Origin: a virus
Length of the DNA: 36,778 nt
Reading direction: 5' to 3' (one strand)
IMG/VR virus record: IMGVR_UViG_3300045988_162097
Coordinates: 1 to 36,778 of that record
Notes under the pieces: generated by a model
Seen by the model: only the letters and a program-made list of their open reading frames with translations
Database searches by the model: none
What the model was told of the DNA's origin: nothing
In this document: positions 1 through 36,778 of the stretch, piece by piece
How the letters are laid out: every line of letters begins with the position of its first letter
Numbering within the stretch: the first letter of the stretch is position 1
Program-made: the position numbers and the translations under genes

Positions 1-55
1 AAGAACTTGCTAGTGCACTGGAATGGTTGAAAGAACACGCAGAGCCTGGTGCTGC
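1..55. repeat. Exact terminal duplication of the window (1..55 identical to 36724..36778). This is the signature of a circular or circularly permuted genome assembly
   Basis: The first ~55 nt (aagaacttgctagtgcactggaatggttgaaagaacacgcagagcctggtgctgc) recur verbatim at the 3' end. An ORF is continuous across the junction. Confidence 0.9.
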
Positions 56-77
56 TGGTAGAGTGGAGGGAGTCTGA
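1..77 (+). CDS. 3' end of the small coiled-coil protein gene that starts at 36538 (wraps across the window junction). Stop TGA at 75-77
   Basis: Frame 3 is open from position 3 to TGA 75-77 and continues the 36538 ORF (…ELASALEWLKEHAEPGAAGRVEGV*). Confidence 0.55.
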   Translation, partial: ELASALEWLKEHAEPGAAGRVEGV

Positions 78-128
78 ATGATGAAAAAATACAGAGCCAT
101 TAAAGCACCCGGTGTTTTAATGTGTTAG
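78..128 (+). CDS. 16-codon mini-ORF (MMKKYRAIKAPGVLMC). It is either a translational-coupling linker ORF or the severed N-terminus of the downstream holin-like gene
   Basis: Strong SD GGAGGG at 66-71, 6 nt before ATG 78. Its ATG overlaps the upstream stop (TGAATG) and its stop TAG 126-128 overlaps GTG 122 of the next gene. A basic N-terminus like this is typical of holin N-termini. Confidence 0.3.
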   Translation: MMKKYRAIKAPGVLMC

Positions 129-532
129 CTCCATGGATATCAGACGCAGTATTAATTGCCTTAATTGGTGGCACAGTCAGTGTAGTCACTGCGTATATGT
201 CCAATCAAGCAAAAAAGAACGCTGACGATATTCTTCGGGAGCTGTCTAAAATGGCCGGGCACATCGAAGAAGTGAAAGCGGAAGTTGCGGAATCAAAAAA
301 AGAAATAAAGGAAGTGAAAGGCATCGGATTGGATAATCGCGGCGGTATCAAGAATACACAGCGTTATCGTCTTTATGCCGATATGAAGGCAGAGCTGCAA
401 CGTGGCTACACTACTGTAAGCCATGCTGCAGAAATTGGTAAGTTGTTCGAGTCTTATACTCACTTAGGTGGGAACGGTGAGATTCAGGACTTACATTCAT
501 TATATTTAAAATTACCGGTTAAACCGGACTAA
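122..532 (+). CDS. Holin-like or lysis-associated membrane protein (one N-terminal TM helix, coiled-coil C-terminal part)
   Basis: Hydrophobic segment WISDAVLIALIGGTVSVVTAYM at the N-terminus. It sits immediately upstream of holin and endolysin. GTG start has no SD of its own (coupled to the mini-ORF). Confidence 0.45.
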   Translation: MLAPWISDAVLIALIGGTVSVVTAYMSNQAKKNADDILRELSKMAGHIEEVKAEVAESKKEIKEVKGIGLDNRGGIKNTQRYRLYADMKAELQRGYTTVSHAAEIGKLFESYTHLGGNGEIQDLHSLYLKLPVKPD

Positions 533-553
533 TCAGAAAAGGGGTTTTTTAAT

Positions 554-910
554 ATGCCAAATTTATATGATTCATTAATTCAAGGTGTTGTAAGTGTTCT
601 TGGAGTTCTAATTGCTATTTTATTCACGGGGCTTCGTGGATATCTGCAGACTAAAGCTGACGAGTTGAAAACTAAGACCGAAGCTCGCAATTATGACCTT
701 GCTAAAAATATTGTAACTACAGTAGTGGGTGCGGTTGAGCAAATCTTCCGACATGTATCTGATGCAGGTGGCAAAGAAAAATTCGAAGCTGCAGAGCGCC
801 AGGTTATCGCTGAGCTAGAAAAAGCCGGCATCCACTTGGACGCTGATTCTCGCAAATCATTAATTGAAGCAGCTGTTAATGGCATCAACTCATTAAAAGA
901 TATTCAGTAA
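554..910 (+). CDS. Holin (small membrane protein, N-terminal TM)
   Basis: 118 aa with TM segment LIQGVVSVLGVLIAILFTGL and a charged C-terminus. Directly precedes the endolysin. RBS AAAAGGGG 9 nt upstream. Confidence 0.55.
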   Translation: MPNLYDSLIQGVVSVLGVLIAILFTGLRGYLQTKADELKTKTEARNYDLAKNIVTTVVGAVEQIFRHVSDAGGKEKFEAAERQVIAELEKAGIHLDADSRKSLIEAAVNGINSLKDIQ

Positions 911-957
911 TTAAAATCGGGAGCTGCGCTGCGGCTCCTTAATTTATGGAGGTTTAT

Positions 958-1839
958 ATGGTTACAGTAAAAGAAGTGCTTGATTTTTATAAATATCTAG
1001 CGGATAACGGTTTAGGTGTCGACAACGATGGAGCTTACGGCTACCAATGCGCGGATGTTCCAGCTTACCTGGCATACCACTATTTCGGCAAGTGGCTTTG
1101 GGGTAATGCGATTAATTTATTAGACTCTGCAAAAGCGCAAGGATTCGAGGTCGTATATGAGGGGCCTGGGGTCAAGGCGAAAGCTGGGGACATTTTTGTC
1201 ATGGAAGTTCCAGGGTCGCCTTATGGGCACACTGGTCTAGTCATCGAGGATTCAGATGGATACACTCTGAAAACCATTGAGCAGAATATTGACGGGAATT
1301 GGGACTACTTAGAAGTAGGCGGTCCAGCTCGTTATAATACACGCTTATATAATGGCATGGTCGGATACATCCGTTTCCCTTACGGGGTGGCAGAAACTCC
1401 GGAAGTGAAGGAGGGCTGGGTCAAGGATGATGCGGGATGGTGGTATCGTAACCAGGACGGGTCATATCCTAAGAACCAATGGAAGACCATCGGGGGCAAT
1501 CTGTTCCGCTTCGATGGCAATGGTTACATTTTAGAGAACCAATGGTTTAAGGACGAAGAGGACGGTCATTGGTACTGGCTTCGCGAAGGCGGCTATATGG
1601 CAACCGGTTGGGTCTACATTGGGGAGTCATGGTACTTCTTTAACTCTGACGGGTCCATGAAGACCGGCTGGGTTTCTTACTTCGACAAATGGTACTATCT
1701 CAAAGAAGAGAACGGGGCCATGATTTCTGAAGAAGTTCGCAATGTGGACGGGTCCTGGTATTATTTCAATAAATCCGGCGAAATGCTAAACAAGGCAGCC
1801 GTGTATGTAGATGATTCAGGTCGTATGCATTTTAAATAA
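958..1839 (+). CDS. Endolysin: N-terminal CHAP peptidase/amidase domain plus C-terminal choline-binding (CW_binding_1) repeats
   Basis: CHAP-like motifs ([13 protein letters not shown]…GHTGLV). The C-terminus has at least 6 aromatic ~20-aa repeats ([42 protein letters not shown]) typical of choline-binding modules. ATG 946 is part of the SD (ATGGAGG), so the start is placed at ATG 958. Confidence 0.85.
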
Positions 1840-1849
1840 AAAAAATCGT

Positions 1850-1883
1850 GTGGGTCGCTCCAAGTGGGCGGCCCCCTTTTTTA
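1850..1883 (+). terminator. Rho-independent terminator closing the late/lysis operon
   Basis: Imperfect GC-rich hairpin (gggtcgctcc…gggcggcccc) followed by TTTTTT directly after the endolysin stop. Confidence 0.5.
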
Positions 1884-1932
1884 TGCTCTCATTTCACGCT
1901 GCGTGACCGCTGTGAGATTTTACCTGGTCCGG

Positions 1933-1946
1933 CATGTGTTTACATG
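1933..1946. promoter_or_regulatory. Palindrome CATGTGTTTACATG. Candidate operator sharing the ATGTAAAC core with both early promoters
   Basis: Perfect inverted repeat CATGT/ACATG. The core GTTTACAT is the reverse complement of the ATGTAAAC found inside both early promoter spacers (2061-2068, 2932-2939). Confidence 0.35.
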
Positions 1947-2051
1947 TTCAGGGTCCTATCGAGCAAATAGGCGCGTTTTTGGACCAATTATCTATACATA
2001 ATATAGAAGCAAAAAAATAAAAAAATAATTTGAATTTATGTCAATTATCTG

Positions 2052-2080
2052 TTGACAAAAATGTAAACCAGAGTTATTAT
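2052..2080 (+). promoter_or_regulatory. Early promoter P1: -35 TTGACA, 17-nt spacer containing ATGTAAAC, -10 TATTAT
   Basis: Near-consensus sigma-A promoter. It lies at the start of the first gene block after the late operon terminator. Confidence 0.55.
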
Positions 2081-2091
2081 ATAGACAGTGA

Positions 2092-2105
2092 AGGGGACGA
2101 CCCCT
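2092..2105 (+). promoter_or_regulatory. 5'-leader stem-loop AGGGG-ACGA-CCCCT of the early transcript, immediately before the SD
   Basis: 5-bp GC stem. The paralogous leader at 2963-2980 keeps a 5-bp stem at the same position with different sequence (compensatory). Confidence 0.4.
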
Positions 2106-2126
2106 ACTAAAGGAGGAAAAAAGAAA

Positions 2127-2666
2127 ATGATTGATTATGTTACAGATATGGAGCGTATGTTGGAATTGATGGAAGACTACGTTGAGGAATACGAAGGCAC
2201 ACCAATTGAAAAAGAAATCGCTGAGTTCTATCGTGTGGCAGTTGAATTATCTGAGCACCAATACTTAAGCGAACAAGAAGCCTACGAAGCAGTTAAGCGT
2301 GTCTTACACGACCAAGAAGGTCTAGTGAGCAGCAATTGGAAAATGAAGGACCGCATGAAAAGTGAAAAAATGGCAAAAGCTGACAAAGTCATGAAAGAAA
2401 TTAAAAGCCTAGTTAGCAATGCACGAATCGAATTATCAAAGAAAGTATTTGACGCTAATAATGGCATGAACGGCAATTTCTTCTATCAAGCATCTAACTA
2501 CTTATACAAATTAACTACTCGCTTAGATGGAGCTACTAGCCTAATGAATGAAAAAGAAATCGATGAGTTGCATATCGTGCGCCGCCTGTCTGAGTACTTG
2601 AAGGATGCGAAGGAAGACTGTAAAAACCTAATGTACTATACAACTAGAATGGAGGAATATAAGTAA
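2127..2666 (+). CDS. First early protein, unknown function. Strongly acidic N-terminal ~60 aa, Lys-rich C-terminal half
   Basis: ORF with SD AAAGGAGG 10 nt upstream of ATG 2127 (track start 2088 lacks an RBS). No recognisable domain. Confidence 0.6.
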   Translation: MIDYVTDMERMLELMEDYVEEYEGTPIEKEIAEFYRVAVELSEHQYLSEQEAYEAVKRVLHDQEGLVSSNWKMKDRMKSEKMAKADKVMKEIKSLVSNARIELSKKVFDANNGMNGNFFYQASNYLYKLTTRLDGATSLMNEKEIDELHIVRRLSEYLKDAKEDCKNLMYYTTRMEEYK

Positions 2667-2926
2667 TGACTAATATTTATAATGAGTTTAGAACCAAAAC
2701 CGTAGCACAAATAAATGATATAATCGAGCATTATTTGGTGCTCGGTGCCTTCGAAGAGATAGAGGTGGCCGCAGGGTACGGTTCCTACGGTCAGCGCCTA
2801 TGCCAGCATGAAGGGGAGTGCAATGAGTACTTTGAGGATAAGTTGGTTGAGGTCATTGATAGAGTGAATGTATGGCATGGACGAACTTACATAAAAAAGT
2901 TTACTAAAATTCAAGATAATAGTTGA
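2666..2926 (+). CDS. Hypothetical early protein (86 aa, CQHEGEC motif)
   Basis: ORF overlapping the upstream stop (TAATG). GGAGG 10 nt upstream. Confidence 0.5.
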   Translation: MTNIYNEFRTKTVAQINDIIEHYLVLGAFEEIEVAAGYGSYGQRLCQHEGECNEYFEDKLVEVIDRVNVWHGRTYIKKFTKIQDNS

Positions 2927-2951
2927 CTATTATGTAAACGAGAGTTGTTAT
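2923..2951 (+). promoter_or_regulatory. Early promoter P2 (diverged duplicate of P1): -35 TTGACT, 17-nt spacer with ATGTAAAC, -10 TGTTAT. Followed by leader hairpin AGGAC…GTCCT (2963-2980)
   Basis: About 80 nt alignable with the P1 region (TTGAC-ATGTAAAC-AGAGTT-TTATATAG-AGTGAAGG). Confidence 0.45.
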
Positions 2952-3002
2952 ATAGGTAGTGAAGGACCGGTAAATGTCCTAGCGGAAGGGGAAAAAGAAA
3001 AA

Positions 3003-3437
3003 ATGATTATTACTAAAAAATTAGCGAAGGAAATCTTCCAAGGGAATTTTAAAAATATTGATTGGAACCAATTGCAAATTGAAAAACTCGGTAACGATAA
3101 GTACATGCATTCAAGAAATTGTTTCCCACCACGTGTCGATTTGTTGGAGGTTTTATATTATAGACCAGAGTTCATTACTAATAAAGAATTCGATAAATTG
3201 ACAAGCATGCACATCGTATATCTTCCAGGAAAGCGCAAAATCCTAAAAGGTAAAAAATACTATGAATATACGGATGTACTATCAATGCGAAAAATGCCCG
3301 ATTGTAAATATCATTTATTAATCCAACGTTGCAAAGCAGAAAGATTCAGAGCTGATTGCAATTTTAACTTTGACAAACCAACCCGTGAATTGCTACTCAA
3401 TAGAATGGCAAAAATGGACGACCGCTTTGGATTCTAA
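3003..3437 (+). CDS. Hypothetical early protein (144 aa, basic, AT-rich gene)
   Basis: ORF with SD GGAAGGGG upstream. No recognisable domain. Confidence 0.55.
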   Translation: MIITKKLAKEIFQGNFKNIDWNQLQIEKLGNDKYMHSRNCFPPRVDLLEVLYYRPEFITNKEFDKLTSMHIVYLPGKRKILKGKKYYEYTDVLSMRKMPDCKYHLLIQRCKAERFRADCNFNFDKPTRELLLNRMAKMDDRFGF

Positions 3438-3447
3438 AAATTATACA

Positions 3448-3705
3448 ATGAAAGGGGGTGAGCGTTTGAGCAGTGTTACTTTTAAACCATTTGACGACTT
3501 GATTCAAAATTCCGGCTTGAAGTTGGACGCGGTAGCCAGCCGCATGGATGTGAGCCGTCAGCGTTTATACGAGTTCAGAAAAGACCCAGTTTGTATGAGC
3601 GTGGACCAGTTGAAAAAGATGGCGGATATATTAGGAGTGGAATTCGCGGACATGTATAATCTGCGTGAAGCGTACCAAAATGAAACAAAAAAGGAGACCC
3701 TATGA
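3448..3705 (+). CDS. XRE-family helix-turn-helix transcriptional regulator (Cro-like early regulator)
   Basis: HTH_XRE-like motif (LKLDAVASRMDVSRQRLYEFRKDP…SVDQLKKMADILGVEF). The start is probably ATG 3448 or TTG 3466 after AAAGGGGG. The track ORF begins at 3370 inside the upstream gene. Confidence 0.6.
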   Translation: MKGGERLSSVTFKPFDDLIQNSGLKLDAVASRMDVSRQRLYEFRKDPVCMSVDQLKKMADILGVEFADMYNLREAYQNETKKETL

Positions 3706-3935
3706 TGCGAAACAAAAAACACAGAAAAGTTAAAATTCAAATGAAGTATTTTATACCTTACCTAATGACCTGGTATATCATATTTTTTGGAGCCATTGTT
3801 GCAATACTGGCATGCGCTGTCTATATCAATAAAGCGATTGTGCAGAAAGATGCGATAATACAGAAGCATATCGATGGTACTTATGTAGAGCCGGATTTCG
3901 TGGACTCTTGGGGTCAAGCAAAAAAACAAAAATAA
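3702..3935 (+). CDS. Small membrane protein (one TM)
   Basis: 77 aa with hydrophobic helix YFIPYLMTWYIIFFGAIVAILACAVYI. SD AAGGAG upstream. Confidence 0.5.
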   Translation: MMRNKKHRKVKIQMKYFIPYLMTWYIIFFGAIVAILACAVYINKAIVQKDAIIQKHIDGTYVEPDFVDSWGQAKKQK

Positions 3936-3950
3936 AAGGAGTGTTTACCT

Positions 3951-4157
3951 ATGCCACCACAAGCAATTAAATTTATTAAAAGTATTTTAACTGAAATGAA
4001 AAAAGATTATATTTCAATGGATGAAGCGATTTTAGCATTGAGAGCATTATCTGGAACTTTTGAGTTCACTACAGTAAGTCTCGGGATGAAATTAGAGAAG
4101 TGCGATTTGGATAAATTGATTAAAAGGTTCAATTCTGAATTGGAGGGCTCTGAATGA
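3951..4157 (+). CDS. Hypothetical small protein, paralog A of a tandem pair
   Basis: 68 aa. The alignable pattern is detailed in the 3951-4345 finding. SD AAAGGAG. Confidence 0.55.
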   Translation: MPPQAIKFIKSILTEMKKDYISMDEAILALRALSGTFEFTTVSLGMKLEKCDLDKLIKRFNSELEGSE

Positions 4158-4345
4158 CTATCGGTGAGTTTCGAGTAGTGAAAGCCATTTTTTATTCAAT
4201 AAAAGAGGGCACTCTTAGTAATAGAGAAGCTATTAAAGTATTAGTTTCAGTGACTAAAGCACTAATTACTTTCACTGAAGTTCTTGAGCTAGAAGTAAAA
4301 AATATGGAACTTAATGAATTAATAAAAAATTTGGATATAAAATAA
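4154..4345 (+). CDS. Hypothetical small protein, paralog B of a tandem pair
   Basis: 63 aa. Start overlaps the upstream stop (ATGA). Similar to the preceding gene. Confidence 0.55.
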   Translation: MTIGEFRVVKAIFYSIKEGTLSNREAIKVLVSVTKALITFTEVLELEVKNMELNELIKNLDIK

Positions 4346-4349
4346 AGGA

Positions 4350-4739
4350 GTGTTATCTGTGACAAAAACGATCAATTTTATGGATTTTAATGTGGATGAG
4401 TTCCACAAAAAAATGATGAATGCAGAAGGGTATAAAAAAGAACTATATGCCACTATGCGCTGCCTAATCGGTGAGACCTGGTTAAATGGTTCAAATTGGA
4501 ACTCTGAGGATGAAGGAGCCGGGCTGCTTGAAATGTTGGAGTTCATGGAGGAGCTATGCCATTATAATAGAATCATGGCCGAGTACCTATTAGAAAAAAT
4601 GGACGCTGACGAAGCGCTTGCTCATTTAAGAATGAAATCTCGCAAATTCTTCATTGAAACCACTTGTCCTAATGAAGCTAATTATATGAAGCGTATGTTT
4701 TCTAGAGTAGACGAAGAAGTAAACGAAGTGCTAGGTTAA
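4350..4739 (+). CDS. Hypothetical protein (129 aa)
   Basis: ORF with GTG start after AAGGAG. No recognisable domain. Confidence 0.5.
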   Translation: MLSVTKTINFMDFNVDEFHKKMMNAEGYKKELYATMRCLIGETWLNGSNWNSEDEGAGLLEMLEFMEELCHYNRIMAEYLLEKMDADEALAHLRMKSRKFFIETTCPNEANYMKRMFSRVDEEVNEVLG

Positions 4740-4754
4740 TGGAAGGAGTGCACC

Positions 4755-6062
4755 ATGGCCGTTAAAATTAATAAATTAGAAATCGAAAATGTTAAGCGTG
4801 TAAAAGCCGTAATGATTGAGCCTACTGCTAACGGGCTGACTATCTTGGGCGGCAATAATAACCAAGGTAAAACCAGTGTGTTGGATTCCATCGCTTGGGC
4901 ATTGGGTGGTAACAAATTCAAACCTAGCAAACCTACCCGTGAAGGGTCCATGAATCCACCAAGCCTACGAGTGGAGCTTTCTAATGGTCTAATCGTGGAG
5001 CGTAAGGGTAAGAACTCAGATTTGAAAGTGACGGACCCATCGGGTGGTCGTGCTGGTCAGCAATTGCTCGATTCATTCGTTGAGGAGTTCGCTTTGAATT
5101 TGCCCAAGTTCATGGAGTCTACTCCAAAAGAAAAAGCAGCGACCTTGCTGCGCATCATCGGTGTAGGTGATAAGCTCTATGCTCTAGATACGAAAGAAGC
5201 GCAGCTCTATAATGAGCGATTGACTATCGGTCGTGTAGCGGACCAAAAGAAAAAGTTTGCAGCCGAACAGCCGCAGTACCCGGAAGCGCCGAACGACTTG
5301 GTCAGCATTGCCGACCTTATTACGGAGCAGCAGACCATCCTTGCTCGCAATGGTGAGAATGCTCAGAAGCGTTTGAACCAGGAAAAAATCAAGAATGATT
5401 TGCATCAGTCTGAAGCACGCCTGGCTCAGTTGAAGGAGGCCCTTGCTGCAGAAGAAGCTGTTCACGATAAGTTGTTTGGTGATTACGTAATCGCCAATAA
5501 AGCAATCGAGGACCTAGTTGATGAATCAACCGCAGAACTTGAGCAGTCAATTGCTGATATCGAAGAAATCAACCGCAAGGTCCGCGCAAACCTTGATAAA
5601 GCAAAAGCAGAAGAAGATGCTGCGGAATTCGCTACTAAGTATGAAGCGCTAAGCGTTGAAATTCAGAAAGTTAGGGACGAGCGTTCACAGTTGCTCGAAA
5701 GTGCCGACCTTCCATTACCTGGTCTATCCGTGGAAGATGGCGAGCTAGTGTTCGAAGGTCAAAAGTGGGACAACATGTCCGGCTCTCAGCAGCTTAGAAT
5801 CTCGACAGCTATTGTTAGAAAATTGAAACCGGATTGCGGTTTCGTGTTACTTGATAAATTAGAGCAGATGGATTTACCTACGTTAACCGAGTTTGGTCAA
5901 TGGCTCGAAAGTGTGGGACTCCAAGCAATCGCCACTCGCGTATCAAGCGGCGAGGAGTGCCAGATTATTATCGAGGATGGATATGTAAAAAGTGATACTG
6001 TGACCCCTTTCCAAAACCCAGCACCTATCGCACCAGGTAAGGATTGGACACAGGACTTTTAA
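4755..6062 (+). CDS. SMC/RecF/SbcC-like AAA ATPase (AAA_23-type) of the replication/recombination module
   Basis: N-terminal P-loop GGNNNQGKTS, long central coiled coil, C-terminal ABC signature-like SGSQQ and D-loop region. Precedes Sak4 as in known Sak4 modules. Confidence 0.7.
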   Translation: MAVKINKLEIENVKRVKAVMIEPTANGLTILGGNNNQGKTSVLDSIAWALGGNKFKPSKPTREGSMNPPSLRVELSNGLIVERKGKNSDLKVTDPSGGRAGQQLLDSFVEEFALNLPKFMESTPKEKAATLLRIIGVGDKLYALDTKEAQLYNERLTIGRVADQKKKFAAEQPQYPEAPNDLVSIADLITEQQTILARNGENAQKRLNQEKIKNDLHQSEARLAQLKEALAAEEAVHDKLFGDYVIANKAIEDLVDESTAELEQSIADIEEINRKVRANLDKAKAEEDAAEFATKYEALSVEIQKVRDERSQLLESADLPLPGLSVEDGELVFEGQKWDNMSGSQQLRISTAIVRKLKPDCGFVLLDKLEQMDLPTLTEFGQWLESVGLQAIATRVSSGEECQIIIEDGYVKSDTVTPFQNPAPIAPGKDWTQDF

Positions 6063-6085
6063 AAAATAGAAAGGAGTAAAAATCT

Positions 6086-7228
6086 ATGGAATTTACAATA
6101 ACAAAAGGAAAGCAGGCCCGTGCTCAGCGAGTCGTAATATATGGAACCGAAGGAATCGGTAAGTCGACCTTTGCTGCGCAATTCCCGGACCCGCTTTTTA
6201 TTGACACGGAAGGGTCCACATCAAATATGGATGTAAAGCGCCTAGATAAACCAACCAGTTGGATGATGCTTATGAATCAAATTGCGTTTGTAAAGGTGAA
6301 TCCTGGCTGCTGCAAAACCCTAGTAATTGACACCATTGATTGGGCGGAGCAGTTATGTGTGGAGCATGTTTGCGCGTTCCATGGTAAGAAAGGTATCGAG
6401 GACTTCGGGTATGGTAACGGCTATACGTATGTACGCGAAGAAATGGGCCGCTTACTGAACAAGCTGCAGGAGCTGGTGGACTCTGGGGTCCATGTCGTGT
6501 TGACCGCTCACTCGCAGTTGCGCAAATTTGAACGCCCTGAAGAAGAGGGAGCTTATGACCGCTACGAGTTGAAGCTCGGGAAAAAAACCGGCTCTCAAAC
6601 TTCCCCGTTGATTAAGGAGTGGGCTGATATCGTCTTATTCTGTAATTACCAGTTAATGGTCGTTAAATCTGAAAATAAAAAGGCGAAAGCATACGGAGGC
6701 GAGCGATTCATGTATACTACTCACCACCCAGCTTGGGACGCGAAAAATCGCCACGGTCTAGCTCCGAAGTTACCAATGGATTACCGTCAAATTGCGCATA
6801 TCTTCGAAGCGCCAGCTCAGCCTGCTCATCCTGTAGAAGAAATGCCACAGCTAATGAAAGCTGCAGAACCAATCCAGGAAGCTGCGCCGGTCGTTACGGG
6901 TCCAGTCACTCCAGTACAGGAAGCCATTGCATCAGTGGATACAGTCATACAAGCTGCAGGTCCAACAGAGCCAGTTACAAGTGACCCGTTTCCAGAATCT
7001 CCCGTCACGATCGATGTGCCAGATATCATTCCAGCCTCTCTGAAGGACTTAATGCTTCAGTACTCAGTTACAGTTGATGAGCTGCAACTCATGGCATTCA
7101 CTCGTGGTCATTTTCCAAAAGATACGCCGATTGAGAATTTTCCACAGGAATACTTGGGCGCTATCGTCAGCCATTGGCCAAAAACCATTGAAGAAATTAT
7201 GAAAAATAGAAAAATGAAAGAGGTATAA
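6086..7228 (+). CDS. Sak4-like RecA-fold ATPase (AAA_24 family) with a ~150-aa Pro-rich C-terminal extension
   Basis: Walker A GTEGIGKST, and VVLTAHS. The C-terminal third is low-complexity and P/A/V/E-rich. Confidence 0.7.
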   Translation: MEFTITKGKQARAQRVVIYGTEGIGKSTFAAQFPDPLFIDTEGSTSNMDVKRLDKPTSWMMLMNQIAFVKVNPGCCKTLVIDTIDWAEQLCVEHVCAFHGKKGIEDFGYGNGYTYVREEMGRLLNKLQELVDSGVHVVLTAHSQLRKFERPEEEGAYDRYELKLGKKTGSQTSPLIKEWADIVLFCNYQLMVVKSENKKAKAYGGERFMYTTHHPAWDAKNRHGLAPKLPMDYRQIAHIFEAPAQPAHPVEEMPQLMKAAEPIQEAAPVVTGPVTPVQEAIASVDTVIQAAGPTEPVTSDPFPESPVTIDVPDIIPASLKDLMLQYSVTVDELQLMAFTRGHFPKDTPIENFPQEYLGAIVSHWPKTIEEIMKNRKMKEV

Positions 7229-7232
7229 AATT

Positions 7233-7799
7233 ATGACAATTTACAATCAACCAATGAATCCAGGAATAGGCCAACCTATGAATCAACCGGACCGCGTGCT
7301 ATCTTGGGATGATACAATTCAAAAGGATTCAGAATTCGTCCTATTACCCGAAGGAGTCTACTATTTCACTGTATCTGGTTTAGAACGTGCCCAATACACG
7401 CCAGGTCCGAATAGTAAAATCCCAGCGTGCCCTCAAGCTAAAATTACAATCAAAATACCATCAGCACAGGGCGAGGCTACTATCCGCCATAACTTGTTCT
7501 TATACAGCTCTAATGAAGGACTTTTATCTGCGTTCTTTGGAGCTGTTGGGATGAAACAAAAAAACGCGCCGCTTCAAATGGATTTTGATAATATCATGGG
7601 CAAGTGTGGCTATTGCCGCATTAAAATGCGCACTTACAATGGTGACCAATACAACGAAGTTAAAGCGATGTTATATCCGGATGAAGTGAACCCAGCGCAA
7701 GTATTAAATGCTCAGTTTGTAAATGGCGGAATCCAGCAAGCTGCTCCTACGACTCAAGCTGCGCCTGTTGCTGGTCCATGGAATAACGGCGCATTCTAA
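7233..7799 (+). CDS. DUF669-like protein that commonly accompanies Sak4 (possible ssDNA-binding partner)
   Basis: Position between Sak4 and the helicase, and size 188 aa. The call rests on synteny, not on a recognised motif. Confidence 0.4.
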   Translation: MTIYNQPMNPGIGQPMNQPDRVLSWDDTIQKDSEFVLLPEGVYYFTVSGLERAQYTPGPNSKIPACPQAKITIKIPSAQGEATIRHNLFLYSSNEGLLSAFFGAVGMKQKNAPLQMDFDNIMGKCGYCRIKMRTYNGDQYNEVKAMLYPDEVNPAQVLNAQFVNGGIQQAAPTTQAAPVAGPWNNGAF

Positions 7800-7811
7800 G
7801 GGGTGTAATGA

Positions 7812-9407
7812 ATGGAACTCAGACCCTATCAGAACGAGGCACGGGAGTCCATTCATAAAGAATGGGCCGCTGGCAATAAAAAGACGCTGCTGGTCCTACC
7901 GACCGGATGTGGTAAGACGATTGTGTTCTCTAAAGTGATTGAGGACCGAGTAAGGCTAGGCGAGAGAGTTCTCGTCCTCGCTCACCGCTCTGAGTTACTA
8001 GACCAAGCAAGCGACAAGCTGCTACAAGCTACCGGTCTGCAGACTTCACTTGAAAAAGCGGAATCCACCAGTCTAGGTTCATGGAATCGTGTGGTCGTTG
8101 GGTCTGTTCAGACCTTGCAGCAGCCTAAGCGGCTGGCGAAGTTTAAACCGGACCATTTCGATTCCATTGTGGTCGACGAAGCGCACCATTGCATATCCGA
8201 TGGCTATCAGCGAGTGCTCAGCTACTTTGATGGAGCGAATGTGCTAGGGGTGACCGCTACTCCGGACCGAGGCGATATGAAAAACTTAGGAACGTACTTT
8301 GATTCACTAGCGTATGAATACACGCTGCCGAAGGCTATCCGTGAAGGCTATCTTAGCCCGATTAAGGCGTTGACAATTCCGTTATCACTCGACCTGGTTG
8401 GCGTTGGAATGTCGCAAGGCGATTTTAAGGCCAGCGATGTCGGGACGGCGCTTGACCCTTACTTGAAGCAAATAGCCGAGGAAATGAAGCAGCATTGTAT
8501 GGACAAAAAAACCGTGGTATTCCTGCCGCTGGTTAAAACTTCACAGAAGTTCCGTGATATCCTTAATTCAAAAGGATTCAAAGCTGCGGAAGTGAACGGC
8601 GAATCGAAGGACCGAGCGGAAGTGCTCGAAGCATTCGAGCGTGGGGACTATAATGTTCTTTGTAATTCCATGCTACTGACCGAAGGGTGGGATTGCCCAT
8701 CCGTGGATTGTGTGGTCGTACTTAGGCCGACTAAGGTCCGGGCGCTCTATTCTCAAATGGTCGGAAGGGGGACTCGCTTGTTCCCGGGTAAAACTCACTT
8801 GTTGCTGCTCGACTTCCTGTGGCATACTGAAAAGCACGAGCTATGCCGCCCAGCGCACCTTATCGCTGAGAATGAAGAAGTGGCTAAGGCCATGGTAGCG
8901 AAAACCGAGGAGCAGACCGGAGTGAAGTTAGACCTTGATGACCTAGAGGCTGCAGCGAAGGAAGACGTGACCGCTCAGCGTGAAGAAGCCCTTGCTAATA
9001 AACTGGCAGAAATGCGTAAGCGTAAGCGTAAGCTAGTAGACCCGCTTCAATTTGAAATGAGCATCCATGCTGAGGACCTAACCAGTTATGTTCCGGCATT
9101 TGGATGGGAAATGGAAAAACCAACCGAGAAACAAAAAATTACTCTCGAAAAATTGAGTATTTTCCCGGATGAGATTGATTCTGCTGGTAAGGCTCAGAAA
9201 ATGATTGAGCGCTTAACGAAGCGCCAAGCTGAGGGACTTACTACTCCTAAACAAATCCGTTTCTTAGAGCAGCGTGGTTTTCGTGATGTGGGAATGTGGC
9301 CGTTTGAAGCTGCTTTAAATATGATTAATAGAATAGCAGCGAACGGGTGGCGAATCCCACGAGGTGTCGTTGCAAAAGATTACAAACCGGAGAATGTTAA
9401 TGTATAA
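7812..9407 (+). CDS. Superfamily-2 DEAD/DEAH-box (SNF2-like) DNA helicase
   Basis: Motif I LVLPTGCGKT, motif II VVDEAHH, motif III VTATPDR, motif VI QMVGRGTR. Confidence 0.85.
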   Translation: MELRPYQNEARESIHKEWAAGNKKTLLVLPTGCGKTIVFSKVIEDRVRLGERVLVLAHRSELLDQASDKLLQATGLQTSLEKAESTSLGSWNRVVVGSVQTLQQPKRLAKFKPDHFDSIVVDEAHHCISDGYQRVLSYFDGANVLGVTATPDRGDMKNLGTYFDSLAYEYTLPKAIREGYLSPIKALTIPLSLDLVGVGMSQGDFKASDVGTALDPYLKQIAEEMKQHCMDKKTVVFLPLVKTSQKFRDILNSKGFKAAEVNGESKDRAEVLEAFERGDYNVLCNSMLLTEGWDCPSVDCVVVLRPTKVRALYSQMVGRGTRLFPGKTHLLLLDFLWHTEKHELCRPAHLIAENEEVAKAMVAKTEEQTGVKLDLDDLEAAAKEDVTAQREEALANKLAEMRKRKRKLVDPLQFEMSIHAEDLTSYVPAFGWEMEKPTEKQKITLEKLSIFPDEIDSAGKAQKMIERLTKRQAEGLTTPKQIRFLEQRGFRDVGMWPFEAALNMINRIAANGWRIPRGVVAKDYKPENVNV

Positions 9408-9446
9408 ATGTCAAATTCAAAAAGTTAAAAACGAGGGGGTGAGCTA

Positions 9447-11702
9447 ATGGCAGAAAGTACACAAACCGATTTTTTAGAAATTCTTGAAAATGTAGACCCA
9501 GCTTTGTTGGATTACCAGGAATGGGTCAATGTGGGTATGGCTCTTAAATATGAGGGCTATACAGCATCAGATTGGGATAGATGGTCGCAGCGTGATTCAC
9601 TCCGTTACCACCCAGGGGAGTGTTACTCGAAATGGGATACGTTCCAAGGAACTGGCTCACCTGTGACTGGTGGGACTATCTTCCACCTTGCTACTGAGCA
9701 GGGGTGGGAGCCATCGGGCACTCACGATCGATACGATGATGGTCGGGGCGTATTAGATTGGAACTCATATATTCAATATGACAATGGTTATAAATTTCTA
9801 GATAAGGCGTATGTAGATGGTAAGGAGTTCCATGAGCCGACTCATTTTAATCCGGTTCAGGAGATTATCCGTTACTTGGATACATTGTTCATGTCGGATG
9901 ACATCGTGGCCTATTCAATGGAAAGTTACCCTAAATACGGCGAGAATGGAGCTATCGAGAAGTATCTACCAAATAAAGGCAGCTATTATCGTACAGCCGG
10001 GGAGCTCATCCGTGAATTGAATCATTATCAGAATATAGATATGGCGCTTGGGTCCTACAATCCCGAAGCTGGAGCTTGGGTCCGATTTAATCCGTTTGAT
10101 GGCCAGGGCGTGAAAAATGAAAATGTGACGAACTTCCGTTATGCGCTTGTTGAGTCTGACAATATGGACCTAGAAAAGCAGAACGCTATCATGCGTGAGC
10201 TTGAGCTGCCAATTGCAGCTATGGTCTACAGTGGCGGCAAGTCCATTCATGCTATCGTTCGAATCGAAGCTGCTAATAAGGATGAATACAAGACCCGAGT
10301 GGATTACCTATATAAAATCTGTAAAAAGAATGGTCTAAATGTTGATGAGCAAAACAAGAACCCCAGCCGCTTGAGTAGGCTGCCAGGGGTTATCCGTGGG
10401 AATAGTAAGCAGTACATCATCGATACGAATATCGGGCAGGCTTCCTGGGATGAATGGTACCAATACATCGAGGACTTAAATGATGAACTGCCGGACCCTG
10501 AAGGCTTGAGTGATTCCTGGGATAATATGCCGGACCTTGCTCCGGAGCTAATCCAGGGCGTGCTGCGCCAAGGGCATAAAATGTTAATAGCTGGTCCATC
10601 GAAAGCTGGTAAATCATTCTTATTAATTGACATGACGATTGCTATTGCGGAGGGGTCCAAGTGGATAGGCTGGCCATGTACGCAGGGCAGGGTCCTATAT
10701 GTGAACCTTGAGCTCGACCGTGCATCGTGCTTGCATCGTTTTAAGGATGTATATACAGCCAGGGGCGTTGAGCCGAATCATGTTTCAAATATCGATATAT
10801 GGAACCTAAGGGGTAAAACCGTACCAATGGATAAACTGGCACCTAAGCTCATCAGACGAGCCCACAAGAAAGGCTATATCGCAGTTATCATCGACCCGAT
10901 TTATAAAGTACTGACTGGGGATGAGAACTCTGCAGACCAAATGGCCCACTTTACGAATCAGTTTGACAAAGTGGCCACTGAGCTAGGTTGCTCAGTTATC
11001 TACTGCCACCACCATTCGAAGGGTTCTCAAGGCAGCAAAAAATCCATGGACCGTGCCAGTGGGTCGGGCGTATTCGCTCGGGACCCTGACGCATTGATTG
11101 ACCTGGTCGAGCTTGATGTGACTGAAGAAGTCATGAAGCAGCGCACTGAGCGTGTCGCGTGTAGTATCTACAAGGACGCTATTAATCGCATGAATCGACC
11201 ATATATGGAGCAATACGTGGGACTTGATGACCTACAGTCTAGGGTCCAAATGCGCGACCATTTCGAGCGTGCAGTCGTTAATATCAAGGATAGATGGGAA
11301 ACGAACGAGCTCGTAAAAATCTCTATGGAAAAAACTAAATCAAGCACAGCCTGGCGCGTGGATGGCACGCTGCGTGAATTCGCGAAATTCAAACCTAAAA
11401 ATATATGGTTCAGCTATCCGTTGCATAGCGTGGACGAGTCCGGTATCTTGACTGACATAAAAGTGGATGATGCGACTCCGCCTTGGAAGAAGAATTTCCA
11501 AAAGAAAGCCGACCCGGACAAGCGCAAGGAGGAACGAGCAGCCGCTTTTGAGACGGCCTATGCTTCAGTATTTGATGGCGTGAACCCGGTCACTAAAAAT
11601 GACATGTGTGAGGCTTTGGGAATTTCTTCACGAACTTTCAAGCGCAGAATCGATGAAAATCCGGCTTATAAAATGGATGGAGATTACGTTCTAAAAGTAT
11701 AG
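9447..11702 (+). CDS. Bifunctional primase-polymerase (AEP/PrimPol domain) fused to a P4-alpha/D5-type NTPase (primase-helicase)
   Basis: AEP motifs (LVESDNMD; SGGKSIHAIVRI; RLSRLPGVIRGN). Walker A GPSKAGKS and Walker B-like AVIIDPIY in the C-terminal half. Confidence 0.8.
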   Translation: MAESTQTDFLEILENVDPALLDYQEWVNVGMALKYEGYTASDWDRWSQRDSLRYHPGECYSKWDTFQGTGSPVTGGTIFHLATEQGWEPSGTHDRYDDGRGVLDWNSYIQYDNGYKFLDKAYVDGKEFHEPTHFNPVQEIIRYLDTLFMSDDIVAYSMESYPKYGENGAIEKYLPNKGSYYRTAGELIRELNHYQNIDMALGSYNPEAGAWVRFNPFDGQGVKNENVTNFRYALVESDNMDLEKQNAIMRELELPIAAMVYSGGKSIHAIVRIEAANKDEYKTRVDYLYKICKKNGLNVDEQNKNPSRLSRLPGVIRGNSKQYIIDTNIGQASWDEWYQYIEDLNDELPDPEGLSDSWDNMPDLAPELIQGVLRQGHKMLIAGPSKAGKSFLLIDMTIAIAEGSKWIGWPCTQGRVLYVNLELDRASCLHRFKDVYTARGVEPNHVSNIDIWNLRGKTVPMDKLAPKLIRRAHKKGYIAVIIDPIYKVLTGDENSADQMAHFTNQFDKVATELGCSVIYCHHHSKGSQGSKKSMDRASGSGVFARDPDALIDLVELDVTEEVMKQRTERVACSIYKDAINRMNRPYMEQYVGLDDLQSRVQMRDHFERAVVNIKDRWETNELVKISMEKTKSSTAWRVDGTLREFAKFKPKNIWFSYPLHSVDESGILTDIKVDDATPPWKKNFQKKADPDKRKEERAAAFETAYASVFDGVNPVTKNDMCEALGISSRTFKRRIDENPAYKMDGDYVLKV

Positions 11703-12055
11703 ATTTTACACCCAGCAGGTGTATTGGACAAAGACAAACTCGAGGACATGTCATTGGACAAAATGGACAAAACACCGAGTTTGTCCTGTCCGCCGAGTAA
11801 AATTAATTACACCTTTTAGGTGTAGTGGACATGGACAAAGTCGAGGCATTTGTCGAGTTTGTCCATGGACAGGCACCCTATACCCTTATAAGGGGTAAAA
11901 AGTGGAAGTGTCCAAAATTGGCCAGGTCCATGAATGGGTCAGTCAAGGGGGCATTAAATGCTGCCCCCCTTGGCCTGCCCAATCAATCATGGACAATCGC
12001 GAAAAAGAAAAATAAAAGAACGTGAAAAAATCACAAAGTAAAATGAGGTAAAAAT
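11703..12055. repeat. Putative origin of replication: iterons TGGACAAA (at least 4 direct copies), inverted TTTGTCC, 10-bp palindrome GTCCATGGAC, two ACACC…GGTGT hairpins, a GC hairpin, and an A-rich unwinding tract
   Basis: Non-coding 350-bp gap immediately downstream of the primase-helicase gene. Repeats seen directly at 11725-11772, 11826-11873, 11708-11722 and 11810-11824. The A-rich stretch lies at 12001-12055. Confidence 0.55.
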
Positions 12056-12295
12056 ATGAGACGTAAAAAATCGGTAAAATTAGAAGTTGCAAAAAATATG
12101 CCGATGACCTTTCATAGGCTCCCGGGTATGGAATACGACCCGGACAAATCGAAGGTACTCGATTGGATTGCAAATCAGCCCGAATTACTCGAATGGGTTT
12201 TTGAGCAGCTGTACTCAACCGGGTACATCGTTTATGACCCTGCCTGGGGGGCGTGGCATGGTGTCAATTTTAGAAATGCGGAGAACTCGTTATGA
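12056..12295 (+). CDS. Hypothetical protein (79 aa)
   Basis: ORF with SD-like TGAGGT upstream. Confidence 0.5.
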   Translation: MRRKKSVKLEVAKNMPMTFHRLPGMEYDPDKSKVLDWIANQPELLEWVFEQLYSTGYIVYDPAWGAWHGVNFRNAENSL

Positions 12296-12687
12296 TGGTT
12301 GAATTTTTCGTTCCTATGGAACTACCAACAACTACGCATCAGCAGAAGAAAGTATCAGTCAAAAATGGCCAGCCACAATTCTACGAACCGGACGATGTGG
12401 TCGCTGCTCGTGCTAAGTTTATGGCTTACTTCTCGCACTTCGTTCCTCCCGATAAATTAAAGGCTCCGCTGCGCTTAACCACAAAGTGGATTTATCCCTT
12501 AAAAAAAGGCACATATAATGGCCAGTGGAAAACGACCAAACCCGACACGGATAATATCATCAAGCTGCCGCAAGATTGCCTGGCCGAGTTGGGGTTCTTT
12601 GAAAACGATGCAGGTATCGCTTCGAATATCATTGAAAAATTTTGGGGCGACCCGTGCGGCGTTTATGTTAAATTAGAGGAGTTGTAA
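12292..12687 (+). CDS. rusA: RusA-family Holliday junction resolvase
   Basis: Size ~130 aa and motif TKPDTDNIIKLPQDCLAELGFFENDAGI, which matches the RusA catalytic Asp cluster. Start ATG 12292/12295 overlaps the upstream stop. Confidence 0.65.
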   Translation: MMVEFFVPMELPTTTHQQKKVSVKNGQPQFYEPDDVVAARAKFMAYFSHFVPPDKLKAPLRLTTKWIYPLKKGTYNGQWKTTKPDTDNIIKLPQDCLAELGFFENDAGIASNIIEKFWGDPCGVYVKLEEL

Positions 12688-12692
12688 AACCT

Positions 12693-12950
12693 ATGAATTA
12701 TCAAGCGTTTTATACGGATGTGGGGCTGTGGATTCTAGAGCAGCAACGGCAAGCTCAGCAGCTCGGATTTGGGTCCGCTGCATATCTTGATTGGGTTATC
12801 CGGTCCGGTGGCCAGTTGTGCGATAAATATTCTAATGACAATTTTGTATTAAAGCAGGTCGGGTTCCTGTGGGACCATATTGACGAAGTTTTAAAAAAGC
12901 AAGGAAGGGGTACAATCCATGAGCGGGTCAAAAGAAATAAAAATATATAG
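12693..12950 (+). CDS. Hypothetical protein (85 aa)
   Basis: ORF with SD AGAGGAG. Confidence 0.5.
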   Translation: MNYQAFYTDVGLWILEQQRQAQQLGFGSAAYLDWVIRSGGQLCDKYSNDNFVLKQVGFLWDHIDEVLKKQGRGTIHERVKRNKNI

Positions 12951-13320
12951 TGAAGCATACGAATACGAGAATATAGTTATCATCACGATCGATGGAGAAA
13001 ATCGTGTTATGCGTAAATCTGACGGGGCTATCTTGGGGCCTGCTCCGGAGTTACTCAAAAGCAGCCGGGTCCAGTTGCCCGAACTCCCAGAAGTGGAAAA
13101 GTCCAGGACTGCTCATAGGTTCCAGGATACATCTCTACGCATAGAGCTTGCTGAGTGCCTGAAGACGAATGAGCTCGCATTGTCTGACTTTGTAAAACAA
13201 TCAAATATTTTAAACTACCATCAGACTTATAATTTCCTAAAAAAGGGCACTCGCATGACCCTGCAAGACTTAAATGAAATAAAAAGGATAGTGAATCAAT
13301 ATGTATGTAATTCAAAATAA
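12919..13320 (+). CDS. Hypothetical protein (133 aa)
   Basis: ORF with SD GGAAGGGG 8 nt upstream. Overlaps the previous ORF by 32 nt. Confidence 0.5.
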   Translation: MSGSKEIKIYSEAYEYENIVIITIDGENRVMRKSDGAILGPAPELLKSSRVQLPELPEVEKSRTAHRFQDTSLRIELAECLKTNELALSDFVKQSNILNYHQTYNFLKKGTRMTLQDLNEIKRIVNQYVCNSK

Positions 13321-13753
13321 GGACGGTTTTTTCTTCAGCGGTCTAAAGTCTTATGCCACTGTTTTTGGCTATTATTCTTCAGACCATCCTATGACGACTC
13401 ACGTATTCAAGTTATACTTAGAAGATGCTGCGTTTTTCGGTGGTGTCATCGTGGCCTTACTTTATATGCAGGAGCATGGCATCAAAGGACGCATCATACG
13501 TGTAAACAATTCAAACAATCGAAACAATCGGCCGGTTATGGTCCAGGTCCTGCTGCCTGGTCAGAGCGAGTTTGCTCCCTATGTGGAATACATTGACAAC
13601 TACTTACAGGGCGACTCGGACCGCTATATTCGAGCTTTAAATCTATTAAATACGACCGGACCGGAGTTGATTAAGTTCTTACGGGACCCGGATTCGGTCC
13701 ACCCGTTGATACGTGAAAATATTATCGACAATATACAGAATTTGAATGAATGA
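13301..13753 (+). CDS. Hypothetical protein (150 aa)
   Basis: ORF with SD AAGGA upstream. Confidence 0.5.
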   Translation: MYVIQNKDGFFFSGLKSYATVFGYYSSDHPMTTHVFKLYLEDAAFFGGVIVALLYMQEHGIKGRIIRVNNSNNRNNRPVMVQVLLPGQSEFAPYVEYIDNYLQGDSDRYIRALNLLNTTGPELIKFLRDPDSVHPLIRENIIDNIQNLNE

Positions 13754-13764
13754 GGGGCGTTTTT

Positions 13765-14556
13765 ATGCAAATCAAAAATACTAAAAAAATAATGCAAATA
13801 ATCGCAAAATTGGACGAATTTCTCGACCTGCTCGATGAGCAAAAATTTACGGAGTTTTCTAAAAAATACGAAGCGTGGGACCATCATTTGGCTCTTTTAT
13901 CATCTTGCTTCAGCGAAAAATCCGACCCAGTTATCCCAGGAGCTAAGAGCCTGGTAGAAAAAAGAGCGCTGTTGAAAAATGTTGCGGTCCAAGAGGCGTA
14001 TGTTCGTGGATTCGTGTCTGCGTTCCAGAATTTAGGTATCGCATTTAATTTCACGCCGTCCGGACTCGAAATCATGGCAAAACTAGGCAGCGACAAATCA
14101 ACACTACCAGTGGACAATAAATACGGCGCTCAGTCGTTCGACCTTCCGCCTTATATCCCGAAGAAGTTCGAATATTGGCGTGACGCTGCAAATGCTGACG
14201 AAACCGTTTCAGTTGCAACTGATGCTTATGGTCGTTCTTGTATACTCGACCAGTCGATGTATGCTCATGAATCTGCAGTCGCTGATTCTATTCCTACTGA
14301 TTCAGCAGTGCACTCTCCGGCGCATTACGTGGGCACACTCGGGCTCGAAGTGTCACAGGTCCTGTTGGAGTTCGTTAAGAATAAATGCGGCTTAGAAGCC
14401 CACCATTGGTGCTCAGCGGTCGAATACTTGCTGCGCTATGCTGAGAAAAACGGAGCCGAGGACCTAGAAAAAGCAAAAGTGAACCTTGAGTGGTTACTCG
14501 AGGACGTCTATGCTGCAGAAGCTACGAAAGGAGTGAATCATGCATGGAGGAGTTAA
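13765..14556 (+). CDS. Hypothetical protein with a C-terminal DUF3310-like domain
   Basis: C-terminal SPAHYVGTLGLEVSQVLLEFVKN…AVEYLLRYAEKNGAEDLEKAKVNLEWLLE matches the conserved phage DUF3310 pattern (P.HY…E.I…KYL.R…DL.KA..YL). Start moved to ATG 13765 after GAGGGG. Confidence 0.55.
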   Translation: MQIKNTKKIMQIIAKLDEFLDLLDEQKFTEFSKKYEAWDHHLALLSSCFSEKSDPVIPGAKSLVEKRALLKNVAVQEAYVRGFVSAFQNLGIAFNFTPSGLEIMAKLGSDKSTLPVDNKYGAQSFDLPPYIPKKFEYWRDAANADETVSVATDAYGRSCILDQSMYAHESAVADSIPTDSAVHSPAHYVGTLGLEVSQVLLEFVKNKCGLEAHHWCSAVEYLLRYAEKNGAEDLEKAKVNLEWLLEDVYAAEATKGVNHAWRS

Positions 14557-14831
14557 AAGTAAGCCCGTTTGAAACTTTTAATACAGACGATGGTATAATT
14601 GCTATAAATATAAATCGTATAGCGATGGTACGTGACCGCACTAGCCATGAAGGTAAAAAAAGGGTACAGTTGCATATTTCGAATGAGGCAGGTTGCATCA
14701 TCGTGAATCATTCGATGGAGAGCGTGCTGCGTTTGATTGAGTTGAAATTAGAAGAAGTTGCTAGAAGTGAAAGTCGTATACTTTGGGAAGAAAAAGGCGA
14801 ATTACAAAGAATAGGAGCGTTAGGAAGATGA
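14544..14831 (+). CDS. Hypothetical protein (~96 aa)
   Basis: ATG after SD AAAGGAG. The track ORF starts earlier, at 14490, without an RBS. Confidence 0.45.
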   Translation: MEELKVSPFETFNTDDGIIAININRIAMVRDRTSHEGKKRVQLHISNEAGCIIVNHSMESVLRLIELKLEEVARSESRILWEEKGELQRIGALGR

Positions 14832-15025
14832 AAGTGAAAATGAAAATTAAGTTAATGTGGTTGAGTTTTTGGTTGGCACTTGCGTTTGTGGGGTTTGTAG
14901 CTGAGGTGTTCGGTTGGTCCACAGTTCCTGCGTTTTGGTCCTTTGTATGCTTATTCTGTGCTGGCGTGGTCGGATACGTATCCCAGGAGGAGCTGGCCGC
15001 TCTTATGTTAGAAGGGAATGTGTAG
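14828..15025 (+). CDS. Small membrane protein (two predicted TM helices)
   Basis: MKVKMKIKLMWLSFWLALAFVGFVAEVFGWSTVPAFWSFVCLFCAGVVGYV. ATGA overlap with the upstream stop. Confidence 0.45.
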   Translation: MKVKMKIKLMWLSFWLALAFVGFVAEVFGWSTVPAFWSFVCLFCAGVVGYVSQEELAALMLEGNV

Positions 15026-15028
15026 ATT

Positions 15029-15268
15029 ATGGCTTACACTGTCAGATTATATAAAAACAACGGGAACCTTGGCCGGATTTATACCAATGTCCACACGGTC
15101 CACTTTACTAAGAATGAATCGCTCGTTTTAACCGGGCGGTTCGGTCCTAAGTATAACCAGGCAGAGATTTGGTGGCGCAAGTTGGGCTTTCATCATGTTA
15201 CTATTACTGAGGAGACCGATGATGATTCGGATGATTCTCCTTATGTCATAAAAACTGAACTCGTATAG
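15029..15268 (+). CDS. Hypothetical protein (79 aa, acidic DDDSDDS tail region)
   Basis: ORF with SD GAAGGGA. Confidence 0.5.
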   Translation: MAYTVRLYKNNGNLGRIYTNVHTVHFTKNESLVLTGRFGPKYNQAEIWWRKLGFHHVTITEETDDDSDDSPYVIKTELV

Positions 15269-15281
15269 GAGGAGTGTATAT

Positions 15282-15731
15282 ATGAAAAAAATTATTATTA
15301 ATTTACCAGACAATGGTGGTTACAATATCGAAGGGATGGATGAAATTAATAACCATAGTGACTGCGTGTGGGCAATATTGGCTGCGCGCTTAGTAGAAGA
15401 TAGAGCGATAAAACAAGGCTATCTTTATGAAATAGAAAACGGCATGGAGCATCGTTTGGATAAAAATAAAGGTAGAATTCAATTATTAGTTAATGAAGAC
15501 TTTGAAAAAAGGGACATCGGAGCTTCGGTATCTCCTACTTATATTCAAATTGAACTGCCTAATAATGTACCGTCTAAAATTCAACCGATTGTTATTCTAC
15601 CCGATGAGAATTGTAGTAGTATCGATGTGAAGGTATCTCAGAACGGTAAAAATTATGCATCGTTTGAATTAGTTACTACTGAATTAATTGAACCACAAAT
15701 CATTAACTTGAATACAGGAAGCGTGTATTAA
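15282..15731 (+). CDS. AT-rich moron gene, hypothetical soluble protein (149 aa)
   Basis: Strong SD AGGAGG. GC content is visibly lower (~33%) than the flanking genes (~44%). Followed by an intrinsic terminator. Confidence 0.55.
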   Translation: MKKIIINLPDNGGYNIEGMDEINNHSDCVWAILAARLVEDRAIKQGYLYEIENGMEHRLDKNKGRIQLLVNEDFEKRDIGASVSPTYIQIELPNNVPSKIQPIVILPDENCSSIDVKVSQNGKNYASFELVTTELIEPQIINLNTGSVY

Positions 15732-15762
15732 TGATATGAGTATTTTTTCATCACGATCAATA

Positions 15763-15790
15763 GCGCCCTTTTTCCAGGGCGTACTTTTTA
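15763..15790 (+). terminator. Rho-independent terminator after the moron gene
   Basis: Stem CGCCCT/AGGGCG with a 6-nt loop, followed by TACTTTTT. Confidence 0.6.
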
Positions 15791-15804
15791 GGAGGTAAAA
15801 ATTT

Positions 15805-16164
15805 ATGAATAGCGAAGTAATTCAAAAAATCGCGGATATGTTCCAAGTCAGCTTTGAAAAAGCGACTGAGCTTTATCCGCTTATCAGAACCCAATACACT
15901 ATCTATACAATTTTTGATTTTATTGGTACCATGTTGATTGTCTTGTTAGCCCTTTGGATATTTTTCGGTGGCACTTATTTCTTCGTAAAAGTGCAGGATG
16001 TTTTTCTTGAGGATGATGAAAATGAAGAGACCATCGTTTTTAAATCGCATTTTAAATCGTTTATTAAAGCCGTGCTCGCATTAGGAGTTTTAATCGTCAT
16101 TATGTATGTGCTGCGCACGGTCTTAGCTCCGGATATTTCGTTTATCCGTGATATTTTGAAATAA
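15805..16164 (+). CDS. Membrane protein (two TM helices). Candidate superinfection-exclusion or host-interaction moron
   Basis: Hydrophobic helices IYTIFDFIGTMLIVLLALWIFFGG and AVLALGVLIVIMYVL. SD AGGAGG. Confidence 0.5.
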   Translation: MNSEVIQKIADMFQVSFEKATELYPLIRTQYTIYTIFDFIGTMLIVLLALWIFFGGTYFFVKVQDVFLEDDENEETIVFKSHFKSFIKAVLALGVLIVIMYVLRTVLAPDISFIRDILK

Positions 16165-16176
16165 GAGGTGTATACT

Positions 16177-16674
16177 ATGAGTGAAAATTCTTCAGCAACA
16201 GCTCATCTTGAAGCGGCTATGTTGGACTTTAGAACTACGCGTCAGGGGACAGTTGAGTTGCATTATACTTTCAAAGATGGCCAGGAAGTATATATTTTAG
16301 AAAGTGATGGCATGATTGTGCCGATGAAGTGGAGAGCTACTCCTTATCAATGTATGATGCATCATCATGGTGTGGTCTTTACAAATCTGGCCGATGCAAT
16401 GAACGTTAGGGACAAGCGATTATTATTAACGATAATTGCAGAATTCAGAAAGATGCGCAATGATGGCTGGGAGCCGTCTTTTGGTGGGGCTAGTCTGAAG
16501 GACGCAGCGCCGAAGTGGTACATCGGTTTTTTAGGAGACGACTTATTCGAAGGAATGGAAGTCACGAGCTGCTCATTTCCGCTTTTTGGATATTTCAAAA
16601 AGCAGGACGATGTAAAGATGGCCATCATGCTTTTTGGTAAAGAAATTAAGCGCCTATTCTGTGGCGAGTTCTAA
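16177..16674 (+). CDS. Hypothetical protein (~165 aa)
   Basis: ATG 16177 after AAGAGGTG. The track ORF begins at GTG 16168. Confidence 0.5.
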   Translation: MSENSSATAHLEAAMLDFRTTRQGTVELHYTFKDGQEVYILESDGMIVPMKWRATPYQCMMHHHGVVFTNLADAMNVRDKRLLLTIIAEFRKMRNDGWEPSFGGASLKDAAPKWYIGFLGDDLFEGMEVTSCSFPLFGYFKKQDDVKMAIMLFGKEIKRLFCGEF

Positions 16675-16684
16675 GGAGTGTACT

Positions 16685-16825
16685 ATGATTAAATATTTAA
16701 AAAGGTTTTTATGCATCTTTTGGTACGGGAACCATCAAGCGAAGTTGGAGTTTGGTTTGAATAATGAGGGTCAGATTCGTTTGGTTTTTCGCTGCGCTAG
16801 GTGCGGTAAAATAATAATAAAGTAA
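16685..16825 (+). CDS. Small Cys-containing (zinc-ribbon-like) peptide, 46 aa
   Basis: SD AAGGAG. Motif C-x…CARCGK near the C-terminus. The track ORF begins earlier, at 16634. Confidence 0.4.
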   Translation: MIKYLKRFLCIFWYGNHQAKLEFGLNNEGQIRLVFRCARCGKIIIK

Positions 16826-16837
16826 GGAGGAGCTCGC

Positions 16838-17077
16838 ATGGCGCTTGTTGTTTACTCGAGAAATAATTGCCCCCAGTGTACATTCACAAAGGAGTTTCTT
16901 GAAAAGCATAATATTCCATTTGAATCGGTCAATGTGGAAGTTCAGAACGGCGCATTGGAAATCTTACGGCATTACGGCTGGCAAACTCTGCCAGTCGTAT
17001 CGATTGACGATGAACTGTCTGACCAAACGAAGACCTGGTTCGGTTTTAGACCAGACCGATTAGAATCATTATTGTAG
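16838..17077 (+). CDS. nrdH: NrdH-like glutaredoxin (thioredoxin-fold redoxin)
   Basis: 79 aa with N-terminal CPQC redox motif and an NrdH-like pattern (VVYSRNNCPQC…ESVNVE…WQTLPVV). SD AAGGAGG. Confidence 0.75.
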   Translation: MALVVYSRNNCPQCTFTKEFLEKHNIPFESVNVEVQNGALEILRHYGWQTLPVVSIDDELSDQTKTWFGFRPDRLESLL

Positions 17078-17088
17078 GAGGTTAGATT

Positions 17089-17487
17089 TTGCGTTATAAA
17101 AAAATAGCCGAGCAACGGCTGCGTGATTATCCAAATTATGACCGGGAAATAGCTGCGCATCGGTTGAGCTGGTTATGGCATGACCCGGATTGTAATGCTT
17201 GGATTAAGGGCAAGGGCTCGAACTCGAAAGCTATCGAGAACGAAATGTTAAAAGTCGAATCTTCTCGCTATATTCAGAATCGCCTATTTTGGCAGCAGTG
17301 CGTGAATGAAGTATTGGAAGAGCTCGACCCGAAGCAGCGCCAGTATGTGTCCGAGTATTACTTTGAAAATGTATACGATTATCGCTCTCTAGCTAAGAAG
17401 CATCTTACAAATAAAAATGTCATCATGAGAGCGTGTGATAGAGCATGCATGCTGTTGCTTGAAAAATTAGGCGAAAATGTGGGCTAA
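17089..17487 (+). CDS. ArpU/RinA-family phage late-gene transcriptional activator
   Basis: 132 aa, positioned just before the packaging module. Sigma-70 region-4-like C-terminus. TTG start after AGGAGG. Confidence 0.65.
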   Translation: MRYKKIAEQRLRDYPNYDREIAAHRLSWLWHDPDCNAWIKGKGSNSKAIENEMLKVESSRYIQNRLFWQQCVNEVLEELDPKQRQYVSEYYFENVYDYRSLAKKHLTNKNVIMRACDRACMLLLEKLGENVG

Positions 17488-17495
17488 TTTTAAAA

Positions 17496-17528
17496 AGGGA
17501 CAGGAATGGGTTGTTGTCCCAGCTTTTA
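17496..17528 (+). terminator. Terminator-like hairpin after the ArpU gene
   Basis: Stem GGGACA/TGTCCC (17498-17503 and 17515-17520), followed by AGCTTTT. Confidence 0.5.
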
Positions 17529-17606
17529 TGTGATATATTGCTAATGTGGAAAGTTGCGAAAGCGTACTTCCTGCATGATGTCATAGGTTTGACACTCCTA
17601 CAGTTT

Positions 17607-17634
17607 CGGGAGCTTTGGTGCAGCTCCCGTTTAT
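17607..17634 (+). terminator. Perfect 8-bp hairpin CGGGAGCT-ttggtgc-AGCTCCCG followed by TTTAT. Terminator or attenuator
   Basis: Seen directly. No coding context. Confidence 0.4.
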
Positions 17635-17799
17635 GCCCTTAACTGGTACAACGTGGATTTTCTTTTTTCCTTTGTTAATCCTTTGCCCAGGTTTTATTTT
17701 TGCCACGTTGAGCCGTTCGATTCGGCTATGGGGCTTTTCAAGGCATCTATCCTTGGTGCAATATCATTTTTAACAAAAACTAAAAAAGAAAGGAGCCCG

Positions 17800-17826
17800 G
17801 AGCGATTTTATATCGCTCTTTTTTTG
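17800..17826 (+). terminator. Hairpin GAGCGA-ttttata-TCGCTC plus a T7-8 run, 22 nt before the methyltransferase ATG
   Basis: Classic intrinsic terminator shape. Preceded by an orphan SD-like AAAGGAGC. Confidence 0.5.
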
Positions 17827-17847
17827 CGGCTCAGATAGGTAAAAATA

Positions 17848-19116
17848 ATGCAAATAGAAAAAATAAAAATCGCCGATTTATTGGAATATAAAAACAATGC
17901 AAAAGAGCACCCTCAGTGGCAAATCGACCAAATCGTCGAGTCAATCGAAAAATTCGGATTTAATGACCCGATTGCTATCGATGAAAACAATACAATCATC
18001 GAAGGGCACGGTCGTCTTTATGCGCTGCAAGAAATGGGTGCGGATGAAGTGGAATGTATCCGTCTATCGCACCTAAGCGAAAATAAAAAAAAAGCATACA
18101 TACTCGCTCATAATAAGCTGACTATGAATACCGATTTTGATTCGGACCTGCTCGCTCAGGAGCTGGGCGAAATCGAAGGCATCGACATGAGCTCGTTTGG
18201 TTTCTTGTTGGACCCTATTATTGAAGTAGTTGAGGACGACTTTGACGATGAATCGGTTATCGAGCAGCCGGAGCCGATTGCAAAGCTAGGCGATGTGTAT
18301 CAGCTCGGGGAGCACTTCCTTATGTGTGGGGACAGCACTGATTTCATCGCTGTAAAAAAATTATGTGGTGATGCTCTTATGGACCTACTTGTTACGGACC
18401 CACCTTACAATGTGGCCTACGAAGGAAAAACCGAGGACGCTCTTACGATTGAGAATGACAACATGGACGATGCGAAATTCCGGGAATTCTTAAAAGCTGC
18501 TTTTGCGTGTGCCGATGGCGTTATGCGCCCAGGCGCTGCCTTTTATATTTGGCATGCCGATTCAGAAGGATTTAACTTCCGTGGTGCCTGCCGTGATATT
18601 GGTTGGACTGTTAGACAATGTCTGATATGGAATAAGAACCAAATGGTCCTAGGCCGTCAGGATTACCAGTGGAAGCATGAGCCGTGTCTATACGGGTGGA
18701 AGGATGGAGCAGCTCATTATTTTGTTGATGACCGGAACCTGCTCACGGTCCTAGAAGAAGAATCAGAATTAAAGAAAATGTCAAAAGCGGAGCTCATTAA
18801 TTATATTTTGGAATTTCAGGAGTCTACTGCGACCACTGTGATTAATGAAGTGAAGCCTAGCCGTAATGGTCTACACCCTACGATGAAGCCGCTACGCCTA
18901 ATCGAGCGCCTGGTGCGTAACTCTAGTAAAAAAGGCGAGAATGTGTTAGACCTATTCAATGGCATCGGGTCCACTCTTATGGTCTGCGAGCAATTGGGCC
19001 GCCGGTATTTTGGTATGGAACTCGACCCTCGTTATGTGGATGCTACCATCGAGCGCTGGGAAGAATTCACGGGTAAAAAAGCAGTGAAGATATCTTCAAA
19101 CAATCAAGATAATTAA
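17848..19116 (+). CDS. ParB-like nuclease domain fused to a beta-class N6-adenine/N4-cytosine DNA methyltransferase (orphan methylase, likely anti-restriction)
   Basis: N-terminal ParB-N-like region (…IEGHGRLYAL…). Motif IV DPPYN (LVTDPPYNVAYEG) precedes the SAM-binding motif I (LDLFNGIGST). That motif order is the beta class. Confidence 0.85.
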   Translation: MQIEKIKIADLLEYKNNAKEHPQWQIDQIVESIEKFGFNDPIAIDENNTIIEGHGRLYALQEMGADEVECIRLSHLSENKKKAYILAHNKLTMNTDFDSDLLAQELGEIEGIDMSSFGFLLDPIIEVVEDDFDDESVIEQPEPIAKLGDVYQLGEHFLMCGDSTDFIAVKKLCGDALMDLLVTDPPYNVAYEGKTEDALTIENDNMDDAKFREFLKAAFACADGVMRPGAAFYIWHADSEGFNFRGACRDIGWTVRQCLIWNKNQMVLGRQDYQWKHEPCLYGWKDGAAHYFVDDRNLLTVLEEESELKKMSKAELINYILEFQESTATTVINEVKPSRNGLHPTMKPLRLIERLVRNSSKKGENVLDLFNGIGSTLMVCEQLGRRYFGMELDPRYVDATIERWEEFTGKKAVKISSNNQDN

Positions 19117-19995
19117 TAGCAGGTTTCGTTTGTGAATGGTTATTTTTTCAAGGATTATAACAGCAAAAACATTCAGTAAAGAGAACGTTTCAAGGGTTAT
19201 AAACCTTGATTTTACGCCATTTTCGGGCGTTTATAAACGTGAAGAGAGTTAGTGCAGAGTGTGAAAAGAGTTTATATGAAGAGTTGGCTTGTGAATAAAT
19301 TTATCGTTTTTCGCAAAGGTCAAAAGTTTTGAAAAGGTCGAAAAATTTTTAAACACAAAACATTTCATTTTTTCACGGTTTTTCGAGATTTCTTTGTGAA
19401 TCGTTGTGAACTTACTTTTTGAGCCTTTATAAACACTTTTTTTACGAGATTTAAGGGATTGAAAACCTTGATTTTATGCGTTTTTTAGACTCTTGATAAC
19501 GTTAAATATTTCAACAACGTTTTTTGAAGAGACGTTTTTCATTTTCGTTTGTGAAAAAATCGCATTTAAACGGGAAAAAGTTGCCAAGACTTTTTTTGAC
19601 AACATAACAGCATTTAAAAACCTTGATTTGGCGCCATTTCTAGGTGGTGCATTTTCGCAAGGTTTTACAAGAAACAGAGCAAGAAAAGTTATAAAGTTTA
19701 TTTTTATGTTTATTGTGAAAAAATCTCATTCTTTTGTTAAAAAAGGGCATGAGAGAAATATTTTAAAACAATCAGTTTTTGCCTTTGTGCATTTTTGGTG
19801 CTATCACGATCTAAAATCGCAAAGGTTTTTTACAAGATTTTAAAACCCTATAACGGCGCCTTTTGTCGGGTGTCGTTTTTTAGTTTTTACCGCATGAGAG
19901 TTCCCAAGAGTTTGGGCGTCCTTTTCCTTTGTGAAAAATCAGCGGTAAAATAATCATAAAGACAAAAGACTAGCAAAAAAAGGAAGTGAGGCGGT
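19117..19995. repeat. 870-bp AT-rich non-coding region packed with dispersed or tandemly diverged repeats (AAACCTTGATTT x3; TTTGTGAA[A/T] x6 or more; TTATAAAC x3; GCGCC-ATTT-..GGGTG x3; TCGCAAAGGT x3). Candidate pac/terminase recognition region, late regulatory region or ncRNA locus
   Basis: Seen directly. It is the only large gap in an otherwise compact genome and lies immediately upstream of terS. The only ORF here (19493-19843) is a Phe-rich, low-complexity product of T-rich sequence and has no RBS. Confidence 0.6.
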
Positions 19996-20439
19996 TTGGC
20001 TAGTGGTAACGAAAAAAATTTAATACCAAACTCCCAGCGAACTCCTGAGGAATTGCGAGAAATGACTCGCAAGGGTGGCATTGCTAGTGGTAAGGCAAGG
20101 CGCAAAAAAGCCGATTTAAAAAAGGCCATGCAGACCTTGCTGTCGATGAATGTTCAGAGTGATAAGTCGCGTGCATTGTTGGAGACGATGGGGCTGGAGC
20201 CCACGAATGAGATGCTGCTCGCTGTGACTACGTTCCAGCAAGCGGTTAAGGGTAACCAGCGTGCGATGGAGAATGTTATGAAGCTGTCTACTACTGAAAA
20301 AGATAAGCATGATGTAGCTGAGCAAAAAGAACGCATCAAGGCAGCTAAAATGAAAAATCAGCAGCTGGCTGAGAATGGTGGCCGTGAGGCTGTGATAGAG
20401 ACGGTGGTGTTTATGAATGAAGCGAACATACCAGATTGA
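19996..20439 (+). CDS. Terminase small subunit
   Basis: 147 aa directly upstream of and overlapping terL. N-terminal HTH-like, basic region. TTG start after AAGGAAGTGAGG. Confidence 0.7.
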   Translation: MASGNEKNLIPNSQRTPEELREMTRKGGIASGKARRKKADLKKAMQTLLSMNVQSDKSRALLETMGLEPTNEMLLAVTTFQQAVKGNQRAMENVMKLSTTEKDKHDVAEQKERIKAAKMKNQQLAENGGREAVIETVVFMNEANIPD

Positions 20440-21697
20440 CCTGCCGGCTATGGTCGGGGCTGGTTACGGGGCCTTCTGGCGCTCTCAAAATTTTTATAGG
20501 GTCGTAAAAGGCTCCCGTGGTTCGAAGAAGTCAAAAACGACCGCTCTGAATTTTATTATCCGTTTATTAAAGCATCCATGGTCGAACCTGTTGGTGATAC
20601 GGCGGTATTCGAATACAAATAGACAATCCACTTTTACTGATTTCAAGTGGGCCGCTAATCGGTTAAAGGTCACGCACTTGTTTAAATTTAACGAGTCGCT
20701 GCCTGAGATTACTGTTCGGGCTACTGGTCAGAAGATTCTGTTCCGGGGTCTTGATGATGACTTAAAAATCACATCCATTACTGTGGATGTCGGGGTCCTG
20801 TGCTGGGCCTGGTTTGAGGAAGCGTACCAAATAGAAAATGAAGAAAAATTCAGCACTGTTGTTGAATCCATCCGTGGGTCGTATGACGCTCCGGACTTTT
20901 TCAAACAAATCACTGTTACGTTTAACCCTTGGAACGAGCGCCACTGGTTGAAGTCTGCATTCTTCGACCCGGAGACGAGCCGGTCGGACACGCTGGCTAT
21001 GACCACGACCTTTAGGTGTAATGAGTGGTTAGATGATGTCGATATTCAGCGTTATATGGATTTATACGAAACTAACCCACGGCGTGCTCGTATAGTGTGC
21101 GATGGAGAGTGGGGTGTTGCGGAAGGTCTTATTTATGAGAATGTGAAAATCCGGGACTTTGATGTAGCGGAACTAGCTAAGGATAAGAACTACCAGTTAG
21201 CAGTGGGGCTCGACTTCGGGTTTATCCATGACCCCACTGCGCTATGTGTCAGCTATATCAATGAATCGAAAAAAGAAATTTATATCTTTGATGAATTCTA
21301 CGAGAAAGGGCTGGTCACTCGTCAAGTGGCGGATATGCTGCAGAAAAAAGGTTATGCTAAATCACCAATCATAGCCGATAGTGCTGAGGCGCGACTTATC
21401 CATGAATTAAAAAACGAGCATAGCATTATCCGTATTAAGCCGAGTCGTAAGGGTCGGGACAGCGTAAAAGCTGGGATATCTAAATTACAGGGTTATAAAA
21501 TTTACGTGCATCCTAAGTGCACCCATATCATGGATGAGTTTTACAGTTATTGTTATGTTAAGGACAAGGATGGCAAGTGGACCAATGAGCCGGAAGATGC
21601 GAACAACCACTTGATGGATGCGTTGCGTTACAGCTTGCAAGTCATCGAAGTTCAGAAAGTTAAAGTACTAAGCAAAGAAAGGATGGGATTCTATTGA
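20417..21697 (+). CDS. Terminase large subunit, PBSX/XtmB (Terminase_3) family, headful type
   Basis: N-terminal ATPase signature FYRVVKGSRGSKKSKT and C-terminal nuclease region. Overlaps terS by 23 nt. Confidence 0.85.
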   Translation: MKRTYQIDLPAMVGAGYGAFWRSQNFYRVVKGSRGSKKSKTTALNFIIRLLKHPWSNLLVIRRYSNTNRQSTFTDFKWAANRLKVTHLFKFNESLPEITVRATGQKILFRGLDDDLKITSITVDVGVLCWAWFEEAYQIENEEKFSTVVESIRGSYDAPDFFKQITVTFNPWNERHWLKSAFFDPETSRSDTLAMTTTFRCNEWLDDVDIQRYMDLYETNPRRARIVCDGEWGVAEGLIYENVKIRDFDVAELAKDKNYQLAVGLDFGFIHDPTALCVSYINESKKEIYIFDEFYEKGLVTRQVADMLQKKGYAKSPIIADSAEARLIHELKNEHSIIRIKPSRKGRDSVKAGISKLQGYKIYVHPKCTHIMDEFYSYCYVKDKDGKWTNEPEDANNHLMDALRYSLQVIEVQKVKVLSKERMGFY

Positions 21698-23082
21698 TGT
21701 ATACTTACCCACGAGAAGGGTACGATGAGCACTCGTTGAATCGTGGAGCCATTGCGGCTCTGATATTAAAGCATCGCTCTGAAGCGATGAGCCTGCGTAA
21801 GAATTTAGATTATTATTTAGCAAAGCAAAAAGAGGACCTGGTCAGTAATCATGCAAAGGATATCTCGGACACGGCCACTGGTTACTTTTTGGGTAATGCT
21901 ATCACTTATAAAAATACAGGAAAGGTGGACATCGACCCGTTGCTCGAAGCGTTCGATGCTGCAGAGGTAGATGAGAATGACCATGATAATGCGTTCGATA
22001 TGTCCATCTTCGGTGTGGCTTATGAGTATATTTATGCCAAGGAAGGCGAAAGCGAGCTTGATATAAAATCGCTTGAACCAACTAATACATTTATTGTTTA
22101 TGATGATTCGATTGAGCAAAAGCCGCTTTTTGCTGTTTATTATTACGAGCGTACTAACTCGAAAAATGACACGACTGTGTATCATGCGGATGTGTTTACT
22201 GAGAATTTGCATTACTCATTCTTATTAGGGATGAGCGGCACGGTCCTTGCAAATGACACGGTCACTCGAGTGGAGCCCCATTATATGGGTGAGATTCCGG
22301 TCATTGAGTATCAGAATAATAAATTTAAAATCGGGGACTTTGAGCAACAAATCAATCTGATTGATGCATATAATAAATTGAGCATTACTCGCTTGAAGGA
22401 TAAGGAGCAATTCGTGGATGCTATTTTGCTAATCTATGGCAGCCAGTTTGCGGATACTCCTAAGGAGATGGAGGAGTTTGCTAAAGTCTTAAAAGAGCAG
22501 CGTATGCTTGAATTGCCGAACGATGCGAAAGCGGAATATCTAATTCGCACTCTTGATGAAGCTGGTGTCGAAATCCTGCGAAAAGCTCTGAAGGATGACA
22601 TCTATACATTCAGCCATGTTCCGAACCTATCGGATGAAAATTTCGCCGGTAATACATCGGGTGTAGCTATGGAATATAAAATTCTTGGATTGGCTATGAT
22701 TACCAAAACCAAGGAGCGCTACTACAAGAAAGGGCTGCGCAAGCGCATCAGAATTTTCTGCCATCGATTGGGTCTGAACTCGATTTCTATGGAAGCGAAA
22801 AGTATTGTGCCGCAGTTCAGCCGTGGCTTACCTAAGAACTTACTTGAACTTTCACAAATCGTGGCGAACCTTGACGGTCGCGTTACGAGTGAGACTGCGT
22901 TGGGATTACTGCCGTTCGTTGAGGACCCAGCTGCTGAAGTGGAAAAACTCAAAGAAGAAAAGCAAGAAGCGCAGGAGCGTGAACGCTCGTTCTTTGCAAA
23001 TACTTCGATAGAAACTGATGATAATTATGTATCGGGAAAAGCGGAGGAACGATTCGGGGGCGAGGTAGATGAAGCCGAATAG
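21697..23082 (+). CDS. Portal protein (SPP1 gp6-like)
   Basis: ~460 aa directly after terL (stop/start overlap TGATG). SPP1-portal-like sequence character. Confidence 0.8.
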   Translation: MYTYPREGYDEHSLNRGAIAALILKHRSEAMSLRKNLDYYLAKQKEDLVSNHAKDISDTATGYFLGNAITYKNTGKVDIDPLLEAFDAAEVDENDHDNAFDMSIFGVAYEYIYAKEGESELDIKSLEPTNTFIVYDDSIEQKPLFAVYYYERTNSKNDTTVYHADVFTENLHYSFLLGMSGTVLANDTVTRVEPHYMGEIPVIEYQNNKFKIGDFEQQINLIDAYNKLSITRLKDKEQFVDAILLIYGSQFADTPKEMEEFAKVLKEQRMLELPNDAKAEYLIRTLDEAGVEILRKALKDDIYTFSHVPNLSDENFAGNTSGVAMEYKILGLAMITKTKERYYKKGLRKRIRIFCHRLGLNSISMEAKSIVPQFSRGLPKNLLELSQIVANLDGRVTSETALGLLPFVEDPAAEVEKLKEEKQEAQERERSFFANTSIETDDNYVSGKAEERFGGEVDEAE

Positions 23083-24064
23083 TGACCTATGGATTCATGA
23101 GAAGGCTCGTTTCATGGTCGGGCAGATGGCTAAGGCTGAGGATACGGCTGCAATCATGAACCAGGGCTACTACCTAGCGCAGAAGCGGTTGGAGCAAGAA
23201 GCGGATAAAATATTCGCTCGATTCCAGTCAGCTTATGGCCTTACTGAAGACGAAGCTCGGGATATTTTATCACGATCGGGATTAGACATAGATGCTGCAC
23301 TACGGGCATTATCGGCCAGCGAGAAGGATGGGCGTAATATTTTGGCCGAGTTGAATGGTCCGGCTTACGCTCACAGGATTCAAGCGCTGCGTGAGTCGAG
23401 TGTGGAAATTGACCGGCTCATGGAGCAATTAATTAAGCGTGACCGTAAGCTGCTTACTAATCACTTGAAACGGTCCGCTAAGGATGCATATCTGCACAGC
23501 GTGTATCTAACCCAGCAGCAAGCTGGCGTATCATTTAAATTTAAGGACTACGACCCCGAGCGTGTGGACCAGCTACTCCGAGTCAAATGGTCCAAGAAGC
23601 ACTTCAAGGATGCTATCGGGGATAATATCCACGGGCTAGGCGCTGCCATTAAGGAGGAGTTCCTGGTTAATTATTTAACTGGCCGGTCCTCTGAAGCTGC
23701 TGCGGATAGTATCGCTCAACGATTCAATTTTAGTAATTATCAAGCCAGACGCTTGGTCCGGACTGAAAGTACGTATATAGAAGCCGAGATGGAAGCCCAA
23801 GGGTACGAAGCATGCCATATCGATAAATATGAATATGTTTCAATCCTGGATAATAGCACATCGGAGCTATGCCGGGAGCATGATGGTAAAATTTACAAAG
23901 TATCAGAGCGGAAGCCTGGTGTGAACTTTCCGCCACTTCATGTGTGGTGCCGGTCCACGACCATTGCGCATATTCCGGATGATTACCTGGAGCAGGCTCC
24001 TGCTGGAGCTGTGGCCCGGTCCGGTCAGCGTGTGTCGTTTAATGATTGGAAAAAAGAATTTTAA
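23069..24064 (+). CDS. Head morphogenesis protein (SPP1 gp7 / Mu F-like)
   Basis: 331 aa following the portal. Mu-F-like C-terminal region. Confidence 0.7.
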   Translation: MKPNSDLWIHEKARFMVGQMAKAEDTAAIMNQGYYLAQKRLEQEADKIFARFQSAYGLTEDEARDILSRSGLDIDAALRALSASEKDGRNILAELNGPAYAHRIQALRESSVEIDRLMEQLIKRDRKLLTNHLKRSAKDAYLHSVYLTQQQAGVSFKFKDYDPERVDQLLRVKWSKKHFKDAIGDNIHGLGAAIKEEFLVNYLTGRSSEAAADSIAQRFNFSNYQARRLVRTESTYIEAEMEAQGYEACHIDKYEYVSILDNSTSELCREHDGKIYKVSERKPGVNFPPLHVWCRSTTIAHIPDDYLEQAPAGAVARSGQRVSFNDWKKEF

Positions 24065-24082
24065 AAAAGTTGATGATAAGTG

Positions 24083-24111
24083 TTGCAATCCACCCCATTC
24101 AGAATTACTAT
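24083..24111 (+). promoter_or_regulatory. Internal sigma-A-like promoter: -35 TTGCAA, 17-nt spacer, -10 TACTAT
   Basis: Seen directly in the 100-nt gap after the head morphogenesis gene. Confidence 0.4.
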
Positions 24112-24163
24112 ATACATGTAAAGGAAAACCTTACAAAAAAGTAAACCAAAAGGGTAATGAAAA

Positions 24164-24376
24164 ATGACTACACTAAATCTTGAAGGACTAAATAAAAAAC
24201 AAATCTTTAAAAAAGCGTTTAAAGCTAAAATGGATAAACTAGCCGCTCGCTACGAAAAAGAACCGGAGTTGAAATTATACGATGAAGGAAAAATCACTTA
24301 TACTGAATATGTAAAACGCGCCGTTGCCCGTGAAAAAGCTGAGGGCAAAGATGATGTATGGTGGTTTGAAGGCTAG
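24164..24376 (+). CDS. Hypothetical small Lys/Glu-rich protein (70 aa). Moron-like insert in the head module
   Basis: SD AAGGGTAATG. Lower GC than neighbours. Flanked by a promoter-like site and a terminator-like hairpin. Confidence 0.5.
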   Translation: MTTLNLEGLNKKQIFKKAFKAKMDKLAARYEKEPELKLYDEGKITYTEYVKRAVAREKAEGKDDVWWFEG

Positions 24377-24402
24377 TAATTAAAAAGTTGAATTAATGAA
24401 GC

Positions 24403-24430
24403 TGGTTGCTTAGGCAGCCGGCTTTTTAAT
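24403..24430 (+). terminator. Terminator-like hairpin (8-bp stem CTGGTTGC/GCAGCCGG with 2 G-U pairs, TTAG loop) plus CTTTTT
   Basis: Seen directly downstream of the 70-aa gene, before the scaffold gene. Confidence 0.45.
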
Positions 24431-24506
24431 TTGCCCAGGCTTGGAAGGCATTAAAAGCTAAGGATTACATAGTCGGGGACGACTTAAAAAATAGGAGGTT
24501 TTCATT

Positions 24507-25103
24507 ATGGAAAACGAAGAAAAAAATACAAATGTCAACCTGGATAACCCAGCAGCGCATAAGGAACCTGCAGAACCAAAAGCGCCCGAAGTGAACCTGG
24601 ATGACGAAAAAAAATACACTGATGCGGATGTCAATGCCATCATTGATAAAAAGTTCGCTAAGTGGAAGCAAGACCTCGAGCGCAAAGAAACCGAAGCTAA
24701 AAAATTGGCGAAAATGAACGCCGATGAAAAAGCGAAGTATGAGCGTGAAAAAGCTGAGCGTGAATTGGCCGACCGTGAAGCTGCAATCACTAGACGTGAG
24801 CTTGCTGCCACTGCTAAGGAGACATTAACCGAGAAAGGGCTACTGTCTGATTTAGCCAGTGTGTTAGATTATACGGATGCGGAATCGTGCCAGGCATCAA
24901 TTGCTGCGGTCGAGAAAGCATTCAGCGCTGCTGTCAATAAGGCAGTAGAAAGTAAACTAAAGGGTGGCGCCCCTATTCCAAAAGCGCCGGAAGCTGGTGG
25001 GGTATCTCATGAGCAATTCTTACGAATGACAGCTAATGAGCGCATTGCTTTGAAAATGTCTGACCCCGAATTATATGAATCTTTAAAATCGAAAGGAAGA
25101 TAA
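24507..25103 (+). CDS. Scaffolding protein
   Basis: 198 aa, highly charged (E/K-rich) with a predicted coiled coil. Immediately upstream of the major capsid gene. Confidence 0.7.
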   Translation: MENEEKNTNVNLDNPAAHKEPAEPKAPEVNLDDEKKYTDADVNAIIDKKFAKWKQDLERKETEAKKLAKMNADEKAKYEREKAERELADREAAITRRELAATAKETLTEKGLLSDLASVLDYTDAESCQASIAAVEKAFSAAVNKAVESKLKGGAPIPKAPEAGGVSHEQFLRMTANERIALKMSDPELYESLKSKGR

Positions 25104-25109
25104 AAAATT

Positions 25110-25949
25110 ATGCCACAAGGACAAACTAAAATTACAAATTTATTCGACCCAGAAGTATTAGCGGATATGCTAAACGAGCAAACTGGTAAGCACATCAAAT
25201 TCGCGCCTTTAGCGGATGTGGATGAAACTCTAGAAGGCGTACCAGGGGACACTCTTACTGTTCCACAATGGAACTATATCGGTGACGCTGCGGAAGTTGC
25301 AGAAGGTGCTCCTATCCCAGTTGAGCAATTAGGTCATACAACTACTAAAATGAAAGTAAAAAAAGCAGCTAAAGGTGTGGAAATCACAGACGAAGCATTG
25401 CTTTCAGGCTATGGTGACCCTAAAGGCGCAGCTGTTCGTCAATTGGCGAAATCAATCGACCATAAGGTAGACCTTGATGTATTAGAAGCAGCAAGAACTG
25501 CAACTCAAACTTATCCTACTAAAAAAGGATTAAAAATCGAAGATATCAACGAAGCGCAAAATGTATTGAACTCTGAATCTGACGATGATGTGTATGTGTT
25601 ATTTTGTAACACTAAGTATGCGAATGCGTTACGCTTAGAAGCTGGAAAGGATTTCTTAGCTGGTTCACAATTAGGAGCAGAGGCGTTTGTAAAAGGTACT
25701 TATGGTGCCATCTTAAATACACAAATCGTTAAATCTAATAAATTATTAGATACTGAAGCTATTTTAGTATTAACTAACAAGGACGAAGAAGACGGCACGA
25801 AAGCATTTAAAATCGTTTCTAAGCGTAAAACTCTCTTAGAAATTGAGCGTTACGCTTCTAAAAAATCAACTGGTTTATTCGCTGACCGCCACTATGGTGC
25901 GTACTTACAAAATGCGAAGAAAGTAGTTAAAATTACAATTACAAAATAG
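25110..25949 (+). CDS. Major capsid protein
   Basis: 279 aa, position after the scaffold, strong SD AAAGGAAG. Synteny-based call. Confidence 0.7.
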   Translation: MPQGQTKITNLFDPEVLADMLNEQTGKHIKFAPLADVDETLEGVPGDTLTVPQWNYIGDAAEVAEGAPIPVEQLGHTTTKMKVKKAAKGVEITDEALLSGYGDPKGAAVRQLAKSIDHKVDLDVLEAARTATQTYPTKKGLKIEDINEAQNVLNSESDDDVYVLFCNTKYANALRLEAGKDFLAGSQLGAEAFVKGTYGAILNTQIVKSNKLLDTEAILVLTNKDEEDGTKAFKIVSKRKTLLEIERYASKKSTGLFADRHYGAYLQNAKKVVKITITK

Positions 25950-25968
25950 GACAGGGGGCTGGGTTTAA

Positions 25969-26184
25969 ATGAAGTATAAAATTCTTAATCCAGTATACCT
26001 AGAGCGCGAAGATTTCCATTGTCCAGTTGGAGCCGTTATCGATTTAACTGAGGACCGTGTTCTTGAACTGGTCCAAAAGTTAGAAGCTATTGATGAAGAG
26101 TTCAGTTCTTATTTTGCAGTTATTGGAGGGGATGATGATGGACAATCTATTGACCCAGTTGAAACTGTTAACGAAGGAGAGTAA
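25969..26184 (+). CDS. Hypothetical acidic small protein (71 aa) after the capsid gene
   Basis: SD GGGGG. No domain recognised. Confidence 0.45.
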   Translation: MKYKILNPVYLEREDFHCPVGAVIDLTEDRVLELVQKLEAIDEEFSSYFAVIGGDDDGQSIDPVETVNEGE

Positions 26185-26461
26185 CGAGGAGTTACTCTCT
26201 CTTTATTTAGAGCAAGCTGAGCAGATGATTCTACTTGAAACGAACCGGACTCATGTTCCGTTGTCGCTTCGATTTACTCAGTTGCAATTGGCCCAGTACT
26301 TAATAGAGCGCCATGGTAATGCCGGGGAAGTTAGCCGCAGTGAGGGAGGTATCTCCATTACTTATTCGGATGATTTGCCTGTTAATATCATGAAGCCTAT
26401 TAAAGCAGCCAGATTAGTGAGGTGTGGTGGACGTGTATTTGAAAAACCTAAAACCTTATAA
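26135..26461 (+). CDS. Head-tail connector protein (gp6/gp15-like)
   Basis: ~108 aa. The true start is one of three consecutive ATGs (26132-26140) after GGAGGGG. Synteny. Confidence 0.5.
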   Translation: MMDNLLTQLKLLTKESNEELLSLYLEQAEQMILLETNRTHVPLSLRFTQLQLAQYLIERHGNAGEVSRSEGGISITYSDDLPVNIMKPIKAARLVRCGGRVFEKPKTL

Positions 26462-26753
26462 AGTTTTTCCGAGAACCGTCACGATCGATAGCGAAGGTGG
26501 AAGGTATGCCGATTACAGCAGTGAACCTATCGTGTGCGAACTGGAGACCTGGCCTGCAGGAGGCAGGGTCCAGGCTGCTATGTACGGGGAGCGCCTGCAA
26601 TACATGCGGAATGCAAACTGTTACTTAAGCGAACCAATCAAAGAGAACGATGGCGTGGCTGTGTTTTCGGATAATGGTCCGGATTATGAAGTAGTCAGTG
26701 TTCAGCCCTACACTGAGCATAAAGTGCTCTTACTGGAGGCGATTAATAAATGA
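26424..26753 (+). CDS. Head closure / head-tail adaptor protein (gp9/gp16-like). Start uncertain (GTG/TTG)
   Basis: 109 aa. Synteny between the connector and the gp10-like gene. Confidence 0.45.
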   Translation: MVDVYLKNLKPYKVFPRTVTIDSEGGRYADYSSEPIVCELETWPAGGRVQAAMYGERLQYMRNANCYLSEPIKENDGVAVFSDNGPDYEVVSVQPYTEHKVLLLEAINK

Positions 26754-27271
26754 GTGATGGTTGGGCAAGTCTATCTCACAAACTTGGAGAGCTTCCCTGG
26801 TCCACTCAAGCTGCTATTAAAAAAATAGCAATGGGACAGGCCACCAAGAAGGTACAGGGTACAGCTAAGCGTAAAGCTCCCGGATTCCGTGGGGACCTTA
26901 GAAAAAGCATACACACCAGGACTCGATTTGAATCGGATGCCATTGTTGGGGTTGTGTACACTAATAATGACCATGCTGCTTTCGTTGAGTTCGGGACTGG
27001 TCCTGAAGGTGCTGCGAATCATTCAGGTATCAGTCCTAATGTGAGCGTATCGTATAGGACGGACCCTTGGTTAATACCTGGAGCGCTGCTTAGCAGAAAG
27101 GCCATCAATTGGTATTGGCCAGGCCGGAAGTATAACCCGGAGGCTCTTTATTGGACAGATGGTCAGCGAGCGCAGCCGTTCTTATATCCTGCGTTGAAGC
27201 AGAATGAAGAAAAGTTGCCGCGTATTTTTGCTAAAGCAGTTAAGAATGAATTGAGGAGGCTGTCTATATGA
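26750..27271 (+). CDS. HK97 gp10-family tail-component protein
   Basis: Contains the conserved AAFVEFGTGP motif typical of the HK97 gp10 family. Confidence 0.65.
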   Translation: MSDGWASLSHKLGELPWSTQAAIKKIAMGQATKKVQGTAKRKAPGFRGDLRKSIHTRTRFESDAIVGVVYTNNDHAAFVEFGTGPEGAANHSGISPNVSVSYRTDPWLIPGALLSRKAINWYWPGRKYNPEALYWTDGQRAQPFLYPALKQNEEKLPRIFAKAVKNELRRLSI

Positions 27272-27639
27272 TTAATGTAAAATCGGAGGTGTTCGAGGCG
27301 CTGAAAAAAATCGTGCCTAATGTAACGGACGCCTATCCCAAGGACTGGGCCACTTTTCCAGTGGTCGTTTACCTGGAGGACGAGAATAAGCCGGCCGATG
27401 TAACTAGCTCGGGTGAGGCATCGTCTGATATCAGTTACACGGTCCATATATGGGATAAAAAATCAATTTCGGATATCGCGGTCAAGATTGATGCTGCGTT
27501 TGTGGCCTTAGGTTTCAAGCGCACCACTTGCCAGGATGTGCCGGATAACCAAGAGCTACGCCACAAGCTCATGCGTTTTAATGGCGTGGTCGATGTGGAC
27601 ACGCTGCGTGTCTACCATAAAAATTATTACAATGATTAA
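27268..27639 (+). CDS. Tail completion protein (gp17-like)
   Basis: 123 aa. SD GAGGAGG. Synteny immediately before the major tail gene. Confidence 0.45.
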   Translation: MINVKSEVFEALKKIVPNVTDAYPKDWATFPVVVYLEDENKPADVTSSGEASSDISYTVHIWDKKSISDIAVKIDAAFVALGFKRTTCQDVPDNQELRHKLMRFNGVVDVDTLRVYHKNYYND

Positions 27640-27667
27640 AAATCCAATCATGAAAGGAAGTAAATAA

Positions 27668-28087
27668 ATGTTAGCTAATGGGATTAAGTTAAAATGGGGC
27701 GATAGTGAAGCCGCTGTTAATGAAGTAATCAAGGAATTAAAAGAAGTTCCTGAAATTGGTATCGAACCTGAGAAGGTTGAAAATACAACGCTTGCTGACC
27801 CAGTTAAAATGTATGAGTTCGGTATCGGGGACGCTGGTGAGCTTGAGTATAAATTAAAATATGAAAATGGCTCAGCGCAATCTTCATACCGTAAATTACG
27901 TGATGCAATGGAGAAAAAATTGAAGAAGTACTGGGAGCAAGAATATCCGGATGGGACTAAGGTTAAATTTGCCGGTCAACCATCTGTAAAAATCTCAGGT
28001 GGTGGTGTGAACTCAGCTATTGAAGTTACACTTAAAATCGCGTTACAGTCTGAATTAAAAATTACGGACGGCGAGTTATCATTATAA
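27668..28087 (+). CDS. Major tail protein
   Basis: 139 aa. Position between the completion protein and the G/GT chaperones. Confidence 0.55.
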   Translation: MLANGIKLKWGDSEAAVNEVIKELKEVPEIGIEPEKVENTTLADPVKMYEFGIGDAGELEYKLKYENGSAQSSYRKLRDAMEKKLKKYWEQEYPDGTKVKFAGQPSVKISGGGVNSAIEVTLKIALQSELKITDGELSL

Positions 28088-28114
28088 TCATTAAAAACTA
28101 AGGGGGACTTTTAA

Positions 28115-28567
28115 ATGTTCGAAGAAGAAAACCAAAACGAGAATAATGTAGTATCATTAGATGATGCCATCGAAAAAAAAGAAGAAGCACCAGCTCCGGC
28201 AAAACCTAAGCGCAAACCGTTCGCGGTATGGTCTGTGGGTGGTACTAATTACCACTTGAAATTAACTGCAGATGGCATTTGTAGTCTTGAGACTAAAACT
28301 AAAAAGAACTTACTCGGATTAATCGAGGAGTTGCCGCCATTAAATGTAATGTGTGGAATTATCCAGGCATCTATGCAGCGTTACCATCATGGAATTAAAT
28401 ATAACCAAGTGAAGGCGTTAGTCGATGAATACTTCGAAGAAGGCGGTTCTCAGTTGGAGCTGTTCACGGATGTAATTATCCCAATCTTCCAAGTGTCGGG
28501 TTTTTTCTCAGTGGAGATGGCCGAAGCGATGGACGAAACAGTCGAAGCGGCCAAAGCGAGCATGTAG
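28115..28567 (+). CDS. Tail assembly chaperone G
   Basis: 150 aa, acidic. Immediately upstream of the tape measure gene. Confidence 0.7.
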   Translation: MFEEENQNENNVVSLDDAIEKKEEAPAPAKPKRKPFAVWSVGGTNYHLKLTADGICSLETKTKKNLLGLIEELPPLNVMCGIIQASMQRYHHGIKYNQVKALVDEYFEEGGSQLELFTDVIIPIFQVSGFFSVEMAEAMDETVEAAKASM

Positions 28568-28965
28568 ACCGAATCCTTACCGAGCAACTTTATGACCTTT
28601 ATCCCATGGCACTCGACTGTGGGATGGAGGTCGTTTCTTTTTGGTCTTATTCGCTGGACGAGTTGGAGGATATCTTCGAAGCGTTCGAGCGGAGTGAGCG
28701 CCGGAAGTTTAAAGCAAAAATTTCCATGAATTATGCTTTGGCTCAGCATATCCAGGACCATGTCGCTGCGCTATTAGTTGATAATCATAAAACTAAGAGC
28801 CTGTATGACCTGTACCCGGATTTCTTTACTGCAGAAGATAAAGAAGAAGCTATGGCCGTATCTAATGAGCGCATGAAGCAGCTCGAATTAGAAAAGCATA
28901 AAGAAGCGATGCGTGCGTTTGCTGCTCGTTTCAATTCAAACTTAAAAATTGCGAAAGGGGGATAA
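28115..28965 (+). CDS. Tail assembly chaperone GT, produced by -1 programmed frameshift at T_TTT_TTC (28501-28507)
   Basis: I verified that the -1 frame is open from the slip site through 28965. The downstream ORF 28606-28965 has no independent function otherwise. Confidence 0.6.
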
Positions 28966-28968
28966 TGC

Positions 28969-31900
28969 ATGGCATTAACCTTGGAGCAGGTCCAAGTGCT
29001 GATAAAAGCCGAGACAGGTCCTTACAAGAAGGCTCTGAAAGAAATTCAGAATCAAACCGATAACGCTCAGAAGGTTGTAAACCAAAAGGTAGGCGGCATG
29101 AATGAGACGTTCGCTAGAATAGGGAACGCCATAAAAATTGCAGCTATTACTGGGGCGTTATATAAAGTAGGCAGTTATGGGACTCAGATGGCTTTGGAAG
29201 TCAGCGCTGCTATGAACCAAATCAAGCGGACCATGGGTGAGAGCTCGCAGTCGTTCTTAAAATGGGCCGATAATGGGGCCATCGCTTACAATATCGCAAA
29301 GGCAGATGCCTTAAAATATGGAGCGGTGTACTCTAATCTATTTAGTAATTTTATCAAGGACTCAGACCAATTGAGTGGCTATACTGTAAAAATGCTTGAG
29401 GCGTCTTCAGTCATTGCCAGCGCTACTGGTCGAACGATGGACGATGTAATGAACCGAATTCGGAGCGGTATGCTCGGTAGTACTGAAGCCATTGAGGACC
29501 TTGGTATTAATGTAAATGTAGCTATGTTAGAAGCCACGGAGGCGTTTCAGCAGTTAGCGAACGGGCGCTCTTGGGCTCAGCTAGATTTCAATACACAACA
29601 AGCAATCCGCATGATGGCTATCCTGGAGCAAGCATCGAAAAAATACGGGACGACTCTCATGCAGGGTCCAACCACGAGCCTTGCTTACTTTGTGGCGCTG
29701 TTAAAAAATAGCGCTCTTAATATCGGGAATGCATTTCTTCCGATTCTTAATGCTATGATGCCAGCCTTGAATACATTCGCATCATTCTTGAATACAGCCA
29801 CGAGCGCCCTTGCTACGTTTACCCAGCTCTTATTCGGTAAGACGGTTAATACGAGCGGCGGCTTAGGTGGAGCCATGAGTGGCGTTCAAGATGCTGCAGG
29901 CGGAATCGCTGATAGCCTTGGCGATGCTGGTAATGGTGCCGGTAAGCTAGGAGATGGCGTTGGTAAAGCTGGTAAAGCTGCTAAGCAGGCAGCAAAAGAA
30001 ATGCTGGGTCTTTTAAAATTTGACGAGATTAACTCGCTGAGCAAAAAAGCTGCTGGCGGCGGAGATGATGACTCCGGCGGTGGTGGCGGAGGCGGAGGCG
30101 GCGGTGGTGGTGGCCGTGGGGGCGGAGCTCCTGGCGGTGGCGCACTAACTCTTCCGAAGGTGTCATTCTCTGATGCATTCAACGAAGAGGACACTGGTCC
30201 TATCGTTAAATTTTTAGAAAAACTCAAAGAATTGTTACAACCTACAATCGAGGCGTTGGGTCGACTAGCGAAAGCACTGGAGCCATTGAAGCAATTTGTG
30301 GCCACTGCACTCATTGATTTTTATGAGCGCTTTTTAGTGCCGGTCGGGTCCTGGGTCCTAGGGGAAGGGCTGCCGCGATTCATTGATATCATCACTAAAA
30401 CCTTGAACAATATCGACTTCCCTAAAATCAACGAAGCGTTACGCCAATTTTGGGACGCCTTAGCTCCATTCTCGATTACTATCGGGGAAGGTTTGCTGTG
30501 GTTCCTGGATAATGTCATGAGCCCATTAGTGAGTTACACGATTTCGGATATCGTTCCGGAGTTTATTCGTGGTATAGCTGGTGCGGTAAAAATTGCAGAC
30601 GGTGTATTGCGTGGAGCTGGTGACGCGTTTGCGTGGTTGTTCGATAGTTTCTTAGCTCCGATTGCTCAGTGGACCGGTGGGGTCATTGTTGAAGTCCTTA
30701 AGCGACTAGCCGATGCGCTCCAAGTCATTGGGGATTGGTGTAATGAAAATACAGGAGTCATCTCCGGAATTACTAAGGTCTTAGGTGCATTTTTCGGTGT
30801 GTGGAAGTTGATTGAATTCGCTGCGTACATCGAACAGTTGGGCGGCCTTGCTGCTGTCTTTGTAACTCTTAAAAATGCACTGGTCGGATTAACAATTGGT
30901 AACTTGAAGTCGTTCGGTGAGTCGTTATATCTAACGGCCCTATATGCGAAGGACTTCGTTATAAATAGCGCGAGCATGATTGGCAGTTTAATTGCCCAAG
31001 GATGGCAGTGGGCAACTACTGCAGGAGCCATGGCACTTCACACTGCTGCATCGACTGCTGCTGCTGCGGCAACGTGGTTACTGAATGGAGCGATTGCGGT
31101 CCTAACCAGTCCGATTACAGCAGTTATTGCGGCCATTGCTGCATTAGTAGCGATTGGGATTGCGTTGATTGCAAACTGGGATACTGTTGCGCAAGTTTCT
31201 GCAGAAGTATGGCAGGGTATTTGCGATTTCATCGGCGGAGCCTGCGATGCAATTGGCCAGTTCTTCTCGAAGCTATGGCAGCAGATTGTGTTTGAGTTTT
31301 CTCAAGCTCCAGCCTGGTTTAATACTGTATTTAAGCAAGCATGGGACAATATCGTTAATGTGTTTAAGGCTTTAGGTCAATGGTTCGGTCAAAGGTGGCA
31401 GGATGTAGTATCCGCGTTGAGTAGTGTCGCATCATGGTTTGGCAACATGTTCCGTCAAGCGTGGACAGTGGTGACTGGTATATTCGCCGGTATCGGTTCA
31501 TGGTTCGGAGCTCGCTGGCATGATGTCACGAATATCCTGGGCGGTGTGGCTTCTTGGTTCGGCGGAATCTTCCGCAGTGCATATAGTGCAGTTCAAGGGG
31601 CATTCAGCGGCATCGGGTCATTCTTCAGTGGCGTATGGTCCACTGTTAGAGGCATCTTTGTGAACGCCGGTCAAATGATAGGGTCTGCGGTCGGTGGTGC
31701 GTTCCGTGGAGCAGTGAATGCTGTTCTTGGCACCATCGAGAATGTAGTAAATGGATTTATTGGCATGATTAATGGAGTTATTGGTTTAATCAATAAAATT
31801 CCAGGTGTATCGCTCGGAAGCATTGGGTATGTGAATCTGCCACGACTAGCGCGTGGGGGTATCGTTGACAGTGCTACGCTCGCAATCGTGGGGGAAGCCG

Positions 31901-32118
31901 GACGAGAAGCCGTTATGCCATTAGAAAATAACACAGGTTGGATTACTGATTTAGCTGGTAAAGTCGCAGCTCGTATGCCGGAAGGTTCGGGCGGTGGTAA
32001 TGCTCCGGTAATCAGAGAGCTAGTGCTAAAAGTCGGGGATGATGAATTCGGTCGCTGGACGATTGATAAAATCAACCAGGCACAGGCGCAAGCTGGCCGC
32101 TTGTTGTTAAATGTTTAG
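28969..32118 (+). CDS. Tail tape measure protein (1049 aa) with an internal poly-Gly tract and SWFG-type tandem repeats
   Basis: Largest gene, follows G/GT. Contains a Gly20-like run and repeated G.WFG..W.DV motifs. Confidence 0.9.
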   Translation: MALTLEQVQVLIKAETGPYKKALKEIQNQTDNAQKVVNQKVGGMNETFARIGNAIKIAAITGALYKVGSYGTQMALEVSAAMNQIKRTMGESSQSFLKWADNGAIAYNIAKADALKYGAVYSNLFSNFIKDSDQLSGYTVKMLEASSVIASATGRTMDDVMNRIRSGMLGSTEAIEDLGINVNVAMLEATEAFQQLANGRSWAQLDFNTQQAIRMMAILEQASKKYGTTLMQGPTTSLAYFVALLKNSALNIGNAFLPILNAMMPALNTFASFLNTATSALATFTQLLFGKTVNTSGGLGGAMSGVQDAAGGIADSLGDAGNGAGKLGDGVGKAGKAAKQAAKEMLGLLKFDEINSLSKKAAGGGDDDSGGGGGGGGGGGGGRGGGAPGGGALTLPKVSFSDAFNEEDTGPIVKFLEKLKELLQPTIEALGRLAKALEPLKQFVATALIDFYERFLVPVGSWVLGEGLPRFIDIITKTLNNIDFPKINEALRQFWDALAPFSITIGEGLLWFLDNVMSPLVSYTISDIVPEFIRGIAGAVKIADGVLRGAGDAFAWLFDSFLAPIAQWTGGVIVEVLKRLADALQVIGDWCNENTGVISGITKVLGAFFGVWKLIEFAAYIEQLGGLAAVFVTLKNALVGLTIGNLKSFGESLYLTALYAKDFVINSASMIGSLIAQGWQWATTAGAMALHTAASTAAAAATWLLNGAIAVLTSPITAVIAAIAALVAIGIALIANWDTVAQVSAEVWQGICDFIGGACDAIGQFFSKLWQQIVFEFSQAPAWFNTVFKQAWDNIVNVFKALGQWFGQRWQDVVSALSSVASWFGNMFRQAWTVVTGIFAGIGSWFGARWHDVTNILGGVASWFGGIFRSAYSAVQGAFSGIGSFFSGVWSTVRGIFVNAGQMIGSAVGGAFRGAVNAVLGTIENVVNGFIGMINGVIGLINKIPGVSLGSIGYVNLPRLARGGIVDSATLAIVGEAGREAVMPLENNTGWITDLAGKVAARMPEGSGGGNAPVIRELVLKVGDDEFGRWTIDKINQAQAQAGRLLLNV

Positions 32119-32134
32119 AAAGGGGCACGATTGA

Positions 32135-32482
32135 ATGTCGTTAATTATAAACGGGGTGACGATTGTTGCCCCTAAATCTTTCAAAGTGACCATCTCGGAT
32201 GTAGACGGTGAGACGGGTCGTAATGCTCGAGGGGACATGGTCCGGGACCGTGTAGCTGTAAAGCGTAAGCTCGAGTGTGAGTGGGGTCTATTATCCCAGG
32301 CAGAAATGTCAGCACTGTTGACTGCTGTAAAAAGTGAATTTTTCACGGTCAGCTATCCGGACCCAGAAGTGGGGATTGTTAGTCGAACTTTTTACGTCGG
32401 GGACCGAAGTGCTCCGGCTTACTCCTGGGCTAATAACTTGAAGCCTTGGAGCGGTTTAAGTATGAATTTTGTTGAAAGGTAG
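32135..32482 (+). CDS. Small tail-tip-associated protein (115 aa). Possible minimal distal-tail/Dit-like component
   Basis: Position directly after the tape measure gene. SD AAAGGGG. Confidence 0.35.
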   Translation: MSLIINGVTIVAPKSFKVTISDVDGETGRNARGDMVRDRVAVKRKLECEWGLLSQAEMSALLTAVKSEFFTVSYPDPEVGIVSRTFYVGDRSAPAYSWANNLKPWSGLSMNFVER

Positions 32483-32491
32483 GAGGTGCGC

Positions 32492-34453
32492 ATGTATCAA
32501 GTAACGGATGAATATAAGGAAGCCATCCAGGCTGCAGCTCGCACTTTTAAGTGCAGGCTAGAAATACAAGGCACTGAATACACTGAGAGTGACATCATTT
32601 CTATCGAGTTGGACGATGGTCTAGCCACTGGGGATAAGTTCTTACCTGGTGGCGGATTCGTTAATACTCTACATGTAGAAATTGGCCGGATTGTGGAAGG
32701 TCTGCAGGAAGGCTCCAAATGTAAAGCGTTCATCTCGATTGAAACTCATCACGATCGATACGAGTCCATACCATTAGGAGTGTTCTATGCGAAGGATATC
32801 GTATTAAATCGAAATAGCAAGCGTACCAAAATAACAGCAGTTGATGGAATGGACCGCCTTAATGGTCCATTCGTCAGCTCGTTGGATTATCCATCGAACA
32901 CCAGGGCTATTGTAGAAGAAATTGCCCGAATCGCGGAGTTGGAGCTTGCTCCTAATCTGCTTGTTGCTGATTATCCGGTCCCGGTAAAAATGGACAAAGT
33001 GACGGTACGTGAAGCGCTGGTATACATCGCGCAATTAAACGGCAGTTTTGTTCGATTCGACCGCTTGGGTCGACTTGAATTTATCCAGCTTACGAACTCG
33101 AACCGCCGCGTTCCGAAGTCAAACTATTATCTGAACGGCCTTGAAAAAAACGAGGTGTTGTATCGTGTGAACGGTGCAAGTAATGAAGTGACCGGGGAAG
33201 GGAATAAAAAAGTCGTGTTCCATGAAGGGTCCACGACCGGTAATATTATTGCCTTTAAAAATCCGCTCATGAACCAGGCTATTTTAAGCCGGGTATATAA
33301 TGAGTATCGTGATTTTAACTTCTACCCGTACACCTTAAAATGGCAGGGGGATATGGCAATCTTTGCCGGCGAATGGCTCAGCGTTGAGTCTTACGATGGC
33401 CAGTTTGTGGCTTTGCCGATATTCTCTCAGAAGCTCTCATTCCGTGGTGGCTTAAGTGTCACTTCGAGTGGTAAATCTGCTACAGTCAGCCAGGGCACGA
33501 AGGAATACCGCGGCACGCTCACGCAGCAAGTGGAGTACCTTAATGCCATGATTACCAGTCAAGGTAATGTGTTTTCGGATGTGACTGAACCGGTCGAACC
33601 TAAAAACGGGGATACCTGGTTTAAGCCTAACGGTGGCTATGTGGAACTATACGAGCGACAGAATGGCGAGTGGGTCAAAAAAGCGGACACGGCAGATATG
33701 GAACGAATCATTCAAACCATGACTACCGATGAAGTAATAGCGAAAAAAATCAGCGCTGCGGTCGCTCAGATTATTGAGCTTAATGCGAATAAAATCGTGG
33801 CCGGGTCCATCGACTTGAATCGTGTTCGCGTGGTCCACGGAACAAAGGAAATATTAGGCGTTCGCGATGGAAAGGTGTTCATCGATACTTCTTCCATCGA
33901 GGACTTTAAAAAGCCATTGAAAGACCTTGAGGATAAGCTGGAAGCAAAAATTGAAGCGAAAATGGACAAAGGTATCACTGAGGACCAATTGAAACTCCTA
34001 AGGGACCAAAATCTTGTAATAACCCAGGAACTAAAAGCGAAAGCTAGCCTTGAGACCACTCTCGAGTGGCGTGCTAAATTTGACGCTCTGGTAAATGCCC
34101 GGGAAGAAGATAAAAAACAAGCCGAACGTGAGCTGGTTGAAGTATCGCAGCGAATGATTGGAATCCAGGCAGAACTTGGAGCCATGAGTGCTGTTTGGAA
34201 TGCTGTGGACAGGAATATGCGATTCGGTAATGAGGGTTTATCTATCGGGAATCCACAAGGCGATACTTCTGTATTAATTACTGATGACCGAATTTCGTTA
34301 ATTAGTTCAGGTAAGGAAGTTATGAGTATCTCTCAAGGGGTCATTCATATCGATAACGGGGTATTCACGAAATCGATTCAAATCGGTTATTATATTGAAT
34401 CGCAATATAATGTGAATCCTAATTTTAATGTAATACGGTATGTAGGACCGTAA
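32492..34453 (+). CDS. Tail-tip structural protein (Dit/Tal-like N-terminal region with a C-terminal coiled coil)
   Basis: ~650 aa. Position downstream of the tape measure gene. The C-terminal 200 aa is coiled-coil-like (EDFKKPLKDLEDKLEAKIEAK…). ATG 32492 after GGAGG. Confidence 0.5.
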   Translation: MYQVTDEYKEAIQAAARTFKCRLEIQGTEYTESDIISIELDDGLATGDKFLPGGGFVNTLHVEIGRIVEGLQEGSKCKAFISIETHHDRYESIPLGVFYAKDIVLNRNSKRTKITAVDGMDRLNGPFVSSLDYPSNTRAIVEEIARIAELELAPNLLVADYPVPVKMDKVTVREALVYIAQLNGSFVRFDRLGRLEFIQLTNSNRRVPKSNYYLNGLEKNEVLYRVNGASNEVTGEGNKKVVFHEGSTTGNIIAFKNPLMNQAILSRVYNEYRDFNFYPYTLKWQGDMAIFAGEWLSVESYDGQFVALPIFSQKLSFRGGLSVTSSGKSATVSQGTKEYRGTLTQQVEYLNAMITSQGNVFSDVTEPVEPKNGDTWFKPNGGYVELYERQNGEWVKKADTADMERIIQTMTTDEVIAKKISAAVAQIIELNANKIVAGSIDLNRVRVVHGTKEILGVRDGKVFIDTSSIEDFKKPLKDLEDKLEAKIEAKMDKGITEDQLKLLRDQNLVITQELKAKASLETTLEWRAKFDALVNAREEDKKQAERELVEVSQRMIGIQAELGAMSAVWNAVDRNMRFGNEGLSIGNPQGDTSVLITDDRISLISSGKEVMSISQGVIHIDNGVFTKSIQIGYYIESQYNVNPNFNVIRYVGP

Positions 34454-34468
34454 GGAAGGAGGAGTTGA

Positions 34469-36526
34469 ATGGCTTATCAATATTTTAATGGTAACTGGCA
34501 TGCCTATGTTGAGTATAATGTTAAAACTAAAAGCCAGGATAGGGTCAGCAATTTAACGACCGCCACAGTCGATTTATATATCGGGAATGACCCCGGTGGA
34601 TATGAAATCGACTTTCCAAACACTTACGGAGCCTATTTTAATGTACGAATCGCCGGTATTACCCAGTGGCTGTATATCGGTTCTTTATATATCGCAGGTA
34701 GTAAGAAGTATTTAGGTTCTTTAGAATTTACATTCTCAAATGATGATGACGGGGCAGCGACTCGTAATGTTGAAGTATGGAGTGTGGGGACTGAAGGTAT
34801 CGCATATAGTGGATGGACCCTTGGGTCAGTATCTGCCAGCACGAGCATTGATTTCCCTAAAATTCCACGAATGTCACAAATCGCAAGTGTGAGCGGTGAC
34901 CGCCGCTTGGGCAGTGAAGTCACTGTCACGCTCGACAGAAAGGTTGAATCATTCACGCATCAAGTCTGGTACAAGGCGTGGGGTTCTGATTGGATTGATT
35001 TAGGGTCCAGGCTAGGTACCACGGTTACATTCACGCCTGCTGCAGAACATGCTGCGCGTAATATTAACGCTATGTCGGGCACGCTCGACCTATGCATCCG
35101 CACTTATGATGGCAATAATCAAATTGGGCAGGATGTGTATAAGTATGGATACGACATCGGGCTGCCTGCTGGTACTCAGCCTAAGCTGGCCGGAATCGAG
35201 CTAACCGATAAAGCGAAAGCCACAAAGGACATAGTGGGCAAAAATATATTCGTTCAGACCTTTTCAGAAATGGTGTGTAAGTTCCTAGGTTTTGAGGGCA
35301 CTTACGGTTCCACTCTGAAGGGATATTATGCCGAAGTGGTGGGTCAAAAAAATGTAATCACTAAGGACGGCGCTGCTTTTAATTACTTCAAGAATCACGG
35401 TAATTTCGAAGTGAGAGCCTATATCACGGACAGCCGTGGTCTGACTTCAAATGTGGTCACTGTTCCGATTCAAGTGCTGCAGTACTTTGCGCCGGTTATT
35501 GATTTTTCAGTGGTCCGAAGCGGTGGCGACCTGCAGACTCTCACGGTCCGCAGAAATGTTCGCATTGCTCCACTCATTGTGAATGGCGTTCAGAAGAATA
35601 CGATGAAGTTAAAATTCCAGGTCAAGCCTGCGAATGATGGCTACTTCCAGGACAATGCTGGGGGTGGAATTACTTCTTCCACGGTCCATACGTTGACTAA
35701 TTCAAATGTGGACCTGGTCGGAAAATTCTCAGCGGCATCTTCTTGGGAGGTCCATGGCATCATCTCGGATGCATATACTGAAGCTAAGTTCACGGCTCCC
35801 ATCGTGGGTCCGGAGCGAGTGGTTATGTGTAAGGCTCCTAATGGAGTGGGTATTAACAAGGTGTGGGAACGTGGCGCACTCGATGTGGGTGGAGATATCT
35901 ATTCAAATGGAGAGCTGGTCCAGGTCGGGAAGCTCACGCAGCCTAATGGTAAATCATTGAAAATTACCGGTTCAGCTAATGACTTCATGAAGACTGGGCT
36001 TTATTACGCTTACAATATGAACGACCTGCCGGAAGGACTGAATGTATATCAGAAATATGGTTATTTACAAGTGAATACTCACCCAGATGATGCGAACTTT
36101 GCCGTTCAGATTTATATTCCGCATAATACGGATATTATGTATATGCGGCGTAAAATGAACACTTATGGATGGCAGAAGTGGATGCAGTTCACTCCGAGTG
36201 ATGTTCCGACCAATCCGGTATGGACGAGCGCTACTCTGAAGAACGGTTGGAGGCACGCTTCTGGTTATGGAAATGTGCAGTTTTCAAAATCCGTTGATGG
36301 GACTATTTTCTGCCGTGGCTCTGCTGAGGGTGGTAATACTAAGGGTGAGACGGTCATATTTACGCTGCCCGAAGGATACAGACCCGAGAAGTATTTGTAT
36401 TTAGCTACGTTAAATAACAGCTACGGTGTAGCCATCATCGGTATTGGAGCTAATGGCGATGTCGTTATAAAATCAAATGTTGATTCGAATTGGTTAAATT
36501 TCGATAATATCAGTTTCAGAATTTAG
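34469..36526 (+). CDS. Putative receptor-binding protein / tail fibre (685 aa)
   Basis: Last large structural gene. Strong SD AAGGAAGGAGG. Beta-rich, Gly/Asn/Thr-rich C-terminal region typical of receptor-binding head domains. Confidence 0.5.
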   Translation: MAYQYFNGNWHAYVEYNVKTKSQDRVSNLTTATVDLYIGNDPGGYEIDFPNTYGAYFNVRIAGITQWLYIGSLYIAGSKKYLGSLEFTFSNDDDGAATRNVEVWSVGTEGIAYSGWTLGSVSASTSIDFPKIPRMSQIASVSGDRRLGSEVTVTLDRKVESFTHQVWYKAWGSDWIDLGSRLGTTVTFTPAAEHAARNINAMSGTLDLCIRTYDGNNQIGQDVYKYGYDIGLPAGTQPKLAGIELTDKAKATKDIVGKNIFVQTFSEMVCKFLGFEGTYGSTLKGYYAEVVGQKNVITKDGAAFNYFKNHGNFEVRAYITDSRGLTSNVVTVPIQVLQYFAPVIDFSVVRSGGDLQTLTVRRNVRIAPLIVNGVQKNTMKLKFQVKPANDGYFQDNAGGGITSSTVHTLTNSNVDLVGKFSAASSWEVHGIISDAYTEAKFTAPIVGPERVVMCKAPNGVGINKVWERGALDVGGDIYSNGELVQVGKLTQPNGKSLKITGSANDFMKTGLYYAYNMNDLPEGLNVYQKYGYLQVNTHPDDANFAVQIYIPHNTDIMYMRRKMNTYGWQKWMQFTPSDVPTNPVWTSATLKNGWRHASGYGNVQFSKSVDGTIFCRGSAEGGNTKGETVIFTLPEGYRPEKYLYLATLNNSYGVAIIGIGANGDVVIKSNVDSNWLNFDNISFRI

Positions 36527-36537
36527 GAGGTAAATTA

Positions 36538-36778
36538 TGATCACGATCGATTTAGGAAAATTAAACCGTTTATTATCCGAATCCGACAAGCAGTCGGAAT
36601 TGCTGCAGGGAGCGTTGGATGAATTATACGGTAAAAAGGCAGTGTTAGAATCTCAATTAAAAACTGTGGATTCTAAAATTACAGAAAAAATTAATGAGAT
36701 GTCATCCATCCAATTGAACAAGCAAGAACTTGCTAGTGCACTGGAATGGTTGAAAGAACACGCAGAGCCTGGTGCTGC
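36538..36778 (+). CDS. Small coiled-coil protein preceding the lysis cassette (5' part; continues at 1..77)
   Basis: SD AGGAGG. The ORF runs off the window end and continues in frame at the window start because of the circular duplication. Confidence 0.5.

Follow-up and report, generated by a model that had tools for sequence, protein, structure and literature searches.

What are the two similar blocks, each of about 80 bp, that are found in the early region of this phage, one between the lysis genes and the first of a series of small genes, the other at the end of the second of those genes? A preliminary description took each block for an early promoter with near-consensus hexamers, saw in both spacers (and, inverted, in a palindrome somewhat upstream) the same 8-mer, and proposed a three-site operator, possibly bound by a Cro-like protein encoded nearby, that would control two early transcription units. 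The question is whether the sequence common to the blocks is that of an operator or that of a promoter the phage happens to possess twice. We think it probable, judging from sequence comparison, that the blocks are a duplicated sigma-A early promoter joined to a leader, with promoter activity and start sites as predicted features.

The genome around the blocks

The stretch of DNA analysed (the window, 36,778 nt) ends as it begins, with an exact repeat of 55 nt (1-55 = 36724-36778), and it is therefore taken to be a whole genome (about 36.7 kb), assembled as a circle. Its GC content is 43.9%, and all plausible genes of the phage lie on the + strand. Holins and a CHAP/choline-binding endolysin are encoded at 122-1839 (+), the last position being the end of the endolysin stop codon. 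Directly 3' of that stop is the top-ranked terminator-like site of the terminator scan, an intrinsic terminator (1852-1884, also given as 1852-1874, +) with a 9-bp GC-rich stem and a T-run, which closes the late (lysis) operon. After this terminator come a gap of 290 nt, then small genes with no assigned function, and then the replication module (an AAA_23 ATPase, a Sak4-like protein, a helicase, a primase, and RusA). Past the replication module, the order is a regulator of the ArpU/RinA type (17089-17487, +, a weak match), a ParB-methyltransferase, the terminase, and the structural genes.

A glutaredoxin is encoded at 16838-17077, and the gene at 17848-19116 fuses a ParB domain to a DNA methyltransferase. 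Between the latter gene and that of the ArpU-like regulator there is a non-coding stretch of 360 nt (17488-17847), ended by a terminator-like hairpin (17799-17819). Another non-coding gap, of 380 nt, 3' of the ArpU-like regulator and 5' of the terminase genes, contains four copies (77-100% identical) of the 26-nt repeat TTATAAACCTTGATTTTACGCCATTT (window positions 19197-19639), which might represent a pac site, an origin, or an element of a late promoter. In the relatives L001 (4508-6205), L067 (708-2316), and L068 (1354-2943), one or two extra genes, absent here, stand between holin and endolysin, one of them encoding a collagen-repeat protein (PF01391).

The terminase shares 74.5% of its residues with terminases of pneumococcal prophages, the lysin 46-49% with phage lysins of S. 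mitis and S. infantis, and replication and terminase proteins 63-75% with proteins of streptococcal prophages. By these resemblances the genome is that of a siphovirus of the mitis-group Streptococcus type, the host being assigned by protein similarity only. In a megablast search with 8 kb of the genome, known phages yielded no match. Searches found no integrase, no CI, and no second helix-turn-helix (HTH) protein, bearing out the initial remark that a CI-type repressor is missing. The promoter motif described below is likewise absent from 185,579 representative bacterial genomes, except for one chance match in Clostridium, and this absence fits a non-lysogenic lifestyle. It would seem, then, that the phage is virulent and related to temperate phages of mitis-group streptococci.

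The integrase/CI lysogeny module normally comes after the endolysin. In this genome it would have been replaced by the small, forward-oriented genes, making the region between the lysis and replication modules a lysogeny-replacement region; integrase and CI are absent, and the other modules are homologous to those of prophages. Lysogeny-replacement modules between lysis and replication genes have been described in virulent dairy streptococcal phages (PMC8470116).

Two promoters and their leaders

The core of the first block, P1 (2052-2094, +), adjoins the lysis terminator on its downstream side. It consists of a -35 hexamer TTGACA (2052-2057), a spacer of 17 nt that holds the 8-mer ATGTAAAC at 2061-2068, a -10 hexamer TATTAT (2075-2080), and then AGTGAAGG. 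TTGACA-17-TATTAT agrees with the consensus at 11 of 12 positions, and no other sigma-70-type match on the coding strand is as good. The DNA 5' of the -35 hexamer (2011-2051, +) is AT-rich, with A-tracts, and is a candidate UP element; the lineages agree in 90% of its alignment columns. It includes TGTCAA (2041-2046), which is the -35 hexamer inverted, and an imperfect inverted repeat (2029-2044 with 2052-2067, 81% complementary) links it to the core.

The core of the second block, P2 (2923-2965, +), is identical to that of P1 at 36 of 43 bases. Its -35 hexamer TTGACT (2923-2928) overlaps the stop codon (TGA, 2924-2926) of gp2, its spacer holds ATGTAAAC at 2932-2939, and its -10 hexamer is TGTTAT (2946-2951), with AGTGAAGG following as in P1. 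A degenerate pattern of 43 nt matches only at 2052-2094 and 2923-2965, and it had no match in 100 shuffles. Farther along, a second segment containing the Shine-Dalgarno (SD) sequence, an A-rich tract, and ATGATT (2110-2132 in one block, 2986-3008 in the other) is 83% identical. Between the core and SD segments of both blocks is a variable hairpin, with a length difference of 5 nt. The two blocks are thus real. What had been said of their hexamers stands for P1 but not for P2 as it occurs here: TTGACT-17-TGTTAT is without the near-invariant A at the second position of the -10 hexamer, and the promoter scan did not pick it. P1 and, in relatives, P2 (TTGACT-17-TATTAT) have what marks a sigma-A promoter, namely TTGACA-like and TATAAT-like hexamers 17±1 bp apart, the -10 hexamer with A at position 2 and T at position 6. 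The P2 of this genome departs from this at position 2, and the G at this critical position has probably weakened it. In placement, both are as one would expect of sigma-A promoters: P1 comes after a terminator, and both lie on the coding strand 5' of an SD sequence and an ATG.

From the positions of the -10 hexamers (about 7 nt past them), transcripts are predicted to start near 2087/2088 and 2958/2959, in agreement with the starts first proposed, and both predicted transcripts start AGUGAAGG. The P1 leader (2087-2126, +) would form a hairpin, A-GGGG/ACGA/CCCC-T (2092-2105), that opens within the last bases of this 8-mer and is followed by the SD sequence AAAGGAGG (2109-2116). The P2 leader (2958-3002, +) would form AGGAC/CGGTAAAT/GTCCT (2963-2980), followed by GGAAGGGG (2984-2991). 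Both leaders, then, run from AGTGAAGG through a 5-bp hairpin to SD and ATG, the hairpins differing in sequence (GGGG/CCCC vs. GGAC/GTCC) and starting in the same register. The fold energy is -8.3 kcal/mol for the P1 leader and, for the P2 leader, -6.6 here and -7.7 to -11 in relatives; taken together, the hairpins have little stability (-6.6 to -11 kcal/mol, with z-scores from -0.7 to -3.2). Among P2 variants the loop changes, the stem is retained, and the hairpin folds in every case, while the P1 leader is invariant in relatives. Within each copy the stem does not vary, so orthologues offer no true covariation. A 5' hairpin and then a strong SD sequence is a layout typical of 5'-stabilised, efficiently translated Gram-positive mRNAs, and by analogy the hairpins may have this role. 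An RNA structure predicted in the upstream gap (1876-2050, z = -2.5) was rejected, as substitutions in relatives break the predicted pairs.

P1 stands before gp1 (2127-2666, +, 179 aa, with its ATG at 2127) and gp2 (2666-2926, +, 86 aa), and the first gene after P2 is gp3 (3003-3437, +, 144 aa, with its ATG at 3003). None of the three has a family match in Pfam or PHROG. Their homologues are confined to this phage group, with identities of 74-100% for gp1 and gp2 and 69-98% for gp3. Behind gp3 is the gene of the XRE/Cro-like protein noted at the outset (3466-3705, +, if it starts at TTG 3466, which has an SD sequence; ATG 3448 is the other possible start). Its assignment was confirmed: the protein matches HTH_26 and HTH_3 above the cut-offs, is 37-39% identical to the products of Cro-position genes, divergent from CI, in Javan83 and Javan394, and is 27% identical to Tec of r1t, and it is by homology and position of the Cro type. 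No relative of solved structure was found. The exact segment that encodes its helix-turn-helix is a run of 47 nt (3529-3575) invariant in five lineages, synonymous sites included.

The two blocks, in our preferred reading, would be tandem copies of one early promoter-plus-leader cassette, read by the host's RNA polymerase with its primary sigma factor at the start of infection. P1, with its AT-rich upstream tract, would be the main early promoter and would drive gp1-gp2. On the + strand, the terminator scan found no terminator-like site at 2100-5800, hence none before P2, so transcripts from P1 should run on into gp3, the HTH gene, and the replication genes. Given such read-through, P2 would serve as an internal booster from gp3 onward. 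Transcripts from either promoter would lead from AGUGAAGG into a 5-bp hairpin near the 5' end and then to a strong SD sequence. What the spacers share (ATGTAAA..AGAGTT) would reflect common descent of the copies together with purifying selection on the whole P1 core.

Conservation and the case for an operator

About 15 related contigs, all from human-associated metagenomes, were gathered by pattern and protein searches. There are at least three lineages: W (this genome), L065/L066 (92% identical to W), and L001/L067/L068 (86-87%). The P1 and P2 modules occupy the same places in all the related contigs, and the duplication appears to predate the split of the lineages. The proposal of two early promoter units holds up, in that P1 heads the early region after the lysis terminator and both modules are kept in every relative.

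Conservation was assessed in an alignment of five lineages (5.1 kb, differing at 8-14% of bases), in which 78% of columns are invariant overall. The second longest invariant run, 59 nt (2049-2107), extends from 3 bases 5' of the -35 hexamer of P1 to the end of its leader hairpin; P1 is identical in all related contigs. In the adjoining gp1, invariant columns are down to 56-70%. The idea that the whole intergenic region is unusually conserved was rejected, as in a sliding comparison nothing but the P1 core was exceptional. Constraint on P2 is looser: 4 of its positions vary among lineages, 3 of them in this genome only. In all other lineages the 8-mer of P2 is ATGTAAAT and its -10 hexamer TATTAT, so the C and the TGTTAT found in P2 here are derived. 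Both promoters keep ATGTAAA and AGAGTT unchanged throughout the lineages. This pattern suggests that P1 is under strong purifying selection and that P2 is relaxed. The invariance of the spacer, discriminator, and hairpin of P1 exceeds the needs of -35/-10 function alone, and it is compatible with an additional factor bound at P1.

Could that factor be the Cro-type protein? Perhaps it binds the -35/spacer regions of P1 and P2 and lowers early transcription later in infection. Such feedback is possible, though we would sooner bet against it. The candidate site is an imperfect dyad, GTTGACA-N4-TGTAAAC, and it would make two sites, not three. The gene lies downstream of P2, and it is homologous to tec of r1t and, in Javan83 and Javan394, to the genes next to CI in the Cro position. 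The P1 spacer is invariant in five lineages, the region encoding the recognition helix (3529-3575) is also an invariant run, and ATGTAAA and AGAGTT stay constant in both promoters across lineages. At P1, the half-sites of the dyad (GTTGACA and GTTTACA, read directly from the sequence) agree at 6 of 7 positions, but the agreement falls to 5 of 7 for P2 of the present genome and to 4 of 7 for P2 of relatives, and the -35 hexamer alone makes up half of the dyad. Furthermore, the 8-mer of P2 has C or T despite an identical recognition helix, and the invariance spans the whole P1 core, not the 8-mer specifically. Nor do the homologues help: the CI-cro intergenic regions of Javan83, Javan394, and Javan491 contain no shared operator motif and none resembling that of P1/P2, the only feature common to them being the -35 context CTGTTGACAAA.

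One might extend the proposal and regard the 59-nt P1 block and its copy at P2 as together forming a composite control element, in a virulent phage that is 'Cro-only'. By binding the -35/spacer dyad with ATGTAAAY, the Cro/Tec homologue would then shut off early transcription, as a relic of a temperate switch re-used without its repressor, and the hairpin at the start of the transcript would add a layer of control at the RNA level. We regard this extended form as doubtful.

The upstream site, in our judgement, does not belong to such a scheme. The sequence CATGTGTTTACATG (1933-1946), which contains the reverse complement of ATGTAAAC, had been called a palindrome; it is not a true one but a 5+5 inverted repeat, CATGT-N4-ACATG, with arms of 5 nt. 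The 8-mer does occur at the three sites named, at 2061, at 2932, and reverse-complemented at 1938-1945. Three copies in the genome compare with 1.45 expected, and 19 of 100 shuffles give at least three; locally, the chance that any of three 8-mers shared by the blocks lands in the 211-nt upstream gap is about 2%. Among relatives the upstream 8-mer is polymorphic: it reads GTTTACAT in W and L065, GTTTATAT in five lineages, and GTTTGTAT in L026, being altered at 1-2 positions in 6 of 8 aligned relatives. All lineages have one and the same recognition helix in the HTH protein, yet the upstream site and P2 both vary; if it is the 8-mer that the protein reads, neither site is being kept to it. There is no dyad common to the three sites. 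GTTGACA-N4-TGTAAAC is absent at the upstream site, which shares the 8-mer only, with unrelated flanks and no partner half-site. An operator set of the Cro/CI type would be expected to have a dyad consensus in at least three sites, conservation in relatives, and an HTH regulator encoded nearby; here one finds the regulator (3466-3705) and neither of the others. On these grounds (an upstream 8-mer at chance level and polymorphic, ATGTAAAT in the P2 of other lineages, and no common dyad) the three-site operator lacks support in the sequence, and we judge the upstream 8-mer to be a coincidental match outside the functional unit. A comparison by eye of the spacer with host-regulator boxes (cre, WalR, CtsR, CIRCE, LexA-like) turned up only a cre half-site, and such boxes were therefore discarded as an explanation.

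The sequence of the blocks was also sought elsewhere. A pattern scan of metagenomes gave about eight unrelated loci, in line with chance expectation. At one of them, L029 3660-3760 (minus strand), in an unrelated phage of 34% GC, TTGACATTTATGTAAACAAGAGTTATAGT lies directly 5' of an XRE gene and matches the -35 hexamer, spacer 8-mer, and AGAGTT of P1/P2; it looks like a real promoter. It was rejected as a related operator or promoter: the HTH proteins are only 20% identical, the match was selected by the search pattern, and the count of matches is at chance level. A scan of viral contigs for TTATATAG..AGTGAAGG produced mostly matches in coding sequence. An unrelated podovirus of 15 kb and 52% GC with a polymerase of the protein-primed type (L046 150-260) has TGgTATTATATAGACAGTGAAGGG before its first gene, of which 21 nt are identical to P1 from -10 to +8, and then a small hairpin; this match, too, was set aside, as probably a coincidence. 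Within the present genome, GATTACATAGTCGGGGACGAC at 24463-24483, 5' of the gene at 24507 and after a terminator (24398-24425), shares ATTAYATAG and the 9-mer GGGGACGAC with the -10/leader of P1. The 9-mer has 2 copies in the genome vs. 0.08 expected, and GATTACATAGTCGGGGACGAC, which precedes the capsid genes, may act as an internal promoter or else as a site of processing or stabilisation.

Might the repeats be there for recombination? The 43-nt direct repeats would in that case flank gp1-gp2 as a cassette to be gained or lost, and gene conversion would keep them similar, which we find quite unlikely. In relatives the P1/P2 repeats contain a 24-nt exact block, and one contig, L025 (SKEM01015519.1), fuses the upstream region and core of P1 to the leader of P2 and gp3, with about 870 nt, including gp1-gp2, missing. 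This contig, however, is a metagenome contig of 1158 nt, and a 24-nt exact repeat can yield the same join as an assembly artefact, so the fusion in L025 is due to a natural deletion between repeats or else to chimeric assembly. Moreover, three positions at which P2 here has departed from P1 speak against conversion being still at work, and the invariance of P1 is left unexplained.

It is highly improbable that the leader (AGUGAAGG plus hairpin) is a nut/put-like RNA element by which polymerase resists terminators, such as the terminator-like site at 15763-15782, which lies inside the long early region and precedes the gene of the ArpU-like late regulator. Each early promoter is indeed followed by a copy, as with nutL and nutR of lambda, and in each copy a conserved linear 8-mer leads into a 5-bp hairpin. 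But the hairpin behind the two promoters is not the same, stems and loops being wholly different (GGGG/ACGA/CCCC in P1, GGAC/6-8 nt loop/GTCC in P2) and offering no common recognition surface, no N-like protein was identified, and an Rfam search of the whole window found no match.

Known counterparts and significance

As an element, the duplicated cassette is of an ordinary kind; the phage group that carries it is one not described before. Tandem early promoters of the sigma-A/sigma-70 type are well known from virulent phages, such as T5 and T7, SPP1 (PE1-PE3), and the lactococcal c2 and 936-type phages, with their early promoter clusters. There, as here, several near-consensus host-type promoters head the early region, with AT-rich upstream tracts and common sequence beyond the hexamers, and those promoters act without a phage factor. 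The predicted promoters of the present phage differ in number, being just a pair, in their close likeness, which extends over the spacer and the first 8 bases of the predicted transcript, and in having a 5' hairpin each.

As for the position of the cassettes, the comparison of Sfi19 and Sfi21 reportedly dealt with lysogeny-replacement modules of virulent Streptococcus thermophilus phages. The modules of S. thermophilus phages (PMC8470116), like the region considered here, lie between the lysis genes and the replication module, and in both cases integrase and CI are absent, a Cro-like gene is kept, and the rest of the genome resembles that of temperate streptococcal phages. The present phage, by contrast, has another host group (choline-binding lysin, pneumococcal-type terminase) and unrelated gene content, and a duplicated promoter cassette is not a described feature of the S. 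thermophilus modules.

The switches of the lambda type (CI/Cro, with OR and OL) and the r1t type (Rro/Tec, with O1-O3) also have an XRE protein, homologous to Cro/Tec, encoded just 3' of an early promoter, and repeated elements that overlap promoter cores. They differ from the arrangement here, which has no repressor gene, no divergent pair (the promoters are tandem, not back-to-back), no clear shared dyad, and a third site that is not conserved. The leaders, finally, resemble the 5'-proximal stem-loop stabilisers of Gram-positive mRNAs (the ermC, aprE, and SP82 leader types), in which a short hairpin within a few bases of the 5' end (here predicted) precedes a strong SD sequence. The stems here are, in comparison, short (5 bp) and weak, and the 5' end is a predicted one.

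No new regulatory principle is revealed by these cassettes, and the notion of an operator within them is an ordinary hypothesis. For an uncultured group of phages of the oral-streptococcus type, the place where the infection programme likely begins has been located, and the two compact promoter-leader cassettes, predicted to be very strong, are possible parts for gene expression. It also points to a route by which a genome of temperate type may become virulent, the lysogeny module giving way to small early genes that stand, set by set, behind copies of a single promoter.

Follow-up and report, generated by a model that had tools for sequence, protein, structure and literature searches.

The 353-bp non-coding gap (11703-12055) directly 3' of the primase-helicase gene (9447-11702) is probably the replication origin of this phage, and the 751-aa product of that gene probably acts as its origin-specific, self-loading initiator. 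We favored this reading because the repeats in the gap were extreme, the gap was conserved in position, its iterons co-varied with a predicted C-terminal winged helix-turn-helix (wHTH) of the protein, the two appeared to be exchanged together, and there were precedents in other replicons. In the following, "the window" is the whole stretch of DNA that was analyzed (36,778 nucleotides).

Boundaries and content of the gap

The genes leading up to the gap were in the order AAA_24, a 188-aa gene, DEAD helicase and primase. On the right, the gap was bounded by a real gene, which encoded a 79-aa protein (phrog_16687). The gap is non-coding, and in relatives with a 97% identical primase it differed by an insertion of 11 nt and a deletion of 1 nt. 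The small ORFs at 11719-11898, 11825-12025 and 11943-12218 on the minus strand were rejected as genes because of frame-breaking indels in close relatives.

No tRNA or tmRNA was found in the gap, and a scan of its plus strand produced no sigma-70-like promoter or terminator. A search of the gap for Rfam families gave none that was credible, only sub-threshold RAGATH-33 and microRNA noise. DnaA boxes were absent from the gap and at chance level in the whole window. The GC-skew profile showed no inflection at the gap, but was uninformative, as all genes of the genome are on one strand. A DNA search with 11500-12300 found no match among 50,697 phage records, and comparison was therefore made via the protein only.

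The repeat array

The gap gave the top repeat score in the window (40, versus a median of 0 and a 95th percentile of 6 for 300-bp stretches). As single-stranded DNA it folded with a z of -8.25 versus shuffles. Its features, and those of the neighboring genes, are listed in Table 1.

Table 1. Features of the gap, the putative initiator and the neighboring genes (., no strand assigned)
Feature	Position	Strand	Basis or remark
Sak4-like AAA_24	6086-7228
Gene of the 751-aa putative initiator	9447-11702	+	Pfam PF08707 and PF13481; phrog_2597 'DNA primase' full-length
PriCT-2 domain of the initiator	residues 11-82
AEP-like primase core, including 'YSGGKSIHA'	residues about 150-330		motif inspection and a weak BT4734-like_N match only
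RepA/RecA-type hexameric-helicase core	residues 366-545		PF13481 (AAA_25)
Helical domain of the initiator, then linker	residues 560-631
Specificity module: basic linker and predicted winged HTH	11472-11699, residues 676-751	+
Predicted winged HTH	residues about 690-751		H690-708, H717-724, beta-hairpin wing 741-750
Predicted recognition helix 'SRTFKRRID'	11628-11654, residues 728-736	+
Small hairpin A1, ACACC-CAGCA-GGTGT, start of module 1	11708-11722	.	fold z = -2.9
Module 1 direct iterons, TGGACAAA at 11725, 11755 and 11764	11725-11771	+	
Long iteron form GACAAACTCGAG	11733-11744	+
Degenerate iteron GGACAT, module 1	11744	+
Module 1 inverted iterons, CGAGTTTGTCC (11776-11786) and TGTCC (11787-11791)	11776-11791	-
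Short AT-rich spacer, 5' of hairpin A2	11795-11808
Small hairpin A2, ACACC-TTTTA-GGTGT, start of module 2	11809-11823	.
Module 2 iterons	11826-11871	.	plus strand: TGGACA (11826), TGGACAAA (11832), GACAAAGTCGAG (11834-11845); minus strand: TTTGTCGA (11849), CGAGTTTGTCCA (11854-11865)
Module 2, further TGGACA	11866	+	back-to-back with minus-strand copy, forming palindrome GTCCATGGAC
CCCTATACCCTTATAAGGGGT, including palindrome CCCTTATAAGGG	11876-11896	.	site of (TA)n tract in 42 of 133 relatives
Long imperfect inverted repeat with outward-facing iteron-like flanking sites	11909-11995	.
Inverted TGTCCA flanking the long hairpin	11909-11914
Outer arms of the long hairpin	11926-11932, 11988-11994		GTCCATG, CATGGAC
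GC-rich apex of the long hairpin	11947-11953, 11962-11968		GGGGGCA, TGCCCCC
Conserved 'GCG + A-rich' junction and A-rich tract	11997-12055	+	ends in RBS GAGGT (12045-12049)
79-aa conserved gene, right boundary of the gap	12056-12295	+	phrog_16687, E = 1.6e-25
RusA, 3' of the 79-aa gene	12292-12687		PF05866

The sequence-only reading had counted at least four direct iterons in the gap. These were found as four plus-strand copies of TGGACAAA. A fifth copy, TTTGTCCA (11858-11865), was inverted. Five of the eight copies in the 36.8-kb window (1.4 expected) fell in the gap, within 141 bp. Eight copies per window were reached in none of 100 shuffles, and no second cluster was found elsewhere in the window. 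The core TGGACA was present 24 times in the window, nine of them in the gap, and the 353 bp contained 12 copies of GGACA/TGTCC (eight GGACA on the plus strand and four TGTCC on the minus strand).

The first iteron began 23 bp 3' of the initiator stop codon. The iterons were short (8 bp) and irregularly spaced, and those at 11755 and 11764 stood in tandem with a 9-bp period. In all, the array spanned ~290 bp with about 15 sites.

The other repeats that had been noticed were also present. The inverted TTTGTCC copies, at 11780-11786 and 11858-11864, lay within two exact 11-nt copies of CGAGTTTGTCC (starting at 11776 and 11854). The perfect 10-bp palindrome GTCCATGGAC (11861-11870) occurred once in the window (0.02 expected), and the two ACACC-N5-GGTGT hairpins (A1 and A2) were the only two there (0.01 expected).

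The array was built of two repeat modules of ~100 bp, with a 40-nt direct repeat (11706-11745 and 11807-11846) of 80% identity. The order in a module was small hairpin, TGGACA, GACAAA(C/G)TCGAG and inverted CGAGTTTGTCC. The iteron region of module 2 (11826-11871) folded as a hairpin with a z of -6.9. In the 97% relatives, hairpin A1 kept its stem and changed its loop, and the inverted-iteron site of module 1 read TTTGTCCATTTGTCCAT, which comprises two clean inverted copies. In the 77% group, hairpin A2 was kept as CACC-TAAAA-GGTG.

The putative initiator and its C-terminal domain

The helicase core of the 751-aa protein matched RepA of RSF1010 (1g8y) over residues 380-542 (E = 4.2e-7), the only solved relative found by sequence. 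It did not match the SaPI Rep or PriRep chains.

The C-terminus was predicted to be a winged HTH. The AF2 pLDDT of this part was 76-85 in two models, and the best Foldseek matches of the C-terminal model were winged-helix DNA-binding domains, none at E <= 0.001. Five HTH Pfam families gave sub-threshold matches on the same residues, and a 65%-identical homologue carried a precomputed HTH_11 annotation. The full-length AF2 model was poor (pLDDT 59.8, pTM 0.31) and unfit for fold comparison.

Co-variation of the winged HTH with the iterons

A non-coding gap 3' of the primase gene was present in essentially all of the roughly 140 relatives compared, which came from Streptococcus, Bacillus, Paenibacillus, Enterococcus and Clostridia. 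Each lineage carried its own short motif in the gap, repeated 5-14 times in both orientations. This conserved position of gap and repeat array spoke for the earlier suggestion that the origin probably sits just after the primase-helicase gene.

The predicted recognition helix tracked the motif family, and 49 distinct helix strings mapped consistently onto iteron families. The helix EKTLKRRIKE was found with GGACAAA iterons in 26 of 26 cases, and EKT[IV]RRW[IV]K[ND] with AGGGACA iterons in 32 of 32. With protein-body identity controlled, the rank partial correlation between HTH identity and iteron-profile similarity was 0.50, a value reached in 0 of 500 label permutations. This suggested that the wHTH reads the repeats. 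Co-variation does not distinguish initiation from other uses of such reading, e.g. autoregulation.

Pairs of relatives with at least 85% identical bodies and different iterons (1007 pairs) were 86-100% identical up to residue 675, and only 21-30% identical thereafter. In pairs that shared iterons, identity after residue about 676 was 68-78%. DNA identity in the different-iteron pairs recovered only past the gap. The relatives L009 and L019 were about 90% identical in DNA over primase nt 1-2000, 18-50% on through the gap, and about 90% again in RusA. We interpreted these profiles as exchange of the wHTH and the gap as one cassette.

Some of the association between wHTH and gap is linkage, as the two physically adjoin. 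Twelve members with AGGGAAA-type iterons, from different host orders, all had 5-14 copies and an almost unchanged helix (KTVRNR[IL]KEHGG), and the likeness of their remaining gap sequence was 0.60, versus 0.56 for shuffled sequences. Because these gaps otherwise barely exceeded shuffled likeness, linkage alone was insufficient to account for the co-variation. The co-variation and the cassette exchange together support the earlier proposal that the 9447-11702 protein is the iteron binder.

In a plasmid collection, the family was not found in small plasmids, and the sole full-length match was a prophage in a 2.7-Mb replicon. As the family is absent as a plasmid replicon, it offers no natural minimal replicon for the sufficiency of gene plus gap.

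The long hairpin and the A-rich tract

The GGGGGCA…TGCCCCC hairpin that had been pointed out in the gap turned out to form the apical part of a longer hairpin with imperfect pairing (11925-11995, ~70 nt; -15.3 kcal/mol, z = -2.75). In 100 family members, the 110 nt before the A-tract had a median fold z of -4.1, versus -0.65 for within-gene controls. Across relatives, the outer stem changed from GTCCATG/CATGGAC to GTTCAGA/TCTGAAC with pairing preserved by compensatory changes. The sequence of the apex varied by lineage, and its pairing was always preserved. The ~70-nt hairpin 3' of the iterons is conserved in structure, not in sequence. MAFFT/RNAalifold recovered only the outer stem and the apex, as the alignment was not structure-aware, and per-sequence folding statistics were used instead.

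The terminal A-rich tract (12001-12055) was confirmed, with 36 A in 55 nt. The sequence-only reading had combined the repeats and this tract into initiator-binding iterons plus a DNA unwinding element. The comparisons favored the former part. The A-rich tract, on the other hand, is a weak candidate for the latter. Its duplex dG was about -58, versus a window mean of -67 (sd 4.9), i.e. ~1.8 sd less stable, and it was absent from the 12 least stable 50-mers in a duplex-stability scan of the window. In 42 of 133 relatives a (TA)n tract instead separated the iterons from the long hairpin. The present lineage had neither this tract nor a strongly AT-rich unwinding element.

Proposed mechanism of initiation

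For the activity of the origin, we infer the following course of iteron binding, melting and priming. The C-terminal winged HTH (SRTFKRRID) would bind the (T)GGACAAA iterons in both orientations, in the two ~100-bp modules and on the flanks of the long inverted repeat. Many protomers would be gathered on about 290 bp, and their RepA-type helicase domains would form rings. The DNA would be distorted or opened beside the iterons. The likeliest site for this is the long inverted repeat (11925-11995), which may be extruded as hairpins, with the A-rich tract next to it as the second candidate. The N-terminal AEP-type primase would then lay the first primers on the exposed strands, and a host polymerase would extend them. 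The host enzyme was proposed because the window contained no gene recognized as a phage DNA polymerase.

Alternative explanations

The gap might be an operator array, with which the wHTH or another regulator controls the downstream genes (79-aa, RusA and beyond) or autoregulates, while replication starts elsewhere. Co-variation proves recognition only, not initiation, and the repeat array stops at the RBS of the next gene. Initiators often act as autorepressors too, and those of iteron plasmids commonly double in this way. We nevertheless considered an operator improbable. The binding domain belongs to a primase-helicase, for which site-specific loading is the obvious use, and the plus strand of the gap contained no sigma-70-like promoter to control. 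An array of ~290 bp with about 15 sites and a conserved 70-nt hairpin is also far beyond what an operator needs, and the record of phage Sfi21 places its origin at the same position. Moreover, operator and origin functions are not mutually exclusive.

An RNA function of the hairpin and the A-rich leader (11925-12055) would leave the iterons unrelated or secondary. They might form a 5'-UTR element, a processing site or a small RNA of a polycistronic early transcript. The hairpin is kept in structure rather than sequence, is co-oriented with all the genes and lies directly 5' of an RBS, as such an element might. Rfam also gave one weak match, full-length, to RAGATH-33 (11942-12063; 22.5 bits, E about 0.02-0.04). 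This identity was rejected, as the gathering score is 120.4 and three relatives gave no match. The minus strand of the hairpin region folded better than the mRNA-sense strand in 74 of 100 members (p = 1.7e-6), opposite to what an mRNA element predicts. The iteron-like sites flanking the hairpin varied with the HTH of the protein, and the left 200 bp of repeats would be left unexplained. We therefore regarded a structured RNA as very unlikely. Least likely of all is another cis site (pac/cos, a partition-like centromere or a recombination hotspot), whose binding protein would not be the primase-helicase. Pac and centromere-like sites, too, typically have clustered direct and inverted repeats, and recombination genes (the Sak4-like AAA_24 and RusA) are present on both sides. 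However, the terminase genes are 8 kb from the gap, and a second repeat-rich non-coding stretch directly upstream of them (19117-19995) is a better pac candidate. No ParA/ParB-type gene was found among the genes searched, and the co-variation with the C-terminus of the primase-helicase would have no explanation.

Comparison with known replication systems

No paper mapping an origin for the present primase family was found in the literature searched. In the record of the Streptococcus thermophilus phage Sfi21 (NC_000872; Foley et al. 1998), a 302-bp non-coding stretch directly 3' of a primase gene carries the label 'origin of replication, phage inhibitory sequence'. The record calls this gene only a 'putative primase', notes its nucleoside-triphosphate-binding motif, and lists a 'DNA polymerase/primase' gene separately. 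A 2026 paper predicted the origin downstream of the replication module in most Streptococcus phages. The earlier statement that related siphoviruses have their origin just after the primase gene thus holds for the Sfi21 annotation and for these predictions.

The two phages share a ~300-bp non-coding stretch right after the primase, a syntenic module (Sak4-like ATPase, helicase, primase), short repeats in both orientations, and an element that extends up to the RBS of the following gene. They differ in that the Sfi21 inverted iterons, GTTAC/GTAAC rather than TGGACAAA, surround a long AT-rich center, which is absent here. There was no DNA similarity between the two. Homology of the Sfi21 primase to the 751-aa protein was rejected (BLASTP E = 1.6), and Sfi21 is therefore a precedent for position and architecture, not for the family.

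SaPI Rep/PriRep is self-loading and binds, with its C-terminal winged helix, iterons directly downstream of rep (PMC9371898). The similarities are the short iterons (5-8 bp in SaPI) in opposite orientations directly 3' of the initiator ORF in SaPI/PICI, the C-terminal winged helix of the initiator that defines specificity (here predicted), and, in SaPI5, the fusion of primase to helicase (PMC9371898). Unlike the SaPI Reps, which are SF3/AAA+ helicases, the present protein is of the RecA type and RepA-like (AAA_25). Between the SaPI iterons lies an AT-rich region; the center here is instead an inverted repeat with a GC apex. The carrier here is a phage, not a satellite.

The oriV of RSF1010 (IncQ) combines iterons with the hairpin priming signals ssiA and ssiB and is served by the RepA helicase (PMC8567376). 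RepA is the closest solved relative of the present helicase core (1g8y), and the combination of iterons with inverted-repeat hairpins is common to both (PMC8567376, PMC4234260). RSF1010 replication is DnaA-independent, and the gap here is without DnaA boxes. On the other hand, the RepA helicase, the RepB' primase and the RepC initiator are separate proteins, whereas here their functions would be fused in one polypeptide. The RSF1010 iterons are 20-bp direct repeats, versus 8 bp in both orientations here, and the paired ssiA and ssiB are faced by one long inverted repeat, which may have an ssi-like role.

The AEP primase, helicase and winged helix of pRN1 ORF904 are joined in a single protein, which depends on a stem-loop of conserved structure located 3' of the ORF904 gene; similar arrangements in phages were noted by the authors (PMC4234260). 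Shared with the present system are the combination of AEP primase, helicase and C-terminal winged helix (here predicted) in one protein, and an origin (here putative) 3' of that protein's gene, with a long stem-loop conserved in structure and not in sequence (PMC4234260). The differences are that ORF904 is a PrimPol with an SF3 helicase, versus a RecA/RepA-type helicase and a weakly detected AEP core here, and that pRN1 is an archaeal plasmid without iterons, with a stem-loop of about 100 nt versus about 70 nt here.

The alpha protein of P4 is a single primase-helicase, of the Toprim and SF3 types, whose C-terminal winged-helix domain binds octamer iterons. P4 also requires crr, a further iteron cluster that lies about 4.5 kb away. 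The present protein resembles alpha in joining primase and helicase with a C-terminal winged helix (here predicted). Unlike in P4, a crr-like second cluster was absent, as no second TGGACAAA cluster was seen in the window.

Implications

An element of this kind is expected, not surprising, in phage biology; its comparative support is unusually good. A wider reading, which we offer only tentatively and would not expect to hold in full, is that the initiation logic of IncQ and pRN1 is here carried by one polypeptide (a fused iteron binder, RepA-type helicase and AEP primase) acting on an origin with two functionally distinct halves. One half would be the iteron array, which evolves fast and is read by an exchangeable wHTH of about 75 residues. 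The other, the conserved long hairpin and the 'GCG-A-rich' junction, would signal priming or helicase loading to the invariant protein body, in the manner of the ssi sites. If this were true, the dozens of natural helix/iteron pairs would amount to a readable recognition code, with mutually orthogonal initiator/origin pairs.

To our knowledge and in the literature searched, no member of this group has a mapped origin. More than 8000 homologues of the primase-helicase are present in public data. Confirmation of the origin would fix the start of replication for a large uncharacterized group of Firmicute phages and prophages, including prophages of S. pyogenes, S. agalactiae, S. mitis and Paenibacillus larvae. 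In the comparison, the determinant of specificity mapped to the C-terminal 75 or so residues of the putative initiator. The about 49 natural pairings of recognition helix and iteron may be of use as orthogonal replication modules, as decoy ('PER'-type) elements for resistance to specific phages, or as a test set for predicting the DNA specificity of winged helices.

Repeats in the gap and their genome setting

The 353-bp gap 3' of the primase-helicase gene was the window's top 300 bp for repeat richness, and all the features listed by the sequence-only reading (iterons, palindrome, hairpins and A-rich tract) were found in it. Five of the eight window copies of TGGACAAA fell in the gap (1.4 expected), as did 9 of the 24 copies of TGGACA. 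The repeats formed two modules, visible as a 40-nt direct repeat, in the order small hairpin, TGGACA, GACAAA(C/G)TCGAG and inverted CGAGTTTGTCC. As single-stranded DNA, the gap gave a folding z of −8.25. Relatives with a 97% identical primase differed by indels inside the gap (11 nt inserted, 1 nt deleted), which indicated that it is non-coding. Sequence changes in these relatives often added motif copies, e.g. TTTGTCCATTTGTCCAT.

Small hairpins with A/T-rich loops recurred beside the iterons across lineages with differing iterons. They may represent a second type of binding site, under stronger conservation than the iterons.

The window, a phage genome of ~37 kb and 44% G+C, carries all its genes on the + strand; the products identified include a capsid protein, a terminase and a portal of the SPP1 type. 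On the minus strand of the window, no integrase or repressor gene was seen. The domains of the lysin suggested a mitis-group Streptococcus as the host.

The 79-aa gene on the right of the gap occupied the same place in the relatives with 97% and 77% identical primase-helicases, and a similar basic N-terminus (M-x-R-K/R-K-K...) was found at this position in S. mitis-type relatives. Its product may be a replication accessory protein. A second repeat-rich stretch, T-rich and poorly coding, lay between the DNA methylase and terminase genes, and contained four copies of a 31-nt dispersed repeat and three to five of TTTCGTTTGTGAA. This stretch may be a pac site or a late regulatory region. A GC-rich repeat array was located within a 1049-aa ORF, which is probably the tape-measure gene because of its size and location 3' of the capsid gene.

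Table. Coordinates of features in the window and in relatives
Feature	Position	Remark
Lysin gene	946-1839	CHAP domain, choline-binding repeats
Primase-helicase gene	9447-11702	751 aa; PriCT_2, AAA_25; left neighbour of gap
Gap	11703-12055	
Direct repeat, 40 nt	11706, 11807	
ACACC-N5-GGTGT	11708, 11809	only two in window
Small hairpins, window	11708-11722, 11809-11823	e.g. CACC-TTTTA-GGTG
TGGACAAA	11725, 11755, 11764, 11832; inverted copy 11858	
GTCCATGGAC	11861-11870	unique in window
Long inverted repeat	11925-11995	outer arms GTCCATG and CATGGAC
GGGGGCA/TGCCCCC pair	11947/11962	
A-rich tract		36 A in 55 nt
Conserved 79-aa gene	12056-12295	phrog_16687; right neighbour of gap, then RusA
DNA methylase gene	17848-19116	
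Second repeat-rich stretch	19117-19995	
TTATAAACCTTGATTTTACGCCATTT... (31-nt repeat)	19197, 19427, 19459, 19614	
1049-aa ORF	28969-32118	
GC-rich array	30075-30125	24-nt tandem repeat (2.1 copies), CTCCGCC repeats
Small hairpins, fetched loci of relatives	L001 5234-5342; L003 5251-5316	
Small hairpin, Javan377		GACCA-TAAAAACG-TGGTC, three times
Small hairpin, Dragolir		ATCAT..ATGGT
(TA)n tract, fetched loci of relatives		e.g. gaps of L037, L039, L051, L067, L001

Co-variation of the iterons with the C-terminus of the primase-helicase

The gap region had no DNA match in the phage records. Relatives of the primase-helicase at 50–97% identity were found in Streptococcus prophages (Javan series), Bacillus phage BCJA1c, Paenibacillus larvae phages, Enterococcus and many Clostridia; small plasmids did not use this family. 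The analysis covered 162 loci fetched from such relatives. The gene was nearly always followed by a gap of about 230–550 bp, and the 420 bp past the stop codon held a short motif specific to each lineage, in 5–14 copies on both strands.

The last ~60 residues of the protein resembled a helix-turn-helix (HTH; 'MCEALGISSRTFKRRIDE'). Five HTH families gave sub-threshold Pfam matches to the same C-terminal residues, and one homologue had a precomputed HTH_11 assignment. In AlphaFold models (pLDDT 76–85), helices at 690–708, 717–724 and 728–736 and a beta-hairpin at 741–750 gave residues 690–750 the predicted fold of a winged HTH (wHTH). The top Foldseek matches for the C-terminus, none of them significant, were winged-helix DNA-binding domains (NolR/SmtB, IclR, DtxR-like, CAP and MarR).

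In 138 distinct loci, the iteron family was predictable from the recognition-helix string. When protein-body identity was controlled for, HTH identity and iteron-profile similarity had a partial rank correlation of 0.50, which was reached by 0 of 500 permutations.

Table. Iterons and recognition-helix strings by lineage
Lineage	Iteron	Recognition helix	Loci
Window's lineage	TGGACAA	SRTFKRRIDE	4/4
77%-identity group	GGACAAA	EKTLKRRIKE	26/26
S. mitis group	AGGGACA	EKT[IV]RRW[IV]K[ND]	32/32
Bacillus, Enterococcus, Clostridia	AGGGAAA	xKTVRNR[IL]KE	
Other lineages	TGTGCAA, GTGTCAA, ATGTCCA, GCCGCAA, GAAATGA/AGTGAAA		

In 1007 pairs with bodies at least 85% identical and different iterons, identity was 86–100% through window residue 675 and 21–30% from residue 676 to the end; over the latter part, iteron-sharing pairs were 68–78% identical. 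Judged from these sequences, the wHTH–iteron association is modular. The DNA of two fetched loci, L009 and L019, was about 90% identical over primase nt 1–2000, 18–50% from there through the gap, and about 90% again in RusA.

Both 5–14 iterons and a nearly invariant helix were kept in twelve members of the AGGGAAA type whose hosts belong to different orders. The similarity of the remainder of their gaps was 0.60, versus 0.56 when shuffled. Adjacency by itself was insufficient to account for the link between wHTH and iterons. The analysis showed this co-variation, as it did the repeat anatomy.

Hairpin and A-rich junction

The common order after the iterons was a (TA)n tract in some gaps, a long inverted repeat, a conserved GCG plus A-rich junction, and the RBS of the next gene. 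Of 133 distinct gaps, 42 had the alternating (TA)n tract (15–25 nt) between the iterons and the long hairpin. The window had CCCTTATAAGGG at that position instead; in its lineage the tract was lost or never present.

The long inverted repeat was imperfect, with a GC-rich apex. In the window, iteron-like sites flanked it on both sides, facing outwards. The equivalent 110 nt in 100 non-redundant members gave a median folding z of −4.1 (78% below −2), compared with −0.65 (10% below −2) for in-gene controls (p = 2e-22). The apex sequence was lineage-dependent with pairing always kept, and pairing was also preserved where the outer stem was GTTCAGA/TCTGAAC in one lineage.

The A-rich tract had been proposed as a DNA unwinding element. 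Compared with the average 50-mer, its stability was lower by only ~1.8 sd, which made the unwinding element the weakest part of the original origin proposal.

Probable function and alternative readings

For the 110 nt before the A-rich tract (window 11891–12000), 74 of 100 members had a minus strand that folded slightly better than the mRNA-sense strand (average difference 2.2 kcal/mol; p = 1.7e-6), which argued against an mRNA element. This advantage could come from base-composition asymmetry or from a role of the bottom-strand hairpin. A weak match to RAGATH-33 at 11942–12063 spanned the GC hairpin, the A-rich tract and the RBS; it was full-length but, at 22.5 bits, fell far short of the gathering score (120.4), and the identity was rejected. 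No Rfam family fitted the gap, and Javan377, BCJA1c and Dragolir gave no Rfam match. We regard a structured RNA as very improbable.

No tRNA or DnaA box was found in the gap, and no promoter-like or terminator-like site on its + strand. That the gap is an operator array seems unlikely; least probable is another cis site, such as pac. An origin read by the adjacent primase-helicase is, in our judgment, the likely function. The iterons tracked the wHTH of the adjacent protein. The original origin proposal was supported, except as to which sequence would be the unwinding element.

Proposed initiator and comparison with known origins

The primase-helicase consists of an N-terminal primase part (PriCT-2 and a putative AEP-like core, assigned from motifs and a weak match), a RecA-type hexameric-helicase core and the wHTH. 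The sole solved relative of the helicase core by sequence was RSF1010 RepA (E = 4e-7). Most economically, the protein would be a self-loading initiator: wHTH domains would dock onto the iterons, helicase rings would assemble, either the inverted repeat or the A-tract would open, and the primase would begin synthesis for extension by a host polymerase.

An origin after the primase gene, as claimed for related siphoviruses, agreed with the Sfi21 GenBank record, in which a 302-bp non-coding origin is annotated directly 3' of the primase gene in a syntenic module, and with a 2026 paper, according to which most Streptococcus phages have their predicted origin on the downstream side of the replication module. 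In the Sfi21 origin, inverted GTTAC/GTAAC repeats surround an AT-rich centre. The Sfi21 primase and that of the window are not homologous. In self-loading SaPI Rep/PriRep, a C-terminal winged helix reads iterons directly downstream of rep, although these are SF3 helicases (PMC9371898) and the window protein has a RecA-type core. ORF904 of pRN1 (AEP primase, SF3 helicase and winged helix) requires a stem-loop 3' of its own gene, conserved in structure and not in sequence; its authors noted comparable arrangements in phages (PMC4234260). RSF1010 has iterons and the hairpin signals ssiA and ssiB, and divides the three functions among RepC, RepA and RepB' (PMC8567376), whereas a single protein would combine them in the window. 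By analogy, the gap element would work like these origins; by homology, it belongs to none of the four systems except through the RepA-type helicase core. No paper with a mapped origin was found for this primase family.

A phage biologist would expect such an arrangement. The new and useful detail is the family-wide correspondence of helix and iteron, together with a sharply bounded specificity cassette of ~75 residues.

Follow-up and report, generated by a model that had tools for sequence, protein, structure and literature searches.

The characterised pac region of phage SPP1 covers ~270 bp and, in the SPP1/SF6 layout, consists of pacL, pacC and pacR with boxes a, b and c. In the cos phage lambda, cosB (R3-I1-R2-R1) covers ~120 bp upstream of Nu1 (terS). 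The pac DNA of SPP1 and SF6 has 5-7 A/T runs interrupted by GC and is suited to wrapping around TerS (PMC4737164); SPP1 pac overlaps late promoters, the ribosome-binding site and the 5' end of terS (PMC6316719); and in the S. mitis phage phiB6, pac is reported to lie inside terS (PMC2828477). The approach to terS also carries late-control elements: the targets of Ltr proteins are direct repeats of 7 nt that precede terS, and a terminator separates the ltr gene from terS (PMC3753634); RinA depends on sequences located >155 bp ahead of the transcription start (PMC3152322).

Here we describe a non-coding, AT-rich island of 879 bp (19117-19995) that lies ahead of the DNA-packaging genes of a streptococcal phage. 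The window, i.e. the whole 36,778-nt stretch of viral DNA that was analysed, has all its genes on one strand in a lysis-early-replication-late layout and encodes no integrase. The edges of the island are exact, being set by the end of the methyltransferase open reading frame (ORF) at 19116 and the TTG start of the ORF in the terS position at 19996. The island is the longest ORF-poor stretch of the window and has a GC content of 0.31-0.345, compared with ~0.44 for the window. Other gaps of 120-360 nt are present in the window, e.g. 17488-17847. The features of the island and its surroundings are:

17089..17487, + strand: gene for a RinA-family late transcriptional activator (NCBIfam TIGR01636 phage_rinA, 40.1 bits, cut-off 31.9; PHROG 36)
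17488..17847, + strand: canonical Ltr-type late control region and conserved structured leader, with paired direct repeats and a terminator
17848..19116, + strand: gene for a ParB-N-domain / N6_N4 DNA methyltransferase, 422 aa (PF01555, 1.6e-33; PHROG 498, 620)
19130..19136, + strand: TTGTGAA head 1, in the extended form TTTCGTTTGTGAA
19201..19230, + strand: module 1, AAACCTTGATTT followed by TA and then an ACGCC...GGCGT hairpin
19289..19295, + strand: TTGTGAA head 2, with GTGTGAA nearby at 19259-19265
19315..19353, + strand: 19-nt tandem repeat AAAGGTC(A/G)AAA; in the other haplotype an extra 10-nt copy creates GGTCAAAAAGGGTCAAA
19394..19410, + strand: TTGTGAA heads 3a and 3b, 10 nt apart
19463..19484, + strand: module 2, AAACCTTGATTT-TA-TGCG-TTTT; the other haplotype forms an AAAACC...GGTTTT hairpin
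19549..19555, + strand: TTGTGAA head 4, TTTCGTTTGTGAAAAAATC
19618..19666, + strand: module 3, AAACCTTGATTT-GG-CGCC hairpin inside a AAAACCTTG / CAAGGTTTT inverted repeat
19713..19719, + strand: TTGTGAA head 5
19843..19883, + strand: degenerate module (AAACCCTATAAC) and a strong intrinsic terminator-like hairpin (10 bp), then TTTTTT
19903..19926, + strand: second small hairpin, then a T-rich tract; at one position C has become T, with pairing kept as G-U
19929..19935, + strand: TTGTGAA head 6, 67 nt upstream of the terS start
19980..19998, + strand: terS ribosome-binding site AAGGAAGTGAGG and TTG start codon
19996..20439, + strand: gene in the terS position, 147 aa, PHROG 2412, overlapping the terL start

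This last gene is a putative terS, named for its position; its homologues are annotated as hypothetical. A preliminary description of this DNA had called the stretch a gene-free, repeat-dense island, and both halves of that claim hold. Substitutions relative to the homologues have no 3-base periodicity (41/48/46), and the indels, of 10 nt and 1 nt, break the frame. The longest ORF of the island (116 aa, TTG start) and five further ORFs gave zero matches to Pfam or PHROG families, tblastx of the island against the related loci returned nothing below E = 0.25, and a 43-aa ORF on the - strand lacks third-position bias in an alignment worked by hand. ARAGORN found no tRNA or tmRNA gene in the whole window. 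The lack of codon periodicity, the frame-breaking indels, the absence of family matches and the negative tblastx argue against a pseudogene or small-protein reading. The preliminary description had allowed that the island might be a decayed copy of a gene that is intact in related phages: relatives do have genes in this slot, but tblastx detected no homology between them and the island.

The repeat families that had been reported were likewise recovered. TTGTGAA occurs seven times, always on the + strand (19130, 19289, 19394, 19404, 19549, 19713 and 19929), and the window as a whole has 12 copies, these seven included; in 5000 shuffles of the island composition the mean was 0.145 copies and the maximum 3. 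AAACCTTGATTT is found exactly at 19201, 19463 and 19618 and has no further copy in the window. TTATAAAC is at 19197, 19231 and 19427, and hairpins of the type (A/G)CGCC...GG(C/T)G are at 19214-19230, 19631-19650 and 19852-19877. The distance from a TTGTGAA head to its AAACCTTGATTT module is fixed at 62, 62 and 64 nt, although the spacers within the motif pairs have no significant mutual similarity (z = 0-1.7), which argues for a constraint on geometry. The four diverged units of ~200 bp proposed earlier thus give way to a motif pair reiterated at 62-64 nt, with spacers that share no detectable homology. A/T-tract periodicity is also stronger in the island than anywhere else in the window, with a normalised power of 17-21 at 11.75 bp compared with at most 12.6 elsewhere. 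The A/T-tract period of the island is 11.75 bp, not 10.5 bp.

Eight related contigs carry the TTGTGAA and AAACCTTGATTT motifs in near-invariant form within variable flanking DNA. Among the six full-length homologues, 1 of 85 motif positions is variable compared with 151 of 794 positions in the rest of the island (Fisher p = 1.3e-6); the flanks vary by 19%, so the motif positions are 16-fold less variable. The island motifs are under purifying selection. Conservation extends to two other elements: the 19843..19883 hairpin keeps its stem among the homologues while its loop varies, and the 30 nt preceding the terS start are almost invariant (1/30 variable). Haplotypes are mosaic, and both the number of units and the 10-nt repeat vary. 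A natural variant (L175) has lost exactly one unit, so the units are modular and redundant. Every island-bearing contig that includes terS has the one TerS allele (>=93% identity), and the RinA allele is exchangeable among these contigs (L178).

Outside this clade the island is missing. In sister phages (TerL 80% identical, TerS 62-72%) and in the annotated prophages Javan316 and Javan213, genes abut terS with gaps of 1-33 nt, and none of 45 loci with TerS at 51-72% identity has the island. The abutting gene in the sister phages and annotated streptococcal prophages is a cargo gene or the methyltransferase gene itself; the methyltransferase-terS slot is a variable cargo position in the relatives, occupied by methyltransferase, SAM-decarboxylase-like or other accessory genes. 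blastn searches with the island in 50,697 phage records and in 72,556 plasmids gave zero matches, and when 183 loci were scanned with an HMM of the unit, this clade alone was recovered. The island is an insertion specific to that clade. Looser scans were less discriminating: too many sites fitted the pattern TTGTGAA-N-AACCTTGATTT (>=119 loci, mostly chance), and a scan for AAACCTTGATTT repeated 140-165 nt apart mostly returned short-period collagen-like coding repeats (L050, L052-L054). Two further loci from the latter scan (L055, L057) were rejected as unrelated regulatory regions.

How does this locus compare with an SPP1-type pac? The packaging machinery is of the right kind. TerL matches PF04466 and PF17288 (Terminase_3/3C), and in a near-identical packaging module (Logan contig L175, TerL 98% identical to that of the window) the next two genes match SPP1_portal and Phage_Mu_F. 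These SPP1-like TerL, portal and Mu-F genes point to headful packaging. The island resembles SPP1/SF6 pac in its sets of direct repeats at the terS promoter and start, in its bendable A/T tracts and in the homologous TerL, portal and gp7-like genes. It differs in that SPP1 pac extends into terS, whereas terS here (19996-20439) contains no copy of TTGTGAA or AAACCTTGATTT; in being >3 times larger; and in that the sister phages lack the region, so that it is not conserved with related TerS proteins. No similarity between the TerS here and any solved TerS was detected. Since genes abut terS in the sisters and prophages, the family as a whole can have neither its essential pac site nor its late promoter in the island, and having a pac region upstream is not characteristic of this family of TerS proteins. 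The pacL/pacR-like role suggested in the preliminary description stays alive as a pac-like reading of the array.

Lambda cosB offers a second comparison. It too is non-coding and adjoins terS on its upstream side; in it, short repeated sites for a sequence-specific protein alternate with a site at which an accessory factor bends the DNA, and the geometry is phase-dependent. It differs in belonging to a cos phage and in its length of ~120 bp, whereas the island is 879 bp in an SPP1-like, headful-type module and has only candidate binding proteins.

The co-oriented motifs, fixed spacing, purifying selection, strongest A/T phasing and a module shared with other phages (see below) favour a protein-binding array that acts at the level of DNA, and leave both the pac-like and the activator-site readings standing. 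On this anatomy we tentatively suggest that the island may be a nucleoprotein platform of the lambda attP-arm, lambda cosB or SPP1 pacL kind, serving the terminase and/or the late activator. The TTGTGAA heptamer, a clade-specific direct repeat, would be the site of a phage-specific sequence reader. A 22-nt module, AAAACCTTGATTT-NN-CGC(C/G)-N-TTT, on the same strand and 62-64 nt downstream, would be bound by an accessory or bending factor that is widely shared. The heptamer-module distance, ~7 helical turns centre to centre, would put the two sites on the same face of the helix. A two-site design of this sort would be that of the lambda attP arms, of lambda cosB (R sites and an IHF site before terS) and of SPP1 pacL. 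Because of the position of the island, the most likely client would be the terminase small subunit, with the array forming a pac-type region for recognition or loading that reaches into the DNA ahead of terS; the next candidate would be the late activator of the RinA family. The terminator at 19852-19883 may insulate terS from upstream transcription.

The 22-nt module is not confined to this clade. In its extended form, AAAACCTTGATTT-NN-CGC-NN-TTT, it recurs in seven unrelated low-GC phage lineages: the pattern AAACCTTGATTTNNCGCNNTTT was found in 10 viral contigs outside the clade, belonging to 7 sequence families, compared with 0 for the reversed control pattern. Relaxing the pattern to 16 specified bases gave 37 loci, which is near chance, and most of the high-GC matches were inside ORFs; we take only the AAA-prefixed copies to be a real family. 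Copies adjoin Pfam-confirmed tyrosine integrases with mutual identities of 22-27% (L185/186, L190/193/194); another is between a lysin and a probable integrase with a sub-threshold Pfam match (L191), another adjoins a satellite-type integrase (L177), and another (L188) has an HTH terS-like gene on one side and a homing endonuclease plus terL on the other. Locus-specific short direct repeats flank the copies in L185, L187, L188 and L189. The contexts in L187 and L189 are uninformative; the terS and terL neighbours of the latter are putative. The copy in L192 is inside a 373-aa ORF whose N-terminus presumably resembles a TnpB-type transposase. The reverse complement of the module resembles the E. 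coli IHF core (WATCAA-N4-TT), a match partly imposed by the search pattern. Streptococci are not known to have a sequence-specific bending protein of the IHF kind. Speculatively, and with some doubt on our part, AAAACCTTGATTT-NN-CGC(G/C)-N-TTT(T) could be the target of an unrecognised accessory or architectural factor that is widely shared among low-GC Gram-positive bacteria or among their phages and serves, as a counterpart of IHF, both in integrase att complexes and in complexes near the terminase; on this view the island would be a tandem array in which each such site is paired with a phage-specific heptamer.

The best-surviving alternative is that the heads are extra activator sites, forming an auxiliary Ltr/RinA operator array that would either start terS transcription anew beyond the 19852 terminator or, by titrating the activator, sharpen the timing of the late switch. 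We regard this as possible but doubtful. The island shares with the Ltr (RinA/ArpU/LtrC) regions of Gram-positive siphophages its 7-nt repeats ahead of terS, the presence of a cognate RinA-family gene in the phage and terminators between regulator and terS (17799-17826 and 19852-19883), and the published Ltr binding sites and terminator placement (PMC3753634) and the upstream requirement of RinA (PMC3152322) would both suit such an array. The last head is also 67 nt upstream of terS, behind two terminator-like hairpins. The preliminary description had named the regulator an ArpU homolog; it is a RinA-family protein (TIGR01636) and not demonstrably ArpU. A canonical Ltr region has 2-4 repeats in a ~59-nt block right after the regulator gene, and here that region is 17488-17847, not the island. 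Just after rinA are the paired direct repeats ATGTGAT (17528) and ATGTGGA (17544), followed by the intrinsic terminator at 17799-17826; the position of the repeats fits the Ltr paradigm (PMC3753634, PMC3152322), RNAalifold finds 8 compensatory pairs in the leader, and the region is shared, in conserved form, with sister phages that have no island and whose first late gene is the ParB/methyltransferase gene. The rinA-distal repeats and the island heads have a TGTGR core in common, but the relaxed motif WTGTGRW is frequent, with 23 further + strand copies outside the island. The heads are not clustered immediately distal to the regulator gene: they are dispersed at intervals of 10-216 nt, at least 1.6 kb from rinA. 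No head is followed by a conserved -10 element, the candidate TAAAAT becoming TAAAAC in the other haplotype, and the four sigma-70 promoter matches in the island (2.8 expected) are all on the - strand. Moreover, L178 has a different RinA allele with rinA-distal repeats TCGTGAT/TCGTGGA, yet its TTGTGAA heads are unchanged. The earlier suggestion of late-promoter elements stays alive as an activator-site reading of the array.

A structured non-coding RNA, either a long 3'UTR/leader or several small RNAs that might act in RNA-based counter-defence or as regulatory cargo, had been offered as a further option and is so far unsupported; we consider it unlikely. The island is within the late transcription unit, ends with a good terminator and occupies a variable cargo position; it folds better than shuffled sequence (z = -4.0), and two substitutions keep + strand pairs as G-U. 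However, the - strand folds equally well against shuffles (z = -4.7), which argues that the fold signal comes from DNA palindromes, and one substitution fits a - strand hairpin only. Compensatory changes were seen in 0 of 44 predicted pairs, a comparison of low power given only two effective haplotypes. Consistent promoters are absent, and the paralogous units conserve short linear motifs rather than stems. Rfam gave 0 matches at gathering score in the whole window and, up to E 10, only weak ones in the island, the best (E = 0.14) being a eukaryotic lncRNA family overlapping the terS start.

The module contexts described above also raise the idea of an att-like docking region, or the scar of an integrative element such as a phage satellite, in which integrase would bind the heads as arm-type sites and an accessory factor would bind the module, the island serving as a landing pad or decoy or left as a remnant upstream of terS. 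The resemblance to lambda-type attP arms is that, in several unrelated phages, the module adjoins tyrosine-integrase genes and is accompanied by locus-specific short direct repeats; four independent lineages have it next to such genes. The satellite-type integrase locus L177 even carries TTGTGAA-62-AAACCTTGATTT-75-TTGTGAA, the layout of an island unit. Satellites are said to integrate into prophage late operons. Yet the phage-unit HMM matches L177 and L182 across the 12-mer alone (E ~0.06-0.08), and by our own estimate a pattern of 26 bases should match ~1 time by chance in a collection that is very large and AT-rich. Homology of L177 and L182 to the phage units beyond the 12-mer was not established by the unit HMM. 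The window has no integrase, a one-strand lysis-early-replication-late layout and no core or crossover site, the array is in the late operon rather than at a lysis-int junction, and none of the eight island-bearing contigs contains an integrated element. We judge this origin improbable.

We find it just as improbable that the island is functionless or selfish repeat DNA, i.e. a decaying insertion or MITE-like units tolerated by headful packaging. Its absence from all relatives outside one clade, the variable number of units and of the 10-nt repeat and the mosaic haplotypes would suit such DNA, and the blocks 19100-19300 and 19700-19800 have an identity of 0.74-0.78, compared with 0.75-0.79 at third codon positions, i.e. 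roughly the synonymous rate. Against this, the central blocks are 89-95% identical, above the identity at third codon positions, the motif positions show the 16-fold lower variability reported above, and the motif-pair spacing is kept in three units with unrelated spacers. The three-motif pattern is found in the metagenome collection only in this clade and one other locus family, a restriction which argues that it is not a high-copy host repeat.

A replication origin, or a parS/sopC-type array served by the adjacent ParB-domain protein, is very improbable: the island is AT-rich, has iteron-like repeats and, as in the F-plasmid sopC and P1 parS arrays, a tandem array that immediately follows a gene encoding a ParB-type domain, and TGTGAATAA and TGTGAAAAA are similar to DnaA boxes (the window has 35 near-matches, and the island accounts for 6), but that enrichment is TTGTGAA counted again, the units are not near-identical, the ParB similarity is N-terminal only (PHROG 620, residues 1-146) and fused to a methyltransferase rather than part of a full ParB with HTH, relatives with the same gene lack the array, and Sak4, helicase and primase are 8-14 kb away with their own non-coding gap at ~11703-12055. 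GANTC is a common target of this methyltransferase class; by our own count it is not enriched in the island (2 sites, ~2.5 expected). The heads match the left half-site of the pneumococcal Rex consensus (PMC6018154). A Rex operator (TTGTGAA-N4-TTCACAA) was rejected because the island has only half-sites and no full operator at up to 3 mismatches. The features of CRISPR-repeat/tracrRNA mimicry, ToxI-like arrays, BOX/RUP/SPRITE elements and P1-type methylation-gated pac do not fit, and nor do those of CcpA, CodY, CiaR or FNR sites.

If the island is a platform for packaging or late control, it would provide a defined, modular and naturally copy-number-variable substrate for the assembly of an SPP1-like terminase, or of a RinA-type activator acting at a distance, in streptococcal phages, where pac sites and late promoters are mostly unmapped. 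If it is dispensable, it would instead be non-coding cargo in the hypervariable methyltransferase-terS slot. The 22-nt module, shared with DNA near the integrases of unrelated Firmicute phages, hints at an accessory factor common to integration and packaging in bacteria without IHF. Were such a factor real, it would bear on the long-standing question of how the tyrosine integrases and terminases of Gram-positive phages bend DNA, and the island would be a handle for identifying it.

The window holds a ~38-kb siphophage genome, circularly permuted, with every gene on the same strand. Gene order runs from holin and endolysin through early genes, Sak4/helicase/primase, a RinA-family regulator and a ParB-domain methyltransferase to the island, the gene in the terS position, terL, portal, Mu-F and the head and tail genes. 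Since phages of the pneumococcus/mitis streptococcal group are the closest annotated relatives for TerL, the TerS-position protein and the methyltransferase, the host is probably an oral streptococcus. The island begins at the methyltransferase stop (19116) and extends to terS, which starts with TTG at 19996. The preliminary description placed its motifs correctly, always within 1 nt, and rightly saw no credible ORF: substitutions against homologues are spread evenly over the three phases, indels between homologues are of 10 nt and 1 nt, and a protein-family search with the island ORFs gave no match.

The heptamer TTGTGAA, which we call the head, occurs seven times in the 879 nt of the island, always on the + strand (island-composition shuffles: mean 0.145, maximum 3; n=5000). 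Four of the heads are extended to TTTC-N-TTTGTGAA (19124, 19388, 19543 and 19923 in a heptamer-anchored alignment). The 12-mer AAACCTTGATTT, on which a 22-nt module is built, has three copies in the island and none elsewhere in the window, lying 64, 62 and 62 nt past three of the heads. It is followed in those units by (T/G)(A/G)-(C/T)GC(C/G) and then a T-rich tract, and in two of them the region past it forms a short GC hairpin. One further unit was found:

19703-19883, + strand, fourth unit with a degenerate module, ending in an intrinsic terminator (10-bp stem plus TTTTTT)

The predicted terminator is convincing, and among homologues its stem is kept while the loop varies. From the last head (19929) it is 67 nt to the terS start, with no module in between. 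The four diverged ~200-bp units proposed earlier did not hold up, as the head-module spacers have no significant similarity among units (z = 0-1.7). The reiterated element is a pair of motifs whose centres keep a fixed separation of ~73 bp (7 helical turns), not a 200-bp duplication. The A/T-tract periodicity of the island is the strongest in the window.

Two further resemblances were recorded. In the functional Rex operator of the pneumococcus, TTGTGAAAAAATTAACAA (PMC6018154), the left half and spacer are identical to TTGTGAA and, for three heads, TTGTGAAAAAAT; a Rex operator at the heads (19130-19935) was rejected, the right half-site being absent throughout the island. Past the last head and ahead of the terS ribosome-binding site, the 20-nt patch GCGGTAAAATAATCATAAAG (19942-19961) matches 16803-16822 at 19/20 positions, in the 3' end of an unannotated small ORF (~16685-16828; ~47 aa, CxxW...CxxC) upstream of a glutaredoxin-like gene. 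This is probably a recombination patch.

DNA homologues of the island (84-90% identity) are confined to a single clade, made up of two contigs from IMG/VR, four from metagenomes (three of ~38.4 kb) and two short Logan contigs. They split into only two mosaic haplotypes, which gives low power for detecting covariation. Among the six full-length copies, 1/85 motif columns vary vs 151/794 elsewhere in the island (p = 1.3e-6). The central blocks have 0.89-0.95 identity vs 0.75-0.79 at third codon positions in the genes on either side; drift at about this neutral rate is seen in the initial 200 nt and at 19700-19800. L175, a Logan contig with a near-identical packaging module, is short of exactly one unit (window 19568-19732), so unit copy number is polymorphic; at its junction (L175 162-189) the unit 4 head runs straight into the unit 5 body, apparently by recombination between two heads. 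A 10-nt repeat is also polymorphic, and the extra repeat in one haplotype creates GGTCAAAAAGGGTCAAA (equivalent to window ~19315-19340) in these contigs:

L002, 3312-3328
L001, 3313-3329
L051, 4448-4464
L179, 1915-1931

This site fits the consensus for CtsR operators, RGTCAAA-NAN-RGTCAAA; it has been lost from the window haplotype, which has GGTCAAA-N11-GGTCGAA there.

The next-nearest phages (RinA 86%, TerL 80%, TerS 62-72% identical) retain the ~360-nt non-coding leader past rinA and the ParB-domain gene. Their pre-terS space holds protein-coding cargo 1-33 nt from terS, including a different methyltransferase domain and a SAM-decarboxylase-like protein, and two annotated prophages, Javan316 and Javan213, have the methyltransferase gene in that place, 28-30 nt from the terS homologue. 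Relatives thus do have genes in this slot, as a pseudogene origin would require; tblastx found no remnant of those genes in the island, so it is not their decayed copy. By these comparisons the island is an insertion.

Outside the clade, the pattern AAACCTTGATTTNNCGCNNTTT was found in 10 other contigs of seven sequence families (GC 0.32-0.48) among 2.9 million viral contigs, where the same pattern backwards, with identical composition and runs, gave 0 matches. Positions left free by the pattern are biased too (A ahead of the 12-mer, G past CGC, T past TTT). The form AAAACCTTGATTT-NN-CGCG-N-TTTT is seen in these unrelated low-GC viral contigs (L185-L194), often with an AAAACC...GGTTTT hairpin. 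Their modules lie as follows:

L185 and L186, upstream of a tyrosine-integrase gene, at the prophage-host junction
L190, L193 and L194, 140 nt past the 3' end of an integrase gene whose product has an arm-DNA-binding domain
L191, with an endolysin gene on one side and on the other a probable gene for a tyrosine integrase (integrase Pfam match below family cut-off)
L188, two copies between an HTH terS-like gene and a LAGLIDADG gene, with a terL-like gene downstream
L192, within a 373-aa ORF

The L191 copy is in the attP position. The second L188 copy is degenerate (AACGTTGATTTGACGCGGTTT), ~90 nt upstream, the L192 ORF presumably resembles a TnpB-type transposase at its N-terminus, and the L187 and L189 contexts were uninformative. 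Short locus-specific direct repeats adjoin the module in L185, L187, L188 and L189. The adjoining integrases are just 22-27% identical pairwise, so the module is shared by more than one integrase lineage. Loosening the pattern to 16 bases brought in 37 loci, largely within ORFs of high-GC contigs; being near chance level, these were left out of the family.

Our preferred, tentative reading is that the island is a DNA-level nucleoprotein platform with terminase as its most likely client. This reading draws on two different short same-strand motifs at a fixed distance in helical phase, reiterated with unrelated spacers and under purifying selection, on their phased A/T-tract setting, and on the presence of one motif in both att-proximal and terminase-proximal DNA of unrelated phages. 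The design is shared with the well-established lambda attP arms, lambda cosB, which precedes Nu1, and SPP1 pacL, which precedes gene 1 (PMC6316719, PMC4737164). Among putative clients we rank terminase first, because of the island position and the SPP1-like packaging genes, a RinA-family activator second and a satellite integrase third. The pac-like function suggested initially is favoured by the same position and genes; it is opposed by relatives that do without the island. To our knowledge, the array is also much larger than every mapped pac site. A further point against it is the S. mitis phage phiB6, in which pac was reported within terS (PMC2828477).

That the heads are RinA operators is less likely, and we consider it a minor possibility. 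The gene at 17089-17487, initially called an ArpU homologue, is of the RinA family by TIGR01636 score; it represents a poorly sampled Ltr lineage, as tblastn against 50,697 phage records gave no match at E ≤ 1e-3. Past it, the 360-nt leader (17488-17847), also kept in the island-less sister phages, is laid out as reported for activators of the RinA/ArpU type (PMC3753634, PMC3152322):

directly past the regulator gene, a hairpin
shortly past rinA, a direct-repeat pair, ATGTGAT/ATGTGGA, whose sister-lineage form is TCGTGAT/TCGTGGA
a long leader stretch, then a strong terminator ~21 nt ahead of the ATG of the first late gene

The leader looks like a true RinA-dependent late control region and is possibly an attenuation or antitermination leader; its fold has eight compensatory base pairs, and Rfam gave no match to it. 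Its layout makes the ParB/methyltransferase gene the first late gene of the family and puts the island within the late operon, which weakens a late-promoter reading of the island. Heads and leader repeats have a TGTGR core in common, so the island may hold extra activator sites; however, the relaxed head motif is common elsewhere in the window and the canonical layout lies at 17488-17847. The recombinant L178 has the other RinA allele with its own leader repeats, and its island heads are unchanged.

An RNA product is more doubtful still. The + and - strands each fold more stably than their shuffles (z = -4.0 and -4.7), the outcome expected from DNA rich in inverted repeats, and searches for tRNA genes and Rfam families gave no match. 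A - strand terminator-like hairpin lies inside unit 4 (19580-19603), where one natural substitution keeps pairing only as a - strand G-U; no matching - strand promoter was found.

An att-like docking region is improbable. Two contigs, L177 and L182, carry TTGTGAA-62-AAACCTTGATTT-75-TTGTGAA in a shared ~250-nt segment of mitis-group chromosomal DNA:

L177, ~1040-1345, - strand, adjoining a satellite-type integrase
L182, ~1270-1560, without integrase, adjoining a BNR/sialidase-like gene

Compared with the phage units, these have no demonstrable homology past the 12-mer; the 3' part of the segment matches satellite prophage Javan305, and its left edge TTCATTCTCGAAAAATAAAATATTATTCAGAA resembles the streptococcal dif_SL site. 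Neutral or selfish DNA is no more probable, given the conserved motif columns beside the drifting stretches, and an origin or centromere is scarcely credible.

No match to the island sequence was found in phage and plasmid collections or Rfam, nor a description in the literature searched. As a kind of element, repeat-built control regions preceding terS are known; the sequence of this one is new and its function putative. The potentially surprising part for specialists is the shared 22-nt module, a lead to a putative common accessory factor of integration and packaging in low-GC Gram-positive bacteria.
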